Both the position numbers and the translations under genes were made by a program. From Alphaproteobacteria bacterium (GTDB lineage: Bacteria; Pseudomonadota; Alphaproteobacteria; UBA828): a stretch of DNA of 64,000 nt. The stretch is from NCBI GenBank assembly GCA_963422645.2, contig CAXXVO010000007.1:704001-768000 (forward strand), in the 5' to 3' direction. Shown here one piece after another: positions 1-64,000 of this stretch; the first letter of the stretch is position 1, and each line of letters starts with the position of its first letter. Under the pieces are notes generated by a model. The model was not told where the DNA came from. It saw only the letters and a program-made list of their open reading frames with translations, and did not search any database.

Positions 1-215
1 TGATAGGCGGTGCAGAGCGCCGCCGGTGGAAGCCCGCAAGCGTTCATTGCCCGTGTGCGGTTCTCGTGCACGGCCTCGGAGTCGTCGCCAGAGCCGAAGC
101 CGCAGTTTAGAGAGCGGTAGAGCCCCTCGCTGACGCCGCCGCTGCGGCCGAAGAAGCCGTGGCGGATGCGGCCGCCGGGATCCTCCAGCAGGGCGTGAGA
201 GATGGGCTCGATCAT
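1..215 (-). CDS. pgeF: Peptidoglycan editing factor PgeF/YfiH family, 5' part (runs off window)
   Basis: Manual translation MIEPISHALLEDPGGRIRHGFFGRSGGVSEGLYRSLNCGFGSGDD...ENR; HGFFxRxGGVSxGxYxSLN motif; ATGA overlap with upstream gene. Confidence 0.85.
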   Translation of the reverse strand, partial: MIEPISHALLEDPGGRIRHGFFGRSGGVSEGLYRSLNCGFGSGDDSEAVHENRTRAMNACGLPPAALCTAY

Positions 216-1303
216 GGTTTCGCTGCGCGCGCCGGCTGCTCGAAGCCGGGCGGGGCGCCGAGCGCCGGGTGCGCGAACGCCATCGCCTTGAAGAGTGCGC
301 CCATTCCGTGCGCGCCCGTGAGGCGGCGCAGCGCGGCGTCGATTTCCACCGCCTGTTCGGCGCTTGTGCTCTGCCGCAGCCGGGACGCCCGCGCGTCGAT
401 CCCCAGTGCTCCCAGAAAATCTCCCTGGCGCACGGGCCCGAAGACTTGGGCGCCGGCCTGCCGCGCTGCAGCTGACAATGAGGAGAAGTCCACGTGGGCG
501 GTCAGGTCGGCGGTTCCCGGATCGTCCAGCACGCCGTGGCGGCGGTGTTGCTTCACTGCCTGCAAGGAGTCGCCGATCCCAGTCTGCTCGTACCCGTAGT
601 CGATAATGAGGGCCGCACCGCCATCCGCCGCAACCCGCTCGGCGAGAGCGCCAGCCAGCGCTTCGCGCGCTGGAGCACGTTCGACGATGGCGCCGGGAGG
701 CGCACATCCGAGGCCGATCTCGACGGGGACCGAATTGGTGGCGGCGAAGCGGAGCGTCCGGGACGAGGGCGCGAGCGCGACGACGCGTTCCTGCCAGGTG
801 CCGTCGATCCGCTCGAATTGCTGGATTGGCAATGCGTCGAAGAACTCGTTCGCAACGATCAACGCAGGGCCGGGCGGCACTGTCTCGAAGTGTTCGTGCC
901 AGGTCGGTCGGGCGTCGGTCAGCCGTGCGGCCTGCTCTGCGCGCAGGCTCTCGCTGGTCTCCACAAGGTGCAGGTCGATGGCGGCGCGGAAGGCCGGCAC
1001 TGTCGCCGCGGCGCGCAATGCGTCGGCGAGGAGGGTGCCGCGTCCGGGACCAAGCTCAACCAGGCGCAGGGGGTGCGGTTGGCCCATGCTCTGCCACACC
1101 GCTGCGCACCAAAGCCCGATCAACTCGCCGAACATCTGGCTCACCTCGGGCGCGGTGATGAAGTCGCCGCAAGCGCCGATGGGTCGGCCGCGGCGGTAAT
1201 AGCCGTGCTCGGGATGATGGAGGCAAAGCTCCATGTAGGCGGCAACGCTGATCGGCCCGTGGCGCCTTATTCGCTCCCGAATTTCTACCCCGAGAGCCGT
1301 CAT
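212..1303 (-). CDS. SAM-dependent methyltransferase, MidA/NDUFAF7 family
   Basis: GDFITAPEVSQMFGE, ELGPGRGTL, ANEFFDALP, IDYG, DLTAHVDF motifs; lies between lgt and pgeF. Confidence 0.9.
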   Translation of the reverse strand: MTALGVEIRERIRRHGPISVAAYMELCLHHPEHGYYRRGRPIGACGDFITAPEVSQMFGELIGLWCAAVWQSMGQPHPLRLVELGPGRGTLLADALRAAATVPAFRAAIDLHLVETSESLRAEQAARLTDARPTWHEHFETVPPGPALIVANEFFDALPIQQFERIDGTWQERVVALAPSSRTLRFAATNSVPVEIGLGCAPPGAIVERAPAREALAGALAERVAADGGAALIIDYGYEQTGIGDSLQAVKQHRRHGVLDDPGTADLTAHVDFSSLSAAARQAGAQVFGPVRQGDFLGALGIDARASRLRQSTSAEQAVEIDAALRRLTGAHGMGALFKAMAFAHPALGAPPGFEQPARAAKP

Positions 1304-2130
1304 TACCCGGCCTGCCCGCCCGCTCGCCCGTCAACCCGAGGCACCGGGGGGATGCGGAGGATGAGGAAGAGCCCGACCAGGATCATCGGGAGCGAGAGCA
1401 CCTGCCCCATGCTGATGCCGGGCAGGATGAAGCCGAGGAACGCATCCGGTTCGCGGAACAGCTCGGCGATGATCCGGGCGACGCCGTAACCCACCAAGAA
1501 GAGCCCGGTGACGGTGCCCGGCCGACGGACCACCCGCCGCATGTGCACGGCGACCGCGAGGATAGCGAACAGGACGAGGCCTTCCAGGACTGCCTCGTAT
1601 AATTGGCTCGGGTGGCGCGGCTCAGGCCCGCCGCCCGGGAACACCATCGCCCATGAAACGTCGCTCACCCGACCGTACAGCTCGCCGTTAATGAAATTCG
1701 CTATACGCCCCAGGCAGAGACCGATCGGCACCTGTGCGCAAACCGCATCAGCAACGGAGAGCAGGCTGATTTTCATGAAGCGGCTGTAGAGGACCACGAC
1801 GACGAGCACGCCCAGAGCGCCGCCGTGAAAGGACATCCCGCCCTGCCAGACCACGAAGATTTCACCGGGATTGGAGAAGTAGTACCCCGGTTGGTAGAAC
1901 AGCACGTAGCCCAACCTGCCGCCCACCACGACACCGAGTATGCCAAACACCAACAGGTCGTCGGCGTGGCGCTTCGTCAGACCATCGATGCGTTTCTCGG
2001 CGAGATAGCGGACGTACCGCCAGCCAAGCAGCAGGCCGACGACGTAGGACAGCGCATACCAGCGGATGGCGACGGGACCGATCTCGACGGCCACCGGGTC
2101 GATGGCGGGGAAGGCGAGGGCGAGGGTCAT
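1303..2130 (-). CDS. lgt: Prolipoprotein diacylglyceryl transferase
   Basis: IRWYAL, GGRLGYVLFY, GGMSFHGG, GRIANFINGELYGR, RHPSQLYE motifs. Confidence 0.97.
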   Translation of the reverse strand: MTLALAFPAIDPVAVEIGPVAIRWYALSYVVGLLLGWRYVRYLAEKRIDGLTKRHADDLLVFGILGVVVGGRLGYVLFYQPGYYFSNPGEIFVVWQGGMSFHGGALGVLVVVVLYSRFMKISLLSVADAVCAQVPIGLCLGRIANFINGELYGRVSDVSWAMVFPGGGPEPRHPSQLYEAVLEGLVLFAILAVAVHMRRVVRRPGTVTGLFLVGYGVARIIAELFREPDAFLGFILPGISMGQVLSLPMILVGLFLILRIPPVPRVDGRAGGQAG

Positions 2131-2309
2131 CGGTAGGGATCGTCCCTGTTCAAGATCGTCGTGAAGGGCGCGGCGCGGCGCGCGCGCAGCAAGCGCACCA
2201 TCTGCGCTTCCCTAGAGTTCCACGCGGCGCGGCCGGTTATAGGGTCGTGCCCTTGCCACCCGCAAGCACCGTCCGCACACCGAGGCTCGGGCCGAAGACG
2301 ACAATTCGG

Positions 2310-3188
2310 TCAAATCGTCCGCAGCAGCCCGCTCGTTACCAGTCGTAGTTTTTGCGTCGCCGTGAACCTGATGCGCCGGCCTGCGACCGGGAAACCGGCA
2401 CGCTCGATGCGGTCGAGATAGGCCTCGTAAACACTGCGCATGAGGATGGCAGGCCGCATGGAGCGGCGTTCCGAGCGCGGCAGAGCCTCGCTCGCTGCGC
2501 CGAAGTGCCGACGCGCCATCTCGCCCAGAGTGCGGCAAACTTTCTCCACCCCCGGCGTGCGCCCGATCGCCTCCGGCTTGATGTCCGCGAGACCCTGCTT
2601 CGCCAGCAGCTCTTGCGGCAGGTAAATGCGGCCGCGCTTCGCGTCCTCGGCCACGTCGCGGAGGATGTTGGTGAGTTGAAAGGCCTGGCCGAGATGGCCT
2701 GCGAAGGTGGGAATGCTACGCGCACGGTACCCGAATATTTCGACCGAGAGCAGGCCGACACAGCCGGCGACGCAGTGGCAGTAGCGTTCGAGCTCGGCGA
2801 GCGTCGGCCGCAGCATGGCGCCGCCGCCGTCCATCTCGAACCCTTCCAGGATCTCCATGAAGTGCTTCTCGGCGAGCCCGAAGCGCTCGACCGGGACGGC
2901 GAGCGCTTTCGTTACCGGGTGGCGCGGCATGCCTTGGTAGAGCGCCCGGATTTCGCCGCGCCAGGCGTCGATCAGCGCGCGCGACTCCGTCGGGTCCTCA
3001 ATCTCGTCGGCGACGTCGTCGGTCTCCCGACAGAAGGCATAGAGCGCCAGCATCGCCTCGCGCTTCTCGCGCGGCAGCAGCATCATCGGAAGGAAGAACG
3101 AGCTTCCCGACGCCCGGGTCACTTCGGCGACGTAGCGCTTCGGGTCGGGCGCCTCCGGGATCGGCAGACTGACCGCCGCACTCACCAT
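2310..3188 (-). CDS. hpnD: Presqualene diphosphate synthase HpnD (squalene/phytoene synthase family)
   Basis: SGSSF, YAFCRETDDVAD, QLTNILRDVAEDAKRGRIYLP; real start ATG 3188 overlaps hpnC stop (ORF-track extension to 3746 is spurious). Confidence 0.85.
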   Translation of the reverse strand: MVSAAVSLPIPEAPDPKRYVAEVTRASGSSFFLPMMLLPREKREAMLALYAFCRETDDVADEIEDPTESRALIDAWRGEIRALYQGMPRHPVTKALAVPVERFGLAEKHFMEILEGFEMDGGGAMLRPTLAELERYCHCVAGCVGLLSVEIFGYRARSIPTFAGHLGQAFQLTNILRDVAEDAKRGRIYLPQELLAKQGLADIKPEAIGRTPGVEKVCRTLGEMARRHFGAASEALPRSERRSMRPAILMRSVYEAYLDRIERAGFPVAGRRIRFTATQKLRLVTSGLLRTI

Positions 3189-4066
3189 GCCTGGACGACG
3201 CTGCGCAGCACGAGGCCGACGCGGCTCACTTTGGGCACTCTGATACGGCCGGCGAGGGGGTCGCCCTTCGCGAGCCTGCGCTGGAGCGCCCAGGCCAGCC
3301 TGACGATCACCGCGCACTCCCAGCGGAAGCGCCGGCGGCGCACCGAGCGTGGCATCGCCTCGGCGCGCCGGAGCAATTCCGCTGTCCCATCGAGACACCG
3401 GTCGATGGCATTGCGTACCGCCGGCGACGCCCGCCGCTCGGCGAGCATCTCGACACCGCCGCCAGCCTCCTGCAGCCAGGGTTCCGGCACGTACACGCGG
3501 TTCAGCGTGAGGTAATCCTCGCCGCAATCCTGCAGATGATTGAGCACCTGCAGGGCATTGCAGAGCGCGTCCGAGCCCTCGATATCGGCGTGGCCGCTTT
3601 CGCCGTGGATGTCCATCATCACCCGGCCGACCGATGCCGCCGAGCGCCGGCAGTAGTCCATCAGCTCGTCCCAGTCGGCGTAGCGCAGCTTGGTCGCGTC
3701 CTGGATGAAGGCGGAGAGCAGGTCGCGCCCGTTCTGCGCCCGGCATCCGGTTTCGATCAGGCTCCGGTGATAGGGGACGGCCCAGTCGGGGAGCGCCGCC
3801 TCGTCCTTGCCGAGGGCATCACTCGCAGCCTGCAGCCGGGCCACCTTTTCGGCTGCCGGGATGGTCGGCGAATCGGCGATGTCGTCGGCCTTGCGGGCGA
3901 AGAGGTAGAACGCATGGACCTGGGGCCGGCAGTCAGGCGGGATCAGGAAGGAGCCGACCGGAAAGTTCTCGCTGTTCGCGCGGATCAGCGCACGGATGCT
4001 CTCCTCGCGCGCGGCCGGCGCCTGGCCGCCCGCCGGTTCCACCGCTGCGGATGCGGAAACCGTCAT
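3182..4066 (-). CDS. hpnC: Squalene synthase HpnC
   Basis: ENFPVGSFLI, FARKADDIAD, YCRRSAASVGR, LQVLNHLQDC motifs; directly upstream of hpnD. Confidence 0.88.
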   Translation of the reverse strand: MTVSASAAVEPAGGQAPAAREESIRALIRANSENFPVGSFLIPPDCRPQVHAFYLFARKADDIADSPTIPAAEKVARLQAASDALGKDEAALPDWAVPYHRSLIETGCRAQNGRDLLSAFIQDATKLRYADWDELMDYCRRSAASVGRVMMDIHGESGHADIEGSDALCNALQVLNHLQDCGEDYLTLNRVYVPEPWLQEAGGGVEMLAERRASPAVRNAIDRCLDGTAELLRRAEAMPRSVRRRRFRWECAVIVRLAWALQRRLAKGDPLAGRIRVPKVSRVGLVLRSVVQAW

Positions 4067-4072
4067 CGGCCG

Positions 4073-5299
4073 CTAGGTGTCGTTGGCGAGCAGCCGCTCG
4101 GCGTGCTCCCTCGCAGCGCTGTCCATCGCGTACACATCGTCCAGCCCGTCGATGGCGCGATGGTTGGTCTGCTCGAGGCAGCGCTCGACCATCTGCGCGA
4201 TCTCCAGGAAGCCAATGCGGCGCTCCAGAAAACCGCCGACGGCGACCTCGTTGGCGGCGTTGAGCACGATCGGCGCACTGCCGCCTTGCGTCAGCGCCTC
4301 TTGCGCGAGCCGAAGCGCCGGGAAGCGCACCGGGTCCGGCGGCTCGAAGGTGAGGCGGCCGAGCGTCGCGAGGTCGAGCCGGGGCGAGGGCGCCGCCATG
4401 CGGGCCGGCCAGGCGAGGGCGTAGGCAATCGGCGTGCGCATGTCGGGCGTGCCCAGCTGCGCAAGCACGGAGCCGTCCTCGTAGGCCACCATGCTGTGGA
4501 TCACCGATTGCGGATGCACCAACACCTCGATCTGCTCCGCATCGACCGGGAACAAGTGAAAGGCCTCGATCATCTCGAGGCCCTTGTTCATCATCGTCGC
4601 CGAATCCACCGAAATCTTGGCGCCCATATCCCAGTTGGGGTGGGCCACCGCCTGTTCGGGCGTGGCCTGTGCCATGGTTTCCACCGACACCTCGCGGAAG
4701 GGCCCGCCCGAGGCGGTCAGCAGGATCTTCTCGACGCTGTCTACGCGCTCGAAGTCGAACACCTGGTAAATGGCGTTGTGTTCCGAATCGACCGGAAGCA
4801 GCGTCGCGCCGCCGCGCTCGACCTCCGCCAGCATGAGCGAGCCGGCGCAGACCAGGCACTCCTTGTTGGCGAGGCCGATGACGGCACCCTGCGCGGCGGC
4901 CGCGATTGTCGGCCTGAGCCCTGCCGCGCCGACGATCCCGGCCATGACGAAATCGGCGGGTGCCGCTGCGGCCTCGACCAGGGCCTCGCGTCCAGCCGCA
5001 GCAACGGTATCCGTGCCCGCGAGCGCCTCCTTGAGCGCGCCGTAAAGCGTGGCATCGCCGATGACGGCCTGCCTCGCACCCACAGCGCGGGCCTGTTCGG
5101 CGAGCTGCGCCACGCTTCGCTGGGCAGTCAATGCCTCGACCTCGAAGGCCGCCGGGTGGCGGGCAATCAGGTCGATGGTGTTGCAGCCGATCGAACCCGT
5201 AGAGCCCAGAATGGTGACGCGCCTGGGCGCCGCTCCCTCGCCGGCGGCGGGGATATACGGCTCGGGCGCGACGTCGACGGCCGCGTCCATCGGCGTCAT
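4073..5299 (-). CDS. dxr: 1-deoxy-D-xylulose-5-phosphate reductoisomerase
   Basis: LGSTGSIG, LANKE, PVDSEH, TASGGPF, HPNWDMGAKISVDSATMMNKGLE. Confidence 0.97.
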   Translation of the reverse strand: MTPMDAAVDVAPEPYIPAAGEGAAPRRVTILGSTGSIGCNTIDLIARHPAAFEVEALTAQRSVAQLAEQARAVGARQAVIGDATLYGALKEALAGTDTVAAAGREALVEAAAAPADFVMAGIVGAAGLRPTIAAAAQGAVIGLANKECLVCAGSLMLAEVERGGATLLPVDSEHNAIYQVFDFERVDSVEKILLTASGGPFREVSVETMAQATPEQAVAHPNWDMGAKISVDSATMMNKGLEMIEAFHLFPVDAEQIEVLVHPQSVIHSMVAYEDGSVLAQLGTPDMRTPIAYALAWPARMAAPSPRLDLATLGRLTFEPPDPVRFPALRLAQEALTQGGSAPIVLNAANEVAVGGFLERRIGFLEIAQMVERCLEQTNHRAIDGLDDVYAMDSAAREHAERLLANDT

Positions 5300-5425
5300 T
5301 CACGAAGTCCCTTCGTCAGCCGGAGTCTTGGCGTAGTATGGCGAATATCTTTCCAGCCCTCTCCCGCCACCGCAACAGCAAAGGCCGAGCGACCAAGCGA
5401 GGGACCCGCGCCGCCGGAGGACGAC

Positions 5426-5758
5426 ATGAGCCTGACGAGCAAGACCTGCGAACCCTGCCGGGGCGGCATTCCGCCGCTCGAAGAAGCCGAAGCACGGACG
5501 TTTATGGATCAGACGCCGGGATGGGAGCTGATCGACGACGCCACTAAGATCCGCCGCACCTTCTCGCTCGGCAATTTTGCCGAGTCCATGGCGCTGGTGA
5601 ACAAGGTCGGCGATCTGGCGGAGGACGAGGGCCACCACCCCGACATCTCCTTCGGCTGGGGCTACTGCACGGTCCTGTTCTATACGCACAAGATCAAGGG
5701 CCTGCACGAGAACGATTTCATCATGGCAGCCAAGGTCAACGAGCTGGCTGGTGGGTAG
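5426..5758 (+). CDS. phhB: Pterin-4-alpha-carbinolamine dehydratase
   Basis: MSLTSKTCEPCRGG...EGHHPDI...YTHKIKGLHENDFIMAAK; GGAGG RBS. Confidence 0.9.
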   Translation: MSLTSKTCEPCRGGIPPLEEAEARTFMDQTPGWELIDDATKIRRTFSLGNFAESMALVNKVGDLAEDEGHHPDISFGWGYCTVLFYTHKIKGLHENDFIMAAKVNELAGG

Positions 5759-5874
5759 CGCCCTGATCGAAGTGCTCGCATAATTTGACACCCCGGTTCC
5801 ACTCCGGTTTGCAAGATTCCTGACAACCGATGCGACTCGGTTGACCCCGGCGCGCGTCGGGCCGCCCGCGCAGC

Positions 5875-6378
5875 TCACGCTTCCAGCAACGCGTCGAGTT
5901 CGGATATCCGCAGGATCAGCATCAGGGGCTCGCGATCCGAGAACGGACGGAAACCGAATCGGCCGTAAAAGGTCTTTGCCTGCTCGTCGATGGCCTGCAC
6001 CACAATGGCGCGGGCGCCGATGACCTCTGCCGCGGCCCGGGCGCGGCGCGCGGCGTCGACCAGCAGGTCAGAGCCGAGCCGCCGGCCCTGGTAGACGCTG
6101 TCCACGGCAAGCTGACCCAACAGGATGACCGGGACCGGATCCGGCATGTTGCGGCTGGCTCGGGACGAGAGACGCCACTTCTCGATAGCGCTTGCGGCCA
6201 GGCTGTAGAAGCCGGCCACGCGGTCGCCGTCGCAGGCGACATAGGTGCGTGCGCCGCCTTTGGCCTCGTTGAGACGTGCCTTGCTCTGCAGCCAGGCGTC
6301 GAGAGCAGGCACTCCCGATGAGAAGTGCGAAGCGTCGTGCCGGGTGCCGAGAGGCTCCGGCGCTGCTACCGGTCCCAC
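5875..6378 (-). CDS. GNAT-family acetyltransferase toxin (TacT/AtaT-like)
   Basis: FSSGVPALDAWL, PVILLGQLAVD, QGRRLG, FYGRFGF; overlaps a DUF1778 gene. Confidence 0.85.
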   Translation of the reverse strand: MGPVAAPEPLGTRHDASHFSSGVPALDAWLQSKARLNEAKGGARTYVACDGDRVAGFYSLAASAIEKWRLSSRASRNMPDPVPVILLGQLAVDSVYQGRRLGSDLLVDAARRARAAAEVIGARAIVVQAIDEQAKTFYGRFGFRPFSDREPLMLILRISELDALLEA

Positions 6379-6623
6379 TGCGGCCGGCGTGCGTAACGTT
6401 CCTTCACGGCGGGATCGGGATCCACCGGCGCGTCCAGCGCGGCGACGAACGCGTCCCAGGCCTCTTCGTCTAACGTGATGATCGGACGCTCGTTCAGAGT
6501 CTCGATCGCCGCCGCCTCGCTCGACCGCAGCACGAACTCGGTCCGTGTGACACCCCGGATCGCTGCCGCGCGGTCGATGAAGGCGAGGCGCTCTTCGGAC
6601 ATCCGGAAGTTGACTTGGGCCAT
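6366..6623 (-). CDS. DUF1778 ribbon-helix-helix antitoxin
   Basis: VNFRM...IDRAA...TRTEFV...ITLDEEAWDAFVAALDAP; paired with GNAT gene. Confidence 0.85.
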   Translation of the reverse strand: MAQVNFRMSEERLAFIDRAAAIRGVTRTEFVLRSSEAAAIETLNERPIITLDEEAWDAFVAALDAPVDPDPAVKERYARRPQWDR

Positions 6624-6728
6624 TGTGGCCTCCCGTGTGCGGGTTGCGGACGCATGACCTTCAGAGAAGAGCGTATAGCAAATGTATAGACAATAGGCAA
6701 TCGGACACGCGTTCTGGATCGCGCGAAG

Positions 6729-9700
6729 TTAGTGTGGCGCCGACTGTCCGGCGAGCGCGCAGAGGTCTTGCAGGATGCGCTGAACGCCGTCGAGTCGCGC
6801 CTCCGTGTCGGGCCAGCGTCGCGTGGCGACGAGGCGATTGTCGGGCCGGAGACGCACCTCGTTCTCCGGCGCCGAGACATAGCGGACCAGCGCCGCGGGT
6901 TCGCCGAAGCCGCCGTCCCGGAAACTCAGCACCGCACCCTTGGGCCCGGCCTCAATGCGTTCGATGCTGGTCTGCCGGCAGAGCTGCTTGATCGTCATGA
7001 TCTCCAGCAGGTGGCGCACCGATGCGGGCGGCGGGCCGAAACGGTCGGTCAGCTCGTCGATGAAGGCGTCGATCCCGGCCTGGTCTTCGAGCGTAGCGAC
7101 GCGGCGATAGAGGGTGAGCCGCACGTCGAGATCGCGCACGTAGCTCTCGGGGATCAATACCGAGGTGCCGAGGCTGATGGTGGGCGACCAGCGCTCGGCC
7201 GGCGCCGCCTCACCGCCTGCAGCAGCGCGCGCGGTTGCCACGGCCTCCTCCAGCATGTGCTGATAGAGCTCGATCCCCACCTCCCGGATGTGACCCGACT
7301 GCTCGGCACCCAAGAGGTTGCCCGCGCCCCTGATGTCGAGATCGTAGCTCGCCAGACTGAAGCCGGCGCCGAGTCCGTCGAGCCGGTGGATGACCTGGAG
7401 CCGCTTGTGCGCGGTGTCGGTGAGCCGGTGCCCCGGCGGTAGCGTCAGGTAGGCGTAGCCCCGCAGCTTGGCCCGGCCGATACGCCCGCGAAGCTGGTAA
7501 AGCTGGGCGAGGCCGAACCGGTCCGCCCGGTGCACGATCATGGTGTTGACCCGCTGCAGGTCGAGCCCTGATTCGATGATCGCGGTGGAGACCAGCACGT
7601 CGTACTTGCCGTCGTAGAATTCGCCCATGATGGTATCCAGCGTGCGCGCCGCGAGCCGGCCGTGGGCGACGGCGATTTTCACCTCGGGCACCAGCCGGCG
7701 CACGCGCTCGGCGACCTCGTCGAGATCGGCGATGCGGGGGCACACATAGAAGGTCTGGCCGCCGCGCAGGTGCTCGCGCATCAGCGCCTCGCGCACGACC
7801 ACCGGGTCGAAGGGCAGGATGAAGGTGCGCACCGCGAGCCGGTCCACCGGCGGGGTCGCGATGACGCTCATGTCGCGCACGCCGCTCAGCGCCATCTGCA
7901 GGGTGCGCGGGATCGGTGTCGCAGTGAGGGTCAGCACGTGGGCTTCGGCCCTGAGCTGCTTCAGGCGCTCCTTGTGGGCGACACCGAAGTGCTGCTCCTC
8001 GTCAACGACGACGAGGCCGAGATCGTTGAACACGATCTGCTTGCCGAGGAGCGCATGGGTGCCGATGACGATGTCGATCGTGCCAGCGGCGATGCCGCGC
8101 TTGGTCTCCGCCTGCTCCTTGGCCGGAACGAGGCGCGAGAGCTGGGCAATTTGAACCGGCAGCCGGGCGAAGCGCTCGCCGAAGGTTTGCATGTGCTGCC
8201 TTGAGAGCAGCGTGGTCGGTGTCAGCACCGCGACCTGCTTGCCGGCGTTTACTGCGTGAAAGGCCGCGCGCAGCGCAACTTCAGTCTTGCCGAAGCCGAC
8301 ATCGCCGCAGATCAGGCGGTCCATCGCCCGGCCCGCGTCGAGATCGCCGAGCGCCTCATCGATGGCGCGCGCCTGGTCCTCGGTCTCGACGTAAGGGAAG
8401 CCCGCGCAGAAGGCGTCGTAGAGGGCGCCAGGCGCCGCGAGCTGTGCGGCGGGCCTGGTCGCGCGCTCGGCCGCGAGCCCGATGAGCTGGTTCGCCATGT
8501 CGCGGATGCGTTGCTTGAGCTTCGCCTTGCGCGCCTGCCAAGCGGCCCCGCCCAGTCGGTCCAGCGCAACCGGACGGTCGGCCGAGCCATAGCGCGAGAG
8601 CAGGTCGATGTTCTCCACCGGCAGGAAGAGGCGGTCGTCGCCCTCGTAGAGGATGCGCAGGCAGTCGTGGGGCGCGTGATCGACCTCGAGCGTGACCAGG
8701 CCGTCGTAGCGGCCGATGCCGTGGTCGACGTGCACGACCAGATCGCCGTCGGCGAGCGCCGCCACATCCACCAGAAACTCTTCGGCGGGCTTCCGGCGCC
8801 GACGTTCCTGCCGACTCGAGCGGACGCCCAGGATGTCCTGCTCGGCGATCACGGCGAGACCCGTCGAGACGAACCCCCGCTCCAGCGGCAGCACGGCCGC
8901 CGCCGCGATGCTCGGCGGCAGCGCGCAGGCCCCATGCCAATCCGCGACCGGCTCGATTCCGTGCACGCCATGCTCCTGCAGCAGGCGGACCATGCGATCC
9001 CGGCTGCCGGCGCCGCCGCTCGCAATCAGAATCCGCAGGCCGCTGTCCAGCAGACGGTCGATGTGCGCGCCGACCGTCTCGAACAGCGCCCCGTGCTGCT
9101 GCGTGCGCTCGGCGACGAAATCGCGCCCATCGCGGGCACCGGCGTCCGCCCCGCCCTCGGCCTCGACGAAGGGCGAGCACTGCACGACCGGGCGCTCGGC
9201 AAGCAGGCGTTGCCATTCGTCGGCATCGAGAATGAGCGACTCCGGCGGGACCGGGTGGTAGGGCGCGTCCGCGATCGAAGAGGAAGGTGGGTTGGCACGA
9301 GCGCCGTAGAAATCGGCAATGGTCTCGAAGCGGTCGTCGCGCACTTCCGCCGCCCGATGATCGAGGAGAACAGGGCCCTCCGGGACGTAGTCGAAAAGTG
9401 TTTCCAGCCCCTCGTGGAACATCGGCAACCAGTGCTCGATCCCGGGGTAGCGCCTGCCGGCGGAGACCGCTTCGTAGAGCGGGTCATCGCCCGTTACGGC
9501 GCCGAACGCGCGACGGTAAGCGCCACGGAATCGGGCGATCGACTGCGGCGTGAGCAAAACCTCGCTGACCGGCGCGAGGTGCAACGCGTCGGCAGGCTCC
9601 GTGCGCCGCTGCGACACGGGATCGAACCAGTGCATGGTTTCGATAACGTCGCCGAAGAAGTCGAGCCGCACCGGACGCTCGGCGTTGGGGGGGAAGATAT

Positions 9701-10226
9701 CGATGATACCGCCGCGCACGGCATAGTCGCCGGCCTCCATCACCGTGCCGGTGCGGACGAAACCGTTGCGCTCCAGGTAGCCCAGCAGGGTCTCGATATC
9801 GAGCGACGTACCGGTCGCGAGCGGGAGGGTCGCGTCAGCCAGCATCGTGCGGTGCGGCACCCGCTGCACCGCCGCATTGACCGTGGTGAGCACAACCTTG
9901 GGCCGCGCCGCGCCGTCGCTCAGCAGGCGGACAAGGCCGGCGAGCCGCCTGCTCGCGATATCGGCGCGGGGCGAGACTCGGTCGTAGGGCAGGCAATCCC
10001 AGGCCGGGATCGTGACCTGGGCGCAATCGGGATCGAAGAAGGCGAGCATCGCGGCAAGCCGCGCGAGCCTGGCGTCGTCGCGGGCGATGTAGAGGACGGG
10101 TGCGGCCTGCGCTTGCGCGAGGCCGAGCAGAACCGCAGCGGCGAAGCCCTCGGGAACCCCGCCCAGGCTCGTCGCCCCAGGCTGGGCCAGGGCACGCAGG
10201 CAGCGGTCGGGGACGAGCGCGGTCAA
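6729..10226 (-). CDS. mfd: Transcription-repair coupling factor
   Basis: 1165 aa; WDCLPYD, RGGIIDIF, GDVGFGKT, DEEQHFG, TATPIPRT, QLRGRIGR, TRCF C-terminus. Confidence 0.97.
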   Translation of the reverse strand: MTALVPDRCLRALAQPGATSLGGVPEGFAAAVLLGLAQAQAAPVLYIARDDARLARLAAMLAFFDPDCAQVTIPAWDCLPYDRVSPRADIASRRLAGLVRLLSDGAARPKVVLTTVNAAVQRVPHRTMLADATLPLATGTSLDIETLLGYLERNGFVRTGTVMEAGDYAVRGGIIDIFPPNAERPVRLDFFGDVIETMHWFDPVSQRRTEPADALHLAPVSEVLLTPQSIARFRGAYRRAFGAVTGDDPLYEAVSAGRRYPGIEHWLPMFHEGLETLFDYVPEGPVLLDHRAAEVRDDRFETIADFYGARANPPSSSIADAPYHPVPPESLILDADEWQRLLAERPVVQCSPFVEAEGGADAGARDGRDFVAERTQQHGALFETVGAHIDRLLDSGLRILIASGGAGSRDRMVRLLQEHGVHGIEPVADWHGACALPPSIAAAAVLPLERGFVSTGLAVIAEQDILGVRSSRQERRRRKPAEEFLVDVAALADGDLVVHVDHGIGRYDGLVTLEVDHAPHDCLRILYEGDDRLFLPVENIDLLSRYGSADRPVALDRLGGAAWQARKAKLKQRIRDMANQLIGLAAERATRPAAQLAAPGALYDAFCAGFPYVETEDQARAIDEALGDLDAGRAMDRLICGDVGFGKTEVALRAAFHAVNAGKQVAVLTPTTLLSRQHMQTFGERFARLPVQIAQLSRLVPAKEQAETKRGIAAGTIDIVIGTHALLGKQIVFNDLGLVVVDEEQHFGVAHKERLKQLRAEAHVLTLTATPIPRTLQMALSGVRDMSVIATPPVDRLAVRTFILPFDPVVVREALMREHLRGGQTFYVCPRIADLDEVAERVRRLVPEVKIAVAHGRLAARTLDTIMGEFYDGKYDVLVSTAIIESGLDLQRVNTMIVHRADRFGLAQLYQLRGRIGRAKLRGYAYLTLPPGHRLTDTAHKRLQVIHRLDGLGAGFSLASYDLDIRGAGNLLGAEQSGHIREVGIELYQHMLEEAVATARAAAGGEAAPAERWSPTISLGTSVLIPESYVRDLDVRLTLYRRVATLEDQAGIDAFIDELTDRFGPPPASVRHLLEIMTIKQLCRQTSIERIEAGPKGAVLSFRDGGFGEPAALVRYVSAPENEVRLRPDNRLVATRRWPDTEARLDGVQRILQDLCALAGQSAPH

Positions 10227-10510
10227 GGGCGGCGATCGCGGTGCCGGCTCATGGCCTCGCGCCTGAGCCGCGCCATGAAGGGCGTGTCGTGTTCGGCAGG
10301 AACCGGCGCCCGCCCGCTGATCCAGTTCGTGATGTCGACATCGCTCGCCCTCAACAGGCCTTCCGCCTGCGCCACTTCCTCTGGCGGGAGTTCGTGGCCG
10401 AGCCGGGCGATGACATCGCCAACCAGGAGGTCGGTCTCCTTGGTGCCGGTGCGCGCCGAACGATAGCGGAGCCGCCTGCGCCTGGTTTCGATGTCGAGGC
10501 CTTCGGTCAT
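10223..10510 (-). CDS. sdhE: Succinate dehydrogenase assembly factor SdhE/Sdh5
   Basis: RRRRLRYRSARTGTKETDLL (degenerate RGxxE motif); position upstream of mfd. Confidence 0.75.
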   Translation of the reverse strand: MTEGLDIETRRRRLRYRSARTGTKETDLLVGDVIARLGHELPPEEVAQAEGLLRASDVDITNWISGRAPVPAEHDTPFMARLRREAMSRHRDRRP

Positions 10511-10541
10511 GGCCGGCGTGGCCTCGGCGCTGCGGGCGTGT

Positions 10542-11738
10542 TCAGCCCGCCACGACGGCGGCCGGGTCGCGGCCGACAATCTGGCGGTAGATGTCGGGGT
10601 CGGTCGCGCCCTCGCTGCCGATGACAAGGACCCGGGAGGCTTCGCTCAGCCCCAGGGCCTCGCGAGCCTCTGCATCGCCTGACGCGGCGATCAGCCCGGC
10701 GAGGGAAGCGGCACCGGATTCGCCCAGCACGAGCGGCGGGTCGCCTGCGGTGGGCACGGCGGCACGGCGCATGGCGCTGGTGGCACCGTCGTCATCGAGC
10801 GCCATGAAGGCGAAGGCGCCTCGCGCGAGCACCTGCCAAGCCAGGGGCGAGACCTCGGCGGCGGCAAGGCAGGCCATCACCGTGTCGAGATCGCCGGAGG
10901 CAGGGCTCGGCTTGCCGTTGACGGCGCTCTGGTAGAGGCAGTCGGCGGTTATTGGCTCGACCACCACGCCCTTTGGCCTGTCGGCGCCGAGATCCTGTCG
11001 GAACGCGCCGATCACCGCGGCCGCGAGCCCGCCGACGCCCGCCTGGACGAAGAGATGGGTCGGTACCGCGCCGCTCAAGGCATCCCTGATCTCGTCCACC
11101 AGCATGGTGTAGCCGTGCATGACTCGGCTCGGCGCCTCGTCGCCGCCCGCGTGCGAAGTGTCGGAGACCAGGAGCCATCCCCTGGACTCGGCTTCATTGG
11201 CGCAAGTCTCCACCGCTTCGTCATAGCTGCCGGCGATGCGCACGATGTCGGCACCCTGGTCCGCAATGGCGCGCTCGCGGCCGGCGCTCACCGGCCCGGG
11301 CAAGAACACCGTGCATCGCGCGCCGGCGCGACGCGCGATGCAGGCCACCGCAAGCCCGTGGTTGCCATCGGTCGCGCAGCACACCCTCACGTCCCTCACG
11401 CGCGTGGCGGCCCGGCCTGCAGCGATATCTGCAATGGAGACGTCGTCTCCCAGCCGCTCGCGCAGCAAGTGGACTACGGCATAGGCGCCGCCCAACGCTT
11501 TGAAGCTGCCGAGGCCGAATCGCCCGCTCTCGTCCTTGAGCCATAGCGCCTCGATGCCGAGCGTGCCGGCAAGGCCGTCCAATCGGTGCAGCGGGGTGGG
11601 CCGGTAGCCCTCGAAGCCGGTGATCGCGGCGCGCGCCGCGGCGCGACGCTCCGGGAGGATCACCGCCTCGCCAGCGTCGCCGCTCCCTGGCGTGGGTGCG
11701 TAGCGCGGGTTCACGTGGAGGTGGAAGGGGACGGTCAT
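10542..11738 (-). CDS. Diaminopropionate ammonia-lyase (PLP fold II)
   Basis: KDESGRFGLGSFKALGG, CATDGNHG, VSDTS, QAGVGGLA, GESGAA. Confidence 0.88.
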   Translation of the reverse strand: MTVPFHLHVNPRYAPTPGSGDAGEAVILPERRAAARAAITGFEGYRPTPLHRLDGLAGTLGIEALWLKDESGRFGLGSFKALGGAYAVVHLLRERLGDDVSIADIAAGRAATRVRDVRVCCATDGNHGLAVACIARRAGARCTVFLPGPVSAGRERAIADQGADIVRIAGSYDEAVETCANEAESRGWLLVSDTSHAGGDEAPSRVMHGYTMLVDEIRDALSGAVPTHLFVQAGVGGLAAAVIGAFRQDLGADRPKGVVVEPITADCLYQSAVNGKPSPASGDLDTVMACLAAAEVSPLAWQVLARGAFAFMALDDDGATSAMRRAAVPTAGDPPLVLGESGAASLAGLIAASGDAEAREALGLSEASRVLVIGSEGATDPDIYRQIVGRDPAAVVAG

Positions 11739-11752
11739 GGCGCGGCCCCGGC

Positions 11753-12730
11753 TCAGCGCAGGTCCGCGAGCAGAGGCATGACCTCGTTCGCGAAGCGTTC
11801 TAGTTGCGCCGCCTTCCCGCTCTCCGGCGCCAGAGTGTTCACCACGAGATGACGCACGCCGGCCTCGTGAAATGCACGGATCGCCTCCGCGACGTCCTCC
11901 GCTGTCCCGAGCGCGCAGTAACGCTCCGCTGCCTGGGAAAAATCCATGGCGTAGCGGACGCTCAGGAATTTGGCGGCGAATTCGAGGGCGCTCTCGCGGT
12001 CCTCGTCGAGCCGGACGAAGAGCAGGTGCGACGTGCCGAAGCGGTCCAGGGTGCGCCCGGCATTGGCCGCTGCGGCGGCAATGGTCTCGAGCGAGCGGCG
12101 GTAGCGCTTGGGGTCAATGACGTAGGACATCCAGCCGTCAGCGAGCCGGCCGGCGCGGCGGAGCGCGGGCTCGGAGCGTCCGCCGCACCAGATCGGCGGG
12201 CCGCCCGGCTGTGCCGGCGGCGGATTGATGGCGACCTCGGGGAAGGAATAGAAGCGCCCGTCATGGGCGACCGGGCGGCCGGACCAGAGCTTGCGCAGCA
12301 CGCAAATCCCCTCGCTGAGCCGGGCGCCGCGCTCCTCCACCGGCACGCCGCAAAGCTCGAACTCGGTGGGGAACTCGCCGCCGACTCCGACACCGAAGAT
12401 CACCCGGCCGTTCGAGATCGTATCGAGGGTCGCGACCTGCTTCGCCACGGGCGCCGCATGGCGCAGCGGCAGGAGATAGACCGCCGTGCCGACGGTAAGC
12501 CGGTCGCTCAGTGCGGCGGCTTGGGCGAGCTGCATCAGCGGATCGAGGATCGGCCCCGCGAAGGCCACGTGATCGCCCGACCAGATCGAATCGAAACCCA
12601 GAGCATCGAGCAGGCGCACGGTCTGGGGCAGGTCGCGGCCGGCGGCTGCCCCCTCCTCATCGTCGTATCCTGTCGGCGCCAGCACATTCTGGTAGCCGAT
12701 GCTCAGTCTCGATTCGAGGGGCAGATCCAC
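11753..12730 (-). CDS. LLM-class flavin-dependent oxidoreductase
   Basis: GFDSIWSGDH, PLRHAAPVAKQVATLD, GVGVGGE; GTG start at 12730 preferred because of GGGAG RBS. Confidence 0.85.
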   Translation of the reverse strand: MDLPLESRLSIGYQNVLAPTGYDDEEGAAAGRDLPQTVRLLDALGFDSIWSGDHVAFAGPILDPLMQLAQAAALSDRLTVGTAVYLLPLRHAAPVAKQVATLDTISNGRVIFGVGVGGEFPTEFELCGVPVEERGARLSEGICVLRKLWSGRPVAHDGRFYSFPEVAINPPPAQPGGPPIWCGGRSEPALRRAGRLADGWMSYVIDPKRYRRSLETIAAAAANAGRTLDRFGTSHLLFVRLDEDRESALEFAAKFLSVRYAMDFSQAAERYCALGTAEDVAEAIRAFHEAGVRHLVVNTLAPESGKAAQLERFANEVMPLLADLR

Positions 12731-12853
12731 AACCGGCTCCCGCGTTGGAAAAAATGGCCGCGCACTGTAGCCCGCATGTCTCGCTGCGGTCACGACCTGC
12801 GTTGCGCTGAAGCGAATTGCGCAGCGCCGCCCGGTCCGATGGACGCAGAGGGT

Positions 12854-13738
12854 CTATACGGGCTGAGCGATCCGGGCCGGGTCGCCGGTGTCAAGCGAAG
12901 TGACGCGGCGCATCTCGCGCCGGTGCTGGGTGTCCTCGAAGGGGCGCGCCCGGTGCATCGTGGCGCGGTTGTCCCAGATCAGGAAGTCCCCGCTTCGCCA
13001 GGTATGCCGGTACACGAGCTCGGGCCGGGTCGCATGCTCCATGAGATCGCGGAGGAGCAGCCGGCCGTCGGGGACGGGCCGGTCGAGGATCCGCGAGGCG
13101 TGCGAGGCGAGGTAGAGAGAGCGCCGCCCGGTGCACGGGTTCTCCAGCACCAGCGGCTGGATGGCGCCCTTGAGCTGGTCGCTCTCCTCCTCGGAGAAAT
13201 CGAAGCCGAGCGTGATGCGCGAGTACGCGATCGAATGGTGCACGCGGAGGCCTTCGATGCGCGCTTTCGTCTCGTCTGCCAGCTCATCGTATGCCGCCCG
13301 CATGTCCGCGAACTCGGTGTCGGCCGCGACCGGCGGCAACACGAGGGCGGCGAGCATCGAGTAGCGGCCGCGCGGATCCTGAAACGACGCGTCGGTGTGC
13401 CAAAGGCGGTTCGCGAGGCCGTACAGGCGCTTCCGGTCGTTCGATTCCAGGACTTCGCCCCCACCCACGTTCGAAACGTCGGTCAGTGCTTCGTCCTCGA
13501 AGCGGCTCTTGTGCAGGACGCTGATGCCGGTCTTGCGATGAAGCTCTCCGTCGAGCCGGGTGGCGAAGTCGAGCTGCTCTTTGCTGGAAAGCGACTGGTC
13601 CCGAAACACGAGCACCGCGTGCTCGTCCATGCCGGCCCGAATCAGCTCCAGGGTCTCGTCGTCGCGCACGTCGCGCAGATCGACCTGGCTGGTCTCGGCG
13701 ACGAATAGGTTATGGAGCTTGCGGAACTGGAGTGGCAT
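12854..13738 (-). CDS. TauD/TfdA-family Fe(II)/2-oxoglutarate dioxygenase
   Basis: WHTDASF, TEFADMRAAYD, WDNRATMHR. Confidence 0.9.
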   Translation of the reverse strand: MPLQFRKLHNLFVAETSQVDLRDVRDDETLELIRAGMDEHAVLVFRDQSLSSKEQLDFATRLDGELHRKTGISVLHKSRFEDEALTDVSNVGGGEVLESNDRKRLYGLANRLWHTDASFQDPRGRYSMLAALVLPPVAADTEFADMRAAYDELADETKARIEGLRVHHSIAYSRITLGFDFSEEESDQLKGAIQPLVLENPCTGRRSLYLASHASRILDRPVPDGRLLLRDLMEHATRPELVYRHTWRSGDFLIWDNRATMHRARPFEDTQHRREMRRVTSLDTGDPARIAQPV

Positions 13739-14658
13739 CAGGTGTCGCCCGCCTGTGGGCCCGTTTCGATCGGCAGGTCGGAGTCGTACGCCCACTCTCC
13801 CAACGACCCGTCGTAGAGGGTGAGGTCACGGTAGCCAAGCTGGTGGAGGAGGAACAGGCCGACGGTGGCGGAGATGCCCCCGCCGCAATAGGCGACGACC
13901 TGGCGGTCTGGGGTGATCCCGGTTTCCTCGTGAAGGCGCCGCGCCTCGTCCAGCGGCACGAAGGCCCCGGTCGAGGGATCGAGGAGACTGGCCGCAGGCA
14001 CGTTGACGCTCCCCGGGATCCGCCCCGGGCGTCCGTAGCGGCTCGGGCCCTCGCCGAGATGAAATTCGGGTGCGAGCGCATTCACCGTGGCGGTGTCGGC
14101 ATCGCCGAGCCGCGACAGCACGTACCCGCTGTCCACGAATTGGCCCGGCTGGAGCTTGGCGGTGAAGCGCGCCGGCGGGTGATGCCCCGCTTCGGAGGAG
14201 ACGGGTCGCCCCTCCGCCTTCCACTTCTCCCAGCCGCCATCGAGCACCGCTACGCGGTCGAAGCCGAAGGCGCGCAGCATCCACCAGACGCGAGTTGCCC
14301 ACATGATGCTGCCGGCCGAGTAGAGCACGACGCGTGACTCGTCGCCGATGCCGAGCGCACCCATGGCATCCGCGAATTGCTCGGCGGAGGGCGCCATGAA
14401 CTTGAGGCGCGTGTCCGGGTCGGAAATCTGCCCCTGGATGTCGAGAAAGACAGCGCCGGGGATATGCTCTGCGTCGTATTCGGCCCGGCCGGGGACGACA
14501 CGGTAGGGGTCATCGTCGCCGGGCTCCGCCGGCTTGAGCCAGGTCGTGCAGTCCACGATGCGAAGACCCGGCGCACCGAGGCTCGCCTCGAGGGCGCCGG
14601 TCTCGATCAGCGCCTGCGGCTCGCGCCAGTTCGTGAGGTCAGCTCGGCCTTCGGTCAT
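13738..14658 (-). CDS. Tandem-rhodanese sulfurtransferase (SseA/MST-like)
   Basis: HIPGAVF, RVWWML, LDGG, active-site YCGGG, YDGSLGEW. Confidence 0.9.
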   Translation of the reverse strand: MTEGRADLTNWREPQALIETGALEASLGAPGLRIVDCTTWLKPAEPGDDDPYRVVPGRAEYDAEHIPGAVFLDIQGQISDPDTRLKFMAPSAEQFADAMGALGIGDESRVVLYSAGSIMWATRVWWMLRAFGFDRVAVLDGGWEKWKAEGRPVSSEAGHHPPARFTAKLQPGQFVDSGYVLSRLGDADTATVNALAPEFHLGEGPSRYGRPGRIPGSVNVPAASLLDPSTGAFVPLDEARRLHEETGITPDRQVVAYCGGGISATVGLFLLHQLGYRDLTLYDGSLGEWAYDSDLPIETGPQAGDT

Positions 14659-14734
14659 CGACGGTCTCCCTTGTGCTTTGACCGCAATCCTATCAGTGCG
14701 CGGCAATGCGGTCGCCGCCAGCGCCTGCGTCCCT

Positions 14735-15481
14735 TCAGTGGTCGCTCAGCAGCGACCCGCAGCCGTAGATGCGATCGTCGAACCCGTTGGCCCGGTAAGC
14801 ATGCCAGACGATCGCGGCGTTGATGGCGATTACCGGCTTGCCCAGCCAGCCTTCCGCCTCGGCTGCGAGCCGTACCATCGAGAGGTTGGTTCCCACTTGT
14901 ACGATGGCGTCCACGTCCGGACCATCGAGCTCGCGCAGCACCTCACGAAGCCTGTCCGGGGTCACCGCGGCAATGGCCGTCGCGCTCGGACACGCGAGAT
15001 CCACGTAGTGTGTCACCGGGAAGCCGGATTCCTCGAAGTAGCGGACGATCTGCTCGCGCATGATCGGCTGGTAGGGGGTGAGCACCGCGATGCGCCGGAT
15101 GCCGAGTGTCTCCAGAGCAGTGCTGCACGCTTCTGCTCCCGTCGTCACGCCGAGCCCGCAAAGCCGCCGGGCTCGTTCGCGGAACGTCGCGTTGCCCTCG
15201 CGGCCGCCCCAGAAAGTGGGCGCCGACATCCCCATCACCAGATAGTCGGGCGCGCAGGTCATGACGTCCCGAACCGCCGTCTCAAAGGCCCCGCCCACCT
15301 GCTCCAGAAGCGCCGCGAACGCGTCGTTCGAGTCGAGAGCCGGACTCTCGATGTACATCCGCCCGGTATGAAAGGTGACCCCCGGAATGCGGAAGAGATG
15401 GTTGAAGTCGGCCTCCACGATGGTGTTGGTGGAAGGCACGATGGCGGCGAGCTTGGCGCGGAAACCGGCGACGTCGGGCAT
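14735..15481 (-). CDS. Maleate cis-trans isomerase/arylmalonate decarboxylase (Asp/Glu racemase) family
   Basis: IVPSTNTIVE, LTPY, QVGTNL, GKPVIAIN. Confidence 0.8.
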   Translation of the reverse strand: MPDVAGFRAKLAAIVPSTNTIVEADFNHLFRIPGVTFHTGRMYIESPALDSNDAFAALLEQVGGAFETAVRDVMTCAPDYLVMGMSAPTFWGGREGNATFRERARRLCGLGVTTGAEACSTALETLGIRRIAVLTPYQPIMREQIVRYFEESGFPVTHYVDLACPSATAIAAVTPDRLREVLRELDGPDVDAIVQVGTNLSMVRLAAEAEGWLGKPVIAINAAIVWHAYRANGFDDRIYGCGSLLSDH

Positions 15482-15490
15482 GGCAGTCGT

Positions 15491-16812
15491 TTACTGGCTG
15501 TCCGGCATCTCGGCGCCGAGGTCGGGATAGATGGGGAAGGCGCGGCAGAGCGAACGCACCTCGGCGCGGACGGCTTGCTCGACTGCCTCGTCGCGCCCGC
15601 CCGCCGCCGCCATGGCGAGCAGCACGTCTGCGATCCAGTCGCCGATGCGGCGGAACTCGCCTTCGCCGAAACCCCGCGTGGTTCCGGCTGCCGAGCCGAA
15701 CCGGAGACCCGAGGTCACTCTTGGCGGCTGCGTGTCGCCCGGCACCGCGTTCTTGTTGCAGGTGAGACCGGCGGCTTCCAGGCTGTCGGAGGCTGCGGCC
15801 CCGGTCAGCCCGAGCGGCCTGAGGTCTGCCACCAGCAGCGGCGTATCCGTGCCGCCGGCGACGATGGCGATGCCCCGCTCCATGAGCGTATCGGCGAGGC
15901 AACGCGCATTGGCCAGAACCTGGGCTGCGTAGGCCTTGAATTCGGGCTTGAGCGCTTCGCCCAGGCAGACCGCCTTGGCTGCGACCGCGTTGAGGATCAC
16001 GCTGCCCTGCACGCCGGGGAAGACCGCGCTGTCCAGCTTGCGCGCGAGCGCCGCGTCATCGGTGAGGATGATGCCGCCGCGTGCACCGCGCAGGTTCTTG
16101 TAGGTGGTCGCCGTGGTGACGTGGGCGTGGGGCAGGGGAGGGGGTTCGGATGTGCGCCGCCGGCAACCAGCCCGGCGAAATGAGCCATGTCGGCGAGCAG
16201 GGTGGCGCCGACCGAATCGGCAACTCTGCGAAAGCCGGCGAAGTCGATCGTGCGGGGATAGGCCGAGCCGCCGCAGATGATGAGCTTGGGCCGGTGCTCA
16301 TGTGCCAGGCGCTCGACCTCGCCCATGTCGATTAGGCCCGCAGCATCGGTGCCGTAGCGGACCGGGTTGAACCACTTGCCGGTCAGGTTCGGCGCCGCAC
16401 CGTGGCTCAAATGGCCGCCGGCATCGAGCGCCATGCTCAGTAGCGTGTCGCCCGGCTTGAGCAGCGCGAGGAGGACCGCCTGGTTGGCCTGGCTGCCCGA
16501 GTGGGGCTGGACGTTGGCGAAGGCGCAGCCAAAGAGCAGCTTGGCGCGCTCGATGGCGAGGGCCTCGATGCTGTCTGCGAATTCGGCGCCGCCGTAGTAG
16601 CGAGCGCCGGGCCGGCCTTCGACGGTCTTGTTGGTGATGACGGAGCCCAAGGCATCGAGGCTCGCGCGGCTGACCAGGTTTTCCGACGCGATCAGCTCGA
16701 TCCCGTCCTGCTGGCGCGTGAGCTCGCCCGCGAGGGCCGCATGGACCTCCGGGTCGACAATGCGCAAGTGGTCGAGAAAGTAACCCGGCTCACGCGCCGG
16801 CGATCCGGTCAT
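15491..16812 (-). pseudogene. Serine hydroxymethyltransferase-like gene, frameshifted
   Basis: [36 protein letters not shown]; frame break from a 5-bp tandem duplication AGGGG-AGGGG at 16134-16143; removing one copy restores [19 protein letters not shown]. Confidence 0.85.
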
Positions 16813-16819
16813 GGGCCGG

Positions 16820-17602
16820 TCACGCAGCCGGGGCAAGCAGGCAATCGTCGGCGAGCGGCACCACCGGCGAGAAGTCGGTGTGGTGCTTGTACTCGGGCCG
16901 GGCGAACGCGGTCTGCGCGTTGGCGACCGGGTTGAGGATGAGCGAGAAGATCGCGCGGTCCCACGGCGACATATTGCCCGGCGAGCCGTGGACCATCAGG
17001 TCGCCGAAGATGAGGACCGTGCCGGGCGGGCCGAGTGCCGGCGTGATGCCGCCCACGGCAATGAGGTTCGTGACGGTCTCGCGATCCACCACCCAGAGCG
17101 GATAGCTCGTGCTCGTCACGTCGTGGAAGGTCGGCAGCGGTTCGTGCCGGTGGGAGCCGGGAATGAAATAGAGCGGCCCGTTATAGTGGCTCACCTCGTC
17201 CAGCAGGATGTGCAGGTTGAGCGCCTGCGGTGCCGGCACCCCGTCGTCCCGGTGATGGGTGGCGAAGTCGTAGTGCCACTGCCAGGCATCGCCCTCGTAC
17301 GCCGCCTTCACGTTGACCTTGACCTGCTGGATGTAGAGATCGGGGCCCGCGATCTGTTGCGCCGGCACGACCAGTCGCGGGTGGCGCGCGAGGCGGTCGA
17401 AGAGGTCGCTCCGCTGGTGCAGCCCCATCATGGTGCGGGGCACGGTGCCCACCTTCTCGCCGATATTGGCCTCGATCTCCTCATCGAAGAGCGGCGGCAG
17501 GGCGGTGCGGATCGCCGCAACCTCGGCCGGTGAGAAGAGGCCAGGGAGGATCAGCAGGCCGTCCCGGCGGAACGCCTCAAGTTGTTCGCCCTTCAGCTTC
17601 AA
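16820..17602 (-). CDS. Phytanoyl-CoA dioxygenase (PhyH/EctD-like) Fe/2-oxoglutarate hydroxylase
   Basis: [31 protein letters not shown]. Confidence 0.85.
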
Positions 17603-17648
17603 TGGGCCGGCCTCGCCGACTGCTCACCGCCCTGGTCGCGAGGGGAGC

Positions 17649-17680
17649 GGGGTTCTCCCTGCAGCGACAGGGGGAACCCC
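17649..17680. terminator. Intergenic 13-bp stem-loop (terminator, stabiliser or REP-like)
   Basis: GGGGTTCTCCCTG-N6-CAGGGGGAACCCC (12/13 paired) downstream of the amidohydrolase; no U-tract. Confidence 0.35.
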
Positions 17681-17705
17681 CAACCCACTTGCGAATTGCG
17701 AAGGC

Positions 17706-19028
17706 CTACTCGGCGGCGGCGGGCGTCGCGCTCCGCCGGCGCTTGGCGAGCGCGATCTCGTTCGGCGCGCGGTGATAGGCGCCGTCCTTCATGACCATGA
17801 GCAGGTTGTCGGTGTCCTGCATGATGGAGACGTCCTTGGTCGGATCGCCGTCCACCAGCAGCAGGTCGGCGAGATAGCCCTCCTTGACCATGCCGACGTT
17901 GAGCCCCATGAGCTCGCCACCCCACTTCGTGGCGCCGATCAGCGCCTCGGCCGGTGAGTAGCCGAAATGGTTGACGAAGTGCTCCATGTCGCGGGCGTTG
18001 GCGCCGATGGGGTTCCAGGCGAAGCCGTAGTCGCCCCCCGGCATGGCCCGAATGCCGCGCTTGCGCACCTCCTTATAGGTGCGGATCGTGTGCTCCATCT
18101 TGTAGAACATGTTGTAGCTCTCGGCGACCTCGCGGGTGATGCCCCACTCGCCGGCCTCGTGCGCGAATGTGTAGACGATGCCGAAAGCCGGGGCCATGAA
18201 GATGTCCTTCTTCTTGGCTTCCAGCATGTCGAGGGTCTTATCCGTCGCGTAGTCGGCGTGGTAGATGATGTTGATGCCGTGCTTGAGCGCGAGCCGCACC
18301 GCCTTGTCCGCCCTTGCGTGGGTGATGATGTTGACGCCTGCCTCGCGGGCGACTTCGGCCGCCGCGCCGACCTCGGCATCGAAGTAGGTGATCCTCTCGG
18401 ATTGCCCGGGCTTGCAGAATTCGTCGCCCGAGATGTTGATCTTCAGGTTGTCCACGCCTTCCCGCACGCAGAGCCGGCAAGCCTTGCGCACTTCATCCGG
18501 ACCGTCGGCGATGTAACCCACCGACTCCTGGTGCATGTGCCACATGCGCTCGTCGCCGAGCCCGCCCGACGACACGATCTCCGGCGAAGCCGCCTTGATG
18601 CGCGGCCCCGGATAGCGCCCGGCGTTGATCACGTCGCGCAGCACCGGCTCGATACGGATCTTGTCGTAGCCGACGCCGGCAGCCGAGAAGAGGCTCGTGA
18701 AGCCGTGGTCGATCATCGTCCGCGCGTTGTCGAGCGCGAGCACCATGTGCTCTTCGGGCGGAAGCCGCCCGATCTCCGGCAGGGTCGTCGAGTCTATGTA
18801 GCAGACGTGGGAGTGAGGCTCGATCAGCCCCGGCATCAGGGTGGCGCCCGCGCCGTCCACCACGGTCGCGCCATTGGCCCTGATCTTGCCCTTGCCGCGC
18901 GCGACCTTCTTGATGAGGTTGCCCTGCAGCTTCACCTCGCCCGCGTAGGGGCGCTTGGCGTTGCCGTCGAAAATCGTCACATTCTTGAAGAGGGTCTCTG
19001 CCATCGTCTCAGCCTCCGCCTCTGGCAT
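17706..19028 (-). CDS. Metal-dependent amidohydrolase family protein
   Basis: MPGLIEPHSH, ADGPDE, THAR, IYHA, GGDYG, GYLADLLLVDGDP. Confidence 0.88.
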   Translation of the reverse strand: MPEAEAETMAETLFKNVTIFDGNAKRPYAGEVKLQGNLIKKVARGKGKIRANGATVVDGAGATLMPGLIEPHSHVCYIDSTTLPEIGRLPPEEHMVLALDNARTMIDHGFTSLFSAAGVGYDKIRIEPVLRDVINAGRYPGPRIKAASPEIVSSGGLGDERMWHMHQESVGYIADGPDEVRKACRLCVREGVDNLKINISGDEFCKPGQSERITYFDAEVGAAAEVAREAGVNIITHARADKAVRLALKHGINIIYHADYATDKTLDMLEAKKKDIFMAPAFGIVYTFAHEAGEWGITREVAESYNMFYKMEHTIRTYKEVRKRGIRAMPGGDYGFAWNPIGANARDMEHFVNHFGYSPAEALIGATKWGGELMGLNVGMVKEGYLADLLLVDGDPTKDVSIMQDTDNLLMVMKDGAYHRAPNEIALAKRRRSATPAAAE

Positions 19029-19236
19029 GCGCGGCCACGGTCCCGCGGGCCCATGCCGCAGGGGTCAGAGCGTCGCGCCGCTCCGGGCGACACACGCCGC
19101 TGCGTATACCTTAGGCGTCAGTACCAGCGCCCGCAATCGCTAACCCGCGCTGGCGGTCGAGCTCCGGGAGACCTGGCCGCGCTGTACAAGGGTGCAGCCC
19201 CGGTCTATGACGCGCTCGCCAGCAAGGAGGACGACG

Positions 19237-19824
19237 ATGAAGCTCTATTCGAGCCCGGCCACGCCCTTCGGCCGCAAGGCGGCGATCGTGGCACGGGAGC
19301 ACGGCATCGCGCTCGACATCGTGAACGTGAACCCCTTCGAGTCGGAGGAGCTCGAGCGTCTCAATCCGGCCAGGCTCATTCCGGTGCTGGCGATGGACGA
19401 CGGCACCCTGCTCTACGACAGCCATGCGATCTGTGCCTACTTCGACGAGATTGGCGGGGGACCTTCGCTCTATCCCGAGGCGGAGCGGTGGGATTGGCAG
19501 CGCCGCATGACCCTCGGCACCGCGCTCACGGAGACGAGCGTCCAGTGGCTCTTTCAGAAGCGCCAGCCGGCGGACCAGCAAAGCGTCAACCTCAAGACCC
19601 ACTTCGAGAAGCGGGTAAAGCGCATGACCAAGGCGCTCGACGGCGAGGTCAACGTTCTTGCCGCCGCGTCCTTCCGAATGGACCACATCGCGGTGATCTG
19701 CGGTCTCGGCCACCTGGAGTTCCGGCACGACGACTCGTGGCGGGCGGACTGCCCCGCACTCACGGGGTGGTACGAAGACACACAGAGCCGGCCGAGCGTC
19801 GCCGCGACTCAGCCGACGGACTGA
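19237..19824 (+). CDS. Glutathione S-transferase family protein
   Basis: MKLYSSPATPFGRK, NPARLIPVL, LYDS; AGGAGG RBS. Confidence 0.85.
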   Translation: MKLYSSPATPFGRKAAIVAREHGIALDIVNVNPFESEELERLNPARLIPVLAMDDGTLLYDSHAICAYFDEIGGGPSLYPEAERWDWQRRMTLGTALTETSVQWLFQKRQPADQQSVNLKTHFEKRVKRMTKALDGEVNVLAAASFRMDHIAVICGLGHLEFRHDDSWRADCPALTGWYEDTQSRPSVAATQPTD

Positions 19825-19845
19825 CGCCAGGAGGAAGAAAGAGCC

Positions 19846-20568
19846 ATGATCGACCTGCACTACTGGCCGACACCCAACGGCAAGAAGGTAACCATCCTGC
19901 TGGAGGAATGCGGGATGCCCTATCGCCTCGTCCCCTGCCACATCGGGAAGGGCGATCAGTTCGAGGATTCGTTCCTCAGGATCAGCCCCAACAACCGCAT
20001 GCCGGCGCTGGTGGACGACGACCCGCCCGGCGGCGGCGCGCCGGTCAGCGTCTTCGAATCGGGTGCGATGATGATGTACATCGCCGAGAAGGCCGGGCGC
20101 TTCTATCCGCAGGACCTGCACGGCCGCTACGAGGTCAACCAGTGGGTCATGTGGCAGATGGCGAACCAGGGGCCGAAGTTCGGCGAGTTCGGCCACTTTC
20201 GCCGGCTGGGCGACGATGAGGGCGACCAGACCTACGCCATCACCCGCTTCGGCAACGAGGTCAACCGGCTCTACGGCGTCATGAACAACCGGCTCTACGA
20301 CCGACCCTATCTCGCCGGCGAGGCGTACACGATCGCCGACATGATTTCCTATCCATGGGCCGTCTACTGGGAATCGCAGGGCCAGGACTTGGGCGACTTC
20401 AAGTACTTCAAGCGCTGGTTCGAGGAACTGTCTGAGCGCGAGGCGGTGCAGCGGGGCATGGCGGTGGGTGAGGACTTGCCTGAGGACCCCGACACCCTTT
20501 CAGACGAGGAGAAGGCGCGGCGGCACGCGTTGCTCTACTACCAGCGGGCGCGCCCGGCGCCGGGCTGA
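19846..20568 (+). CDS. Glutathione S-transferase, YfcG/YghU-like
   Basis: TPNGKKV, SPNNRMPAL, FESGA, WQMANQGP. Confidence 0.9.
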   Translation: MIDLHYWPTPNGKKVTILLEECGMPYRLVPCHIGKGDQFEDSFLRISPNNRMPALVDDDPPGGGAPVSVFESGAMMMYIAEKAGRFYPQDLHGRYEVNQWVMWQMANQGPKFGEFGHFRRLGDDEGDQTYAITRFGNEVNRLYGVMNNRLYDRPYLAGEAYTIADMISYPWAVYWESQGQDLGDFKYFKRWFEELSEREAVQRGMAVGEDLPEDPDTLSDEEKARRHALLYYQRARPAPG

Positions 20569-20579
20569 GAGAGCGCGGC

Positions 20580-20748
20580 CCGCGCACCCTCCTCACCCTA
20601 GTCCTCGGCTTAATCAGTTCCCTCAGGCGCCGGGCGCTCACTCCGTTCGCTTGGCTACGCGCCATGTGGCGCGGCGCGCGGTTCCGCGCTCCGGCCCGCT
20701 TCGCGGCCCGGCCTCACCATGGGTCTAGACTTGGGTGGCGGTGCCGCG
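20580..20748. repeat. REP-like palindromic intergenic element
   Basis: Between convergent genes; outer arms CACCCTAGTC / GACTTGGGTG (9/10) with several internal GC hairpins. Confidence 0.35.
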
Positions 20749-21780
20749 TCAGGTGACGGGCTTCCAGTCCCCCGCCGGCTTGAGCTTCTTGGCTTCGGGG
20801 ATCACCTCGGCGCCGAAGCGCTCGATCTGGTCGAGCTGCTCGGAAAGCGCGCCGGAGGGGCAGTCCAGCATGCAGACCGCCATCGAGAAGCCGGCGTCGG
20901 CGAACGCCGCGAGGTCCTCGAGAATCTGTTCAGCAGTACCGGTGCAGGTGAGGCGGGGATCGGCCTGTGCGGCCGGGTCGCCGGCGTCGGTGATGCGCGC
21001 GGTGGCGGCGCAGAGCATCAGGAAGTCGGAGGGGCTCCGGCCCTGCGCCGCAAGCTCGCGGCGCACTTCGTCCTGGAGGAGGGCAAAGCGACCGGCCTCG
21101 ACGTGAGAGTCGAGGAAGAGCGGATAGAGGCCGTCGCAGAAGCGTGCCGCACGCCTCGCGCCCCGGATCGTGTTGCCGCCGAAGACGATCGGCGGGTGCG
21201 GGTTCTGTTGCGCCGGCTTCGGGTCCTGGGAGACGTCCGTGAAGCTGTAGTAGTTGCCCTCGAAGGTGGCGAGGTCGCCGGTCCAGGAGGCCTTGTAGAT
21301 CTGGATGCACTCCTCTGTCCGCCGGTTGCGCTCCTCGTAGTCGATGCCGACGGCGTCGAACTCCTCGACCATCCAGCCGACTCCGACGCCCAGCATGAGC
21401 CGGCCGCCCGAGAGCTGATCGACGGTCATGAACTGGCGCGCGTCCGAGAGGGGGTGGCGATAGGGCGCGATGAGAACGCTGGTGGCGAGCTTGAGTGTCG
21501 TGGTCTGCACCGCGACGGCGCCCATGACGACGGCGGCGTCCAGCATGTTGTGGCGGCGCTGGTAGGCGCGCTGGCCGGACACGTTCGCGGTGTGGAAGCT
21601 CTCGGAAGCGTAGGGCATGCAGACATGGTCGGGATACCAGATCGAGTGAATGCCCGCTCGCTCGGCGGTTAGCGCCACCCGGATCGGGTCCATCTGCTCC
21701 ACCGGCGTGTGGTGGAGGAACATGTTCACGTCGTCGCGGTAGGATTGACCGTGGGTGTTACCGTAAAGCCCGACTTCCAT
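20749..21780 (-). CDS. LLM-class (flavin- or F420-dependent) oxidoreductase
   Basis: SIWYPDHV, TSVLIAPYRHP, GVGVGWMVEEF, PKPAQ. Confidence 0.85.
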   Translation of the reverse strand: MEVGLYGNTHGQSYRDDVNMFLHHTPVEQMDPIRVALTAERAGIHSIWYPDHVCMPYASESFHTANVSGQRAYQRRHNMLDAAVVMGAVAVQTTTLKLATSVLIAPYRHPLSDARQFMTVDQLSGGRLMLGVGVGWMVEEFDAVGIDYEERNRRTEECIQIYKASWTGDLATFEGNYYSFTDVSQDPKPAQQNPHPPIVFGGNTIRGARRAARFCDGLYPLFLDSHVEAGRFALLQDEVRRELAAQGRSPSDFLMLCAATARITDAGDPAAQADPRLTCTGTAEQILEDLAAFADAGFSMAVCMLDCPSGALSEQLDQIERFGAEVIPEAKKLKPAGDWKPVT

Positions 21781-21915
21781 GATGCTTCCCCTTTCATCCG
21801 CCCGGTTTCCGGCGCGGCGCGATTATGCCGCCGGCGCGGCCTGCCTGGAAGCATCGTCGCAAAGGTCGGCCAGTGGGCGAGAGCGTGCAGCCAGGACCGT
21901 CGTTAGAAGTCCGCT

Positions 21916-23377
21916 TCAGACGCGCGGCAATGCCCTGTCTTCATGCGGATAGGGGCTGAAATCCTCTTCGAGCTTCGACAGCAGGAAAAATATGTCTTCG
22001 GCCGTATTGGTGACGAGAACGACGTTCAATAGGTCAGTCTTGTCCAATTTCAGATCCGATTCCATGTATTTGCCGCGCAATCTGCGCATGATCTCGCCGC
22101 GGTCGCCCGACAACGCGTTCGCGATATCCCAGGACGTCTCGTCATCGCTCTCCATCGCGTGGTCCAGGGCGAGGAACACGCTGTCCACGCCCTCACACAT
22201 GCTCTCCCGAAACTGCTTCAACTCCGGTCGGTCGCCGATGTCGAGAAGCGCACCGCACATGACCGACCCGGAGTCCGCCAGCCACGTGAGCATCTTCTGA
22301 CGGCTGAGCAGCGCATTGCGATCCTCGACTGCCTGCATGGGATGAAGCGGTTGCAAGTCCGTCAGGAACTCCTCGATTTCGGTCATCAGGGTGCGCGACG
22401 CATCCCGGAGCGGGCGTACGTCCTCGCCCTCCCGAACGAGCTCGAAATACCGAATTTGCATCCTGAACGCGCGCCGCTGCTCCAGGTCGGCCAGCGCCAG
22501 CGATGTTTCGACATCGACCGTCGCATGACCGTGGATGAACTGCGCGCGCGACAGCTCGTCGATTTCCGATGCGGGCCACAGCCTCTCGAGGATGCGGGTC
22601 GATGGGCCCAGGACGGCGAGCATGATCGGCACCGGGACCACGGCCGTGATGACATAGACGAGGGCCAGTCGCTGGGGCAGGTCGAAGCCGGTCGCATCGA
22701 TCACCGCCTTGATCGACGGGACGCCCAAATGGATTTCGGCGTAGAGCAGCGGGATGACCGCTGCGCAGATCAGCGCATTGACGATCACCATGTACATGAC
22801 GACCTGGCGCGAACGCCCGGTCAGGTTGGCCGACAGCACGGCGAGGATCGCGCCTGAGCCTATGTAGCTCCCGTAGATGGTCATGATGGCCTGATCGACG
22901 GAGATTATGCCGACCGTCGCCAGGCTAATGCCGAAAACGGAGACTGCACCCGAGGACTGCACTATGAAGGTCAACACGGCCGCGACGACGAACGCGAGAA
23001 CGAGCGACTGCCCGGTTCCCTCCACCATCTCCCGGAACCAGGGCTCCTCGGCCAGCGGCGCCGCCGCCTCCCTGAGGAGCATCAGGCCGAGGATGATCAT
23101 GGCCCCGCCCAGGAACGACCCGGCGATGGCCCGGTACCGCGCCAGCCTCTCGCTGGCCACCACCGCGCCCGCAAGGCCGATGACATAGAGTGCGGCCACC
23201 TTGATGTCGAAGGTGACGATCATGACGAGGCCCGTCACGCCGATGTACCCGCCCAGGATCATCGCCAGGGCGCCGCTCATGGTGGTGAGCCGCGAGCGCA
23301 GGATGCTGACCACGATGAAGGTCAGCGCGGTCATGCTCTGGGTGATGCCGCCGCCGAGCGTTCCCCAAAGGAGCGCC
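21916..23377 (-). pseudogene. Na/Pi cotransporter family gene, 5'-truncated by the serine-recombinase element
   Basis: Two repeat motifs GITQSMTA and FIVQSSGA plus a PhoU-like tail; the frame continues upstream of Met 23334 (ALLWGTLGGG) and breaks at the element's inverted repeat. Confidence 0.75.
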
Positions 23378-23487
23378 GATGACGCCCTGAACGCAAAAGG
23401 TAACTTCCGCTTCGAACGTCAGATTGTGGAATGGCGAGACCGTCCCTTGACTGACTTGCGCCGCAAACGGTAATATTCTTATGGCAA

Positions 23488-23817
23488 ATGATCCGGTCAA
23501 CAAGATCCCAGAAGGTCGAGCGGCTCAATGCCGCCTACACGCTGCTCGCCCAGGGCGCCACGGCGAGCGAAGCCGTGGCACGGCTGTCGCAGCGCTTCGG
23601 GCTGTCGCAGCGTCAGTCCTATCGCTACGTCCAGGACGCGCGCGCCATGGGCCAGCCGGCCGAGCCGACCGAAGAGCTGATCCCGATCACCATCAAGATT
23701 CCAGGCACTCTGGCGGAGACCTTGCGAGCCCACGCCAGGAGCAGCGGCCACTCCATCGGGGAGATCGTCGCGCGGGCGCTGAGACGCTTTTTATCGGACG
23801 CGGATCGGCATGGCTGA
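23488..23817 (+). CDS. Small DNA-binding protein (HTH plus RHH/CopG-like) of the recombinase element
   Basis: RFGLSQRQSYRYV helix-turn-helix-like and ITIKIP...SIGEIVARAL RHH-like segments. Confidence 0.65.
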   Translation: MIRSTRSQKVERLNAAYTLLAQGATASEAVARLSQRFGLSQRQSYRYVQDARAMGQPAEPTEELIPITIKIPGTLAETLRAHARSSGHSIGEIVARALRRFLSDADRHG

Positions 23818-24037
23818 ACGTCGCTTGGGCGCTCGGCCCACGGTTCACCTCGCTTATGCCTTCGATCGTCTGCTCGACGCCAAACTCCACAACGCCTACG
23901 CGATCCTGGTGCCCGATCAAACTCACAAAACAGTCATGGTCCCCGCGGTTCTGAGCCACCCCGTGGCATGAAACAGGAGCGGTTCGGCTGACGTTTTCCT
24001 TGCGCTTGCACCCATTTGCCGTGTCAGGATGGGTATT

Positions 24038-24220
24038 GGCGGAGGTGGGGACGTGTGAGCGTCGTTATATCGGTGACGTAGTTCCCGATGACAAAACTGC
24101 TTCCGGCGGCCGGCTCCGCACCCCGTATTGTACCCGGCCCGTGGCCGTGGACGCGCGGCAAATTGCACCGCACCCGCTCGTCGGATGCGTGTTCTTCCGA
24201 CCGCTGTCCCCGCCTCCACC
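24038..24220 (+). ncRNA. Putative bridge/seek RNA of IS110 copy 1
   Basis: Closing stem GGCGGAGGTGGGGAC (24038-24052) / GTCCCCGCCTCCACC (24206-24220); internal CGCGGCAAA (24154-24162) matches donor junction CACGGCAAA 8/9; GATGACAAA (24087-24095) matches target ACTCACAAA 6/9. Confidence 0.6.
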
Positions 24221-24282
24221 GTGGCGATGCCACGGCGTGATCGTACGCCGCCGTGGCGAGAGCGCAAATGAGGAGGAAGGCG

Positions 24283-25533
24283 ATGAAGACGGAAGGCTTG
24301 CACGTCGTCCGGCCGCGCGCGGCGGGTCTGGACGTGCACAAGATGGAGATCACCGCGACGGTTCGCCTCTGTGAGGGCGAGGGTGAGCCGGTGGTGGAGA
24401 CGCGCTGCTTCGGCACGCTGCCGAGCGGTCTGGAGGAGATGGTCGCGTGGCTGACCGGTCACGGCGTCGAGGCTGCGGTGATGGAAGGGACCGGGGTCTA
24501 CTGGCAGGCGCCCTTCGCGGCCCTGGAGGCGGCCGGGCTCGAGGCGATCCTGGTGCATGCGCGTCAGGTGAAGCAGTTGAAGGGGCGCAAGACCGACGTG
24601 GCGGACAGCGTGTGGCTGGCCTGCGTGTGCCAGTTCGGGCTCTGCACGCCTTCCCACGTTCCGCCTGAGCCGTTCCGGGAGCTGCGCGCACTGAGCCGCC
24701 AGCGCCGCGTCCTGGTCAGGCAGCGCTCCGCCGTGCGCAACCGCGTGCAGAAGATCATCGACCGCGCCGGTGCGCGCATCGGCGGCATCCTCTCCGACGT
24801 CTTCGGCGTCAACGGCCGGAAGATCCTCGACGGCCTGGCGCAGGGGACGGCGCGCGAGGTCATCCTCGCCTCGCTCACCAGCCACGTTGCGAACAAGCTG
24901 GAGGGGCTCGGCGAGGCGCTCACCCTGAGCCTGGGCGACAACGACCGCTTCATGCTCAACGACCTGCTGGAGGAGCATGACGCGCTTGAGGCGCGCATCG
25001 CGTCCTACACCAGGAAGATCGACGGGCAGATGACACCGTGGGAGGAGCAGCTCCGTCTGCTGACCACCATCCCCGGCATCGACCGCACCGCCGCCTCGAC
25101 CATCCTCATCGAGATCGGCCCCGACATCGGCGTGTTCGCCTCCAAGGAGCACTTCGCCGCCTGGGCCGGGCTCTGCCCCGGCAACAACGAGAGCGGGGGC
25201 AAGCGCCGCAACGCACGCACCCGCATGGGCTCCAAGACCCTGCGCGCCTGCCTCGTCGAGTGTGCCCACGGCGCGGCCCGAACCAAGGGGTGCCAGTTCG
25301 AGGCTCATCACCGCGCCCTCGCCGCCCGGCGCGGCTACAAGCGCGCCATCGTCGCCGGCGCTCACAAGATGCTGCGCATCATCTATGTGGTGCTCAAGAC
25401 CGGCAGGCCCTACTACGACCGCACGGCCGACTACGACGCTCTGATGGTCAAGCGCAACGCTCCTCGGTGGATCCGCATGCTCCGCCGCTACGGCTACATC
25501 GAGCCCGTAGGCGCGGAACTCAAGGCCGCCTGA
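24283..25533 (+). CDS. IS110-family transposase/recombinase
   Basis: RuvC-like DEDD residues (GLDVHK, MEGTG, KTDVAD), IPGI, GNNESGG serine motif; AGGAGG RBS. Confidence 0.96.
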   Translation: MKTEGLHVVRPRAAGLDVHKMEITATVRLCEGEGEPVVETRCFGTLPSGLEEMVAWLTGHGVEAAVMEGTGVYWQAPFAALEAAGLEAILVHARQVKQLKGRKTDVADSVWLACVCQFGLCTPSHVPPEPFRELRALSRQRRVLVRQRSAVRNRVQKIIDRAGARIGGILSDVFGVNGRKILDGLAQGTAREVILASLTSHVANKLEGLGEALTLSLGDNDRFMLNDLLEEHDALEARIASYTRKIDGQMTPWEEQLRLLTTIPGIDRTAASTILIEIGPDIGVFASKEHFAAWAGLCPGNNESGGKRRNARTRMGSKTLRACLVECAHGAARTKGCQFEAHHRALAARRGYKRAIVAGAHKMLRIIYVVLKTGRPYYDRTADYDALMVKRNAPRWIRMLRRYGYIEPVGAELKAA

Positions 25534-25806
25534 GCGGCCCGCATCTCGTCAGCCGGCTACGCGGGACCGCTTCGGACCACATCGGGGAAGTCCACCGCTC
25601 GTCTCCGCCGCGCCGACCCTGGCGGTCTCAGCCAACGCCGTGACCTCGGGGTTGGAGCGTCACCGCGCGTCCCTCGCCAGAATCTGTTTCACGGCAAAAC
25701 AGTCATGGTCCCCGCGGTTCTGAGCCACCCCGTGGCATGAAACAGGAGCGGTTCGGCTGACGTTTTCCTTGCGCTTGCACCCATTTGCCGTGTCAGGATG
25801 GGTATT

Positions 25807-25989
25807 GGCGGAGGTGGGGACGTGTGAGCGTCGTTATATCGGTGACGTAGTTCCCGATGACAAAACTGCTTCCGGCGGCCGGCTCCGCACCCCGTATTGT
25901 ACCCGGCCCGTGGCCGTGGACGCGCGGCAAATTGCACCGCACCCGCTCGTCGGATGCGTGTTCTTCCGACCGCTGTCCCCGCCTCCACC
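25807..25989 (+). ncRNA. Putative bridge/seek RNA of IS110 copy 2
   Basis: Same sequence as 24038-24220. Confidence 0.6.
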
Positions 25990-26051
25990 GTGGCGATGCC
26001 ACGGCGTGATCGTACGCCGCCGTGGCGAGAGCGCAAATGAGGAGGAAGGCG

Positions 26052-27302
26052 ATGAAGACGGAAGGCTTGCACGTCGTCCGGCCGCGCGCGGCGGGTCTGG
26101 ACGTGCACAAGATGGAGATCACCGCGACGGTTCGCCTCTGTGAGGGCGAGGGTGAGCCGGTGGTGGAGACGCGCTGCTTCGGCACGCTGCCGAGCGGTCT
26201 GGAGGAGATGGTCGCGTGGCTGACCGGTCACGGCGTCGAGGCTGCGGTGATGGAAGGGACCGGGGTCTACTGGCAGGCGCCCTTCGCGGCCCTGGAGGCG
26301 GCCGGGCTCGAGGCGATCCTGGTGCATGCGCGTCAGGTGAAGCAGTTGAAGGGGCGCAAGACCGACGTGGCGGACAGCGTGTGGCTGGCCTGCGTGTGCC
26401 AGTTCGGGCTCTGCACGCCTTCCCACGTTCCGCCTGAGCCGTTCCGGGAGCTGCGCGCACTGAGCCGCCAGCGCCGCGTCCTGGTCAGGCAGCGCTCCGC
26501 CGTGCGCAACCGCGTGCAGAAGATCATCGACCGCGCCGGTGCGCGCATCGGCGGCATCCTCTCCGACGTCTTCGGCGTCAACGGCCGGAAGATCCTCGAC
26601 GGCCTGGCGCAGGGGACGGCGCGCGAGGTCATCCTCGCCTCGCTCACCAGCCACGTTGCGAACAAGCTGGAGGGGCTCGGCGAGGCGCTCACCCTGAGCC
26701 TGGGCGACAACGACCGCTTCATGCTCAACGACCTGCTGGAGGAGCATGACGCGCTTGAGGCGCGCATCGCGTCCTACACCAGGAAGATCGACGGGCAGAT
26801 GACACCGTGGGAGGAGCAGCTCCGTCTGCTGACCACCATCCCCGGCATCGACCGCACCGCCGCCTCGACCATCCTCATCGAGATCGGCCCCGACATCGGC
26901 GTGTTCGCCTCCAAGGAGCACTTCGCCGCCTGGGCCGGGCTCTGCCCCGGCAACAACGAGAGCGGGGGCAAGCGCCGCAACGCACGCACCCGCATGGGCT
27001 CCAAGACCCTGCGCGCCTGCCTCGTCGAGTGTGCCCACGGCGCGGCCCGAACCAAGGGGTGCCAGTTCGAGGCTCATCACCGCGCCCTCGCCGCCCGGCG
27101 CGGCTACAAGCGCGCCATCGTCGCCGGCGCTCACAAGATGCTGCGCATCATCTATGTGGTGCTCAAGACCGGCAGGCCCTACTACGACCGCACGGCCGAC
27201 TACGACGCTCTGATGGTCAAGCGCAACGCTCCTCGGTGGATCCGCATGCTCCGCCGCTACGGCTACATCGAGCCCGTAGGCGCGGAACTCAAGGCCGCCT
27301 GA
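26052..27302 (+). CDS. IS110-family transposase/recombinase, copy 2
   Basis: Translation identical to copy 1. Confidence 0.96.
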   Translation: MKTEGLHVVRPRAAGLDVHKMEITATVRLCEGEGEPVVETRCFGTLPSGLEEMVAWLTGHGVEAAVMEGTGVYWQAPFAALEAAGLEAILVHARQVKQLKGRKTDVADSVWLACVCQFGLCTPSHVPPEPFRELRALSRQRRVLVRQRSAVRNRVQKIIDRAGARIGGILSDVFGVNGRKILDGLAQGTAREVILASLTSHVANKLEGLGEALTLSLGDNDRFMLNDLLEEHDALEARIASYTRKIDGQMTPWEEQLRLLTTIPGIDRTAASTILIEIGPDIGVFASKEHFAAWAGLCPGNNESGGKRRNARTRMGSKTLRACLVECAHGAARTKGCQFEAHHRALAARRGYKRAIVAGAHKMLRIIYVVLKTGRPYYDRTADYDALMVKRNAPRWIRMLRRYGYIEPVGAELKAA

Positions 27303-27500
27303 GCGGCCCGCATCTCGTCAGCCGGCTACGCGGGACCGCTTCGGACCACATCGGGGAAGTCCACCGCTCGTCTCCGCCGCGCCGACCCTGGCGGTCTCAG
27401 CCAACGCCGTGACCTCGGGGTTGGAGCGTCACCGCGCGTCCCTCGCCAGAATCTGTTTCACGGCAAATCCCGGTCCGAGCGCAGGACATAGGAGACGACC

Positions 27501-29489
27501 ATGAAGATCGCAGCCATTTACGCGCGGGTCTCCGGCGAGCGGCAGAGAGATGACAACACGATAGCGAGCCAGACCGAGGCCCTGATCGCCTACGCCGAGG
27601 ACCACGGTTACAGCGTCGCGCCCGACATGATCATTGAAGATGACGGCTATACCGGCGCCGTTCTCGAACGCCCGGGGCTCGAGCGGGTCAGGGATCTCGC
27701 CGCGGAAGGGCGCATCGACACGGTGCTGGTCCATGCCCCGGACCGTATGAGCCGGCGCTATGCCTACCAGGTTCTGATCATCGAGGAGCTGGCCCGTCAG
27801 GGCGTCGAGACCGTGTTCTTGAGAGCGCCGTCGATGGAAACCCCGGAAGATCATCTGCTCGTCCAGTTCCAGGGCATGATTGCGGAATACGAGCGCGCGC
27901 AAATCCTGGAGCGTTCCCGGCGCGGCAAGCGACATCGGGCGCGACGCGGCGAAATCGCCGTCCTCGGCGGCGCGCCCTATGGCTACCGCTACCACAAGAA
28001 AACCCCGGACAGCGATGCGTTCTACGAAATCGTCGAGCCGCAGGCGTCGGTGGTTCGCGAGGTTTACCGCTGCTACACCTGCGATCACATGAGCATCGGC
28101 GCGATCACCTGCAGGCTCAATGAGCGCGCGGTACCCACCTCCACCGGGCGCTCGCGCTGGGAACGCTCGACGGTGTGGGCGATGCTCCGCAATCCGGCGT
28201 ACAAGGGGAAAGCCTGTTTCGGCAAGACCCGCCAGATGCCGCGTAAATGTGTGACACGTCCTCTGCGCCTGCGCCGCGGCGTGGCCAGCGGCACGACCGG
28301 CGGTCACGAAAAACCGCGTGAGGAGTGGATCGAGATCCCGGTGCCGGCGATCGTCAGCGAAGAGACCTTCGCCCTGGCCGAAGAGCGGCTGGAGATGAAC
28401 AAGATCCACGCGCCGCGTCGCACGAAGACGCCCAGCGTGCTCCAGGGACTGGTCTCGTGCGGCAAATGCGGCTACGCGCTGTCTCGCACATCGGCCCAGA
28501 CGAGTGCCCGCAAGATCTCCTATTATCGCTGCCTGGGTTCTGACTCTTGGCGCCATCTCAACGGACCGGTGTGCGACAGTCGGCCGGTGCGCCAGGACTT
28601 GCTCGATGACGTCGTCTGGGGCGAAGTGGTCCGCCTGCTCGAGGATCCAGCACTGATCGGCGCCGAGATCGACCGGCGACTACAGGCGGCCCGCGCTTCC
28701 GATCCAAACCAGCAGCGCGAGAACGACCTGCGGCACCGTCTGATCCGGGTCCGAAAAAGCATCGACCGCCTGGTCAACGCCTATCAGGAGGAGTTGATTA
28801 CAATCGATGAACTGCGCGACAGAACGTCCGAGCTCCGTCGTCAGGATCAGGCTCTGAATCGCGAACTGCAATCCACCGTCGATCGGGCGAAGGATCGCGA
28901 GACCTATCTCCGGCTCGCCGAGACGCTGACCGGCTTTCTGGCGCGGCTGCACTCGTCCGCCGAAACCCTGGACATCGCCGAACGGCAGCGCATCGTCCGG
29001 CTCATCGTGAAGGAGGTGTTGGTCACCGAGGACAAAATCACCATTCGCCATTCAATCCCAATCTCGGGATCGCCAGGCGGCGGTCCAGACCCGTCGAAAC
29101 CCGGCAACCACAGCACCGAAGGCGAAGGTTGCCTTTTGCGTTCAGGGCGTCATCACCGACCCTTGCGGCGTTCCCCGCAGGTTGTCCCGCCACTCTCCAG
29201 CCTCCATGACGCCGGCGCTCAACCACTTGATGATCAGCCTGATAACCCGCTTGTCCCCGATCCGGTGCTCAAGAAACCGGACCAGCCAGTCCCTCGAAAC
29301 CGTGTCGAAGAATTTGCGGATGTCACAATCGACCACCCAGTTAATCTTGCGCTGTCTAATGCCGACCGCGAGCGCATCGAGCGCATTATGCGCCCCACGC
29401 CCGGGCCGGAACCCGTAGCTGAACCCCAGGAACTCCGCCTCGTAAATCGGCGTCAGGATGTAACTACCCAGGTACCCCGCGAGCTCTGA
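27501..29489 (+). CDS. Large serine recombinase (resolvase, recombinase, zinc-ribbon and coiled-coil domains)
   Basis: YARVS catalytic Ser, DRMSR, ERSRRGK, APYGY, CGKCG...YYRC; genuine protein ends near CLLRSGR (~29150), the rest is read-through into flanking DNA. Confidence 0.92.
   Translation: MKIAAIYARVSGERQRDDNTIASQTEALIAYAEDHGYSVAPDMIIEDDGYTGAVLERPGLERVRDLAAEGRIDTVLVHAPDRMSRRYAYQVLIIEELARQGVETVFLRAPSMETPEDHLLVQFQGMIAEYERAQILERSRRGKRHRARRGEIAVLGGAPYGYRYHKKTPDSDAFYEIVEPQASVVREVYRCYTCDHMSIGAITCRLNERAVPTSTGRSRWERSTVWAMLRNPAYKGKACFGKTRQMPRKCVTRPLRLRRGVASGTTGGHEKPREEWIEIPVPAIVSEETFALAEERLEMNKIHAPRRTKTPSVLQGLVSCGKCGYALSRTSAQTSARKISYYRCLGSDSWRHLNGPVCDSRPVRQDLLDDVVWGEVVRLLEDPALIGAEIDRRLQAARASDPNQQRENDLRHRLIRVRKSIDRLVNAYQEELITIDELRDRTSELRRQDQALNRELQSTVDRAKDRETYLRLAETLTGFLARLHSSAETLDIAERQRIVRLIVKEVLVTEDKITIRHSIPISGSPGGGPDPSKPGNHSTEGEGCLLRSGRHHRPLRRSPQVVPPLSSLHDAGAQPLDDQPDNPLVPDPVLKKPDQPVPRNRVEEFADVTIDHPVNLALSNADRERIERIMRPTPGPEPVAEPQELRLVNRRQDVTTQVPREL
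29155..29459 (-). pseudogene. Group II intron reverse transcriptase, fragment 3 (RT2a-RT4), 3'-truncated
   Basis: LTPIYEAEFLGFSYGFRPGRGAHNAL...VVDCDIRKFFD...GTPQGSV; stops at the recombinase element IR. Confidence 0.9.
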
Positions 29490-29608
29490 GTGCGTGCTGA
29501 TTTTGGTCGCCGTCGGCGCCGTTTCGCCGTCGGCGCGTCGCTGATCCCCGCTTGACTGTATAGGTTCTCTCGCCTATGGGTTGCACTCTCGCATGAGAGG
29601 AGCAGCCG

Positions 29609-30277
29609 GTGGGGTATTTCGGGTCGAAGGCGACGACCGGTCTGAGCCAGGCGCTGATTGCGCTGATGCCGCCGCACTCTGTCTATATCGAGAGCCATCT
29701 TGGGGGCGGGGCGCTGATGAAGCGCAAGCCTGCGGCCATGCGCTCGATCGGGATCGACCGCGACGAGCGGGCGCTTGAGGCCTTTGGCTGCGACTACCCG
29801 GTGGAGTTGGTGCACGGCTGCGCCCATTCCTTCCTGGCCTCGTTCCCGTTTCTGGGCCCGGAGCTGGTCTACAGCGATCCGCCCTATCTGCACGCGACCC
29901 GGCGTTCGTCGCAGCGCTACCGCTTCGAGTACGAGGAGGCCGACCACGTCGCGCTCCTCGAACTGCTCAAGGGTCTGCCCTGCCAGGTGATGGTCTCGGG
30001 CCACCCGTCTGCGCTCTATGACGAGCTGCTGGCGGGCTGGCGCCGGCTGGCGCTGCAGGTGACGACCCAGGCCCAGGTGCGGACCGAGGTCGTGTGGTTC
30101 AACTTCGCGCCTGACCGGGTGCACTGGGCGAGCTTCGCCGGCCGGAACTTCACCGAGCGCCAGTGCATCAAGCGCAAGGCGGCCAACTGGGGCCGGCGCT
30201 ACGAGGCCATGCCGGCGGGCGAACGCCTGGCGGTGCTGGCCGCGATCATGGCCGTCGAGGCCGACGAGGGTTCGTGA
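29609..30277 (+). CDS. DNA adenine methyltransferase (Dam/D12-like, compact)
   Basis: YFGSK, YIESHLGGG SAM-binding motif, IGID, YSDPPY catalytic motif, RTEVVWFNF. Confidence 0.85.
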   Translation: MGYFGSKATTGLSQALIALMPPHSVYIESHLGGGALMKRKPAAMRSIGIDRDERALEAFGCDYPVELVHGCAHSFLASFPFLGPELVYSDPPYLHATRRSSQRYRFEYEEADHVALLELLKGLPCQVMVSGHPSALYDELLAGWRRLALQVTTQAQVRTEVVWFNFAPDRVHWASFAGRNFTERQCIKRKAANWGRRYEAMPAGERLAVLAAIMAVEADEGS

Positions 30278-31815
30278 CAGTGTCGCGCTGGCACGAGGAC
30301 CTCGCTGCCCACGACGAGGCCTTCGCGTGCCTGCAGGACCTTTTCACCCCACAATCCTTCGCAATGACCGCCGTCAAGGCCATTCGGGAATGGGGCCAGG
30401 GGTTGCTGCGCCTGAGCGCGGCCCTGGTCAAGGAGAACGACGCGCTGGAGCGGGAGAACGCCCGCTTGCGCGAGCGGATCGCCGAACTCGAGCGCAGCGC
30501 CGCGCTCGACAGCACCACCAGCTCCAAGCCGCCGGCCAGCGACGGTCTGAAGAAGAAGAGCGGTGACCGGGAGAAGCGCACCCGGAGCCAGCGCGGCAAG
30601 TCCGACAGGCCCAGTGGCGGCCAGCCGGGCCACAAGGGAACTACCCTGGAGCGGACCGCGACGCCCGACCATGTCGTCGATCATGATCCGTCCGCCTGTG
30701 AGGGCTGCGGCGCGCCGCTGTCGGACGCTGACCGTCACGGAGCCCCCGTCTGCCGGCAGGTCTTCGATGTGCCCGAGCCGCAGCCCCTCGAGGTCACCGA
30801 ACATCGCGGCCATCGTTGCCTCTGCGCTGCCTGCGGCACCGTGACGACAGCCGTCTTCCCGAACGGCGTGAGCGCACCGGTCCAATACGGGCCGCGCATC
30901 ACCGCGTGGGTGACCTACCTGCTGCACGCTCAGTTCATTCCCGAGAAGCGGGTCGCCGAGGTCATGAGCGACCTCTTCGCGGTCAAGCTCTCAACAGCCA
31001 CCATCGTCGCCATGGGAAGGCGCACCGCCCGGCGCTTCGAGGGCTTCCTCGATCGCCTCGCGGAGATCATCCGCACCGCAGCCCCAGTCAAACACCTCGA
31101 CGAGACCGGCATCCGCATCGCCGCCCGGACCCATTGGCTCCATGTGCTGTGCACCCCGTTGCTCACCATCCTGCGCGTCGCCACCGGGCGCAGCCACATC
31201 GACGAGAAGCTCAACGGCATCGTCATCCATGACGACTACGCCACCTACTTCGCTCTCGAGGGCGTGCGCCACGGGGCCTGCAACGCCCATCACCTGCGCG
31301 AGCTCCAAGCCCTCATCGAGATCGAGAAGGAAGACTGGGCAACGAGCACGCACCGGCTCCTCATCCGTGCCAACAGAGCCGCCCGCTTCGCCCACAAGAA
31401 CGACCGCGACGTGCCCGCCTCACTGGTGGCCCGCATCTCGCGAGCCTGGGACCGCATCCTCGAACGTGCCATCGCCTCTCACGAAGAAATGCCACCGCTC
31501 CAGACCGGAAAGCGCGGACGACAAAAGCGCTGCATCGGTCACAACCTCGCGCTCCGGCTCCAGAAGTACAAGGAGGGCTGCCTGCGCTTCCTCACCGACC
31601 CGCGAACCCCGTTCTCGAACAACGAGGCGGAGAGAGATATCCGAATGGGCAAACTGCGTCAGAAAATCTCAGGCGGCTTCCGCTCGATACAAGGCGCCCG
31701 CGACTTCGCCAACCTGCGGTCCGTCATCGCCACCGCCCGAAAGCAGGACTGGAATGTCCTCGAAACCCTGGCGCACCCCGATCCTATGCAGCTGATCCCG
31801 CTACTGCGCTGCTGA
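30274..31815 (+). CDS. IS66 transposase TnpC
   Basis: SSKPPASD, GGQPGHKG, zinc finger, HLDETG, CNAHHLREL, NNEAERDIR; GTGA overlap with methyltransferase stop. Confidence 0.93.
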   Translation: MTVSRWHEDLAAHDEAFACLQDLFTPQSFAMTAVKAIREWGQGLLRLSAALVKENDALERENARLRERIAELERSAALDSTTSSKPPASDGLKKKSGDREKRTRSQRGKSDRPSGGQPGHKGTTLERTATPDHVVDHDPSACEGCGAPLSDADRHGAPVCRQVFDVPEPQPLEVTEHRGHRCLCAACGTVTTAVFPNGVSAPVQYGPRITAWVTYLLHAQFIPEKRVAEVMSDLFAVKLSTATIVAMGRRTARRFEGFLDRLAEIIRTAAPVKHLDETGIRIAARTHWLHVLCTPLLTILRVATGRSHIDEKLNGIVIHDDYATYFALEGVRHGACNAHHLRELQALIEIEKEDWATSTHRLLIRANRAARFAHKNDRDVPASLVARISRAWDRILERAIASHEEMPPLQTGKRGRQKRCIGHNLALRLQKYKEGCLRFLTDPRTPFSNNEAERDIRMGKLRQKISGGFRSIQGARDFANLRSVIATARKQDWNVLETLAHPDPMQLIPLLRC

Positions 31816-31901
31816 AATCTCGCGTCAGCGCCACCAGGCCAGAACCATCAATCCATCACGTGTGAATGCTCGGAATCAGACCTGGGCAGTTACGTCAGGA
31901 T

Positions 31902-32209
31902 TATCTCCGCCACCGCCTTCTGGACTATCTTGTCCTCTATGGCCGCGACGCCGAGCGGTCGTGTGCCGCCATCAGGCTTCGGAATGTTCACCCGCCGTGA
32001 TGGCGTCGCCCGGTACGCTCCCGAGTGCACGCGGTCGTGCAGGTCGGCCAGTCGGCCTTCCAGCCCTTCCTCGTACATCCGCCAAGTCCTGCCATCCGCA
32101 CCTGCCGCAGCGTCCTTCTTCAACGCGAAGAACGCCCAGCGCAGCGCATCGACCGTGACATGGTGGAGAAGCGCCGTCAGACGCTCCCGTGGCTCCCGTT
32201 GTACAAACT
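31902..32209 (-). pseudogene. Group II intron reverse transcriptase, fragment 2 (RT0-RT2)
   Basis: FVQREPRERLTALLHHV...AAAGADG...RRVNIPKPDGGTRPLGVAAIEDKIVQ. Confidence 0.92.
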
Positions 32210-32338
32210 CAGACTTCCTGACCTCTTGGCGTTGACGCTGCCGGACGGCGTGCCGCGAACCCCTTGAAGTCTGCCACTTTTCGGCCGTTGCGGGCCGATT
32301 TTCGGTGGCAGTCGCAGCCGATGTCGTATATTTTGATA

Positions 32339-33363
32339 GGCTCAATTAGCGATTCGTAAGCATTGTTGGTAGACTGGCCCGGATCTCAGGAGGTTGGGTC
32401 ATGGACAGTCAGGACTTTCAGGGTTGGCTTTCGGCAGCGGTCGGGCTGACGCGGGCACAGCGGCGCGAGGCGCTGGCGGTGCTGTCCGGCCGGCGCGCAG
32501 ACGAGGCGTCGAAGGCGGCGATCGAACTCGCTGTGGACGAGGCTCGGCGCTGCCCGCATTGCGCGCGCGAAGGGGCGGTTTCGCGCGGCATGGCGCGGGG
32601 CCTGCGGCGCTACCAGTGCAAGGGCTGCGGCAGGACCTTCAACGCGCTGACCGGCACCCCGCTGTCGGGCCTGCACCACAAGGAGCGCTGGCTGTCGTTC
32701 GGGGCCTCGCTTGCGGAGGGCGAGACGGTGAAGGCGTCGGCGGAGCGCTGCGATGTGGCGGTGAGCACGGCGTTCCGCTGGCGTCACCGCTTTCTGGCGG
32801 CGGCGCGGGGTGGTTCGGGGGTGCTCAAGGGCATCGTGGAGGCGGACGAGACGTACATGCTGGAGAGCCGGAAGGGCACGCGCAAGCTGGGGCGCAAGGC
32901 GCGGCGGCGGGGCGGCAAGGCGAAGAAGCGCGGCCTCTCGCGCGAGCAGGTGCCGGTTCTCATGGCGGCGGACCGTGGCGGGACGACGTTCAGCGCGGTA
33001 CTGCCCAGGGTCGATGCGGTGGTGCTCACGGCCGCCCTCGATCCGGTGCTCGCCAGGGACGCCCTGCTGGTCTCCGACGGCGGCGCGAGCTACCCACCGT
33101 GCGCCGCCGCGCTCGGAGTGAGCCACGAGAGCCTCAACCGGTCGATGGGGGAACGGGTCCGGGGCGATCTGCATGTGCAGACGGTGAACAGCCGCCACAG
33201 CCGCTGGAAGGACTTCCTGCGACCGCGCCGGGGCGTTGCCACCCGCTATCTGGACAACTATCTGAGCTGGTTCCACCTCGTCGGCCTCGCCCCCGGCGCC
33301 AGTGATCGCGCCTGCCTCGCCGCTGCCGTGACAAGATAACCCATACGATTCGCTAATTGAGCC
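32339..33363 (+). mobile_element. IS1595-family element
   Basis: IR GGCTCAATTAGCGA(T/A)TCGTA; 8-bp TSD TTTTGATA at 32331-32338 and 33364-33371. Confidence 0.93.
32401..33339 (+). CDS. IS1595 (ISXO2-like) transposase
   Basis: CPHC...CKGC zinc ribbon, HTH, EADETY, SDG, HVQTVN, GVATRYLDNY. Confidence 0.93.
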   Translation: MDSQDFQGWLSAAVGLTRAQRREALAVLSGRRADEASKAAIELAVDEARRCPHCAREGAVSRGMARGLRRYQCKGCGRTFNALTGTPLSGLHHKERWLSFGASLAEGETVKASAERCDVAVSTAFRWRHRFLAAARGGSGVLKGIVEADETYMLESRKGTRKLGRKARRRGGKAKKRGLSREQVPVLMAADRGGTTFSAVLPRVDAVVLTAALDPVLARDALLVSDGGASYPPCAAALGVSHESLNRSMGERVRGDLHVQTVNSRHSRWKDFLRPRRGVATRYLDNYLSWFHLVGLAPGASDRACLAAAVTR

Positions 33364-33396
33364 TTTTGATATGACACTATATACGCGGCCTCAGCC

Positions 33397-35787
33397 ATGC
33401 CCATGACCCTCCCGCTGTGCCCCCCAGAGGCGGTTCCGATCGGCAACAGCTGCTTCGCCGTCCTGATCTCGGACGACACCTTCACCTACTTCTCAAACCT
33501 CGTTCCCTTCGACAGCCACCCCGCCGATGACCGCGCCGCCATGCTCATGCGCATCGGCCGCCTCGCGGTGATCAGCGCGCTCTCGCCGCAGGATCTGGCC
33601 GACGCGTTCTGTGTCTCGCGCTCGACCGTGCAGCGAGCACGGCGGCGCTACCTGGCCGAGGGTGAAGCGGCGTTTCTGAAACCCCGGCGCGGGCGCGGGC
33701 CGTCGGTGTTCACGCCGGCGTTGGCCAAGAGGGCGACAGCGTTGCTGGAAGCGGGCCTGAGCGGCGCTGCGGTGGCCCGGGTTCTCGGCGTGTCGAAAGC
33801 CTCGGTCCACAAGTGGCGCCGGCGGGGGCTGATCGGCAAGGCGGTGTGCGCGCAGGAGCCCGCAGGCTCGGCAGTGGGTGCGCCATGCGAGGCGCGTGTC
33901 GCTGAAGAGGCTGGCGGCGCAGCCGGACCCGAAGCGGGCGAAGCGCAGCCCTTGGCGGACACGGCGCAGAGCGGGGAGCCAGGTCCTCTCGACGCCGGGA
34001 CGCAGACGGATCGCAGCGCGCGCGACCGGCGCGACCGGCAGGCGCCGATGGGGCGCGCGACCTGCGATGTCTCGGGCCGGGTGCTGGCCAGCAGCGGGCA
34101 GGCGGGACCGGTCGAACCGCAGTTCGCCAGCGCCGCCCGCGGCGTGCGCTCAGGCGGCGTTCTCACCGCCCTGCCGGCCCTGCTCAAGGAAGGTCTGCTG
34201 GCCGCGAGCGACGCCCTGCCGCTCCTGCCCAAGGGCTATTACGGCCTGAACACGATCCTGCTTTTCCTGGCCTTCATGACCCTGGCGCGGGTACGCAACC
34301 CCGAGAGTTTGCGCTATCGGCCGCCGGGCGAATGGGGCGCCATCCTCGGCCTCGACCGTTGCCCCGAGGTCAAGACCCTGCGGCGCAAGATCGCTCTGAT
34401 CGCCAACGACGAGGCCGGCGTGCGGGCTTGGCAGCGCGCCCTTGCCAGGCGCTGGCAGGCCGACGAGCCGGAGCTCTGGGCGACGCTGGCCGTCGACGGG
34501 CACGTCAAGGTCTGCGCCGGCCGCAAGGGACGCCTGCCGAAACACTTCGTCTCGCGCCAGAAGCTGTGCCTGCCGGCCAGCACCGGCTACTGGATCAACG
34601 CCCTGGGCGGCAAGCCCCTGCTCTGTCTGCATAAGACGCTGGATCCGAAGATGGTCGCCGCCATCGAAGCCGACGTGGTGCCGGCGCTGCAGGACCTCGG
34701 GATCGTCGACGCCCAGGCGCCGGACCTGACCGCAGAGGCGCCCGGCCACCCCGCGCTCACCCTGGTCTTCGACCGCGAAGGCTGGAGCCCGGATCTGTTC
34801 CGCCGGCTGGCGAGGCGCGGCATCGCCTGCCTGACCTGGCACAAGAACTTCGGCGGCGAGGATTGGCCGGTCGAGGACTTCGGCGCGACGACCGTTCCCA
34901 TTCACGGACCGGCGACAAACGGCACCGCCTCCGTGCGGCTGGCCGAAAAGCCGGTGACGTTGCCGAACGGCTTCAGGGTGCGCCAGATCCGCCGCCTGCT
35001 GGACAACGGCCGTCAGATCCCCTTCATCGTCACCGATCCGCACAAACCGATGAGCGAGGCCGCAGGCGCCATGTTCTCGCGCTGGTCGCAGGAAAACTTC
35101 TTCAAGTACATGCGCGACGAGTTCAATCCCGACGCCCTGCCGACCCACGAACTCGAGCCTCTCGATCCCGACACCATGGTCGTAAACCCGCTCCGGCGGG
35201 CCTGTGACAAGGCAATCCGCAGCGCCGAACGCCGGCTCGCCCGCCTGCGCAACCGGACCGCCGGCGCGGCCGGGAAAAAGAGGCCGAAGGCGCAGCTCGG
35301 GAGAGAAGTCAGCGACCTCGAGGGTGCCCTCGAGATCGCCAGGGCCAGCCGCAGGAACGTGCCGAAGCACTGTCGAGCCGGCGACCTCGACGAAGACCGA
35401 CAGCTCGATGCCCTGCCCTCACGCGACCGCCTCCTCCTCGACATCATCCGCATGATCGCCTGCCGCGCCGAAACCCGCATGATGCTCCCCGTCATGCAGG
35501 GACAAGGCAAGAAGCCTCATCCCCGGAAACTGCTTCAGGCTCTCATGACCGCCGACGCCGACATCTTGCCGGACCCCGCCAACGGCGTTCTCCGGGTCCA
35601 CATTCCCGGCCTCGCAAATGACGCTTGCGACCGCCAGATCGATGCCCTCCTGAACGAGCTCAACGCCACCGAAACGCTCTTCCCCGGGACCGATCTGCGC
35701 ATGGTCTACGAGATCGACGCAGCCCCGGAACCCACCCAGCCGGTGTCACACCAAATCACTAGCCCGGATTATTCGCATCGGGTCTGA
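33397..35787 (+). CDS. Putative transposase with two N-terminal HTHs; C-terminal residues displaced by IS1380
   Basis: GEWGAILGLDRCPEVKTLR, VDGH, VFDREG, RWSQENFFKYM; original end QITRGQEV* reconstructed across IS1380. Confidence 0.8.
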   Translation: MPMTLPLCPPEAVPIGNSCFAVLISDDTFTYFSNLVPFDSHPADDRAAMLMRIGRLAVISALSPQDLADAFCVSRSTVQRARRRYLAEGEAAFLKPRRGRGPSVFTPALAKRATALLEAGLSGAAVARVLGVSKASVHKWRRRGLIGKAVCAQEPAGSAVGAPCEARVAEEAGGAAGPEAGEAQPLADTAQSGEPGPLDAGTQTDRSARDRRDRQAPMGRATCDVSGRVLASSGQAGPVEPQFASAARGVRSGGVLTALPALLKEGLLAASDALPLLPKGYYGLNTILLFLAFMTLARVRNPESLRYRPPGEWGAILGLDRCPEVKTLRRKIALIANDEAGVRAWQRALARRWQADEPELWATLAVDGHVKVCAGRKGRLPKHFVSRQKLCLPASTGYWINALGGKPLLCLHKTLDPKMVAAIEADVVPALQDLGIVDAQAPDLTAEAPGHPALTLVFDREGWSPDLFRRLARRGIACLTWHKNFGGEDWPVEDFGATTVPIHGPATNGTASVRLAEKPVTLPNGFRVRQIRRLLDNGRQIPFIVTDPHKPMSEAAGAMFSRWSQENFFKYMRDEFNPDALPTHELEPLDPDTMVVNPLRRACDKAIRSAERRLARLRNRTAGAAGKKRPKAQLGREVSDLEGALEIARASRRNVPKHCRAGDLDEDRQLDALPSRDRLLLDIIRMIACRAETRMMLPVMQGQGKKPHPRKLLQALMTADADILPDPANGVLRVHIPGLANDACDRQIDALLNELNATETLFPGTDLRMVYEIDAAPEPTQPVSHQITSPDYSHRV

Positions 35788-37376
35788 TTTTGGGGTGGCG
35801 GACGTAGCGTAAGCCGTTGCCATCGGGTAGGAATTCGTTGTCGACGCGTCTTCCTCTCCGAACAACGAAAGCGCCACGCCCGCCATGACCGACGGTAGCC
35901 TTCTCCCCTTCGATCTGCCAAGCGTTCAACGCAAGAAGGTGAGCGCCGCCTTCGACGGCGGCCTGATCTCGTCGGACGGCGGCCTCGTCCTGCTGCGCGA
36001 GGCGGAGCGCTGCTTAGGCTTGGCCGAGACCCTGGCAGGCTGCATCCGCGACCGGCGCAATCAGGCGCAGGTGGTGCACGCGCTCCCGGCCATGCTGCGC
36101 TTCCGCATGCTGGCGATCGCCTGCGGCTACGAAGATGCCGACGACTGCGACGCGCTGCGCGCGGACCCGCTGTTCAAGCTGGCCTCAGGGAAGGCGCCGG
36201 AGAGCGGGGGCGCGCTCTGCTCGCAGCCCACCATGAGCCGCCTGGAAAACGCGCCGTCCCGCATCGAGGTGGCGCGGATGACGGCGGCGCTGGTCGATCT
36301 CTTCTGTCGCTCCTTCCCCGCCCCTCCCGCCGCCATCACCCTCGATATCGACGACACCTGCGATGCCGTGCACGGCCACCAGCAGCTCTCGCTCTTCCAC
36401 GCTCATTACGACACGCGCTGCTTCCTGCCCGTTCACGTCTATCATGTGGAAAGTGGCAAGCCGGTGGCGGTCCTCCTGCGCCCGGGAAAGACGCCGTCGG
36501 GGTCCGAGGTCCGTACCCTCGTCAAGCATCTGGTCCGCCGCATCCGCCGGCACTGGCCGCGCACCCGGATCGTCTTCCAGGGAGACAGCCACTACGGCCG
36601 CACGCAAGCCATGGCCTGGTGCGAGGAGAACGGCGTCGACTACATCTTCGGCCTCGCGGGCAATCGCGCGCTGCACGCTCTCGCATACGAGGCGGCCGAC
36701 GATCTCAAGGTCCGCCGCGCAGAGGCCGGCGCAGACAGGATGCGGGCCTTCGCCGCCTTCGCCTACGCCGCCCGCTCCCGGGACCGCGAACGCCGGGTCG
36801 TCGCCCGGCTCGAGGCGAGCACGCGCGGCTTCGATGCCCGCTATATCGTCACCTCGCTCGAAGGCGATCCCCGCCGTCTCTACGAAGACGTCTACTGCGC
36901 CCGCGGCCAGGCCGAGAACCTGATCAAGTTGCACAAGGGCCAGCTCGCCTCGGACCGCACCTCCTGCCAGAGCCCGATCGCCAACCAGCTCAGGCTGGTC
37001 CTGCACACCGGCGCCTACTGGCTCATGCTCACCCTGCGCGACGCCATCCCCCGTGCCGCGCCCCTCGCCCGTGCAGAGTTCGCAACCCTGAGGCTGAGAC
37101 TGCTCAAGATCGGCGCCCGCGTCATCGAGAAGGCCACCCGCGTCCGCATCCACTTCACCTCGGCCTGCCCCGACGCCGCTCTCTTCCGCCTGCTGGCAGG
37201 CCGTCTCGCCGCGGCAGGTGCCCTGAGCGAAGGGGCGCCGAGCCCCGATCACCCAGGCCCGTTCAACCCTCAACCCGATAACGACCATCCTCAGATCCCG
37301 GCGCCAAACGGCGTCTGGCCCCGACGCGACCCATCAATCGAGCCTCAAGTGCAAGGCTCTCCACGAATAGGTCGGG
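35763..37376 (+). mobile_element. IS1380-family element
   Basis: Imperfect IR CCCGGATTATTCG / CGAATAGGTCGGG; 4-bp TSD CTAG at 35759-35762 and 37377-37380. Confidence 0.88.
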
Positions 37377-37396
37377 CTAGAGGTCAGGAAGTCTGA
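35885..37396 (+). CDS. IS1380 transposase with C-terminal read-through
   Basis: FDGGLISSDGG, GYEDADD, SQPTMSRLEN, LDIDDT, GDSHY, YCARGQAENLIK. Confidence 0.92.
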   Translation: MTDGSLLPFDLPSVQRKKVSAAFDGGLISSDGGLVLLREAERCLGLAETLAGCIRDRRNQAQVVHALPAMLRFRMLAIACGYEDADDCDALRADPLFKLASGKAPESGGALCSQPTMSRLENAPSRIEVARMTAALVDLFCRSFPAPPAAITLDIDDTCDAVHGHQQLSLFHAHYDTRCFLPVHVYHVESGKPVAVLLRPGKTPSGSEVRTLVKHLVRRIRRHWPRTRIVFQGDSHYGRTQAMAWCEENGVDYIFGLAGNRALHALAYEAADDLKVRRAEAGADRMRAFAAFAYAARSRDRERRVVARLEASTRGFDARYIVTSLEGDPRRLYEDVYCARGQAENLIKLHKGQLASDRTSCQSPIANQLRLVLHTGAYWLMLTLRDAIPRAAPLARAEFATLRLRLLKIGARVIEKATRVRIHFTSACPDAALFRLLAGRLAAAGALSEGAPSPDHPGPFNPQPDNDHPQIPAPNGVWPRRDPSIEPQVQGSPRIGRARGQEV

Positions 37397-37400
37397 AACT

Positions 37401-37938
37401 GCCGTATCCGGTCGGCCGCCTGTGTCACGCTTTCCCGACTCTGTGTCCGGCGCGTGCTTTGGCCTTCCAGATTCCCCTTGGGCTCGGTCCTTGGCTCCAT
37501 CGACTCCGCCGGGACTGGCGTCCCTTTGTTCGCCGACTTCATAGCTACTATTCCCGAGTCTGACTTCTCCATGCCGTTCATCTTCGGTTACGGATTCCTC
37601 CTTTCCTCAGCGATCCCGCCACGACAGCGGGATGGCACGGAGACCTCCCAGGTCCCGGTGTAGTGCGTGCGTACGTGCATGGGTTCTTAGACACCGCGGG
37701 ATTCTGACCCCCCTCGCCCTATCGGTGGGTCGGATGCTACCTTCGACCTATGGAAAAGCCTCGGCATCCCGGATGAGTCTCTTTCGGTGCTCAATAGCCC
37801 TGCCCGCACGTGCCCCTGTCAACGCTTAACCTCCATCCTCGCGAATGGCGGCCCATGACTCGGGGTGGAAGTGGTGGCTTGCCTTCTCCTTCCCGCCGGA
37901 CTTTCACCGGCTGCACTGCACCAGTTAGCCTGGCGCTC
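37401..37938 (-). mobile_element. Group II intron 5' part (ribozyme domains I-IV start and RT N-terminus from ATG 37581)
   Basis: GCCGGTGAAAGTCCGGC...TAAGCGTTGACAGGGGCACG...TATTGAGC domain-I-like motifs; RT leader MNGMEKSDSGIVAMKSANK; 5' end GAGCG abuts an IS66 reading frame. Confidence 0.85.
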
Positions 37939-38687
37939 TCCACATCGACCCGTCCCGCAGCGCCAAGGTCGCCACGCAGTTGTTCGGCGGCACGGCGTGC
38001 ATTCTGTTCCTGGTCTGCGACCGTCTCTCGTCCTACAAGACGATGGCGCACGAACTCGGCGGCGCGGTCATTCTGTGTTGGTGCTGGGCGCACCAGCGCC
38101 GCGACTTCATCCACGGTGCGGCCGGGCAGGCAGGGCTGACGCACTGGTGCCAGACGTGGATCGAACGAATCGCCTCGATCTACAAGCTGAACGAGGCGAG
38201 GCTGGGACATTACGACCCCGCTCTCGAACGCCAGACGGCGGTGTTCGCGCAAGCGCAGGCCGCGTTGGAAGCGGAGGTCGAGCGCCTGTTCGCGGACGCC
38301 GAGCAAGAACTCGCCGCCTTGCCGGTAGGAGCGCGCGAGACCAAGGCGCTGCGCTCGCTGCTCAACCATCGCAGTGGGCTGAGCGTCTTCGTCGACAAGC
38401 CCCAGGTCCCCATGGACAACAACGCCGCGGAAAGGGCGCTCAGAGGCCCGGTCATCGGAAGACGGCTCTCGTTCGGTTCCGACAGCGAGACCGGCGCCCG
38501 GTTCACGGCACTGATGTACTCCGTCGTCGCCACGCTGAAGACCAACGGCATCGATGTCCGGCGCTGGCTTGAGACGTGGCTTCGAGTCTGCGCCGAAAAT
38601 GACGGCCGACCACCGGAGGACCCGTCGCCGTGGCTGCCCTGGTCGATGAGCGAGGAACGCAGGCGCGCCCTGATGGCGCCGGGATGA
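37939..38687 (+). pseudogene. IS66 transposase TnpC, 3' part only
   Basis: HIDPSRSA...VCDRLSSYK, CWAHQRRDF, PMDNNAAERALR. Confidence 0.88.
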
Positions 38688-39578
38688 CTGGCTCCGTCGA
38701 GTGCCGGTACTACGGGCGCGACTTCACCGCCGAGGAGATGGCGCTCCTGCGCGTGCTCATCGCCGCCGGCCCACCGCCCAACCGCCATGCCCTGTCGAGG
38801 GAGTTCTGCCGGCGCATCGGCTGGTTCAAGCCTGACGGCGGGCTCAAGGACATGATGGCCAGGGTGACGATGCTGGCCATGCACAAGGACGGCCTGATCG
38901 TCCTCCCGCCGCCGAAATGGCCGCGCCCGCCGCGTCGGCCCATGGTCTTCGGACCCGACACCGAGCCGCCGGTGCATCCGGCGCCGACATCCCTCGACGC
39001 GGTTCGCCCGCTCGATCTGCGGCCTGCCGTCCGCTACAGCCGCGAGGGCAAGCTGTGGAACGAGTTCGTCGCCCGCTACCACTATCTCGGCTACAAGACC
39101 CTGGTCGGCGCCCAGATGCGCTACGCCGTCCACGACCGTGACGGCCGGCCCATCGCCATGCTCGGCTTCAGCACCGCGGCGCGAAAGCTCGCACCCCGCG
39201 ACCGCTTCATCGGATGGACGCCGCAGTCGCGCGAGAAGAACCTCCCGCTTGTGATCGACAACCCGAGGTTCCTTATTCTGCCCTGGATCGTCATCCCGAA
39301 CCTGGGCTCGCACATCCTCTCGCTCGTGCGCCGGCAACTGCCCGACGACTGGACCCAGCGCTACAACGTCACGCCCGTGCTCATCGAGATGAAGGCTTCA
39401 TAATGCTTCTCCGTTGTGCAGGTGGGCGGGCGTTTCTACCGCATTGATAGAAAAGGCGGTTTGGATTCCGTTGTTGCCGCCGCGGCGACCTTTACATCGT
39501 GCCGGACGTGATTTTCCAGTATCGCACGTTGGAGGTGCGGATCTGCATCGGGCGTTTTGCCTGACGGTCCGGGCATGG

Positions 39579-41761
39579 TCACCCCCCATCACCGTTGAGC
39601 CCGCGCAGCAGCGGCAGTTCGTCCTCGACCGGCAAACGCACATACAGTCCGCGCGTCTTGCCGCGGGTCACATGGCAGCTGTCCAGCCTGCCCGCCTTGA
39701 TCCGTTCCCAGACCGTCTGCCGCGTGACACCCAGACGATCCATTGCCACAGCGAGGGGAACAAACCCCTCCGGAGGCGCCTCACGAAAGCGCTCGCGCAA
39801 GGTCGGGGTCATCCGGATCCGAAGAGGAGCACCTTCGATATCGGGCTGGGCAACCGGAACCAGCCCCTCGCGGATCCAGCGATAGATGGTGTCATCCGAG
39901 ACTCCGATCTCCTTCGCCACATCGGCAACGCCCATGAGCACCGGCTCGTCCCCGTCGGGCTGGTAGGGCGCAATGCCATGGCGGCGACGCAGGCTGCCAA
40001 CAAGCTCGGCCGTGAAATCCAGACCCCGTGCTGTGCGCCGTCCCTGGCGGGTGAGAACCTTCGCGGTCTCCCGGTCGTTGTAAAAGCATGACAGCTTGCG
40101 CACGAGCTCGACCGTGCTGCGCTCATCGCGCCGGGGTGTCGGAGAGCCCGCGAGCATCGGCAAAGTGATCTCGTCGATCTGCCCGCCACGCCAGCGCAAT
40201 GTTGCCATGATCTCACGCTCCTGTCGCGCAAGCTCGATCGTCACCTCGTCGAGGAGGCAGGCGAGCAGGCGCTTGCGCTCGCGCATGGTCGTCGACGACG
40301 CCCCCCAGACCTGCGACAGGCGCGCGCCGAGACCCTCGAAAACCGCGCCGGGGCAGGGGCCGCGGGCTGACGCGCCCGTGCCGCCTCAAGCGCTTCCTGT
40401 GCAGCCTTCTCGGCGCGAAGCGCCTTCTCCCACTCGCGCTCCAGCGTTGCCGCAATCAGACGGTTGTCGGGATCGACCTGCTTGTAGCGCCGCTCGGCAA
40501 GCCGCGCCTCGTACCGGCAGTGCTCAAGATCCAGCTCCCAACGGCGCAACGCGCGCAGGCCGCGTTCAGCAACATCACAAGCCGCCTGCCGGGCCGCCTC
40601 CACCCCCGCCGGCGTGACCGCATCGAGAAACAGACGGGCAACTTCCGCATCAACGCGCTTGCCGCCTGTCGACCAACAACCGCCGCGCCGGCGCGCAGCA
40701 TCGCGCTTGCGGCACTCATACCCCCAGCCCGTCTTGCTGTAGTAGACGGTCATCGGCAATCCGCAGCCGCCGCAGACCGCGAGACCCTGGAGCAGAGCCG
40801 ACCCTTCCCGCGCCGCGCCGCGGGCTCCGTCCGGAGCCATGTGGTTGCGGGCCAGCTGCTCCTGTACTTCAAGCCATTCTGCCCAACTGACATATCCCTC
40901 ATGCTTCTCCGGCTGAAGAATATCCCAGCGCTCCTGGACCGGCCGCAGCGGCGCACCGTGACCAACGCCGCGTTTGAAGCCGTAGGCATAGGCGCCGCCC
41001 ATCGCCGGGTTGGTGAGGATGCGGTACACCCGTTCATAGCGCGCCGGGCCCCATTCCAATGCTGCCCCCGGGTGCCGGCGAGAGGGAACATCCTCGCCCG
41101 CCTCACGCAGCAGCATCGTCGCCTGGCGGGCCGAACCGGCTTGCCGAAAACGCGCAAAGACCGTTGCAATCGCCGCCTGAACCCGGGCATCCGGATCCTT
41201 CCGCAAAGTCGAGCCATCCCGCACAAATCCGATCGGAACGCGCGAGTACAACTCGCCACGAAGCGCCTTGTTCCGCTTTCCGCCCTCCATCCGGGCGCGA
41301 ATAAGAGACAGCTCAGCGGCGCTCACGGTTCCCTTGATCCCCAGGACAAGGGAGTCGTCGTCCCGGCTCGGGCAGTAGATGTGGCAGTCCTCAACCAGAA
41401 CCGTGTCGTGCCTGCGACATAGATCGAGAAGCTGAAACCATTCCATCGTGTTCCTGGCGAGCCGCGAAACCTCAATCCCGAAGATGCCCCCGACATGGTC
41501 CCGGGCGATCAGGTCGCACATCTCCCGAAAGCCGCCACGCTCGCCGCGCGCCTTCTCGCTTGCGCTCTCGCCAAGATCGGCGTCGATCGTCCGTATCCGC
41601 TCGGCCGGCCAGCCAATCTCCCGGGCACGCTCGCCAAGCGCGTATTGGCGCAGCTGCGATTCCTGGTGCGCGTTCACTTGCAAGGGTGTCGACTGGCGAA
41701 CGTAGACAACTGCAAGACGCTCAAGATGACGCTGGGTGATCTTCGACGGATCGACCGTCAT
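39579..41761 (-). pseudogene. Large serine recombinase with C-terminal HTHs, one frameshift
   Basis: YVRQST, EVSRLAR, CGGCG, VDPDNRLIAATLEREW; an extra base in the T4 run at 40339-40342 separates ORFs 40241-41761 and 39579-40286. Confidence 0.85.
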
Positions 41762-41912
41762 CGGCCGCCTCCCGATCCGCAATCCGAACCATCAGATCGG
41801 CCAGACCCTGCACGACGCGATCCCGGTCCGGAGCCGGAAACGCCAGCCACCGGTCCCGGCGCTCCTCCCACTCCATCAGCGCGATCAGCGCCAACTCCTG
41901 CTCCGCATCCAT
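41721..41912 (-). CDS. Small accessory ORF upstream of the recombinase
   Basis: MDAEQEL...WLAFPAPDRDRVVQGLADLMVRI; overlaps recombinase start. Confidence 0.5.
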   Translation of the reverse strand: MDAEQELALIALMEWEERRDRWLAFPAPDRDRVVQGLADLMVRIADREAADDGRSVEDHPASS

Positions 41913-42189
41913 CGCGCCTGAGTTCCCTCTCATCAAGGTCATTCAGAAGATTAAGGAGGGTGAGGAAATCAGACAACTCTCCGATCAGGCGTGGTGCATC
42001 CTCGGGACGGGCTCCAAGGCTCGTCCATGCCGCTGGTATCCAACAACAGCTGCCGTCCGGCATCCGAACCTTCAGAGTCCGGCCCCCGTAACCTCCTTTG
42101 CGCCGATCGAGAATCTCGATCGCCTCACCGTCGAAAGGATGCTTGTAGCGTCGAATGCGAACGGGCTCAGGAGCCTCGGAAGCCTGCAA
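41758..42189 (-). CDS. Accessory ORF of the recombinase element (DUF5372-like)
   Basis: IRRYKHPFDGE...PDGSCCWIPAAWTSL pattern; boundaries uncertain. Confidence 0.5.
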   Translation of the reverse strand: MQASEAPEPVRIRRYKHPFDGEAIEILDRRKGGYGGRTLKVRMPDGSCCWIPAAWTSLGARPEDAPRLIGELSDFLTLLNLLNDLDERELRRDGCGAGVGADRADGVGGAPGPVAGVSGSGPGSRRAGSGRSDGSDCGSGGGR

Positions 42190-42385
42190 GATAGTAGTCT
42201 GTGACGTTCGTGGAGACCTTCGTCGAGACCCCGCGCTTCACCGGCGCACTCTACAAGGCGTCCGGCTGGACCCACGTCGGAACCACCCAGGGACGCGGCC
42301 GATACGACCGCCACACCAGACGCGACCGGCCGAAGAAGGACATCTGGATCCGACCCCTCCGAAAAGACTGGCGGCGAACTCTAAA

Positions 42386-44357
42386 CCGAACTTCCCCCCG
42401 GAAATGGGCTGATTTTCGGGGCTAAGCCGTTGATCTTACGGGCGTATCGGCCTTCGGCGCAGATGCAAAGTGTACCCATGTAAATGGAGAGAGGTGGTTG
42501 ATATGAGGCGGGAGGTGGGCTATGTTCCGTCCCCATGTATATCGAGAGCGTCCCAAACCGGAACTCCCCGCCCGCAATCCTCCTGCGCGAATCATGGCGC
42601 GCGGGCGGAAAAATCAGAAAACGCACCCTGGCCAATCTGTCCAAGTGGCCGCCGCACCTGATCGACGGTCTGCGCATCCTGCTGCGCGGCGGAACCGCAG
42701 TGCCCCGAGGCGAGACGATCCGCGAGCACGACGGCTTCGACATCACCCGCTCGCGTCCCTTCGGCCATGTGGCAGCGGTGCTCGGCGCCCTGCGCGGCCT
42801 CGGTCTGGAACGGCTGATCGGCGCCAGGCGCTCGCGGCTGCGCGATCTCGTGGTGGCCATGATCGTCGCCCGCATCGTGGCGCCGCGCTCGAAGCTCGCC
42901 ACCGCGCGCGGGCTCAGCGAGGACACGCTTGGCCACGGCCTCGGCGAGGCGCTCGCCCTGGGCGAGGTCGGCGAAGACGAGCTCTACGAGGCGATGGACT
43001 GGCTACTGCAGCGCCAGCCCAGGATCGAGCGGGGTCTGGCCGAGCGTCATCTCGAGGACGGCGCGCTGGTGCTCTACGACGTCACTTCGACCTGGCTGGA
43101 GGGGCGCTGCTGTCCGCTGGCGCGTCACGGCTACTCCCGCGACGGCAAGCGCGGCAAGCTGCAGATCGTGTTCGGGCTTCTGTGCAACGCGCAGGGCTGC
43201 CCGGTGGCGGTGGAGGTGTTCGAGGGCAACACCGCCGATCCGGCCACACTGGGCACGCAGATCGACAAGCTGCGCCGGCGCTTCCGGCTTTCGCGGGTCG
43301 TTCTCGTGGGCGATCGCGGCATGCTCACCGAGGCGCGCATCCGCGAGGAGGTGAAGCCGGCCGGGCTGGAGTGGATCAGCGCGCTGCGGGCGCCGGCGAT
43401 CCGCGAGCTGGCCTCCGGCGGGACGCTGCAGCTCTCGCTCTTCGACGAGCGCGCCCTGGCCGAGATCCATCATCCCGACTTCCCCGGCGAGCGCCTGATC
43501 GCCTGCCGCAACCCGCTGCTCGCCGAAGAGCGCGCGCGCAAGCGCGAGGCCCTGCTCCAGGCCACCGAGAGCGATCTCGACGCGATCCGTGCGGCAACCC
43601 GGCGCGACAAGCGCCGTCTCGCCGGCAAGGACAAGATCGGGCTGCGCGTGGGCAAGGTCATCGGCAAGCACAAGGTCGGAAAGCACTTCGACCTGGAGAT
43701 CGCCGATGACGGCTTCGCCTGGCGGCGCAACGCAGAGCGGATCGCCGAAGAGGCGGCGCTCGATGGCCTCTACGTCATCCGCACCAGCCTGTCCGAGCGC
43801 GAGCTCGGGGCCGAGGACACGGTGCGCGCCTACAAGGGATTGAGCCGCATCGAGCGCGCCTTCCGAAGCGTCAAGACGGTCGACCTCAAGGTGCGGCCCA
43901 TCCACCACTATCGGCCTGAGCGCGTGCGCGCCCACGTCCTGCTGTGCATGCTCGCCTACCATGTCGAGTGGCACATGCGCCAAAGGCTCGCCCCCATCCT
44001 GTTCGACGAGGACGACCCGGCGGGCGCGGACGCCGCGCGCGCCTCCATCGTCGCACCGGCAAAGCCCTCGCCTTCGGCCCGGCGCAAGGCCGCCGCCAAG
44101 CGCACACCAGACGGCGTGCCGGTGCATAGCTTCCGCACCCTCCTCGAAGACCTGGCGACCATCGCCAGGAACAGAGTTCAGCCGAAACTGCCCGGAGCAC
44201 CGCCCTTCGACCTGGTCACCAAACCGACGAAGCTGCAGCGCCAGGCGCTCGACCTGCTCGGCGTCAGCCTGTAGCGTACCCAGTACGCGACTCCGCGAAA
44301 CGGTGCTTTCCAAAGCAACCGCAATGGCTTAGCTCAATATCCGCTCCGGAAGTTCAG
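42386..44357 (+). mobile_element. IS1634-family element
   Basis: IR CCGAACTTCC / GGAAGTTCAG; 6-bp TSD TCTAAA at 42380-42385 and 44358-44363. Confidence 0.92.
42535..44274 (+). CDS. IS1634 transposase
   Basis: LYDVTS, GYSRDGK, GNTAD, VGDRGM, YKGLSRIERAFRSVK, RVRAHV. Confidence 0.95.
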   Translation: MYIESVPNRNSPPAILLRESWRAGGKIRKRTLANLSKWPPHLIDGLRILLRGGTAVPRGETIREHDGFDITRSRPFGHVAAVLGALRGLGLERLIGARRSRLRDLVVAMIVARIVAPRSKLATARGLSEDTLGHGLGEALALGEVGEDELYEAMDWLLQRQPRIERGLAERHLEDGALVLYDVTSTWLEGRCCPLARHGYSRDGKRGKLQIVFGLLCNAQGCPVAVEVFEGNTADPATLGTQIDKLRRRFRLSRVVLVGDRGMLTEARIREEVKPAGLEWISALRAPAIRELASGGTLQLSLFDERALAEIHHPDFPGERLIACRNPLLAEERARKREALLQATESDLDAIRAATRRDKRRLAGKDKIGLRVGKVIGKHKVGKHFDLEIADDGFAWRRNAERIAEEAALDGLYVIRTSLSERELGAEDTVRAYKGLSRIERAFRSVKTVDLKVRPIHHYRPERVRAHVLLCMLAYHVEWHMRQRLAPILFDEDDPAGADAARASIVAPAKPSPSARRKAAAKRTPDGVPVHSFRTLLEDLATIARNRVQPKLPGAPPFDLVTKPTKLQRQALDLLGVSL

Positions 44358-44408
44358 TCTAAACCGGTGACATCATCCCCCACCGTCACCGCGTGACCGA
44401 ACGAAAAC

Positions 44409-44485
44409 CCTCGAAATGGAAGATCCCGGCCGAAGTGCTGGTGCGCGAATACGCGCTCCCGCCCTCAATGCCGAAAAGTTTTTAG
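44409..44485 (+). pseudogene. C-terminal remnant of a HigA-like HTH antitoxin
   Basis: KWKIPAEVLVREY...* resembles HigA C-termini (compare LGIPADVLL in the gene at 63139); begins right after a degenerate IS66-like end TGACCGAACGAAAAC. Confidence 0.45.
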
Positions 44486-44572
44486 TTGTGTTGAGCGAGT
44501 GTTGATAAGCCGACTAGCGATACAGGCTCGGAGAGCCCGGTATTTGCTAACTATCTGTTATAATATAATAAA

Positions 44573-45136
44573 TTATCTTTCCAAAGCCAAGATCCGCGAC
44601 GTATCCGCCAAATTGAACATCCTGGACAGGACCCACGTTGCCTGGTTGGCCGCAGAGGGGGTGTCGCGCAGCTTGTGGTGAAGCGCCGTGACATCGGCGG
44701 ACGCGACATCCTTGAGCGGCTTCGTCCCCAAGGCGGGCAGGATGTGGTGCTGCAGGGACATCCGGTAATTCTTGGCCGTGTTCGGCTTGCAGCGGACCGC
44801 GACATGGTTCTTGAGGCAGCGTGCGGCGAGGTCGGCGACGGTGGGCTCGGGCGCCGGCTTCGGGGGCTTCGGATCCTCGCCCCGCTTGATGCGATCGATG
44901 ACAATAGCCGCCTCGCGCCGGCGCTTATCGATCGTCTCGGAGCCGACCGGCCCCAGGGTCACCCGCTTCAGGCCGGCCGGCCCGCGGGACTGGACGATGT
45001 AGAGTTTGCGCCCGGTGGCGTGGACCCTTACCCCGAAGCCGGCCAAGTCGCGGTCCCAGAAGATCGCGTCCTTGTCGTCGGCCTTCAGCCGTTCCACAAT
45101 CCGCTTGGTCAGTCTGAGCGCACTCCGCTTCGGCAT
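44573..45136 (-). pseudogene. Tyrosine integrase, N-terminal arm-binding and core-binding domains only
   Basis: LTKRIVE...WDRDLAGFGVRV...TLG, HILPALG; no catalytic domain, ends in AT-rich DNA. Confidence 0.82.
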
Positions 45137-45448
45137 CGCCTCACCCCCGGTCTCGACCGGCCCGAGCGTCGGTCATCAAACCGCATACGAGCGACATCAA
45201 CTCGGGGACGATTTGAGACGAAGCCTGGCGGCAATGCAAGAGGCAGAAGACCAGTGAGGGCGGAAAACTGCACTTCAGAACAGCGGGTTATCGTACTCCA
45301 GTCGCCGAATGTCGACGTGTGGCGTGGCTTGGACAGATCACCTTGTCACACCGGAACAAGCCCGGGCATGACGAGAAGGGGGAAGGACTCGGTTGGAGAG
45401 GCAGCGCGTCGGTCCGACCGCATGCGAATGAACTTCGGAAACACGGCT

Positions 45449-46366
45449 CTAGCGTCCCCAGCGCAGCGCGAGGAGGTCGAACTCGGCGGCCATGCTGAGC
45501 AGCTGCGCCCGGGTTTCCGCAGGAAGCGCCGCCAGGGGGTGACGCACCCTGTCGCTCTTGATGACGCCGCCTTCCATCATCACCGTCTTGCAGGCGCGCA
45601 GCCCGCATTGCCGGTTCTCGAAGTTGACGAGCGGTAACATGCGGCGGTATTGCGCCGCCGCGTCAGCGCGCGCGCCAGCCAGGTGGTCGATCACGATCGG
45701 TCGAATCTGCTCGCAGGCCAGCGCACTCGTCATCGTGCCGGTGGCGCCTGCATCGAGATCGTCCAGCAGCGTGATGCCCTCCTCGCCGTCGAAGGGGCCG
45801 TCGATGTGCTCACCGGCAGCGGCCAGCAACGCCCGGAGCTTTGCGGCGGCGCCCGGGCACTCGATCTTGAAATAGGCGAGGCGCGGCAGCTCGCGGGCCA
45901 TCCGCGCAAGCAAGGGCACGCCGAGCGTGACGCCGGAGAGCGGCGCATCCTGGACCATGACAGGGATCTCCAGCGCCTCCGAGATTGCGGCAAAATGCTG
46001 GAAGACCCCTTCATCGTCCGCGCGCAGCAGCGCCCCGTGATAGGGCGGCATCATCATGACCATCGCCGCCCCTTCCGCCTCGGCGCGGCGGCAACGCTCG
46101 ACCGCGATGCGCGTGCTGAAATGGCTGCAGGTCACGATGACGGGAACGCGGCCGTCGACATGCTCGAGGCAGGCCGCCTGCAGAAGCGCCCGTTCCTCGT
46201 CGGAGAGCAGGAACTGTTCGGAATAGTTGGCGAGGATGCAGAGTCCATCGACACCCTGGTCGATCATGCAACCGAGAGCGCGGCGCTGACTCCCCAGGTC
46301 AAGCGCGCCGTCTTCGTCGAAGGGAGTCGGAACGATCGGAAAGATTCCGCGATAGGGTGCGTTCAT
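45449..46366 (-). CDS. DHDPS-family enzyme, 2-keto-3-deoxy-L-arabinonate dehydratase-like
   Basis: ILANYSEQF, MMMPPYHG, QDAP, YFKIEC, DGEEGIT, NFENRQCG. Confidence 0.85.
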   Translation of the reverse strand: MNAPYRGIFPIVPTPFDEDGALDLGSQRRALGCMIDQGVDGLCILANYSEQFLLSDEERALLQAACLEHVDGRVPVIVTCSHFSTRIAVERCRRAEAEGAAMVMMMPPYHGALLRADDEGVFQHFAAISEALEIPVMVQDAPLSGVTLGVPLLARMARELPRLAYFKIECPGAAAKLRALLAAAGEHIDGPFDGEEGITLLDDLDAGATGTMTSALACEQIRPIVIDHLAGARADAAAQYRRMLPLVNFENRQCGLRACKTVMMEGGVIKSDRVRHPLAALPAETRAQLLSMAAEFDLLALRWGR

Positions 46367-46465
46367 CGGCACGTCTCCGGGGTTGGACACTGACATGGCC
46401 GCAGCTGCGACACCGAGATTAGCCCGGACCTCTCGCCACGGTCACGGTCTGCGGCGGAATCGGGC

Positions 46466-46480
46466 TATGATCGCCCGATG
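46466..46480 (+). promoter_or_regulatory. Putative -10 box and leaderless ATG, the likely original start of the HpaB-family gene
   Basis: TATGAT-N6-ATG(46478), in frame with the gene at 46745. Confidence 0.45.
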
Positions 46481-46486
46481 AAGGTA

Positions 46487-46753
46487 AACCCGCATGTCTT
46501 GCCCCGGTCACGGCCTGCGTCGCGTCCAGGCGTTCGATCCGCCAGGAGCGGGCCGAGAAGCGTATCGGGGAATACGGTTGAGGGCCGCGACGCCTCGGGC
46601 GGGCGCCTGGGCGCGACCCAAAGGGCGACGATTTCCGGCCGACAGGGTTCGTCAAGCCGCTTCCCCGATGCCCCACATCGCGCTTCGCGTCTTTCCTGCC
46701 CTGTCGGCCGGAAATCGTCGCGCAGACCATGACCGGGGCAAGACATGCGGGTT
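46487..46753. repeat. 267-bp foldback element (MITE-like or structured RNA)
   Basis: 33-bp outer IR (31/33), 18-bp stem 46519-46536 / 46600-46617, perfect 23-bp stem 46625-46647 / 46699-46721. Confidence 0.85.
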
Positions 46754-48211
46754 AAAAACGGTGCCGCGCACCTGCGCGCGCTCGACAAGGACCGGGCGGT
46801 CTATCTCGACGGCGCGCTGATTACGCGCGTCGCCGACCATCCGGCCTTCGCCGCCGCCTGCCGCTCGGCCGCGGCCCTCTACGACTTCCAGGCGGCCGAG
46901 CCCAACATCGAGCGGATGACATTCGAGACCGAGACCGGGCGGCGCGTGAACCGTGCCTGGCAGATGCCGAGGAGCTACGCCGAGCTGGTGGCGCGGCGGG
47001 AGGCGCTCACCGCCTGGGCTGAGCTTCACGCAGGCTACCTGGGGCGCTCGCCCGATCATCTGGCGTCATCGATCGCGGGCCAGATGATGGGGATCGTGGT
47101 CTTCGAGCGTCACGGCGCGCGCTACGCCAATGCGCTCTGCGAGTATTACGCCTACGCGCGCGACAACGACCTCTACCTCAGCTACGTTATCGTCAACCCG
47201 CAGGGCGACCGCTCCAAGTCATGGGGCGAGCAAGAGAGCGAAGAGATGACCATGCGGGTCGTCGACGAGGACGCGGAAGGCGTGACCGTGCGCGGGGCCA
47301 AGATGCTCGGCACCGGCTCGATCATGGCCGAGGAGATCCTGGTCGCGACCCTGCAGCCGCTGCAGCCGGGGGAGGAGCGCTTTGCCATCTCCTTCGCGCT
47401 TCCCCTCGATGCCCGCGGCCTCAAGGTGCTCTCGCGCAGGAGCTATGAGGCAAGCGCCACGAGCCCCTGGGACTATCCCCTCTCCCACCGCTTCGACGAG
47501 AATGATTCCATCGTCTATTTCGACGACGTGAAGGTGCCGTGGGAGCGGATCTTCGTCTTCGGCGACATCGACATGTGCCGGGCGCAGTTCCACGACACGC
47601 CGGGCCACGCCTTCCAGAACTACCAGTCGCAGATCCGCCTGGTGGTGAAGCTCAAGTTTCTGCTGGCGCTGGCGCGCCGCATCGCGGAGACCATCGGCAC
47701 TGCCAAGATGCCGGCGGTAATCGGGCAGCTCGGCGAGATGGCGTCCGAGGTCGCGGCCGTGGAAGGGCTGCTCTACGGCATGGAGAGCGCGGGCAGCATG
47801 GCCGGCGACTACTACGTGCCGAACACGAGCATGATGTACGCCGCGCAGGTCCAGACCCAGGCGCTCTATCCGCGCCTGATCGACGGGATTCGCTCGCTCG
47901 CCGGCGGCGGCCTGATCATGCTGCCGTCGTCGGTGGCGGACCTGGAAAACCCTGACATCGCGCCCCTCTTCGAGCGCACCCAGGTCTCCGCGCGGCCGGG
48001 CGAGGGTGCCGCCGAGCGGATGGCGCTGATGAAGCTCGCGTGGGACGCGGTGGGCTCCGAGTTCGCCGGCCGCCACACCCAGTACGAGATGTTCTATGCG
48101 GGCGCCAAGTTCGTCACCACCGCGCATTGCTACCGGCGCTACGACTGGGCCGCCGCCGACCGCATTCTGGAGGGGCTGATGGCCAGCAATGAAGGCTCTC
48201 GCGAGCGGTGA
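46745..48211 (+). CDS. 4-hydroxyphenylacetate 3-hydroxylase (HpaB/PvcC) family monooxygenase component
   Basis: VADHPAF, GRSPDH, VRGAKMLGT, PLSHRFDEND, FAGRHTQYEMFY. Confidence 0.9.
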   Translation: MRVKNGAAHLRALDKDRAVYLDGALITRVADHPAFAAACRSAAALYDFQAAEPNIERMTFETETGRRVNRAWQMPRSYAELVARREALTAWAELHAGYLGRSPDHLASSIAGQMMGIVVFERHGARYANALCEYYAYARDNDLYLSYVIVNPQGDRSKSWGEQESEEMTMRVVDEDAEGVTVRGAKMLGTGSIMAEEILVATLQPLQPGEERFAISFALPLDARGLKVLSRRSYEASATSPWDYPLSHRFDENDSIVYFDDVKVPWERIFVFGDIDMCRAQFHDTPGHAFQNYQSQIRLVVKLKFLLALARRIAETIGTAKMPAVIGQLGEMASEVAAVEGLLYGMESAGSMAGDYYVPNTSMMYAAQVQTQALYPRLIDGIRSLAGGGLIMLPSSVADLENPDIAPLFERTQVSARPGEGAAERMALMKLAWDAVGSEFAGRHTQYEMFYAGAKFVTTAHCYRRYDWAAADRILEGLMASNEGSRER

Positions 48212-49395
48212 GGGTCGGGGTCGTCAATCTCGGCGCCATCGTCTCCGGCGACTGGCGCAAACCCTTCGTCGAAGGCGATACCCTCGTCGCCGCCGACGGC
48301 CTACTGGAAGCCGTTGGCCAGGTGCCGCCCGCCGCCCTCGACGCCTGCGATGTCGTCATCGACGCCGGCGGCGCGACCGCAATTCCGGGGCTGATCGATT
48401 CCCAAGTCCACGTCACCTTCGGCGACTTCACGCCGCGCCAGAACACCGTGGGCTACCTCACGAGCTACGTCCACGGTGGCACCACCACGGCGATCTCCGC
48501 CTCCGAGGTGCACGTGCCGGGCCGGCCGAAGGACCCGGCCGGAGTCAAGGCGCTGGCGGTCGCGGCCTTCAAGTGCTTCGAGCATTACCGGCCAGGCGGC
48601 ATGCGCGTGCACGGCGGCTCCATCATCCTGGAGCCCGGCCTCACCCGCGCGGACTTCGACGACGTGCACCGGGACGGCGTCTGGCTCGCGAAGGTCGGCT
48701 TTGGGGCGGTGGCGACGGCACGCGACTACGTGGCGCTGGTGCGCCACGCCGGGGAGGCCGGCCTGCTTACGACGCTCCACACCGGCGGCGCCTCGATCCC
48801 GGGCTCCTTCCCCATCACCGGCGCAGACCTGATCGCCATCGATCCCACGGTCTCCTTCCACATCAACGGCGGACCGGTCGCCATCGAGGACCGATATTTT
48901 GAGCAGGTGGCGGCCGAGACCGGGATCGCCATGCAGGTCTGCACCGCCGGCAATCTGCGGACCACGCTGCTCTGCGCCGAGATGGCGCGCAAGCACGACG
49001 CCTTCGACCGCTTCCTGATTGCGACCGACACGCCCACCGGCAGCGGCGTCATGCCGCTCGGCATGATCTACACCATGGTCCATATCGCCTCGCTGGCGGG
49101 CTTCGATCCGACCTGGATGATCGCCGCGTCGACCGGCAATGTGGCGGAAATCTACGGGCTCAACAGCGGCTTCCTCAGGCCGGGGCGGGATGCGGACGTG
49201 GTCATCGTCGATGCCCCGCTCGGCGCCACCAAGCCGGATGCGCTCTCCACCATGAGCAACGGCGATCCGGTCGCCATCGGCGCGGTGATCACCGACGGCA
49301 TTCCCCGCTTCGTCGGCCGCAGCCGCAACACCCCGCCGACCACGCGGCCCGTCACCGTCGCCCGCTGCGAAGTGCCGGCCTTCGATCCTTCGTAG
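48208..49395 (+). CDS. Enamidase-like amidohydrolase
   Basis: PGLIDSQVH, GDFTPRQ, HVPGRPKD, HTGGASIPGS, HINGGP, TDTPTGSGV; GTGA coupling. Confidence 0.8.
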   Translation: MRVGVVNLGAIVSGDWRKPFVEGDTLVAADGLLEAVGQVPPAALDACDVVIDAGGATAIPGLIDSQVHVTFGDFTPRQNTVGYLTSYVHGGTTTAISASEVHVPGRPKDPAGVKALAVAAFKCFEHYRPGGMRVHGGSIILEPGLTRADFDDVHRDGVWLAKVGFGAVATARDYVALVRHAGEAGLLTTLHTGGASIPGSFPITGADLIAIDPTVSFHINGGPVAIEDRYFEQVAAETGIAMQVCTAGNLRTTLLCAEMARKHDAFDRFLIATDTPTGSGVMPLGMIYTMVHIASLAGFDPTWMIAASTGNVAEIYGLNSGFLRPGRDADVVIVDAPLGATKPDALSTMSNGDPVAIGAVITDGIPRFVGRSRNTPPTTRPVTVARCEVPAFDPS

Positions 49396-49411
49396 GCCGG
49401 CGTAGCGACGC

Positions 49412-49825
49412 CTAACGCAAGGCGTCGATCGTCTGCACGTGGCCGCCTGCGGCGTAGGTCAGGATGGCGTAATCGGCGGTGAGCAGCGGGACGCCGTAAT
49501 GGCGGGCGGTTGCGACGATGAAGCGATCTGCCGGATCGGCGTGGAATGCGCCCGGCAGCCGGACGCTCTCGATGGCGATCGCGGGTTCGATCGGGAGGAG
49601 CCCGATCGCTGGCAAGGCGAGGGCCGCCAAAATCCACTCTCTGACCTCGCGCGAGAGGCGGAGGCGGTCCTTCTCGGCCAGGAGCGCGATTTCCCATGGC
49701 GTGATTGCGGAGATGCCTAGTCCATCCGCTTGTTCCGCTGCCGCAATAGCGGCGCGTGCGTCGGCGCCGAGCCGCCGTTCGTCTTCCACGGCCCAGATTA
49801 GCGCATGCGTGTCGAGCACGATCAC
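49412..49825 (-). CDS. vapC: VapC PIN-domain toxin
   Basis: VLDTHALIW, SAITPWEI, HADPADRFIVATA, LLTAD. Confidence 0.92.
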   Translation of the reverse strand: MIVLDTHALIWAVEDERRLGADARAAIAAAEQADGLGISAITPWEIALLAEKDRLRLSREVREWILAALALPAIGLLPIEPAIAIESVRLPGAFHADPADRFIVATARHYGVPLLTADYAILTYAAGGHVQTIDALR

Positions 49826-50064
49826 CGAACGGCGTTCCAGTCGGCGGGGTCAGCTGCAGGCCCGAAGGGGTCGTCGTAAGCCAGCACCGACCCCTTCATT
49901 GCGCCGATGATTGAGCGTTCCGTGTTCTCCGGCCGCACCGGCGACAGCACCGCGACTGGTTTGCCCCGATTGGTGATTGTCACGGGTTCGCCATCCTCGG
50001 CCATCTCATTGATAATACGGAGACATTTCGCTTGGAACGCGGCTGCGGCAATCGCCTTGCCCAT
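49822..50064 (-). CDS. Phd/YefM-family antitoxin
   Basis: AAAFQAKCLRII...VTITNRGKPVA; GTGA coupling to vapC. Confidence 0.9.
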   Translation of the reverse strand: MGKAIAAAAFQAKCLRIINEMAEDGEPVTITNRGKPVAVLSPVRPENTERSIIGAMKGSVLAYDDPFGPAADPADWNAVR

Positions 50065-50084
50065 GATTCTCGCCCTTCAGCAAA

Positions 50085-50101
50085 TACATATATATTATGT
50101 A
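50085..50101. promoter_or_regulatory. Palindromic operator candidate upstream of phd-vapC
   Basis: TACATA-N5-TATGTA; a degenerate copy lies at 52294-52308. Confidence 0.45.
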
Positions 50102-50173
50102 CGCATAATCGCTGGCGCAGTCAAGCAAGCGAGGAACGCCTGCGGCGGGTCCAGCGGCCTTGCCTGTCGGCCC

Positions 50174-50833
50174 TCAGTCGATCTCGTCTTCGGGCACGAT
50201 CCAGGGCTCTTGAAGAGCGGCGTCGCGCCATTCGGCGAAGGCCGGGAGGGTGAGCACGGCGCGGCAGTAGGCGGCGCAGATCTCGTCGAGATCGACCCCG
50301 TGGGTATCGAAGCGCGTCACGACGGGCGCGTACATGGCGTCGGCCGCGCAGAAGGCGCCGAACAGGAAGTCGCCGCCTGCGCCGTAGCGCGTCCGGCAAT
50401 CGCGCCAGATTTCGCAGATGCGGGCGATATCGTCGTCTACCCCCGGCCCTCGGTCCCTCCCCTTGAGATCGAGGCGGCGCAGGTTCATGGGCATGTGGTT
50501 GCACAGCGCGGTGAAGCCCGCGTGCATCTCGTTGGCGGTGGCGCGTGCTGTGGCGCGGGCGTCGCGGTCCTTGGGCCAGAGCCCCGCGTCGGGGAACAGC
50601 TCATTGGCGTATTCGATGATCGCGAGGGTCTCCCAGACAGTGCGCTCGCCGTGCAGCAGGACGGGAACGCGCCCTGACGGCGAGACGGCGGCGATGGCCT
50701 CCTTCCAGTTCTCGCCGCAGAGCAGGAGCAGCCGCTCGTCGAAGGGGATTCCGGCGTGGCGCAGCGCCAGCCAGGGCCGAAGCGACCAGGACGAGTAGTT
50801 CTTGTTGCCGATTACCAGGGTGAGATCGCTCAT
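50174..50833 (-). CDS. Glutathione S-transferase family protein
   Basis: GNKNYSSWSLRPW, SPSGRVP, WETLAI, EMHAGF. Confidence 0.92.
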   Translation of the reverse strand: MSDLTLVIGNKNYSSWSLRPWLALRHAGIPFDERLLLLCGENWKEAIAAVSPSGRVPVLLHGERTVWETLAIIEYANELFPDAGLWPKDRDARATARATANEMHAGFTALCNHMPMNLRRLDLKGRDRGPGVDDDIARICEIWRDCRTRYGAGGDFLFGAFCAADAMYAPVVTRFDTHGVDLDEICAAYCRAVLTLPAFAEWRDAALQEPWIVPEDEID

Positions 50834-51020
50834 GGGGTTGCGTGCCAACGTTTCGTGTTGCTTGGCGCGGCTGGACCATAGCGCCGCGTTCTAGGTCGGC
50901 AATGCCGCGCGGTCTAGCGTGTGGCGTTGATAGTGTGAGCGTGACCGGCTGTGGCGTAAGAGAGGATGGCGAAGCCGGAGGTGAGCAGCGGCGCGCCGCA
51001 TTGGCGGGCGGTCACGACAA

Positions 51021-51137
51021 TCAGGCGACCAGCCAGCCGCGATCGGTGATCGTCACAGGCTCGCCGTCCTCGCCCATCTCATTGATAAGACGGAGATATT
51101 TGGCCTGAAATTCGGCCGCCGCGATGGTCTTGCCCAA
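51021..51137 (-). pseudogene. Truncated Phd/YefM antitoxin paralog
   Basis: LGKTIAAAEFQAKYLRLINEMGEDGEPVTITDRGWLVA* closely matches 49822-50064 in this window. Confidence 0.8.
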
Positions 51138-51145
51138 TAATTCAG

Positions 51146-52272
51146 TGTAGCCGGCCAGAAGTCTTTGCGAATCGCGGCCAGAAGTCTTTGCGAATGGCCT
51201 GGAAAACAGGCTGATTTTCGGGGCTGATTCGGGCTGGAAAAACGGCCTCTGCATCGGCCATGCACGGGCCGTTCAGGGGCGCGGAATTCGGTGTGCACGG
51301 CCCCTGCAAGGGTTCTATTCCGCCTTCTCCTCCGCCTCGGGCGCGGGGGGCTGGGCGGGCCCGGCTTCGGGCGGGCGCCAGTGTCTGTCGTCGGCTGCGT
51401 CGAAGCGCTCGAGCGCGCCCGCGTCCATGGTTTCGATGCGCTTGCGGAGCGCGCGGCAGAGCCGGCGCAGGCGGTCGCGTTCGGCGTCCTGCTCCTCGGT
51501 GGCGGCGCCGCGCAGCCGCCGTCTGGCCTCGTGCTCCCAGCTCCTTGCCCCGTAGGCCTTCCGGATGCGGCGGGTTGCCTCCCGGTCGAGCCCTTGCGCC
51601 CTTTCTTGCCGGAGGTCTTCGGCGGCGGCGCGCTCGCCCGCTTCGGCGATCATGGCCCATGCCGGCTTGGGGCTGGCGTCCGGGTCGGGGCCGTAGTCCG
51701 GCAGGCCGGGGATCGGGTTCCAGCCGTAGGCCTTCCATGTCGCCTCGTCGAACATCGTGTCGATGCCGCCGGGGAAGGAGCCCGGCAGGAAGCCGTGGGG
51801 CGGACGCAGGCCGTCGTGCGCCATGAGCCGGCGGATCGCGTCCTGGATGTCGATCACCGTGTCATCCTCCGTCGGGCCGGGCGAGGGACGAGAACCTCTC
51901 TCCGTTCGACTGCCCTTCTCCGACGAGGAGATCGCACGCGACCCGCGGCGCGCCGATCTCGAAGGGAAGGAGGCCGGCGCGGGGACAACGCCGGCATCGT
52001 AGACCGGGCGAGGCGAAGCCCCGCGCCGCACCCCGATTTACCGGCGAATCCGCACCCCCGGAACCGCCCCGATTTACAGGCCTTTCAGCACCCCTGAAAC
52101 GCCCCGAAAATCACCGTTTCCAGCCAATTCACGGCCCTTTCCGGGCCGGATTCGCAAAGACTTTCGTCCGGCCCGCCAGACCCCGGAAACGCCGCCAACC
52201 CCTTGACCGTCCGCCATCTTCCGCCTTCTTCCCGGCATCTTCCGGATTCGCAATGACTTTCGTCCCCCTACA
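51146..52272 (-). mobile_element. Non-autonomous Mu/Tn7-like mini-element (1127 bp)
   Basis: Ends TGTAG...CTACA, 27-bp imperfect IR (21/27), 5-bp TSD TTCAG at 51141-51145 and 52273-52277, two AAGTC(T/A)TTGCGAAT sites per end. Confidence 0.8.
51315..51857 (-). CDS. Hypothetical protein, possibly phage tail-fibre-associated
   Basis: 180 aa, GGAGG RBS and GTG start; PKPAW followed by charged helices ending DDRHW; resemblance to tail-associated small proteins is a weak impression. Confidence 0.5.
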   Translation of the reverse strand: MIDIQDAIRRLMAHDGLRPPHGFLPGSFPGGIDTMFDEATWKAYGWNPIPGLPDYGPDPDASPKPAWAMIAEAGERAAAEDLRQERAQGLDREATRRIRKAYGARSWEHEARRRLRGAATEEQDAERDRLRRLCRALRKRIETMDAGALERFDAADDRHWRPPEAGPAQPPAPEAEEKAE

Positions 52273-52358
52273 TTCAGCCTGCGATATAACACGTACATAT
52301 ACTATATACATATATCAGAAGGCGTCAATCGGGCTAAGCCCGTCTCCTGTGGGAGGGC

Positions 52359-53063
52359 CTAGTCGACGGAATCGGCCTCGTCGGCGCCGCTCATCAGCTG
52401 GGAGAAACGCACCGGCAGGATCTCTTCGGTCTCGAACCGCCCGCACTCGTCCTTGGTGACCAGAAGCAGGCGCTGGTCGTCCTCCAGGCCGGCCGGGATC
52501 ACCATGCGCCCGCCGGGCTTGAGCTGTTGCAGGAGCGCCGGCGGGATCAGGTCCGGCGCGGCGGTCGCGATGATGCGGTCGTAGGGCGCGTGGTCGGGCC
52601 AGCCCAGGCTGCCGTCGCCGATGCGGAACTGGACGTTGCCGTAGCCCTGCTCGTCGAGCCGGCGACGGCCGCTCTGGGCCAGCTCCTCGAGCAGCTCCAC
52701 CGTGTAGACCTCGGCCGCAAGCTCCGCCAAGAGCGCCGCCTGATAGCCGAGCCCGGTGCCGATCTCGAGCACCCGGTGCTCCGCGCCGATCTCCAGCAGG
52801 TAGGTCATCAGCGCGACGATGAAGGGCTGCGAGATGGTCTTGCCGCTGCCGATGGGAAGCGGTGAGTCGAGGTAGGCGTAGAGCGCCATCTCGACCGGCA
52901 CGAAGGCGTGGCGCGGGACCCACCCGATTGCCTCCATGACATCGCCCGCGATCGCGGCGCGGCCGGTCTTGCGGCCGACGTGGTCGGCGTGGAGCGCCAC
53001 CTGCTCGACCATGGTCCGGCGCAGGATCGCGAATTGGTCGACGTTGGTATTCGCCGCCGTCAT
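52359..53063 (-). CDS. pcm: Protein-L-isoaspartate O-methyltransferase
   Basis: VPRHAFVP, TISQP, VLEIGTGLGY, GDGSLGW, QLKPGGRMVIP. Confidence 0.93.
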   Translation of the reverse strand: MTAANTNVDQFAILRRTMVEQVALHADHVGRKTGRAAIAGDVMEAIGWVPRHAFVPVEMALYAYLDSPLPIGSGKTISQPFIVALMTYLLEIGAEHRVLEIGTGLGYQAALLAELAAEVYTVELLEELAQSGRRRLDEQGYGNVQFRIGDGSLGWPDHAPYDRIIATAAPDLIPPALLQQLKPGGRMVIPAGLEDDQRLLLVTKDECGRFETEEILPVRFSQLMSGADEADSVD

Positions 53064-53291
53064 GGTTCGTCACCACGCCCGTGCGCGAGTCGGCGGGCAC
53101 CGCGCCCGCCCGTCCCCCCAAGGGGCGCCAGCCAGTGTCCCCCCGATTGCTGCTATAAGTAACGCATCCACGCGACAGCTGCGAGCCTCGTTGACCTCCA
53201 TGCCGGTGACGACCCTCTGCCGCGACCGCCCTTGCGATGGGAAGCCGCTGCGCTCCGATGAAGCCGGCCCGACCGGGCCTCGGACGGGCGC

Positions 53292-54713
53292 ATGACCGGC
53301 TCCCTCGCGCTGCCACTCTGGATCCTCGCGGTGGTGGGCGCGCTCGCGCTCTGGGCTGCGCTGGATCGGATCCTGATGCCGAGTGCGCGCTGGTTCCTGC
53401 GCCGCCGCCTCAACCGCATGATCGAGGAGGTGAATACACGGCTCGAGCTGCAGATTCCGGCGTTCCAGCAGACCAAGCGCCGGGTGCTGATCGACCAGCT
53501 CAGCTACGACCCTGTAGTGATGGAGGCGATCGATGCCGAGGCCGAGGCCACCGGCATCCCGCGCGAGGTGCTGAGCCGGCAGGTGGAGCGCTACGCCCGC
53601 GAGATCGTGCCCTCCTTCAACGCCTACGCCTACTTCCGCATCGGCTATCACGTGGCGCGACGGGCGGTGGAAAGTCTCTACCGCGTGCGCCTCGGCTATT
53701 CCGACGACGAAGCGCTGGCCCGCATAGAGCCCGGCGCCAGCGTCGTCTTCGTGATGAACCACCGCAGCAACATGGACTATGTGATTGTCGCCTACATGGC
53801 GGCGCACCGCTCGGCACTCAGCTACGCCGTCGGCGAATGGGCGCGGGTCTGGCCGCTCAAGATGCTGGTGCGCTCGCTCGGCGCCTACTTCGTGCGACGC
53901 GGCTCGGGCAGCCGCCTCTACCGTCAGGTGCTGGCCCGCTACGTGCAGGCGGCAACCGCCGGCGGCGTGGTCCAGGCGGTCTACCCCGAGGGCGGCCTGA
54001 GCCGCGACGGCCGCCTGCGCAAGCCCAAGCTCGGGCTCATCAACTACATGGTCTCGTCCTTCGACCCGGAGGGGACGCGCGACCTGGTCTTCGTCCCCGT
54101 CGGCATCAACTACGACCGGGTGCTGGAGGACCGCATGCTGGTGCGCGCGCCGGCCCACGGCGAGCCCCGGCGCAGCCGGTCGCGCGTGCTCATGACCGCG
54201 CTCCGCTTCGTCGCCCACAACGTGAGCCTGATGATCCGGCGGCGCTGGTACCGCTTCGGCTACGCCTGCGTGAACTTCGCCGCGCCGATTTCCATGCGGG
54301 ACTATGCCAAGGTCCACGGGGTCGACTTTCGCGCGCTGGAGGCCGACGCTCGTCACCAGGCCGTGGAAAGGCTCGGCGGCGAGCTACTGGAGGCGATCGC
54401 CGCGGCGATCCCGGTGCTTCCGGTGTCCCTGGTGGCGACGGTGTTCGTGCGCGCGGACAAGGTGCTCGATCTGCTGGAGATCAAGGGTCGCACCCAGGCG
54501 CTGATCGACAGGATGGAGCGCGAGGGCGCCTACGTGCACGTCCCGCGGGCGGACCGAGACTACGCCGTCACCGTGGGCCTGCGCATGCTGACGCTGCGCC
54601 ACTTCGTCATCGAGGCGGACGGGCTCTTCCGCGCGAACGAGGGCGAGCGCGACATGCTGCGCTACTACGCCAACGCGATCGAGCACTTCCTGCCCGAGCA
54701 GCAGGGCGACTGA
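53292..54713 (+). CDS. Glycerol-3-phosphate/lysophospholipid acyltransferase (PlsB-like)
   Basis: NHRSNMD (HX4D), GAYFVRR, YPEGGLSRDG, PVGINYD. Confidence 0.85.
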   Translation: MTGSLALPLWILAVVGALALWAALDRILMPSARWFLRRRLNRMIEEVNTRLELQIPAFQQTKRRVLIDQLSYDPVVMEAIDAEAEATGIPREVLSRQVERYAREIVPSFNAYAYFRIGYHVARRAVESLYRVRLGYSDDEALARIEPGASVVFVMNHRSNMDYVIVAYMAAHRSALSYAVGEWARVWPLKMLVRSLGAYFVRRGSGSRLYRQVLARYVQAATAGGVVQAVYPEGGLSRDGRLRKPKLGLINYMVSSFDPEGTRDLVFVPVGINYDRVLEDRMLVRAPAHGEPRRSRSRVLMTALRFVAHNVSLMIRRRWYRFGYACVNFAAPISMRDYAKVHGVDFRALEADARHQAVERLGGELLEAIAAAIPVLPVSLVATVFVRADKVLDLLEIKGRTQALIDRMEREGAYVHVPRADRDYAVTVGLRMLTLRHFVIEADGLFRANEGERDMLRYYANAIEHFLPEQQGD

Positions 54714-54761
54714 GACGGCGGGAGGGGTGGCGCCGACGACGGGGGCCGCCGGCGCGGTGAA

Positions 54762-55055
54762 CTACTCGACGGCCTCGACGAAGTAGACGCTGCTGTTGCA
54801 GGCGCGGAAGCGCATCGGCAGCACCGCCTGATACTCGGGGCAGTTGTACCACTCCTTCGCCTTTTCCATGCTCTCGAAGCGGATCATCACGATCCTGGGC
54901 GGCTTCGACATGCCGTCCATGTGGGCGACGTTGGTAGTGGCGGCAATCAGCTCACCGCCATAGGCCGCGACCGAGGGGCCGGCCTTCTGGGCGTATTCGT
55001 CCATGAGCTCTTGATCGAACACTTGCGATTCGGAGATGAGATAGGCGGCGGGCAT
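54762..55055 (-). CDS. DUF1330 family protein
   Basis: MPAAYLI...AYGG...IRFESMEKAKEWYNCPEYQ. Confidence 0.85.
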   Translation of the reverse strand: MPAAYLISESQVFDQELMDEYAQKAGPSVAAYGGELIAATTNVAHMDGMSKPPRIVMIRFESMEKAKEWYNCPEYQAVLPMRFRACNSSVYFVEAVE

Positions 55056-55096
55056 GGCTGTGCTCCTCGGGTTGGGCTGTGTCGTTTCGAAAAGGG

Positions 55097-57124
55097 TTAG
55101 AGCTTGCGGGCCTGACGGTGGCCTTCGTAGACCGCCTCGTAGGCCGAGCGGGGCGCGGTAGCATCGCCGATGGTCTCGACCGAGACGCCTCGCGCGGCAA
55201 CCGCGTTGTGCAGCGCGTTCTCGGAGCGCCGGCCGGTCGCCATGACAATCCAGTCGGCCTCGATCGTCCGCTCCGCCTCGCCGTGGTGGACGTTGTAGAG
55301 CGTCACCTTGTCGCCCTCGATGCGGCGGACGAAGTGATCGACGCAGACCCTCACCCCGCTTTGGTAGAGCTTGGGCAGAATCCAATCGAGATAGACATCC
55401 AGGATGGTCTCCATGCCCACCATGGGCCAACGGGTGACCAGCGTCACCTCATCGGCGCCGCCCTCCTTGCAGGCGACGGCAGTGAGCGGCGCCGCAACGT
55501 CGCAGAGGTCGTCCAGCACAATCACCTTGCCGCGCGGCCGGGCCTGGCCCAGCGCCACCGCGTCCCAGCCCACGCAATTGCCGGTCTCCCAGCCGGGCAG
55601 CGCCTCGCCGGTCCAGCCCTGGAAGCCGTCGACCACGACGGTGGAGCCGGTGGCCACCACCACGTGGTCGGGCTTCACCGCGTCTAACGCCTGATCCAGA
55701 TCTTCTTCCGTTACCGGCGCGCCGGTGACGATGCGGGTGCCGTTCTTCTCCGCCTGGGACGTGAGCCAGCGGCCGATCTCACCGTACTCGGCCCGGCTCG
55801 GCAGCAGCGCCTGAACCCGCACGTGGCCGCCGGTCTCACCCTCGGCCTCGTAGAGCGTCACGTTGTGGCCGCGGGCCGAGGCGACGCGCGCGTACTCCAG
55901 CCCGGCCGGGCCGCCGCCGATGACGAGCACCGACTTGGGCTCCGCCACCTTGACCAGCGTGCCCTCGCCCCAGGCTTTCTCGCGGCCCACGGCGGGGTTG
56001 TAGATGCACTGCACCCGCCCGCCCCTGCTCACGCTCTTCCAGCAGAAGTTGGCGGCAACGCATGAGCGGATGTCGTCGGTGCGGCCTTCCTGCGCCTTCT
56101 TGGCCCAGTGGGGGTCGGTGAAGAGCTGGCGCGCGAGACAGATGGCATCGCCATCGCCGGCCTCCAGCAGCTGCTCGGCGACATCCGGCGTGGTGATGCG
56201 GCCCACCAGCAGCACCGGCTTCGACGAGACCTCGCGGATCTTGCGGGCGTAGCCCCGCTCCCACCCGGCCTCGAACTCCATCGGCGTGTGGATGAAGGCG
56301 TGATGCACGCCGGCCGAGACGTCGACGTAGTCGATGTCCGCGCGATTCTCGATTTCGACGACGATGTCGCGCACGTCGTCGATTTCGAGATCGCCCGGCC
56401 AGAAGGAGGTCGAGTTGATGCGGTAGCCGACGAACCTGTCGTCGCCGGCAGCAGCCCGCATCCGATTCAATGCCTCGACGGGGAAGCGCAGCCGGTTCTC
56501 CTGCGAGCCGCCCCAGCGGTCGGTGCGCTTGTTGTATAGCGGCGAGATGAACTGCCAGGGCAGGTAGCCGTGGCTGAGATGAAGCTCGACTCCGTCGAGC
56601 CCCGCCGCGAACGCGCGGGCCGCGGCGCTGCCGAAGGATTCCAGCAGCTCCTCGATCTCGTCCTCGTCCAGCTCCTTGGGCGTCGACGCACCGGGGAACT
56701 CGCCCAAGGGCACCTGGCTCGGCGAGAGCGTGTACCAGGTCGCGTCGGGGTCGTAGGTGGCCTCCTGCTTGAAGGTGGGGAAGCCACGCACGCCCGAGTG
56801 CCAGAGCTGGATCGCGAGCTTGCAGCCTTCGGCATGGACCGCGTCCGCGATTTTGGAGAGCGGCTCGATCTGCCGGTCGTCGAAGAGCTGCGGCATGAGC
56901 AGCGGCGCCATGATCGAGCTCGGGTGGACATGGGTCCCGCCGATGATGATGAGACCGACGCCGCCCTCGGCGCGCTCCCGGTAATAGTGCGTGGCCATGT
57001 CGATGAAGAGCCCGTTCCAAGGGTCGGAGACCCAGCTCGGGCAGGTTGGCGGAAACACCACGCGGTTCTTGATCGTGGTGTTGCGAATCTTCCATTCCGA
57101 GAAAAGCCGTGGATAGGCCGTCAT
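55097..57124 (-). CDS. OYE/TMADH/FadH-family Fe-S flavoenzyme
   Basis: KNRVV, QLWHSG, HGYL..QFISP..NKRTDRWGG, Cys cluster CVAANFC...C, GGGPAG. Confidence 0.88.
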   Translation of the reverse strand: MTAYPRLFSEWKIRNTTIKNRVVFPPTCPSWVSDPWNGLFIDMATHYYRERAEGGVGLIIIGGTHVHPSSIMAPLLMPQLFDDRQIEPLSKIADAVHAEGCKLAIQLWHSGVRGFPTFKQEATYDPDATWYTLSPSQVPLGEFPGASTPKELDEDEIEELLESFGSAAARAFAAGLDGVELHLSHGYLPWQFISPLYNKRTDRWGGSQENRLRFPVEALNRMRAAAGDDRFVGYRINSTSFWPGDLEIDDVRDIVVEIENRADIDYVDVSAGVHHAFIHTPMEFEAGWERGYARKIREVSSKPVLLVGRITTPDVAEQLLEAGDGDAICLARQLFTDPHWAKKAQEGRTDDIRSCVAANFCWKSVSRGGRVQCIYNPAVGREKAWGEGTLVKVAEPKSVLVIGGGPAGLEYARVASARGHNVTLYEAEGETGGHVRVQALLPSRAEYGEIGRWLTSQAEKNGTRIVTGAPVTEEDLDQALDAVKPDHVVVATGSTVVVDGFQGWTGEALPGWETGNCVGWDAVALGQARPRGKVIVLDDLCDVAAPLTAVACKEGGADEVTLVTRWPMVGMETILDVYLDWILPKLYQSGVRVCVDHFVRRIEGDKVTLYNVHHGEAERTIEADWIVMATGRRSENALHNAVAARGVSVETIGDATAPRSAYEAVYEGHRQARKL

Positions 57125-57259
57125 GTCGCGCTCCCCCTGATCGAGGGCGCCCGGTCGCCCGGTCGCCCTGTGCATAACCGCCGCGCTCCATTACACTCGG
57201 CTTGGCGTGGGAATGCCAGTTTCGCGGCCTCTGGCCGGCTCAATCACGGGAGGGCGGCG

Positions 57260-58675
57260 ATGTCCGACACCTATCGCGCGGTGATTCCCTACGAATCCCT
57301 CGATCCGCTCACCATCGGCTCGGCCGACGATCCGGCCATGGTCTATCGGGAGACGCTGACCCTCGATATTCCCGAGGCCAACCTGCTGGCGGCGCTCTTC
57401 CCGGACGAGCCGGGGCCCATCGCGAACCCCACCGAGGCCTGCGCGGCCGCGCTGGAGGCGCCGCATTCGGGGCCTGCGTTCTCGGAGATGATCGGGTCGG
57501 ACAAGAGCCTCGCCATCATCATCGACAACCAGTTCCGCCCGACCCCCACCTCCAAGCTGCTGCCGGCGGTGCTCGATGCCATCGAGGCCCACGGCGTCAA
57601 GGACGCGCGCGTGGTCTGCGCCAACGGCAAGGTCTTCCCCATGTCGGAGCGCGACACCGAGCTCAAGCTCGGGCGCGAGAACCTCGCGCGCATGGAGCGG
57701 CTGGGCATCCCCTTCTTCCAGAACGAACCGCGCGATCCCGATCAGTACGTCTTCATCGGCATGACCACGGGCGGCACGCCGGTCTGGCTGCACAAGGAGG
57801 TGGCGAAGTCCGACGTGAGCCTCTCGATGGGCCAGGCGCAGTCCAACCACTGGGGCGCCGGCGGGGGCGGCAAGCTGATCCTGCCGGGCGTGGTCTCGGA
57901 CGAGACCATCGAATCGAACCACTGTGCCTTCGTGATGTCGCCCAAGACCCATTACGGCGCAATGGCCGGGCCGATGCGGACCGACATCGACGAGGCCGCC
58001 ACCATGTGCGGGCTCTCGGCGACGCTCAACAGCGTGCTGGATACGCGGGGCAGGCTCTGCTTCATCAACTTCGGCGCGCATCCGGACGCGCACCGCGAGG
58101 CGATCCGCTTCTTCAACGGCATCTACGCCTACGATCGCCCCGCCGGCGGGCCGGCGGACATCGGCATCTGCGGCGTCTTCGCGCCGACCGACCATCTATT
58201 CTTCCACACCGGTTGGGGCTGCATGTCGTCCGACCTGCTGGTGAAGGACGGCGGGACGCTGATCTATTGCAGCCCGTCGCCCGGCGTGAGCACGCATCTG
58301 GGCGACTTCCCGGGCCTCGCACTCATGGACCTGATGAAGCCCTACATGCCGCCCTCGCCCGCGAACCTTGAGCGCGTCTACCGCGACATCCACACCCGCA
58401 CCATCGAGATGTGGGCGGGCTGCATCTGGGTGCCGATTTACGAGGTCATGGTGCGCAAACACCTCCACGTGGTGACGCTGGAAGAGAATTTGGAAATGGC
58501 GGCCGATATCGGAATGGAGGCCGGCACCTCGATCGAGGATGCGTTCGCCGCCGCGATGGCCCGTCACGGCCCGGACGCCAAGGTCGCGGTTCTGCCCTTC
58601 GCGCGCTACCAGCTGCCGCGCGATGCGATCCGCATGCCGGCCGAGGTCGAGCCCCTGGCGCACGCGGCGGAGTAG
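57260..58675 (+). CDS. LarA-family (lactate racemase-like) protein
   Basis: IIIDNQFRPTP, GTPVWL, HWGAGGGGKLILPG, SNH, VKDGGTLI. Confidence 0.75.
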   Translation: MSDTYRAVIPYESLDPLTIGSADDPAMVYRETLTLDIPEANLLAALFPDEPGPIANPTEACAAALEAPHSGPAFSEMIGSDKSLAIIIDNQFRPTPTSKLLPAVLDAIEAHGVKDARVVCANGKVFPMSERDTELKLGRENLARMERLGIPFFQNEPRDPDQYVFIGMTTGGTPVWLHKEVAKSDVSLSMGQAQSNHWGAGGGGKLILPGVVSDETIESNHCAFVMSPKTHYGAMAGPMRTDIDEAATMCGLSATLNSVLDTRGRLCFINFGAHPDAHREAIRFFNGIYAYDRPAGGPADIGICGVFAPTDHLFFHTGWGCMSSDLLVKDGGTLIYCSPSPGVSTHLGDFPGLALMDLMKPYMPPSPANLERVYRDIHTRTIEMWAGCIWVPIYEVMVRKHLHVVTLEENLEMAADIGMEAGTSIEDAFAAAMARHGPDAKVAVLPFARYQLPRDAIRMPAEVEPLAHAAE

Positions 58676-58686
58676 GGTCGGGTCGC

Positions 58687-59001
58687 ATGTCTTCCCCGGG
58701 CGCCTCGGCCGCGCCGATCACGGGATCCACGACCGTGGTCGAGCTGCTGGAGCGCTTCCCCGGCGGCGAGGCGGCCGACCTGATGGCGAGGCTCGCCTGG
58801 CCCTGCGCCCACTGCTCGGGCGCACTGCACGAGCCCCTGAGCATGGCCGCCAAGCGCCACGCCAACCGCGCGGGCCCCGTGGTGCGTGCTTTCCAGGCGC
58901 TCGAGCGCGGCGGCCCCAGCGAGGCCGAGATCGCCGAGGCCGCCGCCAAGCACGAGAAACGCCCCAACCCGGCAGCGCTCTGGGCTCGCTACACGCGCTA
59001 G
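58687..59001 (+). CDS. Small CxxC protein (DUF1858-like)
   Basis: ITGSTTVVELLERFP...CAHCSGALHEPLSMAA. Confidence 0.6.
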   Translation: MSSPGASAAPITGSTTVVELLERFPGGEAADLMARLAWPCAHCSGALHEPLSMAAKRHANRAGPVVRAFQALERGGPSEAEIAEAAAKHEKRPNPAALWARYTR

Positions 59002-59288
59002 CGCTCGGGCAACCGCCCCCTCGTCACCCTTGAATCCGGCCGTGAGAGAACGGCCCTGCCTGCGCCCCGCAGGCGAAGGCGCGTCCTCGATGCCTGGTCG
59101 GCGTCCGCGGTGCCAATGTGCCCCCGCAGCGCAACAGGCCATGACCCGCAAGGCCGTGCGTGGATGCCAAAGTTTTCGCGGAAACGGCCGGGTATTCTCT
59201 GTCCACACACGCGCCCTATAACGATCCCATGTACACGATATTAGCACTCCGATACACTCAACTAAACTATCGGAAGGTAATAACTTAG

Positions 59289-59560
59289 ATGCTGCGGTGC
59301 AACGTGTGCGGTAATTTCACGTTTAGGAAGGGCCCAGGGGGCAGGATGAGCCTTGGAGGGTCGTTGCCCGCCTGCAGTTCATGCGGTTCACTGGAGCGAC
59401 ATCGAATCGTTCGTTCCGTCTGGAATTCGGTGATTGGACGCGGAGTAAGCCGTCTCACGGCGATTCAATTCAGCCAGGATACGTCCGTAGACAAAGAGTG
59501 GTTTCATTCCTTATATGTCTCAGAATACGGGAAGACGAACTCTCTGAATTTGGAGAATAT
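59289..59560 (+). pseudogene. Low-GC gene, likely N-terminus of a class I methyltransferase-like protein, truncated by a transposon end
   Basis: CNVCG...CSSCGSLERHR; frame runs into IR CAGACTTCCTGACCTC at 59561. Confidence 0.55.
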
Positions 59561-59875
59561 CAGACTTCCTGACCTCTGCTGATTTTAGGTGACACGAGCC
59601 GCGCGGATTCCGAGGCCCCGTCGATGTCGTAGACTATGCGCAGACGGGTGCCGGGGAAGACCGTTTCGGTGGCGTTCAGGTCGCTCAGAACCGCATCGAT
59701 CCAACGGTCGCAGGCGTCGTTTGCGAGGCCAAGAATGTGGACCCGCAGGAGGCCATTGTTGTTAAGCGTGGAAAAGTGACCCCCTATTGGGGGTGATCGG
59801 CGTCCAAAATTGACCCCCTTGGATTTGTGTCCATGAACACACCTCGTCGTTTGGACGGACGGGGTGGTGGGGGAG

Positions 59876-61390
59876 ATGCTGGTTGTGGAAACGATCGCGA
59901 AGATCCGTCGGGATCATCTGGTGAAGGGCGTTCCGATCAAGAAGCTCGCCCGGGATTTGAGGGTTTCCAAGAACACGATACGCAAGGTGGTGCGGGGCGA
60001 TGCGACCTCGCACAGCTACGAGCGCAAGATCCAGCCGATGCCGAAGCTTGGGCTGTGGGTGGAGGAGCTTGAGCGCCAGCTGAAGGCCAACGAGAAGAAG
60101 GCACGCAAGGATCGGCTGTCTCTTCTGCGGATTCATGAAGACCTTGTGTCGCTGGGCTACAAGGGCGGCTATGACGCGGTTCGCCGCTATGCCAGGGCCT
60201 GGCGGCGCCGGTGGCGGCTGTTGTCGCCGGCGCAGGCCTATGTGCCGCTGATCTTCGATCCCGGCGAGGCCTACCAGTTCGACTGGAGCCACGAGTACGC
60301 GCGTCTGTCGGGCGCGACGACCAGGGTGAAGGCGGCGCACATGCGGCTGTGCCACAGCCGGATGTATCTGGTCCAGATCTTTCCCCGCGAGAGCCAGGAG
60401 ATGGTCTTCGAGGCGCACGAGCGTGCCTTCCGCTTCTTCGGCGGGGTCTGCCGGCGGGGCATCTACGACAACATGAAGACGGCGGTGAGCACGATCTTCG
60501 TGGGCAAGAAGCGGGACTACAACCGCCGCTTCCAGGAGCTGTGCTCGCACCATCTGGTGGAGCCTGTGGCGTGCACGCCAGGGGCTGGCTGGGAGAAGGG
60601 GCAGGTCGAGAAGCAGGTGGGTGACCTTCGCGGCCGCCTGTTCGTGCCCATCCCGCGGGGCCGCTCCTACGCCGAGATCAACGAGTGGCTGATGGATCGG
60701 TGCATCGAGGACGCCAAGAAGCATCCGCATCCGACAATCCCGGGCAAGACGGTGTGGCAGGTGTTCGAGGAGGAGCAGCCCTTCCTGATGGCGTATCGCG
60801 GCCCCTTCGACGGCTTCCATGCCAGCGAGGTGTCGGTCTCGAAGACCTGTCTGGTGCGCTTCGACAACAACCAGTACAGCGTCGCGGCCCGCGCCGTCGG
60901 CCGGCCGGTGGACGTGCGGGCCTATGCCGATCGGATCGTCATCCGCCAGGACGGCGAGACCGTTGCCGAGCACCCCCGCAGCTTCGGGCGCGGCCGGTTC
61001 GTCTACGATCCGTGGCATTACGTGCCGATCCTGACGCGGAAGCCCGGCGCGCTACGCAATGGCGCGCCCTTCAAGGACTGGCAGTTGCCCAACGCGCTCG
61101 GCCGCCTGCGAACCCGGCTCGCGGGCCACGACGACGGCGACCGGCAGTTCGTCAAGGTGCTCGCGGCGGTGCTGGAGGACGGACTGGAGGCGGTTGAGGC
61201 GGCCTGTGCCGAGACGCTCGACTGCGGTGCCTGCAGCGCCGACGTGGTGCTCAACATCCTCGCCCGGCAGCGCCAGCCGGCACCGCCGGCAATCATCCCG
61301 ACGCCCGAGGGCCTGCAGCTTCGCCACAAGCCGGTAGCCGACTGTCAGCGCTACGACAGCCTGAGGGAGGCCGGTCATGGAGCGTCATGA
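59876..61390 (+). CDS. istA: IS21 transposase
   Basis: [31 protein letters not shown]. Confidence 0.95.
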
Positions 61391-62105
61391 TGTGCTGGAG
61401 ATGATGACCCAGCTGAAGCTCGCAGGTATGCGCGCCGCTTACGACGACATCCTTGCCGACGGGCTCAAGCGCCGCCATCCGGTGCAACAGATCATCGGTA
61501 CGCTGCTGCAGGTCGAGATCGCCGACAAGAGGGCCCGCTCGATCAAGTACCAGATGGCCTCCGCCAAGCTGCCGACGGTCAAGGAGCTGGCCGACTTCGA
61601 CTTCGCCGCCTCGCCGGTCAACGAGCCCCTGATCCAGGAGCTCGCCGGCGGCGGCTTCCTCGAGGGCAAACGCAACATCGTGCTGGTCGGCGGCACCGGT
61701 ACCGGCAAGACCCATCTCGCCGTCGCCATCGCGCGGTCCTGCATCCGCAAGGGCGCGCGCGGCCGGTGCTACAACGTCGTCGACCTGGTCAACCTCCTCG
61801 AGGCCGAGCTTCGCGCCGGACGCCAGGGCCGCACTGCAGACCAGCTCGTCCGCCGCGACTTCGTCATCCTCGACGAGCTCGGCTACCTGCCCTTCGCCCA
61901 GGCCGGTGGGCAGCTGCTCTTCCATCTGATGAGCCGGCTCTACGAGCGCACCTCGATCGTCATCACCACAAACCTCGCCTTCGGCGAATGGCCATCCGTC
62001 TTCGGCGACCCCAAGATGACCACAGCGCTGCTCGATCGCCTCACCCATCATTGCGAGATCATCGAGACCGGCAACGAGAGCTGGCGCTTCAAGAACCGCT
62101 CCTGA
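61377..62105 (+). CDS. istB: IS21 helper ATPase
   Basis: GGTGTGKT Walker A, ILDELGY Walker B, LDRLTHH. Confidence 0.96.
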
Positions 62106-62843
62106 CCCGCCGCCGGCCTCCCTTGCGGCCCGGTTGCCCCGGTGGGCCAACAGGGACCCCCCACGCGGCTTCGCTCCGCGTAGCGCAGGGCGCCACACGA
62201 AGCCGCGCGGGTCCCCCCTATTGGCTACCGGGACAACCTCCGCCGTGCCACTCAGGGGGGTCAATTTTGCACGCCGATCGGGGGTCAGTATTGAAAGCCG
62301 ATTGACACCCCGCTTCGCCCTCGGCCAGGTAGCGCCGTCGTGCGCGCTGCACCGTCGCGCGCGAGACAGCGAAAGCGTCAGCCAGTTCCTGCGGCGAGAC
62401 CGCGCTGATCGCCGCGAGGCGGCCGATCCGCAAGAGCATGGCCGTGCGGTCATCGGCGGCGTGGCTGTCAAAGGGAATGAGGTTGGAAAAGTAGGTGAAG
62501 GTGTCGTCCGAGATCAGGACGGCGAAGCAGCTGTTGCCGATCGAGACCGCCTCTGGAGGGCACATTGGGAGGGTACTGGGCATGGTTGAGACCGTGCAAT
62601 TGGTATCAAATTATACTATCAGACCTCGGGCGCGACACCCAGCGAAAAACCGCCTGAAACAACCGAAATGTATCAGAATTCAAGGAGTTCCCGGCACGCT
62701 GCCCAGAACAGCCAGCATCACGAGGTCAGGAAGTCTGAGGCTACGCCAGATCGCTTGACATTGGAGACTGCGATCCTGTATGGAATGTTCCCGTTTTGGG
62801 ATCAATGTACTTGACACGTAATCGGAAACGGTGCATATAGCTT

Positions 62844-63137
62844 ATGCGGGTCATCGCCAAGAAGACGCTCCGGGAGTTCTGGCAGCGTCACCCAGATGCC
62901 GAAGAGCCGCTTCTCGCTTGGTACCGGGAAGTGAAACAAGCGGATTGGGATACGCCGGCCGCCCTGAAGGAGATGTATGGCAACGCGAGCATCGTTGGCG
63001 ACAACCGGGTGATCTTCAACATAAAGGGCAACGACTATCGCCTCGTGGTGAAGATCAACTACCGGCATCGCGTCGTCTACATCCGCTTTGTGGGTACGCA
63101 TGCCGAGTACGACGCCGTAGACGTGGAGGAGGTGTGA
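62844..63137 (+). CDS. higB: HigB-family toxin
   Basis: MRVIAKKTLREFW...RVIFNIKGNDYRL...GTHAEYD. Confidence 0.93.
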   Translation: MRVIAKKTLREFWQRHPDAEEPLLAWYREVKQADWDTPAALKEMYGNASIVGDNRVIFNIKGNDYRLVVKINYRHRVVYIRFVGTHAEYDAVDVEEV

Positions 63138-63138
63138 G

Positions 63139-64000
63139 ATGGCCAATATCAAGCCAATCCGGTCCGGACGGGACTACGAGGCGGCTTTGGACCGGATCTC
63201 CGAACTCATGGATATAGAGATCGGCAGCCCGGAGGGCGAAGAGCTCGATGTCCTGGTCGATCTCGTTGAACTGTACGAAAGCAAACAAGTGCCGATGGGC
63301 TATCCGAGTCCGGTCGCCGCGATCGAGTTTCGTATGGAACAGGCAGGTCTGCGCCCCGCAGACCTTGCCTCGTTCATCGGAAGCCGCGCTAAGGTCTCGG
63401 AAGTTCTCTCCGGCAAGCGCGCAATCACCATGCCGATGGCGCGCGCGCTGCATGAGCATCTCGGGATTCCGGCGGACGTGCTACTGCAGGAGCCGGGTGT
63501 CGACCTGGACGATCCATGGGTCGACATGGAGTGGAGCCGGTTTCCGGTCAAGTCGATGGCAAAGTTGGGCTGGATTCCGGACAGACCCGATCTAGTGGGA
63601 CGCGCCGAGTACGTCATGCGGGACCTGATCAATCGGGCAGGGGGACTGGATGTCGCGGGCGCCGCGCTCTACCGAAAGAACGATCACGTGCGCGCGAATG
63701 CCAAAATGAACCCCTATGCGCTCGGGGCGTGGTGCTGGCAGATTCTTGCAAGAGCCACCGAGAACCGTCCCAAGGCGGACTATGAACGTGGCACCGTAAC
63801 TTTGGACTTCCTTAGGAAGGTCGCGCGGCTGAGCTGGTCGGAAGACGGTCCGCGGCTGGCGAAGGAGTTGCTGGCCAAGCACGGCATTCCGCTGGTGATC
63901 GAAAAGCATCTGCCGAAGACGTATCTGGATGGGGTGGCACTCCGGCTCGGTGATGGCAGACCGGTAATCGGACTCACTCTTCGCTACGACAGAATCGACA
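63139..64000 (+). CDS. higA: Long HigA antitoxin (HTH with probable ImmA/IrrE peptidase domain), runs off window
   Basis: Manual translation MANIKPIRSGRDYEAALDRI...SEVLSGKRAIT...HLPKTYLDG...IGLTLRYDRID; HEXXH would lie just beyond the window. Confidence 0.85.
   Translation, partial: MANIKPIRSGRDYEAALDRISELMDIEIGSPEGEELDVLVDLVELYESKQVPMGYPSPVAAIEFRMEQAGLRPADLASFIGSRAKVSEVLSGKRAITMPMARALHEHLGIPADVLLQEPGVDLDDPWVDMEWSRFPVKSMAKLGWIPDRPDLVGRAEYVMRDLINRAGGLDVAGAALYRKNDHVRANAKMNPYALGAWCWQILARATENRPKADYERGTVTLDFLRKVARLSWSEDGPRLAKELLAKHGIPLVIEKHLPKTYLDGVALRLGDGRPVIGLTLRYDRID

Follow-up and report, generated by a model that had tools for sequence, protein, structure and literature searches.

The insertion element and its copies

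The window (the whole stretch of DNA analysed, 64,000 nucleotides from an Alphaproteobacteria bacterium) contains at positions 23926-27467 two identical head-to-tail copies of one insertion sequence (IS), repeated with a period of 1769 nt. Each copy is composed of a 353-nt non-coding left end (23930-24282), a recombinase gene and a 162-nt right end (25534-25695), and the IS unit amounts to 1766 bp plus one AA core.

23928-23929, + strand: left copy of the AA core, from comparison of occupied and empty sites; the left target ..CTCACA ends at 23927
23930-25695, + strand: IS copy 1, 1766 bp, starting ACAGTCATGG.. and ending ..TTTCACGGC, with boundaries set by empty sites
24283-25533, + strand: recombinase gene, 416 aa from its ATG, with D17, E68, D105, D108 and S304
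25696-25698, + strand: AAA at the internal tandem junction, the AA core with one extra A
25699-27464, + strand: IS copy 2, identical to copy 1 and followed by the AA core at 27465-27466 and the right target ATCCCGG

The junction strings quoted in the original prediction are right, reading ..ACTCA CAAA ACAGT on the left, ..CACGG CAAA ACAGT between the copies and ..CACGG CAAA TCCCG on the right. Genome-wide comparison finds 48 copies of the IS at 37 places in the same genome, 47 of them full length and identical (1765 nt between the end markers) and one with an internal deletion. Tandem arrays occupy six of these 37 places, with 2, 2, 2, 3, 3 and 5 copies, and their 11 internal junctions take two forms, six reading ..CACGG-CAA-ACAGT.. 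and five reading ..CACGG-CAAA-ACAGT... The window's own internal junction is of the CAAA form, one A longer than the canonical donor junction CAA.

The recombinase matches the Pfam families DEDD_Tnp_IS110 (PF01548, E = 1.8e-23) and Transposase_20 (PF02371, E = 4.5e-21). Its Ser and DEDD motifs align with the transposases of IS621 (8wt6) and ISCro4 (E = 3e-15), although similarity to 8wt6 is low and confined to two stretches (E = 6e-16), spanning the ..KTD..D.. and ..ESG.. motifs. Full-length tblastn matches were generic 'IS110 family' genes at no more than 45% identity, and tblastn against plasmids turned up neither a relative exceeding 45% identity nor any closely related IS that bears a name. 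Insertion is site-specific with a short duplicated core and, as is typical of the IS110 family, terminal inverted repeats are absent, the ends ACAGTC.. and ..CACGGC not being inverted repeats of each other. The longer non-coding end lies upstream of the gene (353 nt on the left vs 162 nt on the right), an arrangement by which the IS110 group is told from the IS1111 group in the portions of two reports drawn on here (PMC11208160, PMC11187229), and the 11-13-bp subterminal inverted repeats and downstream non-coding region of the IS1111 group were not found. Judged by its domains, a DEDD (RuvC-like) domain and a Tnp domain with its Ser present, the element is an IS110-family IS; judged by the lengths of its ends and the absence of IS1111-type subterminal repeats, it is of the IS110 type.

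Homologs were collected by a scan of one genome per species, which gave 57 loci with protein identities of 97-42%, and by a metagenome scan, which gave 11 further loci. Homologous left ends can be aligned from the terminus to the start codon, and the right ends all terminate ..TT[T/A]C.....-AA. The guide comparison covers 21 guide families and 79 sites, mostly from marine or host-associated metagenome genomes. The RNA alignment leaves out four loci whose left ends are rearranged or interrupted (L016, L024, L025, L056), as well as those with partial gene matches (L023, L041, L043, L044, L047, L051, L053-L055, L057). A class-wide search matched 4 of 401 genomes at E <= 1e-60, the window's own included, and yielded no new families. 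Since the homologous families are related to each other, the shuffle counts given below overstate independence.

The core and target preference

Sites of insertion can be compared with their empty forms, which survive as unoccupied paralogs in the same genome. When empty, the window's site reads ..ACTCAC-AAAA-TCCCGG (two unoccupied copies), a second site reads ..GGAAC-AAAA-CGCTTC and a third ..GAAC-AAA-GTGCATG. These three occupied/empty pairs are jointly compatible with a 2-nt AA core only, and the core is therefore AA, the target being (G)ACA-AA-R and the donor ..CACGGC-AA-ACAGTC... An A-rich core had been proposed from the window alone, and this is upheld in the form of AA; the register of that proposal, in which CAAA was the core, was wrong, and its reconstructed target was one base off, the empty copies carrying four A. 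At a fourth site (C6:66371), 3 bp are lost relative to 100-plus empty paralogs, in what looks like an aberrant event.

A target logo was compiled from 33 distinct sites in the element's own genome, with positions numbered in the style of IS621.

Position 4: G in 17 of 33
Position 5: A in 29 of 33
Position 6: C in 33 of 33
Position 7: A in 32 of 33
Positions 8-9 (core): AA in 33 of 33
Position 10: A in 24, G in 8 and T in 1, hence a purine in 32 of 33
Position 11: T in 14 of 33 (background 0.164, p = 3.6e-4)

No further position of the 33-site logo shows a preference. A target consensus near GATGACAAA had been anticipated, and its GACAAA portion agrees with the logo while its first three letters do not. 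The genome holds 987 ACAAAR motifs on its two strands, and target specificity is therefore low.

A conserved fold in the left end

The fold of the left end was derived with RNAalifold from 26 distinct sequences, and pairs were counted on an alignment that had not been fitted to any structure. The following elements were obtained.

24041-24217, + strand: proposed body of the bridge RNA, delimited by closing stem P1
24041-24051 with 24207-24217, + strand: closing stem P1, 10 pairs, four double changes, 92.5% of cells paired
24057-24102, + strand: target-binding arm; within it lie the two guide strands, right before left, with hairpin P3 between them
24057-24061 with 24098-24102, + strand: target-arm stem, 5 pairs, 97.7% paired
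24071-24087, + strand: hairpin P3, conserved, which sets the loop topology
24104-24206, + strand: donor-binding arm, closed by 24104-24108 with 24202-24206 and containing hairpins 24123-24137 and 24136-24146
24136-24146, + strand: small hairpin, supported by RNAalifold and by the pair counts
24170-24188, + strand: distal donor-loop hairpin, in which 4 of the 7 pairs are double-changed; also visible by eye

Over all helices together, 92.5% of cells are paired, compared with 84.7% after shuffling and 40-50% when partners are slid, and 13 pairs carry changes on both sides. One pair of the target-arm stem is G-C in 16 sequences, U-A in 8 and A-U in 2, with 10 double changes and no broken instance, and three of the five pairs of the donor-arm closing helix have changed on both sides, while P3 shows one-sided changes only and no double-changed pair. 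The G-U pairs of the helices favor the + strand as the one that folds, and these RNA-type helices are kept in relatives down to 42% protein identity. Taken by itself, the window's sequence folds modestly better than its shuffles (z = -2.03). An alternative pairing of 24058-24061 with 24202-24205, which competes with the helix 24104-24108 / 24202-24206, was set aside, RNAalifold having preferred 24057-24061 with 24098-24102.

Much of the architecture foreseen in the original prediction is recovered here, namely an enclosed structure, now seen as a three-way junction closed by a long stem with compensatory changes, in which the target loop comes first and the donor loop second. The stem proposed at 24038-24052 / 24206-24220 does exist, its 15 base pairs reducing to 14 of 15 (13 Watson-Crick pairs and one G-U, with one C-A mismatch). 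Taken with the guide comparisons below, the fold makes it very probable that the 353-nt left end encodes a bridge RNA of ~180 nt (24041-24217) whose target arm, with its guides apparently in swapped order, is followed by a donor arm.

The target guides

The target-binding arm carries the left target guide on the 3' strand of its internal loop, the 5' strand (24062-24070) also being variable among families.

24090-24097, + strand: left target guide, consisting of GACA (24090-24093), core AA (24094-24095) and AC (24096-24097)
24062-24070, + strand: TCGTTATAT, the candidate right target guide, lying in the 5' strand of the target loop

The sequence GATGACAAA does lie at 24087-24095, where a 9-nt left target guide had been placed. 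In all families, a variable stretch of 4-5 nt precedes an invariant AA-AC, corresponds to the 4 nt left of the insertion, and reads ATCT, ATAT, CACC, ACGC, CGCT, TGAG, CCAC, GTTG, CTCC, GTCT, TGTC or GCAAA; the AC at 24096-24097 repeats the dinucleotide with which the left end begins. Among related families, agreement between this guide and left-target positions -4 to -1 averages 3.56 of 4, as against 1.25 +/- 0.21 after shuffling, a value reached in 0 of 5000 shuffles. By position, the match is 1.00, 0.95, 0.92 and 0.70 from -1 to -4 (non-cognate approximately 0.25) and falls to a background 0.16 at -5, and the single left target of L062 is matched at 2 of 4 positions only. Thus the guide is where it had been placed, and the proposed check, covariation of 24087-24095 with the insertion sites of homologs, bears out its last 4+2 nt; its length does not hold, as the first three letters, GAT, do not track the targets. 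This comparison sets the programmable part of the left guides at about 4 nt, with the core in addition, rather than at 9 nt. As in IS621-type RNAs, each left guide reads like the top strand of its DNA partner, left target or left donor, and carries the core as well.

The original prediction had further proposed TATT (24126-24129) as a right target guide. These positions lie in a hairpin loop and do not track the targets, and it is 24062-24070 that fits instead (0 of 5000 shuffles). Homologs of 24062-24070 are complementary, in many families, to the top strand directly right of the core. Over the 19 families with a known right target, which are related by descent, the longest Watson-Crick run to AA plus the right target averages 3.84 for cognate pairs and 3.06 +/- 0.18 for shuffled ones, with 0 of 5000 shuffles reaching the observed value, or 22 of 5000 if G-U pairs are allowed. 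Complementarity is clearest in L027 (at 8 of 9 sites) and L062, with 6 nt each, and extends to 5 nt in L059, L026, L032 and L050. In the clear cases the pairing segment ends 1-2 nt before P3, and in L026 4 nt before. The same register in the window's element sets position 10 against U24068 and position 11 against A24067, which fits the purine at position 10, A or G being what a U would accept, and the enrichment of T at position 11; beyond these two positions its own sites show no right-target preference, and its mean Watson-Crick run to them, 2.77, is below the shuffled family mean. Most probably the right target guide is 24062-24070, located 5' of the left guide, and in the window's element the reading of this strand seems limited to U24068, against R at target position 10, and A24067, against T at position 11.

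The order of guides that follows agrees with the IS621 type (left guide 5', right guide 3') in the donor loop and is reversed in the target loop of the covariation-supported fold, where it is that of the IS1111-type seekRNAs. An alternative is that the target loop has the canonical IS621 layout, with the left guide followed 3' by the right guide, in which case the complementarity of 24062-24070 would be coincidental and the true right guide would be absent or elsewhere, for example at TATT 24126-24129. The near absence of right-target specificity beyond position 10 at the element's own sites would suit this layout, as would the short runs of complementarity between the window's 24062-24070 and those sites, and the IS621-type order is the one described for IS110-group elements in the consulted sections of PMC11208160 and PMC11187229. 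We nevertheless regard it as improbable. The left guide directly abuts the stem strand 24098-24102, after which the donor-arm stem begins, so that no unpaired 3' strand is left in the target loop; the TATT positions vary without relation to right targets or left ends; and the cognate complementarity of the 5' strand surpassed all 5000 shuffles, in a register that is consistent with respect to P3. The preferred reading, a right guide 5' of the left guide, can be modelled as a circular permutation of the IS621 target module, in which the open and the capped stem have traded places. No permuted target loop is described in the text of the bridge RNA and IS110 literature consulted, on which the figures and supplements of those papers may also bear.

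The hairpin loop around the TATT positions is itself variable (CCCCG-NNNN-GT-N-CCCGG, 24121-24136), and comparison with the families' left and right targets and left and right ends found it unrelated to any of them. Its U/C variation is also compatible with pairing to several GG runs.

The donor guides

The donor-binding arm contains a left guide upstream of the distal hairpin and a candidate right guide just downstream of it.

24155-24161, + strand: left donor guide, GCGGC plus core AA, matching the right end ..CACGGC-AA
24190-24193, + strand: candidate right donor guide TGTT, complementary to donor A9-A10-C11-A12

The left donor guide was correctly located by the original prediction, CGCGGCAAA being found at 24154-24162, and it co-varies with the right end across homologs. 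Among close relatives the guide is constant, as are their right ends, and in distant ones it changes with the right end, CGGC, CAGC or CAAC appearing in both. Its 4-nt match to the right end was reached by 3 of 5000 shuffles, in a test of 11 rows that retained two with a mis-detected right end (L004, L049), counting against the hypothesis. As to the right guide, most relatives carry G-U-(U) 3' of the donor-loop hairpin, opposite the constant donor C11-A10-(A9). In L058, the left end of which starts with TC rather than AC, the RNA has GAU rather than GUU and the letters after the core are UC rather than AC; L018 and L020 do not fit, and the guide is invariant in most relatives. TGTT is therefore a plausible short right donor guide, as judged from this comparison.

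Transcription and other features of the left end

Of 24 public runs, six are recorded as RNA, with 0.06-0.21 of sampled words. Four RNA runs, at a likeness of at least 88%, gave contigs of relatives, not of the window's strain, among them one of 603 nt spanning 23925-24529 and one of 1735 nt spanning 24020-25640. These metatranscriptome contigs continue into the gene, and one of them into flanking DNA; they neither support nor refute a discrete RNA, because they come without RNA ends and DNA carry-over is possible. An Rfam scan of 20000-30000 matched no family in the left end; its only hits, two weak ones to the P10 sRNA, fall within the recombinase gene, score under the gathering threshold and were taken as chance. 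A simple scan of the tandem junction region for sigma-70 promoters and terminators found no promoter-like site and no terminator. That a discrete transcript exists we infer from homology to the IS621 type and from RNA-type covariation.

Two short sequences in this part of the element lie outside the proposed RNA.

23969-23976, + strand: left copy of a short inverted repeat, TGAAACAG, with its partner CTGTTTCA at 25684-25691
24015-24023, + strand: TTTGCCGTG, which reverse-complements the left side of the donor

The inverted repeat is 6-9 bp long, CTGTTTCA sitting just inside the right end and TGAAACAG 39 nt inside the element. It covaries, GAAAC/GTTTC and GAAAT/ATTTC agreeing in all 13 usable rows (one further row, L004, was unusable because of a mis-detected right end). 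As for TTTGCCGTG, it does lie between ACCCAT and ATGGGT as had been noted, but it is not a conserved complement of the donor. The complement is exact in the closest relatives only, is eroded in others whose right end is identical and has no counterpart in distant ones, and the hairpin flanking it is not conserved. It is probably without function and was not counted as a guide.

A second explanation for the left end must be considered in this context, whereby it serves as a structured leader, or as protein-binding DNA, for expression or end recognition, the target being chosen by the protein or by single-stranded DNA as in IS200/IS605. RNA libraries cover the region only through contigs of relatives lacking RNA ends, the covarying inverted repeat links the left and right ends and might be a signal at the level of protein or DNA, and a folded single strand of DNA would allow G-T pairs too. 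Still, across many families the loop positions change with the flanking target while the recombinase stays similar, which is the signature of a nucleic-acid guide; the persistence of RNA-type helices down to 42% protein identity likewise speaks for RNA, and related recombinases of the IS621 type need an RNA, according to the parts of PMC11208160 and PMC11208158 drawn on here. A leader or DNA signal is therefore, in our view, a very unlikely account. The RNA-guided recombinase originally predicted is favored instead, with guides that co-vary with the flanking target and the right end, and a gene related to the IS621 recombinase.

A proposed mechanism

The bridge RNA would be transcribed in the sense of the recombinase gene and would fold into a three-way junction of closing stem, target-binding arm and donor-binding arm. 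In the target arm, GACA-AA (24090-24095) is expected to base-pair with the target's bottom strand, since its sequence is that of the left-target top strand plus the core. On the other side of the loop, 24062-24070 would pair with the top strand right of the core, to an extent of 2 nt in the window's element, and this would give rise to the R-T preference at positions 10-11. Short guides of this kind (4+2 nt on the left and 0-2 nt on the right) would explain the 33 distinct insertion sites. In the donor arm, GCGGC-AA (24155-24161), which matches the right end CACGGC-AA, would read the left half of the donor, and the first bases of the left end could be bound by UGUU (24190-24193). Judging from IS621, a tetramer of the DEDD/Ser recombinase with the RNA would align the donor junction ..CACGGC-AA-ACAGTC.. 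with the target (G)ACA-AA-R, and strand exchange would occur at the AA core. The donor junction may be supplied by an excised circle or by a tandem array, and the arrays themselves would be accounted for by recombination at the donor half.

Relation to known bridge RNA systems

Bridge RNAs are established for IS110 elements, those of the IS110 group being located in the left end (PMC11208160, PMC11208158, in the portions seen), and non-CT cores, diverse folds and guides totalling 12-40 nt have already been reported (PMC11208160; bioRxiv 10.64898/2026.10.21.760802, likewise in part). The closest parallel is IS621, compared here as it is described in the sections of Durrant et al. 2024 (PMC11208160) and Hiraizumi et al. 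2024 (PMC11208158) that were consulted. As in IS621, the long left end that supplies the proposed RNA lies upstream of the gene for a DEDD/Ser recombinase, the target loop precedes the donor loop, the left guides are in top-strand sense with a 2-nt core among their bases, the junction of right and left ends serves as donor, and the donor loop consists of a 5' left guide, a hairpin and a candidate short right guide. On the other hand, the core is AA here and CT in IS621, the left guides are ~4 nt here compared with 7 nt plus core, the right-target strand is placed 5' of the left guide, opposite to the order given for IS621 (PMC11208160), and the arms are joined in a three-way junction by a closing stem of 10-14 pairs.

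The reversed order proposed for the target guides is shared with the IS1111-type seekRNA (Siddiquee et al. 2024, PMC11187229). In IS1111 elements the non-coding region is usually downstream, and the 11-13-bp subterminal inverted repeats are set back from the ends by 7 and 3 bp (PMC11187229), whereas here the RNA is upstream and the inverted repeat measures 6-9 bp, its left copy being set 39 nt into the element. A recent collection of 86 bridge RNA covariance models, as far as its available text goes, finds that many deviate from the IS621 fold and that 12-40 nt are programmable (bioRxiv 10.64898/2026.10.21.760802); the short-guide family described here fits the low end of that range. What appears to be new is the combination of an upstream bridge RNA, an IS1111-like target order, a three-way junction, very short guides and natural arrays.

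Bridge RNAs are being actively developed for genome writing, and their natural diversity constitutes a design space. If the swapped order is correct, the target-binding module tolerates an exchange of open and capped stems, which is relevant to the evolution of the IS110 and IS1111 layouts from one another; should it be wrong, the element is an ordinary addition to a class already well known. If the short guides are read as proposed, a bridge recombinase works naturally with ~6-7 specified target bases, and the family would also show the cost of this to the host, whose genome has 48 copies and offers 987 ACAAAR motifs. A broader reading, which we put forward tentatively and hold at somewhat less than an even chance, is that these elements form a distinct IS110-type lineage (21 guide families) whose upstream-encoded RNA has a circularly permuted target loop (right guide 5', capped hairpin, left guide 3'), the IS1111 seekRNA order within an element otherwise of the IS110 type. 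With 4+2 programmable left-guide bases and hardly any constraint from the right guide, the recombinase would be promiscuous by nature, and donor-half recombination together with A-run slips would build arrays, the internal junctions of which would act as permanent chromosomal donor sites.

The arrays have precedents in two recent reports, each cited for the portion consulted. Head-to-tail repeats of CazIS110-1 were obtained as by-products in 3 of 96 colonies (bioRxiv 10.1101/2025.10.25.684509), and the 'half-match' observed with IS621 indicates that recognition of the donor half alone can drive recombination (10.64898/2026.08.31.748434). Both fit the arrays seen here, and natural tandem arrays with two junction lengths, if they arise as proposed, are what the half-match and by-product observations predict. 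Unlike the laboratory repeats of CazIS110-1, as reported there, the present arrays are natural, reach 5 copies, occur at 6 of 37 places and contain both AA and AAA junctions.

Short inverted repeat and other left-end features

Two short motifs, one within the left end of the IS110-family element and the other in its right end, form an inverted repeat that joins the two ends, and a hairpin lies inside the proposed bridge RNA (24041-24217), as listed here in window coordinates.

23969-23976: left arm of the inverted repeat, TGAAACAG, inside the left end (same at +1769)
25684-25691: partner arm, CTGTTTCA, in the right end (same at +1769)
24121-24136: hairpin whose CCG/CGG stems are invariant and whose loop varies at 4+1 positions (in the window, TATT..A)

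The two arms of the repeat co-vary, appearing either as GAAAC/GTTTC or as GAAAT/ATTTC in all 13 usable rows, and a third variant, GTAAC/GTTAC, was recognized by eye at the homologous locus L049. The loop of the 24121-24136 hairpin varies among the homologous guide families, and no relation was found between it and targets, donors or other positions of the RNA. The stretch 24222-24267, which separates the bridge RNA from the ribosome-binding site, is missing from the homologous loci L006 and L040 and from relatives' contigs in RNA libraries, and the genomic copy at C16:23522 carries a 32-bp deletion at about the same position; this stretch is dispensable. Within the recombinase gene, Rfam returned a weak match to the Pseudomonas sRNA P10 at 25299-25370 and 27068-27139, which at 22 bits falls below the gathering score of 37 and is probably a chance match.

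Tandem arrays and their genomic setting

Natural tandem arrays of the element, comprising 2, 2, 2, 3, 3 and 5 copies, are found at six of its 37 places in the genome, and are distributed, together with the neighbours of the window's insertion site, as follows.

23926-27467: tandem array in the window; arrays on genome contigs C5, C8, C10, C11 and C16
23488-23817, 27501-29489 and flanks: neighbours of the insertion site, a ribbon-helix-helix gene on one side and a large serine recombinase gene on the other

Array-internal junctions in this genome are of two lengths, C-AA (six junctions) and C-AAA (five), and the extra A of the latter may stem from a register slip in the A-run, occurring during excision or during donor-half recombination. 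The stretch bearing the ribbon-helix-helix and large serine recombinase genes occurs at least five times in the genome, with 0, 0, 1, 2 or 3 copies of the element, and itself looks like another mobile element, inside which the arrays appear to grow. The genome is very repeat-rich, with flank 14-mers of three insertion sites present 110, 67 and 26 times, so that other mobile elements are abundant in it; the assembly has a reported contamination of 8.48%.

Nested, adjacent and aberrant insertions

Among homologous loci in relatives, one copy at L056 (1100-1500) is inserted within DNA encoding the left target guide of another, and the DNA of the guide itself is a potential target for insertion. 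Upstream at L052 one copy is placed at the right end of another, downstream of the gene at L063 a head-to-tail pair occupies a single metagenome contig, and upstream at L066 a foreign right end lies 12 nt away. In the window's own genome, the insertion at C6:66371 has CATA rather than CAAR as its right flank, and is 3 bp short compared with more than 100 empty paralogs of a highly repeated sequence; it seems to be an aberrant or off-target insertion.

Follow-up and report, generated by a model that had tools for sequence, protein, structure and literature searches.

Bacteriophage Mu prefers target sites of the form N-Y-(G/C)-R-N. Mini-Mu was engineered in the laboratory and retains nothing of the phage but its ends. 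In the sequence record of Mu, we take the right end to consist of contiguous repeats next to the late genes and the left end to have a terminal repeat about 100 bp from the next ones; at both ends the sites were placed by eye. In the B3/D3112-like phages of Pseudomonas and Stenotrophomonas, the head is Mu-like and the tail is flexible. The myovirus BcepMu (NC_005882) has two arms that diverge from a control region in the center. The leftward arm holds early genes only, from the transposase (in the annotation an rve transposase of Tn552/IS1604 type) to GemA and Mor, while terminase through tail are all read rightward. A further model is provided by pairs of autonomous and non-autonomous transposons of the Ac/Ds type, in which internally deleted copies retain the terminal and subterminal sites and need transposase from elsewhere, as in the Ds-del elements of PMC3260210.

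The element studied here (the mini) is an insert of 1127 bp in the window, by which we mean the whole 64-kb stretch of DNA that was analysed. Like Mu, it has TG...CA tips and a 5-bp duplication, and the insertion sites of its family lean toward the NYSRN preference given above for Mu. Its "A" end corresponds to the right end of Mu, with the sites close together and on the late-gene side, and its "B" end is a spaced array like the left end of Mu. Mu has three sites per end, whereas two are visible here. The family shares with Mu homologs of GemA, gp27, the Mu-type portal, MuF and gp36, but differs from it in having a siphovirus-like tail module with GpJ. The spaced end of Mu carries the repressor, ner and A, whereas terminase, portal and MuF read out at the spaced end of the family. 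The family-type transposase, unlike that of Mu, had no matches to the Pfam MuA-specific families. With BcepMu the family shares the two divergent arms. However, the early arm of the family continues beyond GemA into terminase, portal and MuF, the other arm begins at the protease, and the tail is siphovirus-like. By portal, the nearest isolated phages were transposable phages of the B3, D3112 and Stenotrophomonas types, at a low identity of 34-38%. Among the matches listed, the B3/D3112-type portal was on the plus strand, some 16 kb into the record, which we read as a collinear Mu-like order.

The mini is very probably a naturally formed "mini" version of a siphophage of the Mu-like transposable kind, one with a Mu/B3/D3112-type head and BcepMu-like divergent arms. 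An engineered mini-Mu is likewise reduced to its ends, but the present mini is natural and is one of about 42 deleted copies. Ac/Ds systems and bacterial MITEs differ in that the parent here was a phage, with no autonomous copy in the genome. At 1.1 kb and with an intact gene of 175-180 codons, the mini is not a classical non-coding MITE, and no second copy of its junction accompanies it, as would be expected of a MITE. A full-text search of the literature turned up no account of transposable-phage minis that occur naturally in dozens of copies flanked by duplications. Taken alone, the mini is a commonplace relic; what is unusual is the family, together with the layout of the parent phage. The gene order of the family, with late genes read toward both ends and the transposase in the center, is absent from Mu and BcepMu and probably from B3.

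Ends and target-site duplication

The mini occupies positions 51146-52272 of the window and has the tips TGTAG...CTACA. The left tip reads TGTAGCCGGCCAGAAGTCTTTGCGAAT from 51146 onward, and the right tip, read inward from 52272, is TGTAGGGGGACGAAAGTCATTGCGAAT. The 14-mer AAGTCWTTGCGAAT was found twice on the plus strand (51159 and 51182) and twice on the minus strand (52150 and 52246), with a spacing of 23 bp at the A end and 96 bp at the B end. These were the only four matches in the 64-kb window with up to two mismatches. Shuffles of the window gave an expectation of 0.33 matches, and none of 100 shuffles reached four. A scan of the element with four mismatches allowed revealed no third site at either end. 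The B end also contained 36-bp subterminal repeats. On the tail-gene side, the A array is a putative transposase-binding array. The earlier note had described TTCAG on both sides of the insert, a motif occurring twice per end at 23 and 96 bp, and the lack of a transposase. The duplications and all site positions were confirmed, and the only convincing ORF had no Pfam or PHROG match. The features are collected in Table 1.

Table 1. Coordinates of the mini, its surroundings and related features in the genome (positions without a contig prefix refer to the window)
Feature	Position	Strand	Remark
Truncated phd (antitoxin) remnant, the target gene; 38 codons, TTG start	51021..51137	-	Pfam PhdYeFM_antitox E 2.4e-4, below cut-off
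Left duplication copy, TTCAG	51141..51145	.	single TTCAG at the orthologous G005 site and in the run X2 contig
A end, TGTAG tip and two 14-bp sites (51159-51172, 51182-51195)	51146..51197	+	
ORF175, last tail-arm gene, reads toward the A end	51315..51857	-	GTG start at 51857 assumed; ATG about 12 codons inside
2OG-Fe(II) oxygenase gene, 3' remnant of about 56 bp	51858..51913	-	gene whole in sibling elements
MuF-like head-morphogenesis gene, 3' remnant (last 31 codons and stop), toward B	51907..52002	+	
Internal deletion junction, 2-bp overlap of A-side and B-side homologies	51912..51913	.	
B end, type B1, TGTAG tip inward from 52272, sites 52246-52259 and 52150-52163	52003..52272	-	
Right duplication copy, TTCAG	52273..52277	.	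abuts the outer edge of the right tip
Displaced promoter/operator of the phd remnant, TTGAC and AT-rich palindrome	52278..52330	-	contiguous with phd in G005
Tn5.2	e.g. C8:135589-140777		about 24 copies
Transposase fragments	C10:193948-194557; C16:157913-158646; C8:90973-91209		tblastn

Insertion site

The mini sits on the upstream side of the phd remnant, 5 bp from the TTG start, and splits the remnant from a promoter/operator region made up of TTGAC and an AT-rich palindrome. An intact phd-vapC paralog (49412-50064), 1 kb away, showed the identical order of box, palindrome, GCTGAA and start. About 425 bp, comprising the 3' part of phd and the 5' part of vapC, were absent from the window's genome and present in relatives. 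The insert had been proposed to separate a phd paralog from its AT-rich upstream region. The separation is real, but the phd copy is a pseudogene remnant. Since the remnant was already broken before it lost its promoter, the consequence at the level of the window is small.

An allele without the insert and with a single TTCAG, which the earlier note had suggested looking for, was found twice. In G005, a genome of the same genus, the left flank, one TTCAG and the right flank (the promoter, then a methyltransferase gene) were unbroken. A 424-bp contig from public run X2, whose species label is the one that the best holders of the stretch also bear, joined 51139 to 52272 with no differences over 272 flanking bases. 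Given these uninterrupted alleles, the mini is a real insertion that is polymorphic between close strains. A contig from run X1 extended from the B end into the right flank; none of the contigs from runs X1, X4 and X6, which are short, spanned the whole mini or its internal junction. No RNA runs holding the stretch were listed. At the orthologous site in G009 the promoter had diverged, and the joint there was uninformative.

The family in the genome

The genome is a 5.9-Mb draft of 23 contigs with a contamination score of 8.5%. Allowing one mismatch, the motif occurred 148 times in it, and the reversed control gave no match. Termini of the form TGT[AG]G-N8-motif numbered 85 (40 A, 24 B1, 20 B2 and 1 unclassified), with the tip variant TGTGG at three of them. 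The B2 ends had a diverged tip and an inner site about 106 bp in. Many other elements with the ends of the mini, for which a search had been suggested, are therefore present, and the mini belongs to a family of about 42 gutted phage copies in this genome.

Facing termini within 30 kb of each other formed 25 pairs. An identical 5-bp duplication flanked 20 of them, all of which joined an A end with a B end, and the sizes of these elements ranged from 893 bp to 22,672 bp. The five pairs without a matching duplication comprised one A-A, one B2-B2 and three A-B pairs, which we would attribute to recombination between copies or to assembly. Matching 5-mers were also found at several unpaired termini on different contigs (for example C5:244783 with C6:164266, and C14:63015 with C19:154904). 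This suggests that copies have recombined with one another, or that joins were made in assembly. Inward extension by 30 kb from unpaired ends mostly picked up host genes.

The insertion sites showed a preference. The central base of the duplication was G or C in 63 of 65 sites, and 26 of the 65 fitted NYSRN, against a genome background of 19.5% (binomial p ~1e-4). The sites were dispersed and their flanks differed, with no fixed attachment, res or guide-RNA-defined site.

Cargo and the internal deletion

We scanned the ORFs between paired ends against Pfam and PHROG. The cargo included GemA, an HNH endonuclease, Mu gp27 and the large terminase, together with the portal (Portal_Mu in the B2 subfamily) and MuF. 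Further ORFs encoded a Dam methylase, the head maturation protease, the capsid protein, Mu gp36, the virion-morphogenesis protein, GpJ-like tail tip proteins and glycine-rich proteins. Capsid genes occurred in only two remnants among the genome copies found. The gene adjoining the A end encoded either a 416-aa protein or ORF175, the latter preceded by the 2OG-Fe(II) oxygenase. In all 20 pairs, wherever these genes were present, MuF or its remnant read toward B and the tail genes toward A. The single gene of the mini had been noted to point toward the closely spaced end, as Mu late genes do, and A is indeed the tail-gene end, in the same way as the right end of Mu.

All of the elements were internally deleted, with junctions individual to each. 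Many were also interrupted by unrelated mobile DNA, including the IS21-like element, Tn5.2, elements of the IS4, IS66, IS110 and IS1595 types, and an IS with a Transposase_29 protein. The IS21-like element gave 67 matches with a 517-codon IstA frame, or about 70 copies by DNA cover. This IstA/IstB element was considered as a possible sharer of the ends of the mini and was rejected, as its termini differ and the 14-bp motif is absent from them.

The mini could be compared directly with its siblings. Over positions 1-768 it showed 100% identity to C18:284480-285247, a locus at which the oxygenase gene is complete. Taken over the 4.5-kb element C18:280709-285247, positions 1-768 and 767-1127 of the mini aligned to 1-768 and 4179-4539, respectively. 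The B part (767-1127) showed 98.3% identity to this element and 99.4% to the B side of C15:40283-45328. The MuF remnant matched residues 283-313 of 313 in tblastn at 97% identity, and full-length copies of that gene matched Pfam Phage_Mu_F and the PHROG head morphogenesis family. This collinearity indicates that the mini is such an element minus positions 769-4178 (about 3.4 kb), so that everything from the 3' end of the oxygenase gene to the last 31 codons of MuF was lost. The suggestion of an internally deleted transposable prophage is thereby supported, as siblings with the same ends carry Mu-type genes. A second copy with the junction of the mini was not found among the 23 elements compared.

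Transposase and a 39-kb relative

No intact cognate transposase and no intact early region were found in any element of the window's genome. The MuA-specific families PF09299 and PF02914 had no match there, and the control genomes were equally silent. The 114 rve matches in the genome belonged to other IS transposases, of which some were examined, to IS21-type copies, including the four that were checked, and to copies of Tnp536, the transposase of Tn5.2. Four odd ones (C22:64929, C16:190938, C8:528878 and C14:6506) were inspected or lay in IS21-type contexts. A 794-aa Transposase_29 protein was rejected as a partner, since it belongs to an independent high-copy IS with its own inverted repeats. 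The exact double-site pattern had no match in the genome-contig or viral-contig collections. Searches with MuF against viral contigs returned two distant loci only, in a different arrangement, and in G012 there was a one-ended remnant only.

A relative with the undeleted plan was found in G002, a genome of the same genus, as a prophage of about 39 kb (contig C1, about 174073-213152). These bounds are approximate; a left tip was located, but no right (B-side) tip and no duplication. The left end had a TGTAG tip and two sites 22 bp apart. The scan of the leftward arm began about 14 kb inside the left tip and gave virion morphogenesis, gp36, capsid and protease; the tail genes would lie in the 14 kb nearer the tip. 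Rightward, the order was Dam, a 589-aa transposase, Gam, GemA, HNH, terminase, portal and MuF. The sequence AAGTCTCTGGGAAT lay about 270 bp beyond MuF and equalled the motif of the mini at 12 of 14 positions. In the undeleted plan that this prophage would represent, tail, capsid and protease genes read toward the A end, the early region with its MuA/TnsB-type DDE transposase is central, and gp27 precedes the terminase on the arm that finishes with MuF at the B end. Two elements with the two-arm layout were also found in a genome from a second bacterial family of the same taxonomic order (G028), which indicates that the layout is native to the phage group and does not reflect a local rearrangement. 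In a second phage of G002, two copies ended only 4 nt past the motif.

The 589-aa protein matched PHROG 310 "transposase" (phrog_310) at E 6e-71, and of MuA only the N-terminal domain matched it (E 0.002-0.02). In the window's genome, tblastn with this protein gave three partial matches, none of them over the catalytic core (Table 1). The fragment on C8 lies inside the 22.7-kb element, beside a homolog of the 437-aa gene that is downstream of the transposase. The mini itself lacks a MuA-type transposase with a MuB-type ATPase, and a complete transposase gene is present in the G002 prophage. Since the mini encodes no transposase, it is a derivative of a Mu-like phage and not a phage. As the genome holds only the three truncated fragments, the mini and the other elements are non-autonomous today.

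Other sources of transposition

A resident element, the 5.2-kb Tn5.2, might supply transposase in trans through its 536-aa HTH-rve protein (Tnp536) and an AAA ATPase, in which case the family would still be mobile. Both Tnp536 (E 7e-35) and the phage enzyme fall in phrog_310, and the protein encoded next to Tnp536 belongs with phrog_296 "DNA transposition protein". Many Tn5.2 copies are intact and nearly identical, and Tn5.2 lies within 6 of the 20 paired phage-derived elements and several unpaired ones. However, Tn5.2 has sharp boundaries of its own, with termini TGAGCG... and without the 14-bp motif. Copies of it lie in either orientation, some of them outside the phage-derived elements, and Tnp536 shares only 24% identity (E 3e-5) with the phage-type transposase. 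These differences make Tn5.2 an improbable donor.

The earlier note had also offered a non-autonomous Tn7-like carrier. On this reading the mini would be a Tn7-, Tn5053- or CAST-like element moved by a machine of the TnsB/TnsC type, and the phage genes would be cargo. TGT...ACA tips, a 5-bp duplication and asymmetric arrays fit Tn7-like elements too, and the tips may resemble the terminal sequence of Tn7. Among solved structures, the best relative of the family-type transposase was the TnsB of a CAST (E 4e-7, residues 149-490 of the 589-aa protein); this match does not discriminate, because MuA and TnsB share one superfamily. Against a Tn7-like origin, TniQ (PF06527) had no match in the genome, and TnsA (PF08722) had two matches at E 0.006, below the cut-off, in frames of 1014 and 1027 codons, the TnsA control genomes being silent. 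The 65 sites are dispersed, with no single attachment site, and every cargo-bearing element has Mu-type phage genes in a fixed orientation. Moreover, Gam, GemA and Mu-type head genes are all present in the complete relative, a prophage of 39 kb. The Tn7-like carrier is accordingly very unlikely and was not sustained. A reading without a mobile element would have the inverted repeats paired by chance or the insert created in assembly. The contamination-scored draft gives grounds for general caution only; such a reading is virtually out of the question in view of the motif enrichment and the 20 duplication-flanked pairs, and is refuted by the two independent empty sites in G005 and run X2.

Mobilisation and timing of the deletion

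In the preferred reading, that of a Mu-like phage derivative, a tetramer of the phage transposase would bind the two site arrays, and the terminal CA-3'OH ends would attack the target with a 5-bp stagger. Repair would then yield the TTCAG duplication, with the mini contributing its ends only. We infer that the mini was transposed by a phage-type transposase and that it was mobilised in trans. Without transposase from a related phage, it most probably cannot move at present.

The deletion of at least 3.4 kb could have preceded the insertion, so that the element moved as a mini, or could have occurred afterwards in place, and we see the two as about evenly balanced. Movement as a mini is favoured by the strain polymorphism with identical flanks. 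A second argument in its favour is that forty-odd independent lysogenisations, with a deletion after every one, are implausible. On the other hand, no junction was common to any two of the 23 elements compared, which counts against it, since frequent copying of already-deleted forms predicts shared junctions. The element C13:69397-74329 resembles C8:804491-814715 with two further deletions and with the orientation of Tn5.2 kept. Such nested relations are compatible with the copying of defective forms followed by later loss, but are not proof of it.

A broader possibility, which we put forward tentatively and rate as somewhat doubtful, is that of an Ac/Ds-like system derived from a virus. In it, dozens of deletion derivatives of transposable phages, non-autonomous, 0.9-22.7 kb long and with two end subfamilies, would have been copied around the chromosome by transposase from a master copy or an infecting helper phage, since lost. 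The mini would have entered the phd promoter as a mini after its strain parted from one in which the site is still empty. If deleted copies did move as such, phages of this kind could act as Ac/Ds families do and remodel a genome with no virions made. They could then give rise to transposon families and promote the erosion of genomes, beside the IS21-like, IS66-type and other ISs found throughout this one. The family also provides a defined set of end sequences for the study of a distant MuA/TnsB relative.

ORF175

ORF175 is the one convincing ORF of the mini. It lies on the minus strand, its codon-position GC pattern fits a real gene, and it encodes a rare but conserved protein of about 175-180 aa. 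A reading of 238 codons was rejected as an artefact in which ORF175 is extended upstream over the deletion junction. The protein had no family match in Pfam or PHROG. In a confident AlphaFold (AF2) model, with a mean pLDDT of 84.5, it was mostly helical, and no fold match at E <= 0.001 was found in PDB or BFVD. The top viral rows for the fold were a "tail assembly chaperone" and "DUF4376" at E about 1, which are leads only. We commit only to a tail-arm accessory protein; a chaperone-like role would be a guess.

Nine copies of ORF175 were found in the genome. Seven of them followed the 2OG-Fe(II) oxygenase gene, and in four of those seven a GpJ-like gene was present as well. In a collection of 5.8 billion clusters there were seven homologous proteins, one being its own cluster and six lying outside the window's genome. 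The aligned homologs had the motifs PGSFPGG, DASPKPxW and ERDRL in common. In a Rhodobacteraceae MAG, an ORF175-like domain opens a protein of 468 aa, and upstream of it the order is tape measure, DUF1833, GpJ-like protein and 2OG-Fe(II) oxygenase. The oxygenase-ORF175 pair is therefore a conserved ending of the tail module.

Deleted phage copies and resident transposons

The phage-derived elements in the window's own genome (G000), which are internally deleted copies of a Mu-like phage, frequently hosted a resident 5.2-kb transposon that we call Tn5.2, with about 24 copies genome-wide. The Tn5.2 termini read TGAGCG..., and its genes encode a 214-aa protein, a 536-aa HTH_32-rve transposase (phrog_310), an AAA_22 ATPase (phrog_296), an AAA_25 protein and a DUF3991-Toprim protein. 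Truncated phage genes were located directly at one Tn5.2 end, as if the transposon had caused deletions beside its insertion point.

The locus with two facing A ends (the tail-gene side) was flanked by CACAT at one side and CCCTG at the other. The partner of the CACAT flank was found on another contig (C6:164266), at a B1 end, the type carried by the 1127-bp mini. This arrangement looks like the product of chromosome-rearranging recombination between copies, or of an assembly join. The additional remnant on C16 retained a transposase fragment, p190, p151, Dam, the protease, the capsid, gp36 and a morphogenesis gene, which were 89-97% identical to their counterparts in the 22.7-kb element.

Insertion sequences were abundant throughout G000. 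For the IS21-like element, the 517-codon IstA frame gave 67 matches across the genome, and DNA cover put the number of copies at about 70. The IS66-type protein cluster had 31 members in the regions searched, the DNA cover of the insertion sequence encoding a Transposase_29 (PF21804) protein was very high, and IS110, IS4 and IS1595 types were also found.

Locations of the repeats, gene pairs and mobile elements
Feature	Location	Remark
Facing A ends, inverted partial tail modules between	G000:C5:244783-252171	
Additional phage remnant, ends not recognisable	G000:C16:157900-171200	cut on both sides by IS21 copies
Tn5.2 (example)	G000:C8:135589-140777	outside window
Insertion-sequence copy	about window 59800-62300	rve match at window 60260-60583
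Transposase_29 insertion sequence, tandem pair	C7:70974-76016	2 copies
Mu-like myovirus prophage, copy 1	G002:C6:486000-524659	
Mu-like myovirus prophage, copy 2	ends at G002:C6:1194268	
36-bp direct repeats	window 52031-52102	subterminal, B end
Perfect 13-nt inverted match, TGATTTTCGGGGC	window 51212-51224 / 52101-52113	A vs B subterminal regions
phd-vapC (PIN) pair, intact	window 49412-50064	
phd-vapC second copy, truncated	window 51021-51137	1 kb from intact pair
DruA-like + DDE_Tnp_1 frame, 772 codons	G000:C12:56379-58694	3 copies
DruA domain only, 281 codons	G000:C14:16996-17838	

A second Mu-like prophage

In G002, a genome of the same genus, two copies of a myovirus prophage distinct from the phage family of the mini shared 99% identity across the 8.7 kb that was compared. 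One arm carried GemA, followed by the sheath, tube, tape measure and gpU genes, and the other the terminase, capsid, baseplate and fibres. A site resembling the 14-bp motif of the mini occurred only 4 nt inside the end of both copies.

Subterminal repeats and neighbouring genes

The subterminal repeats of the mini and its 13-nt inverted match may be accessory binding sites. The phd-vapC copy adjoining the methyltransferase gene was complete in relatives but truncated in G000. Elsewhere in G000, a defence-protein domain (Druantia DruA-like, PF14236) and a transposase domain (DDE_Tnp_1) were combined within single frames.
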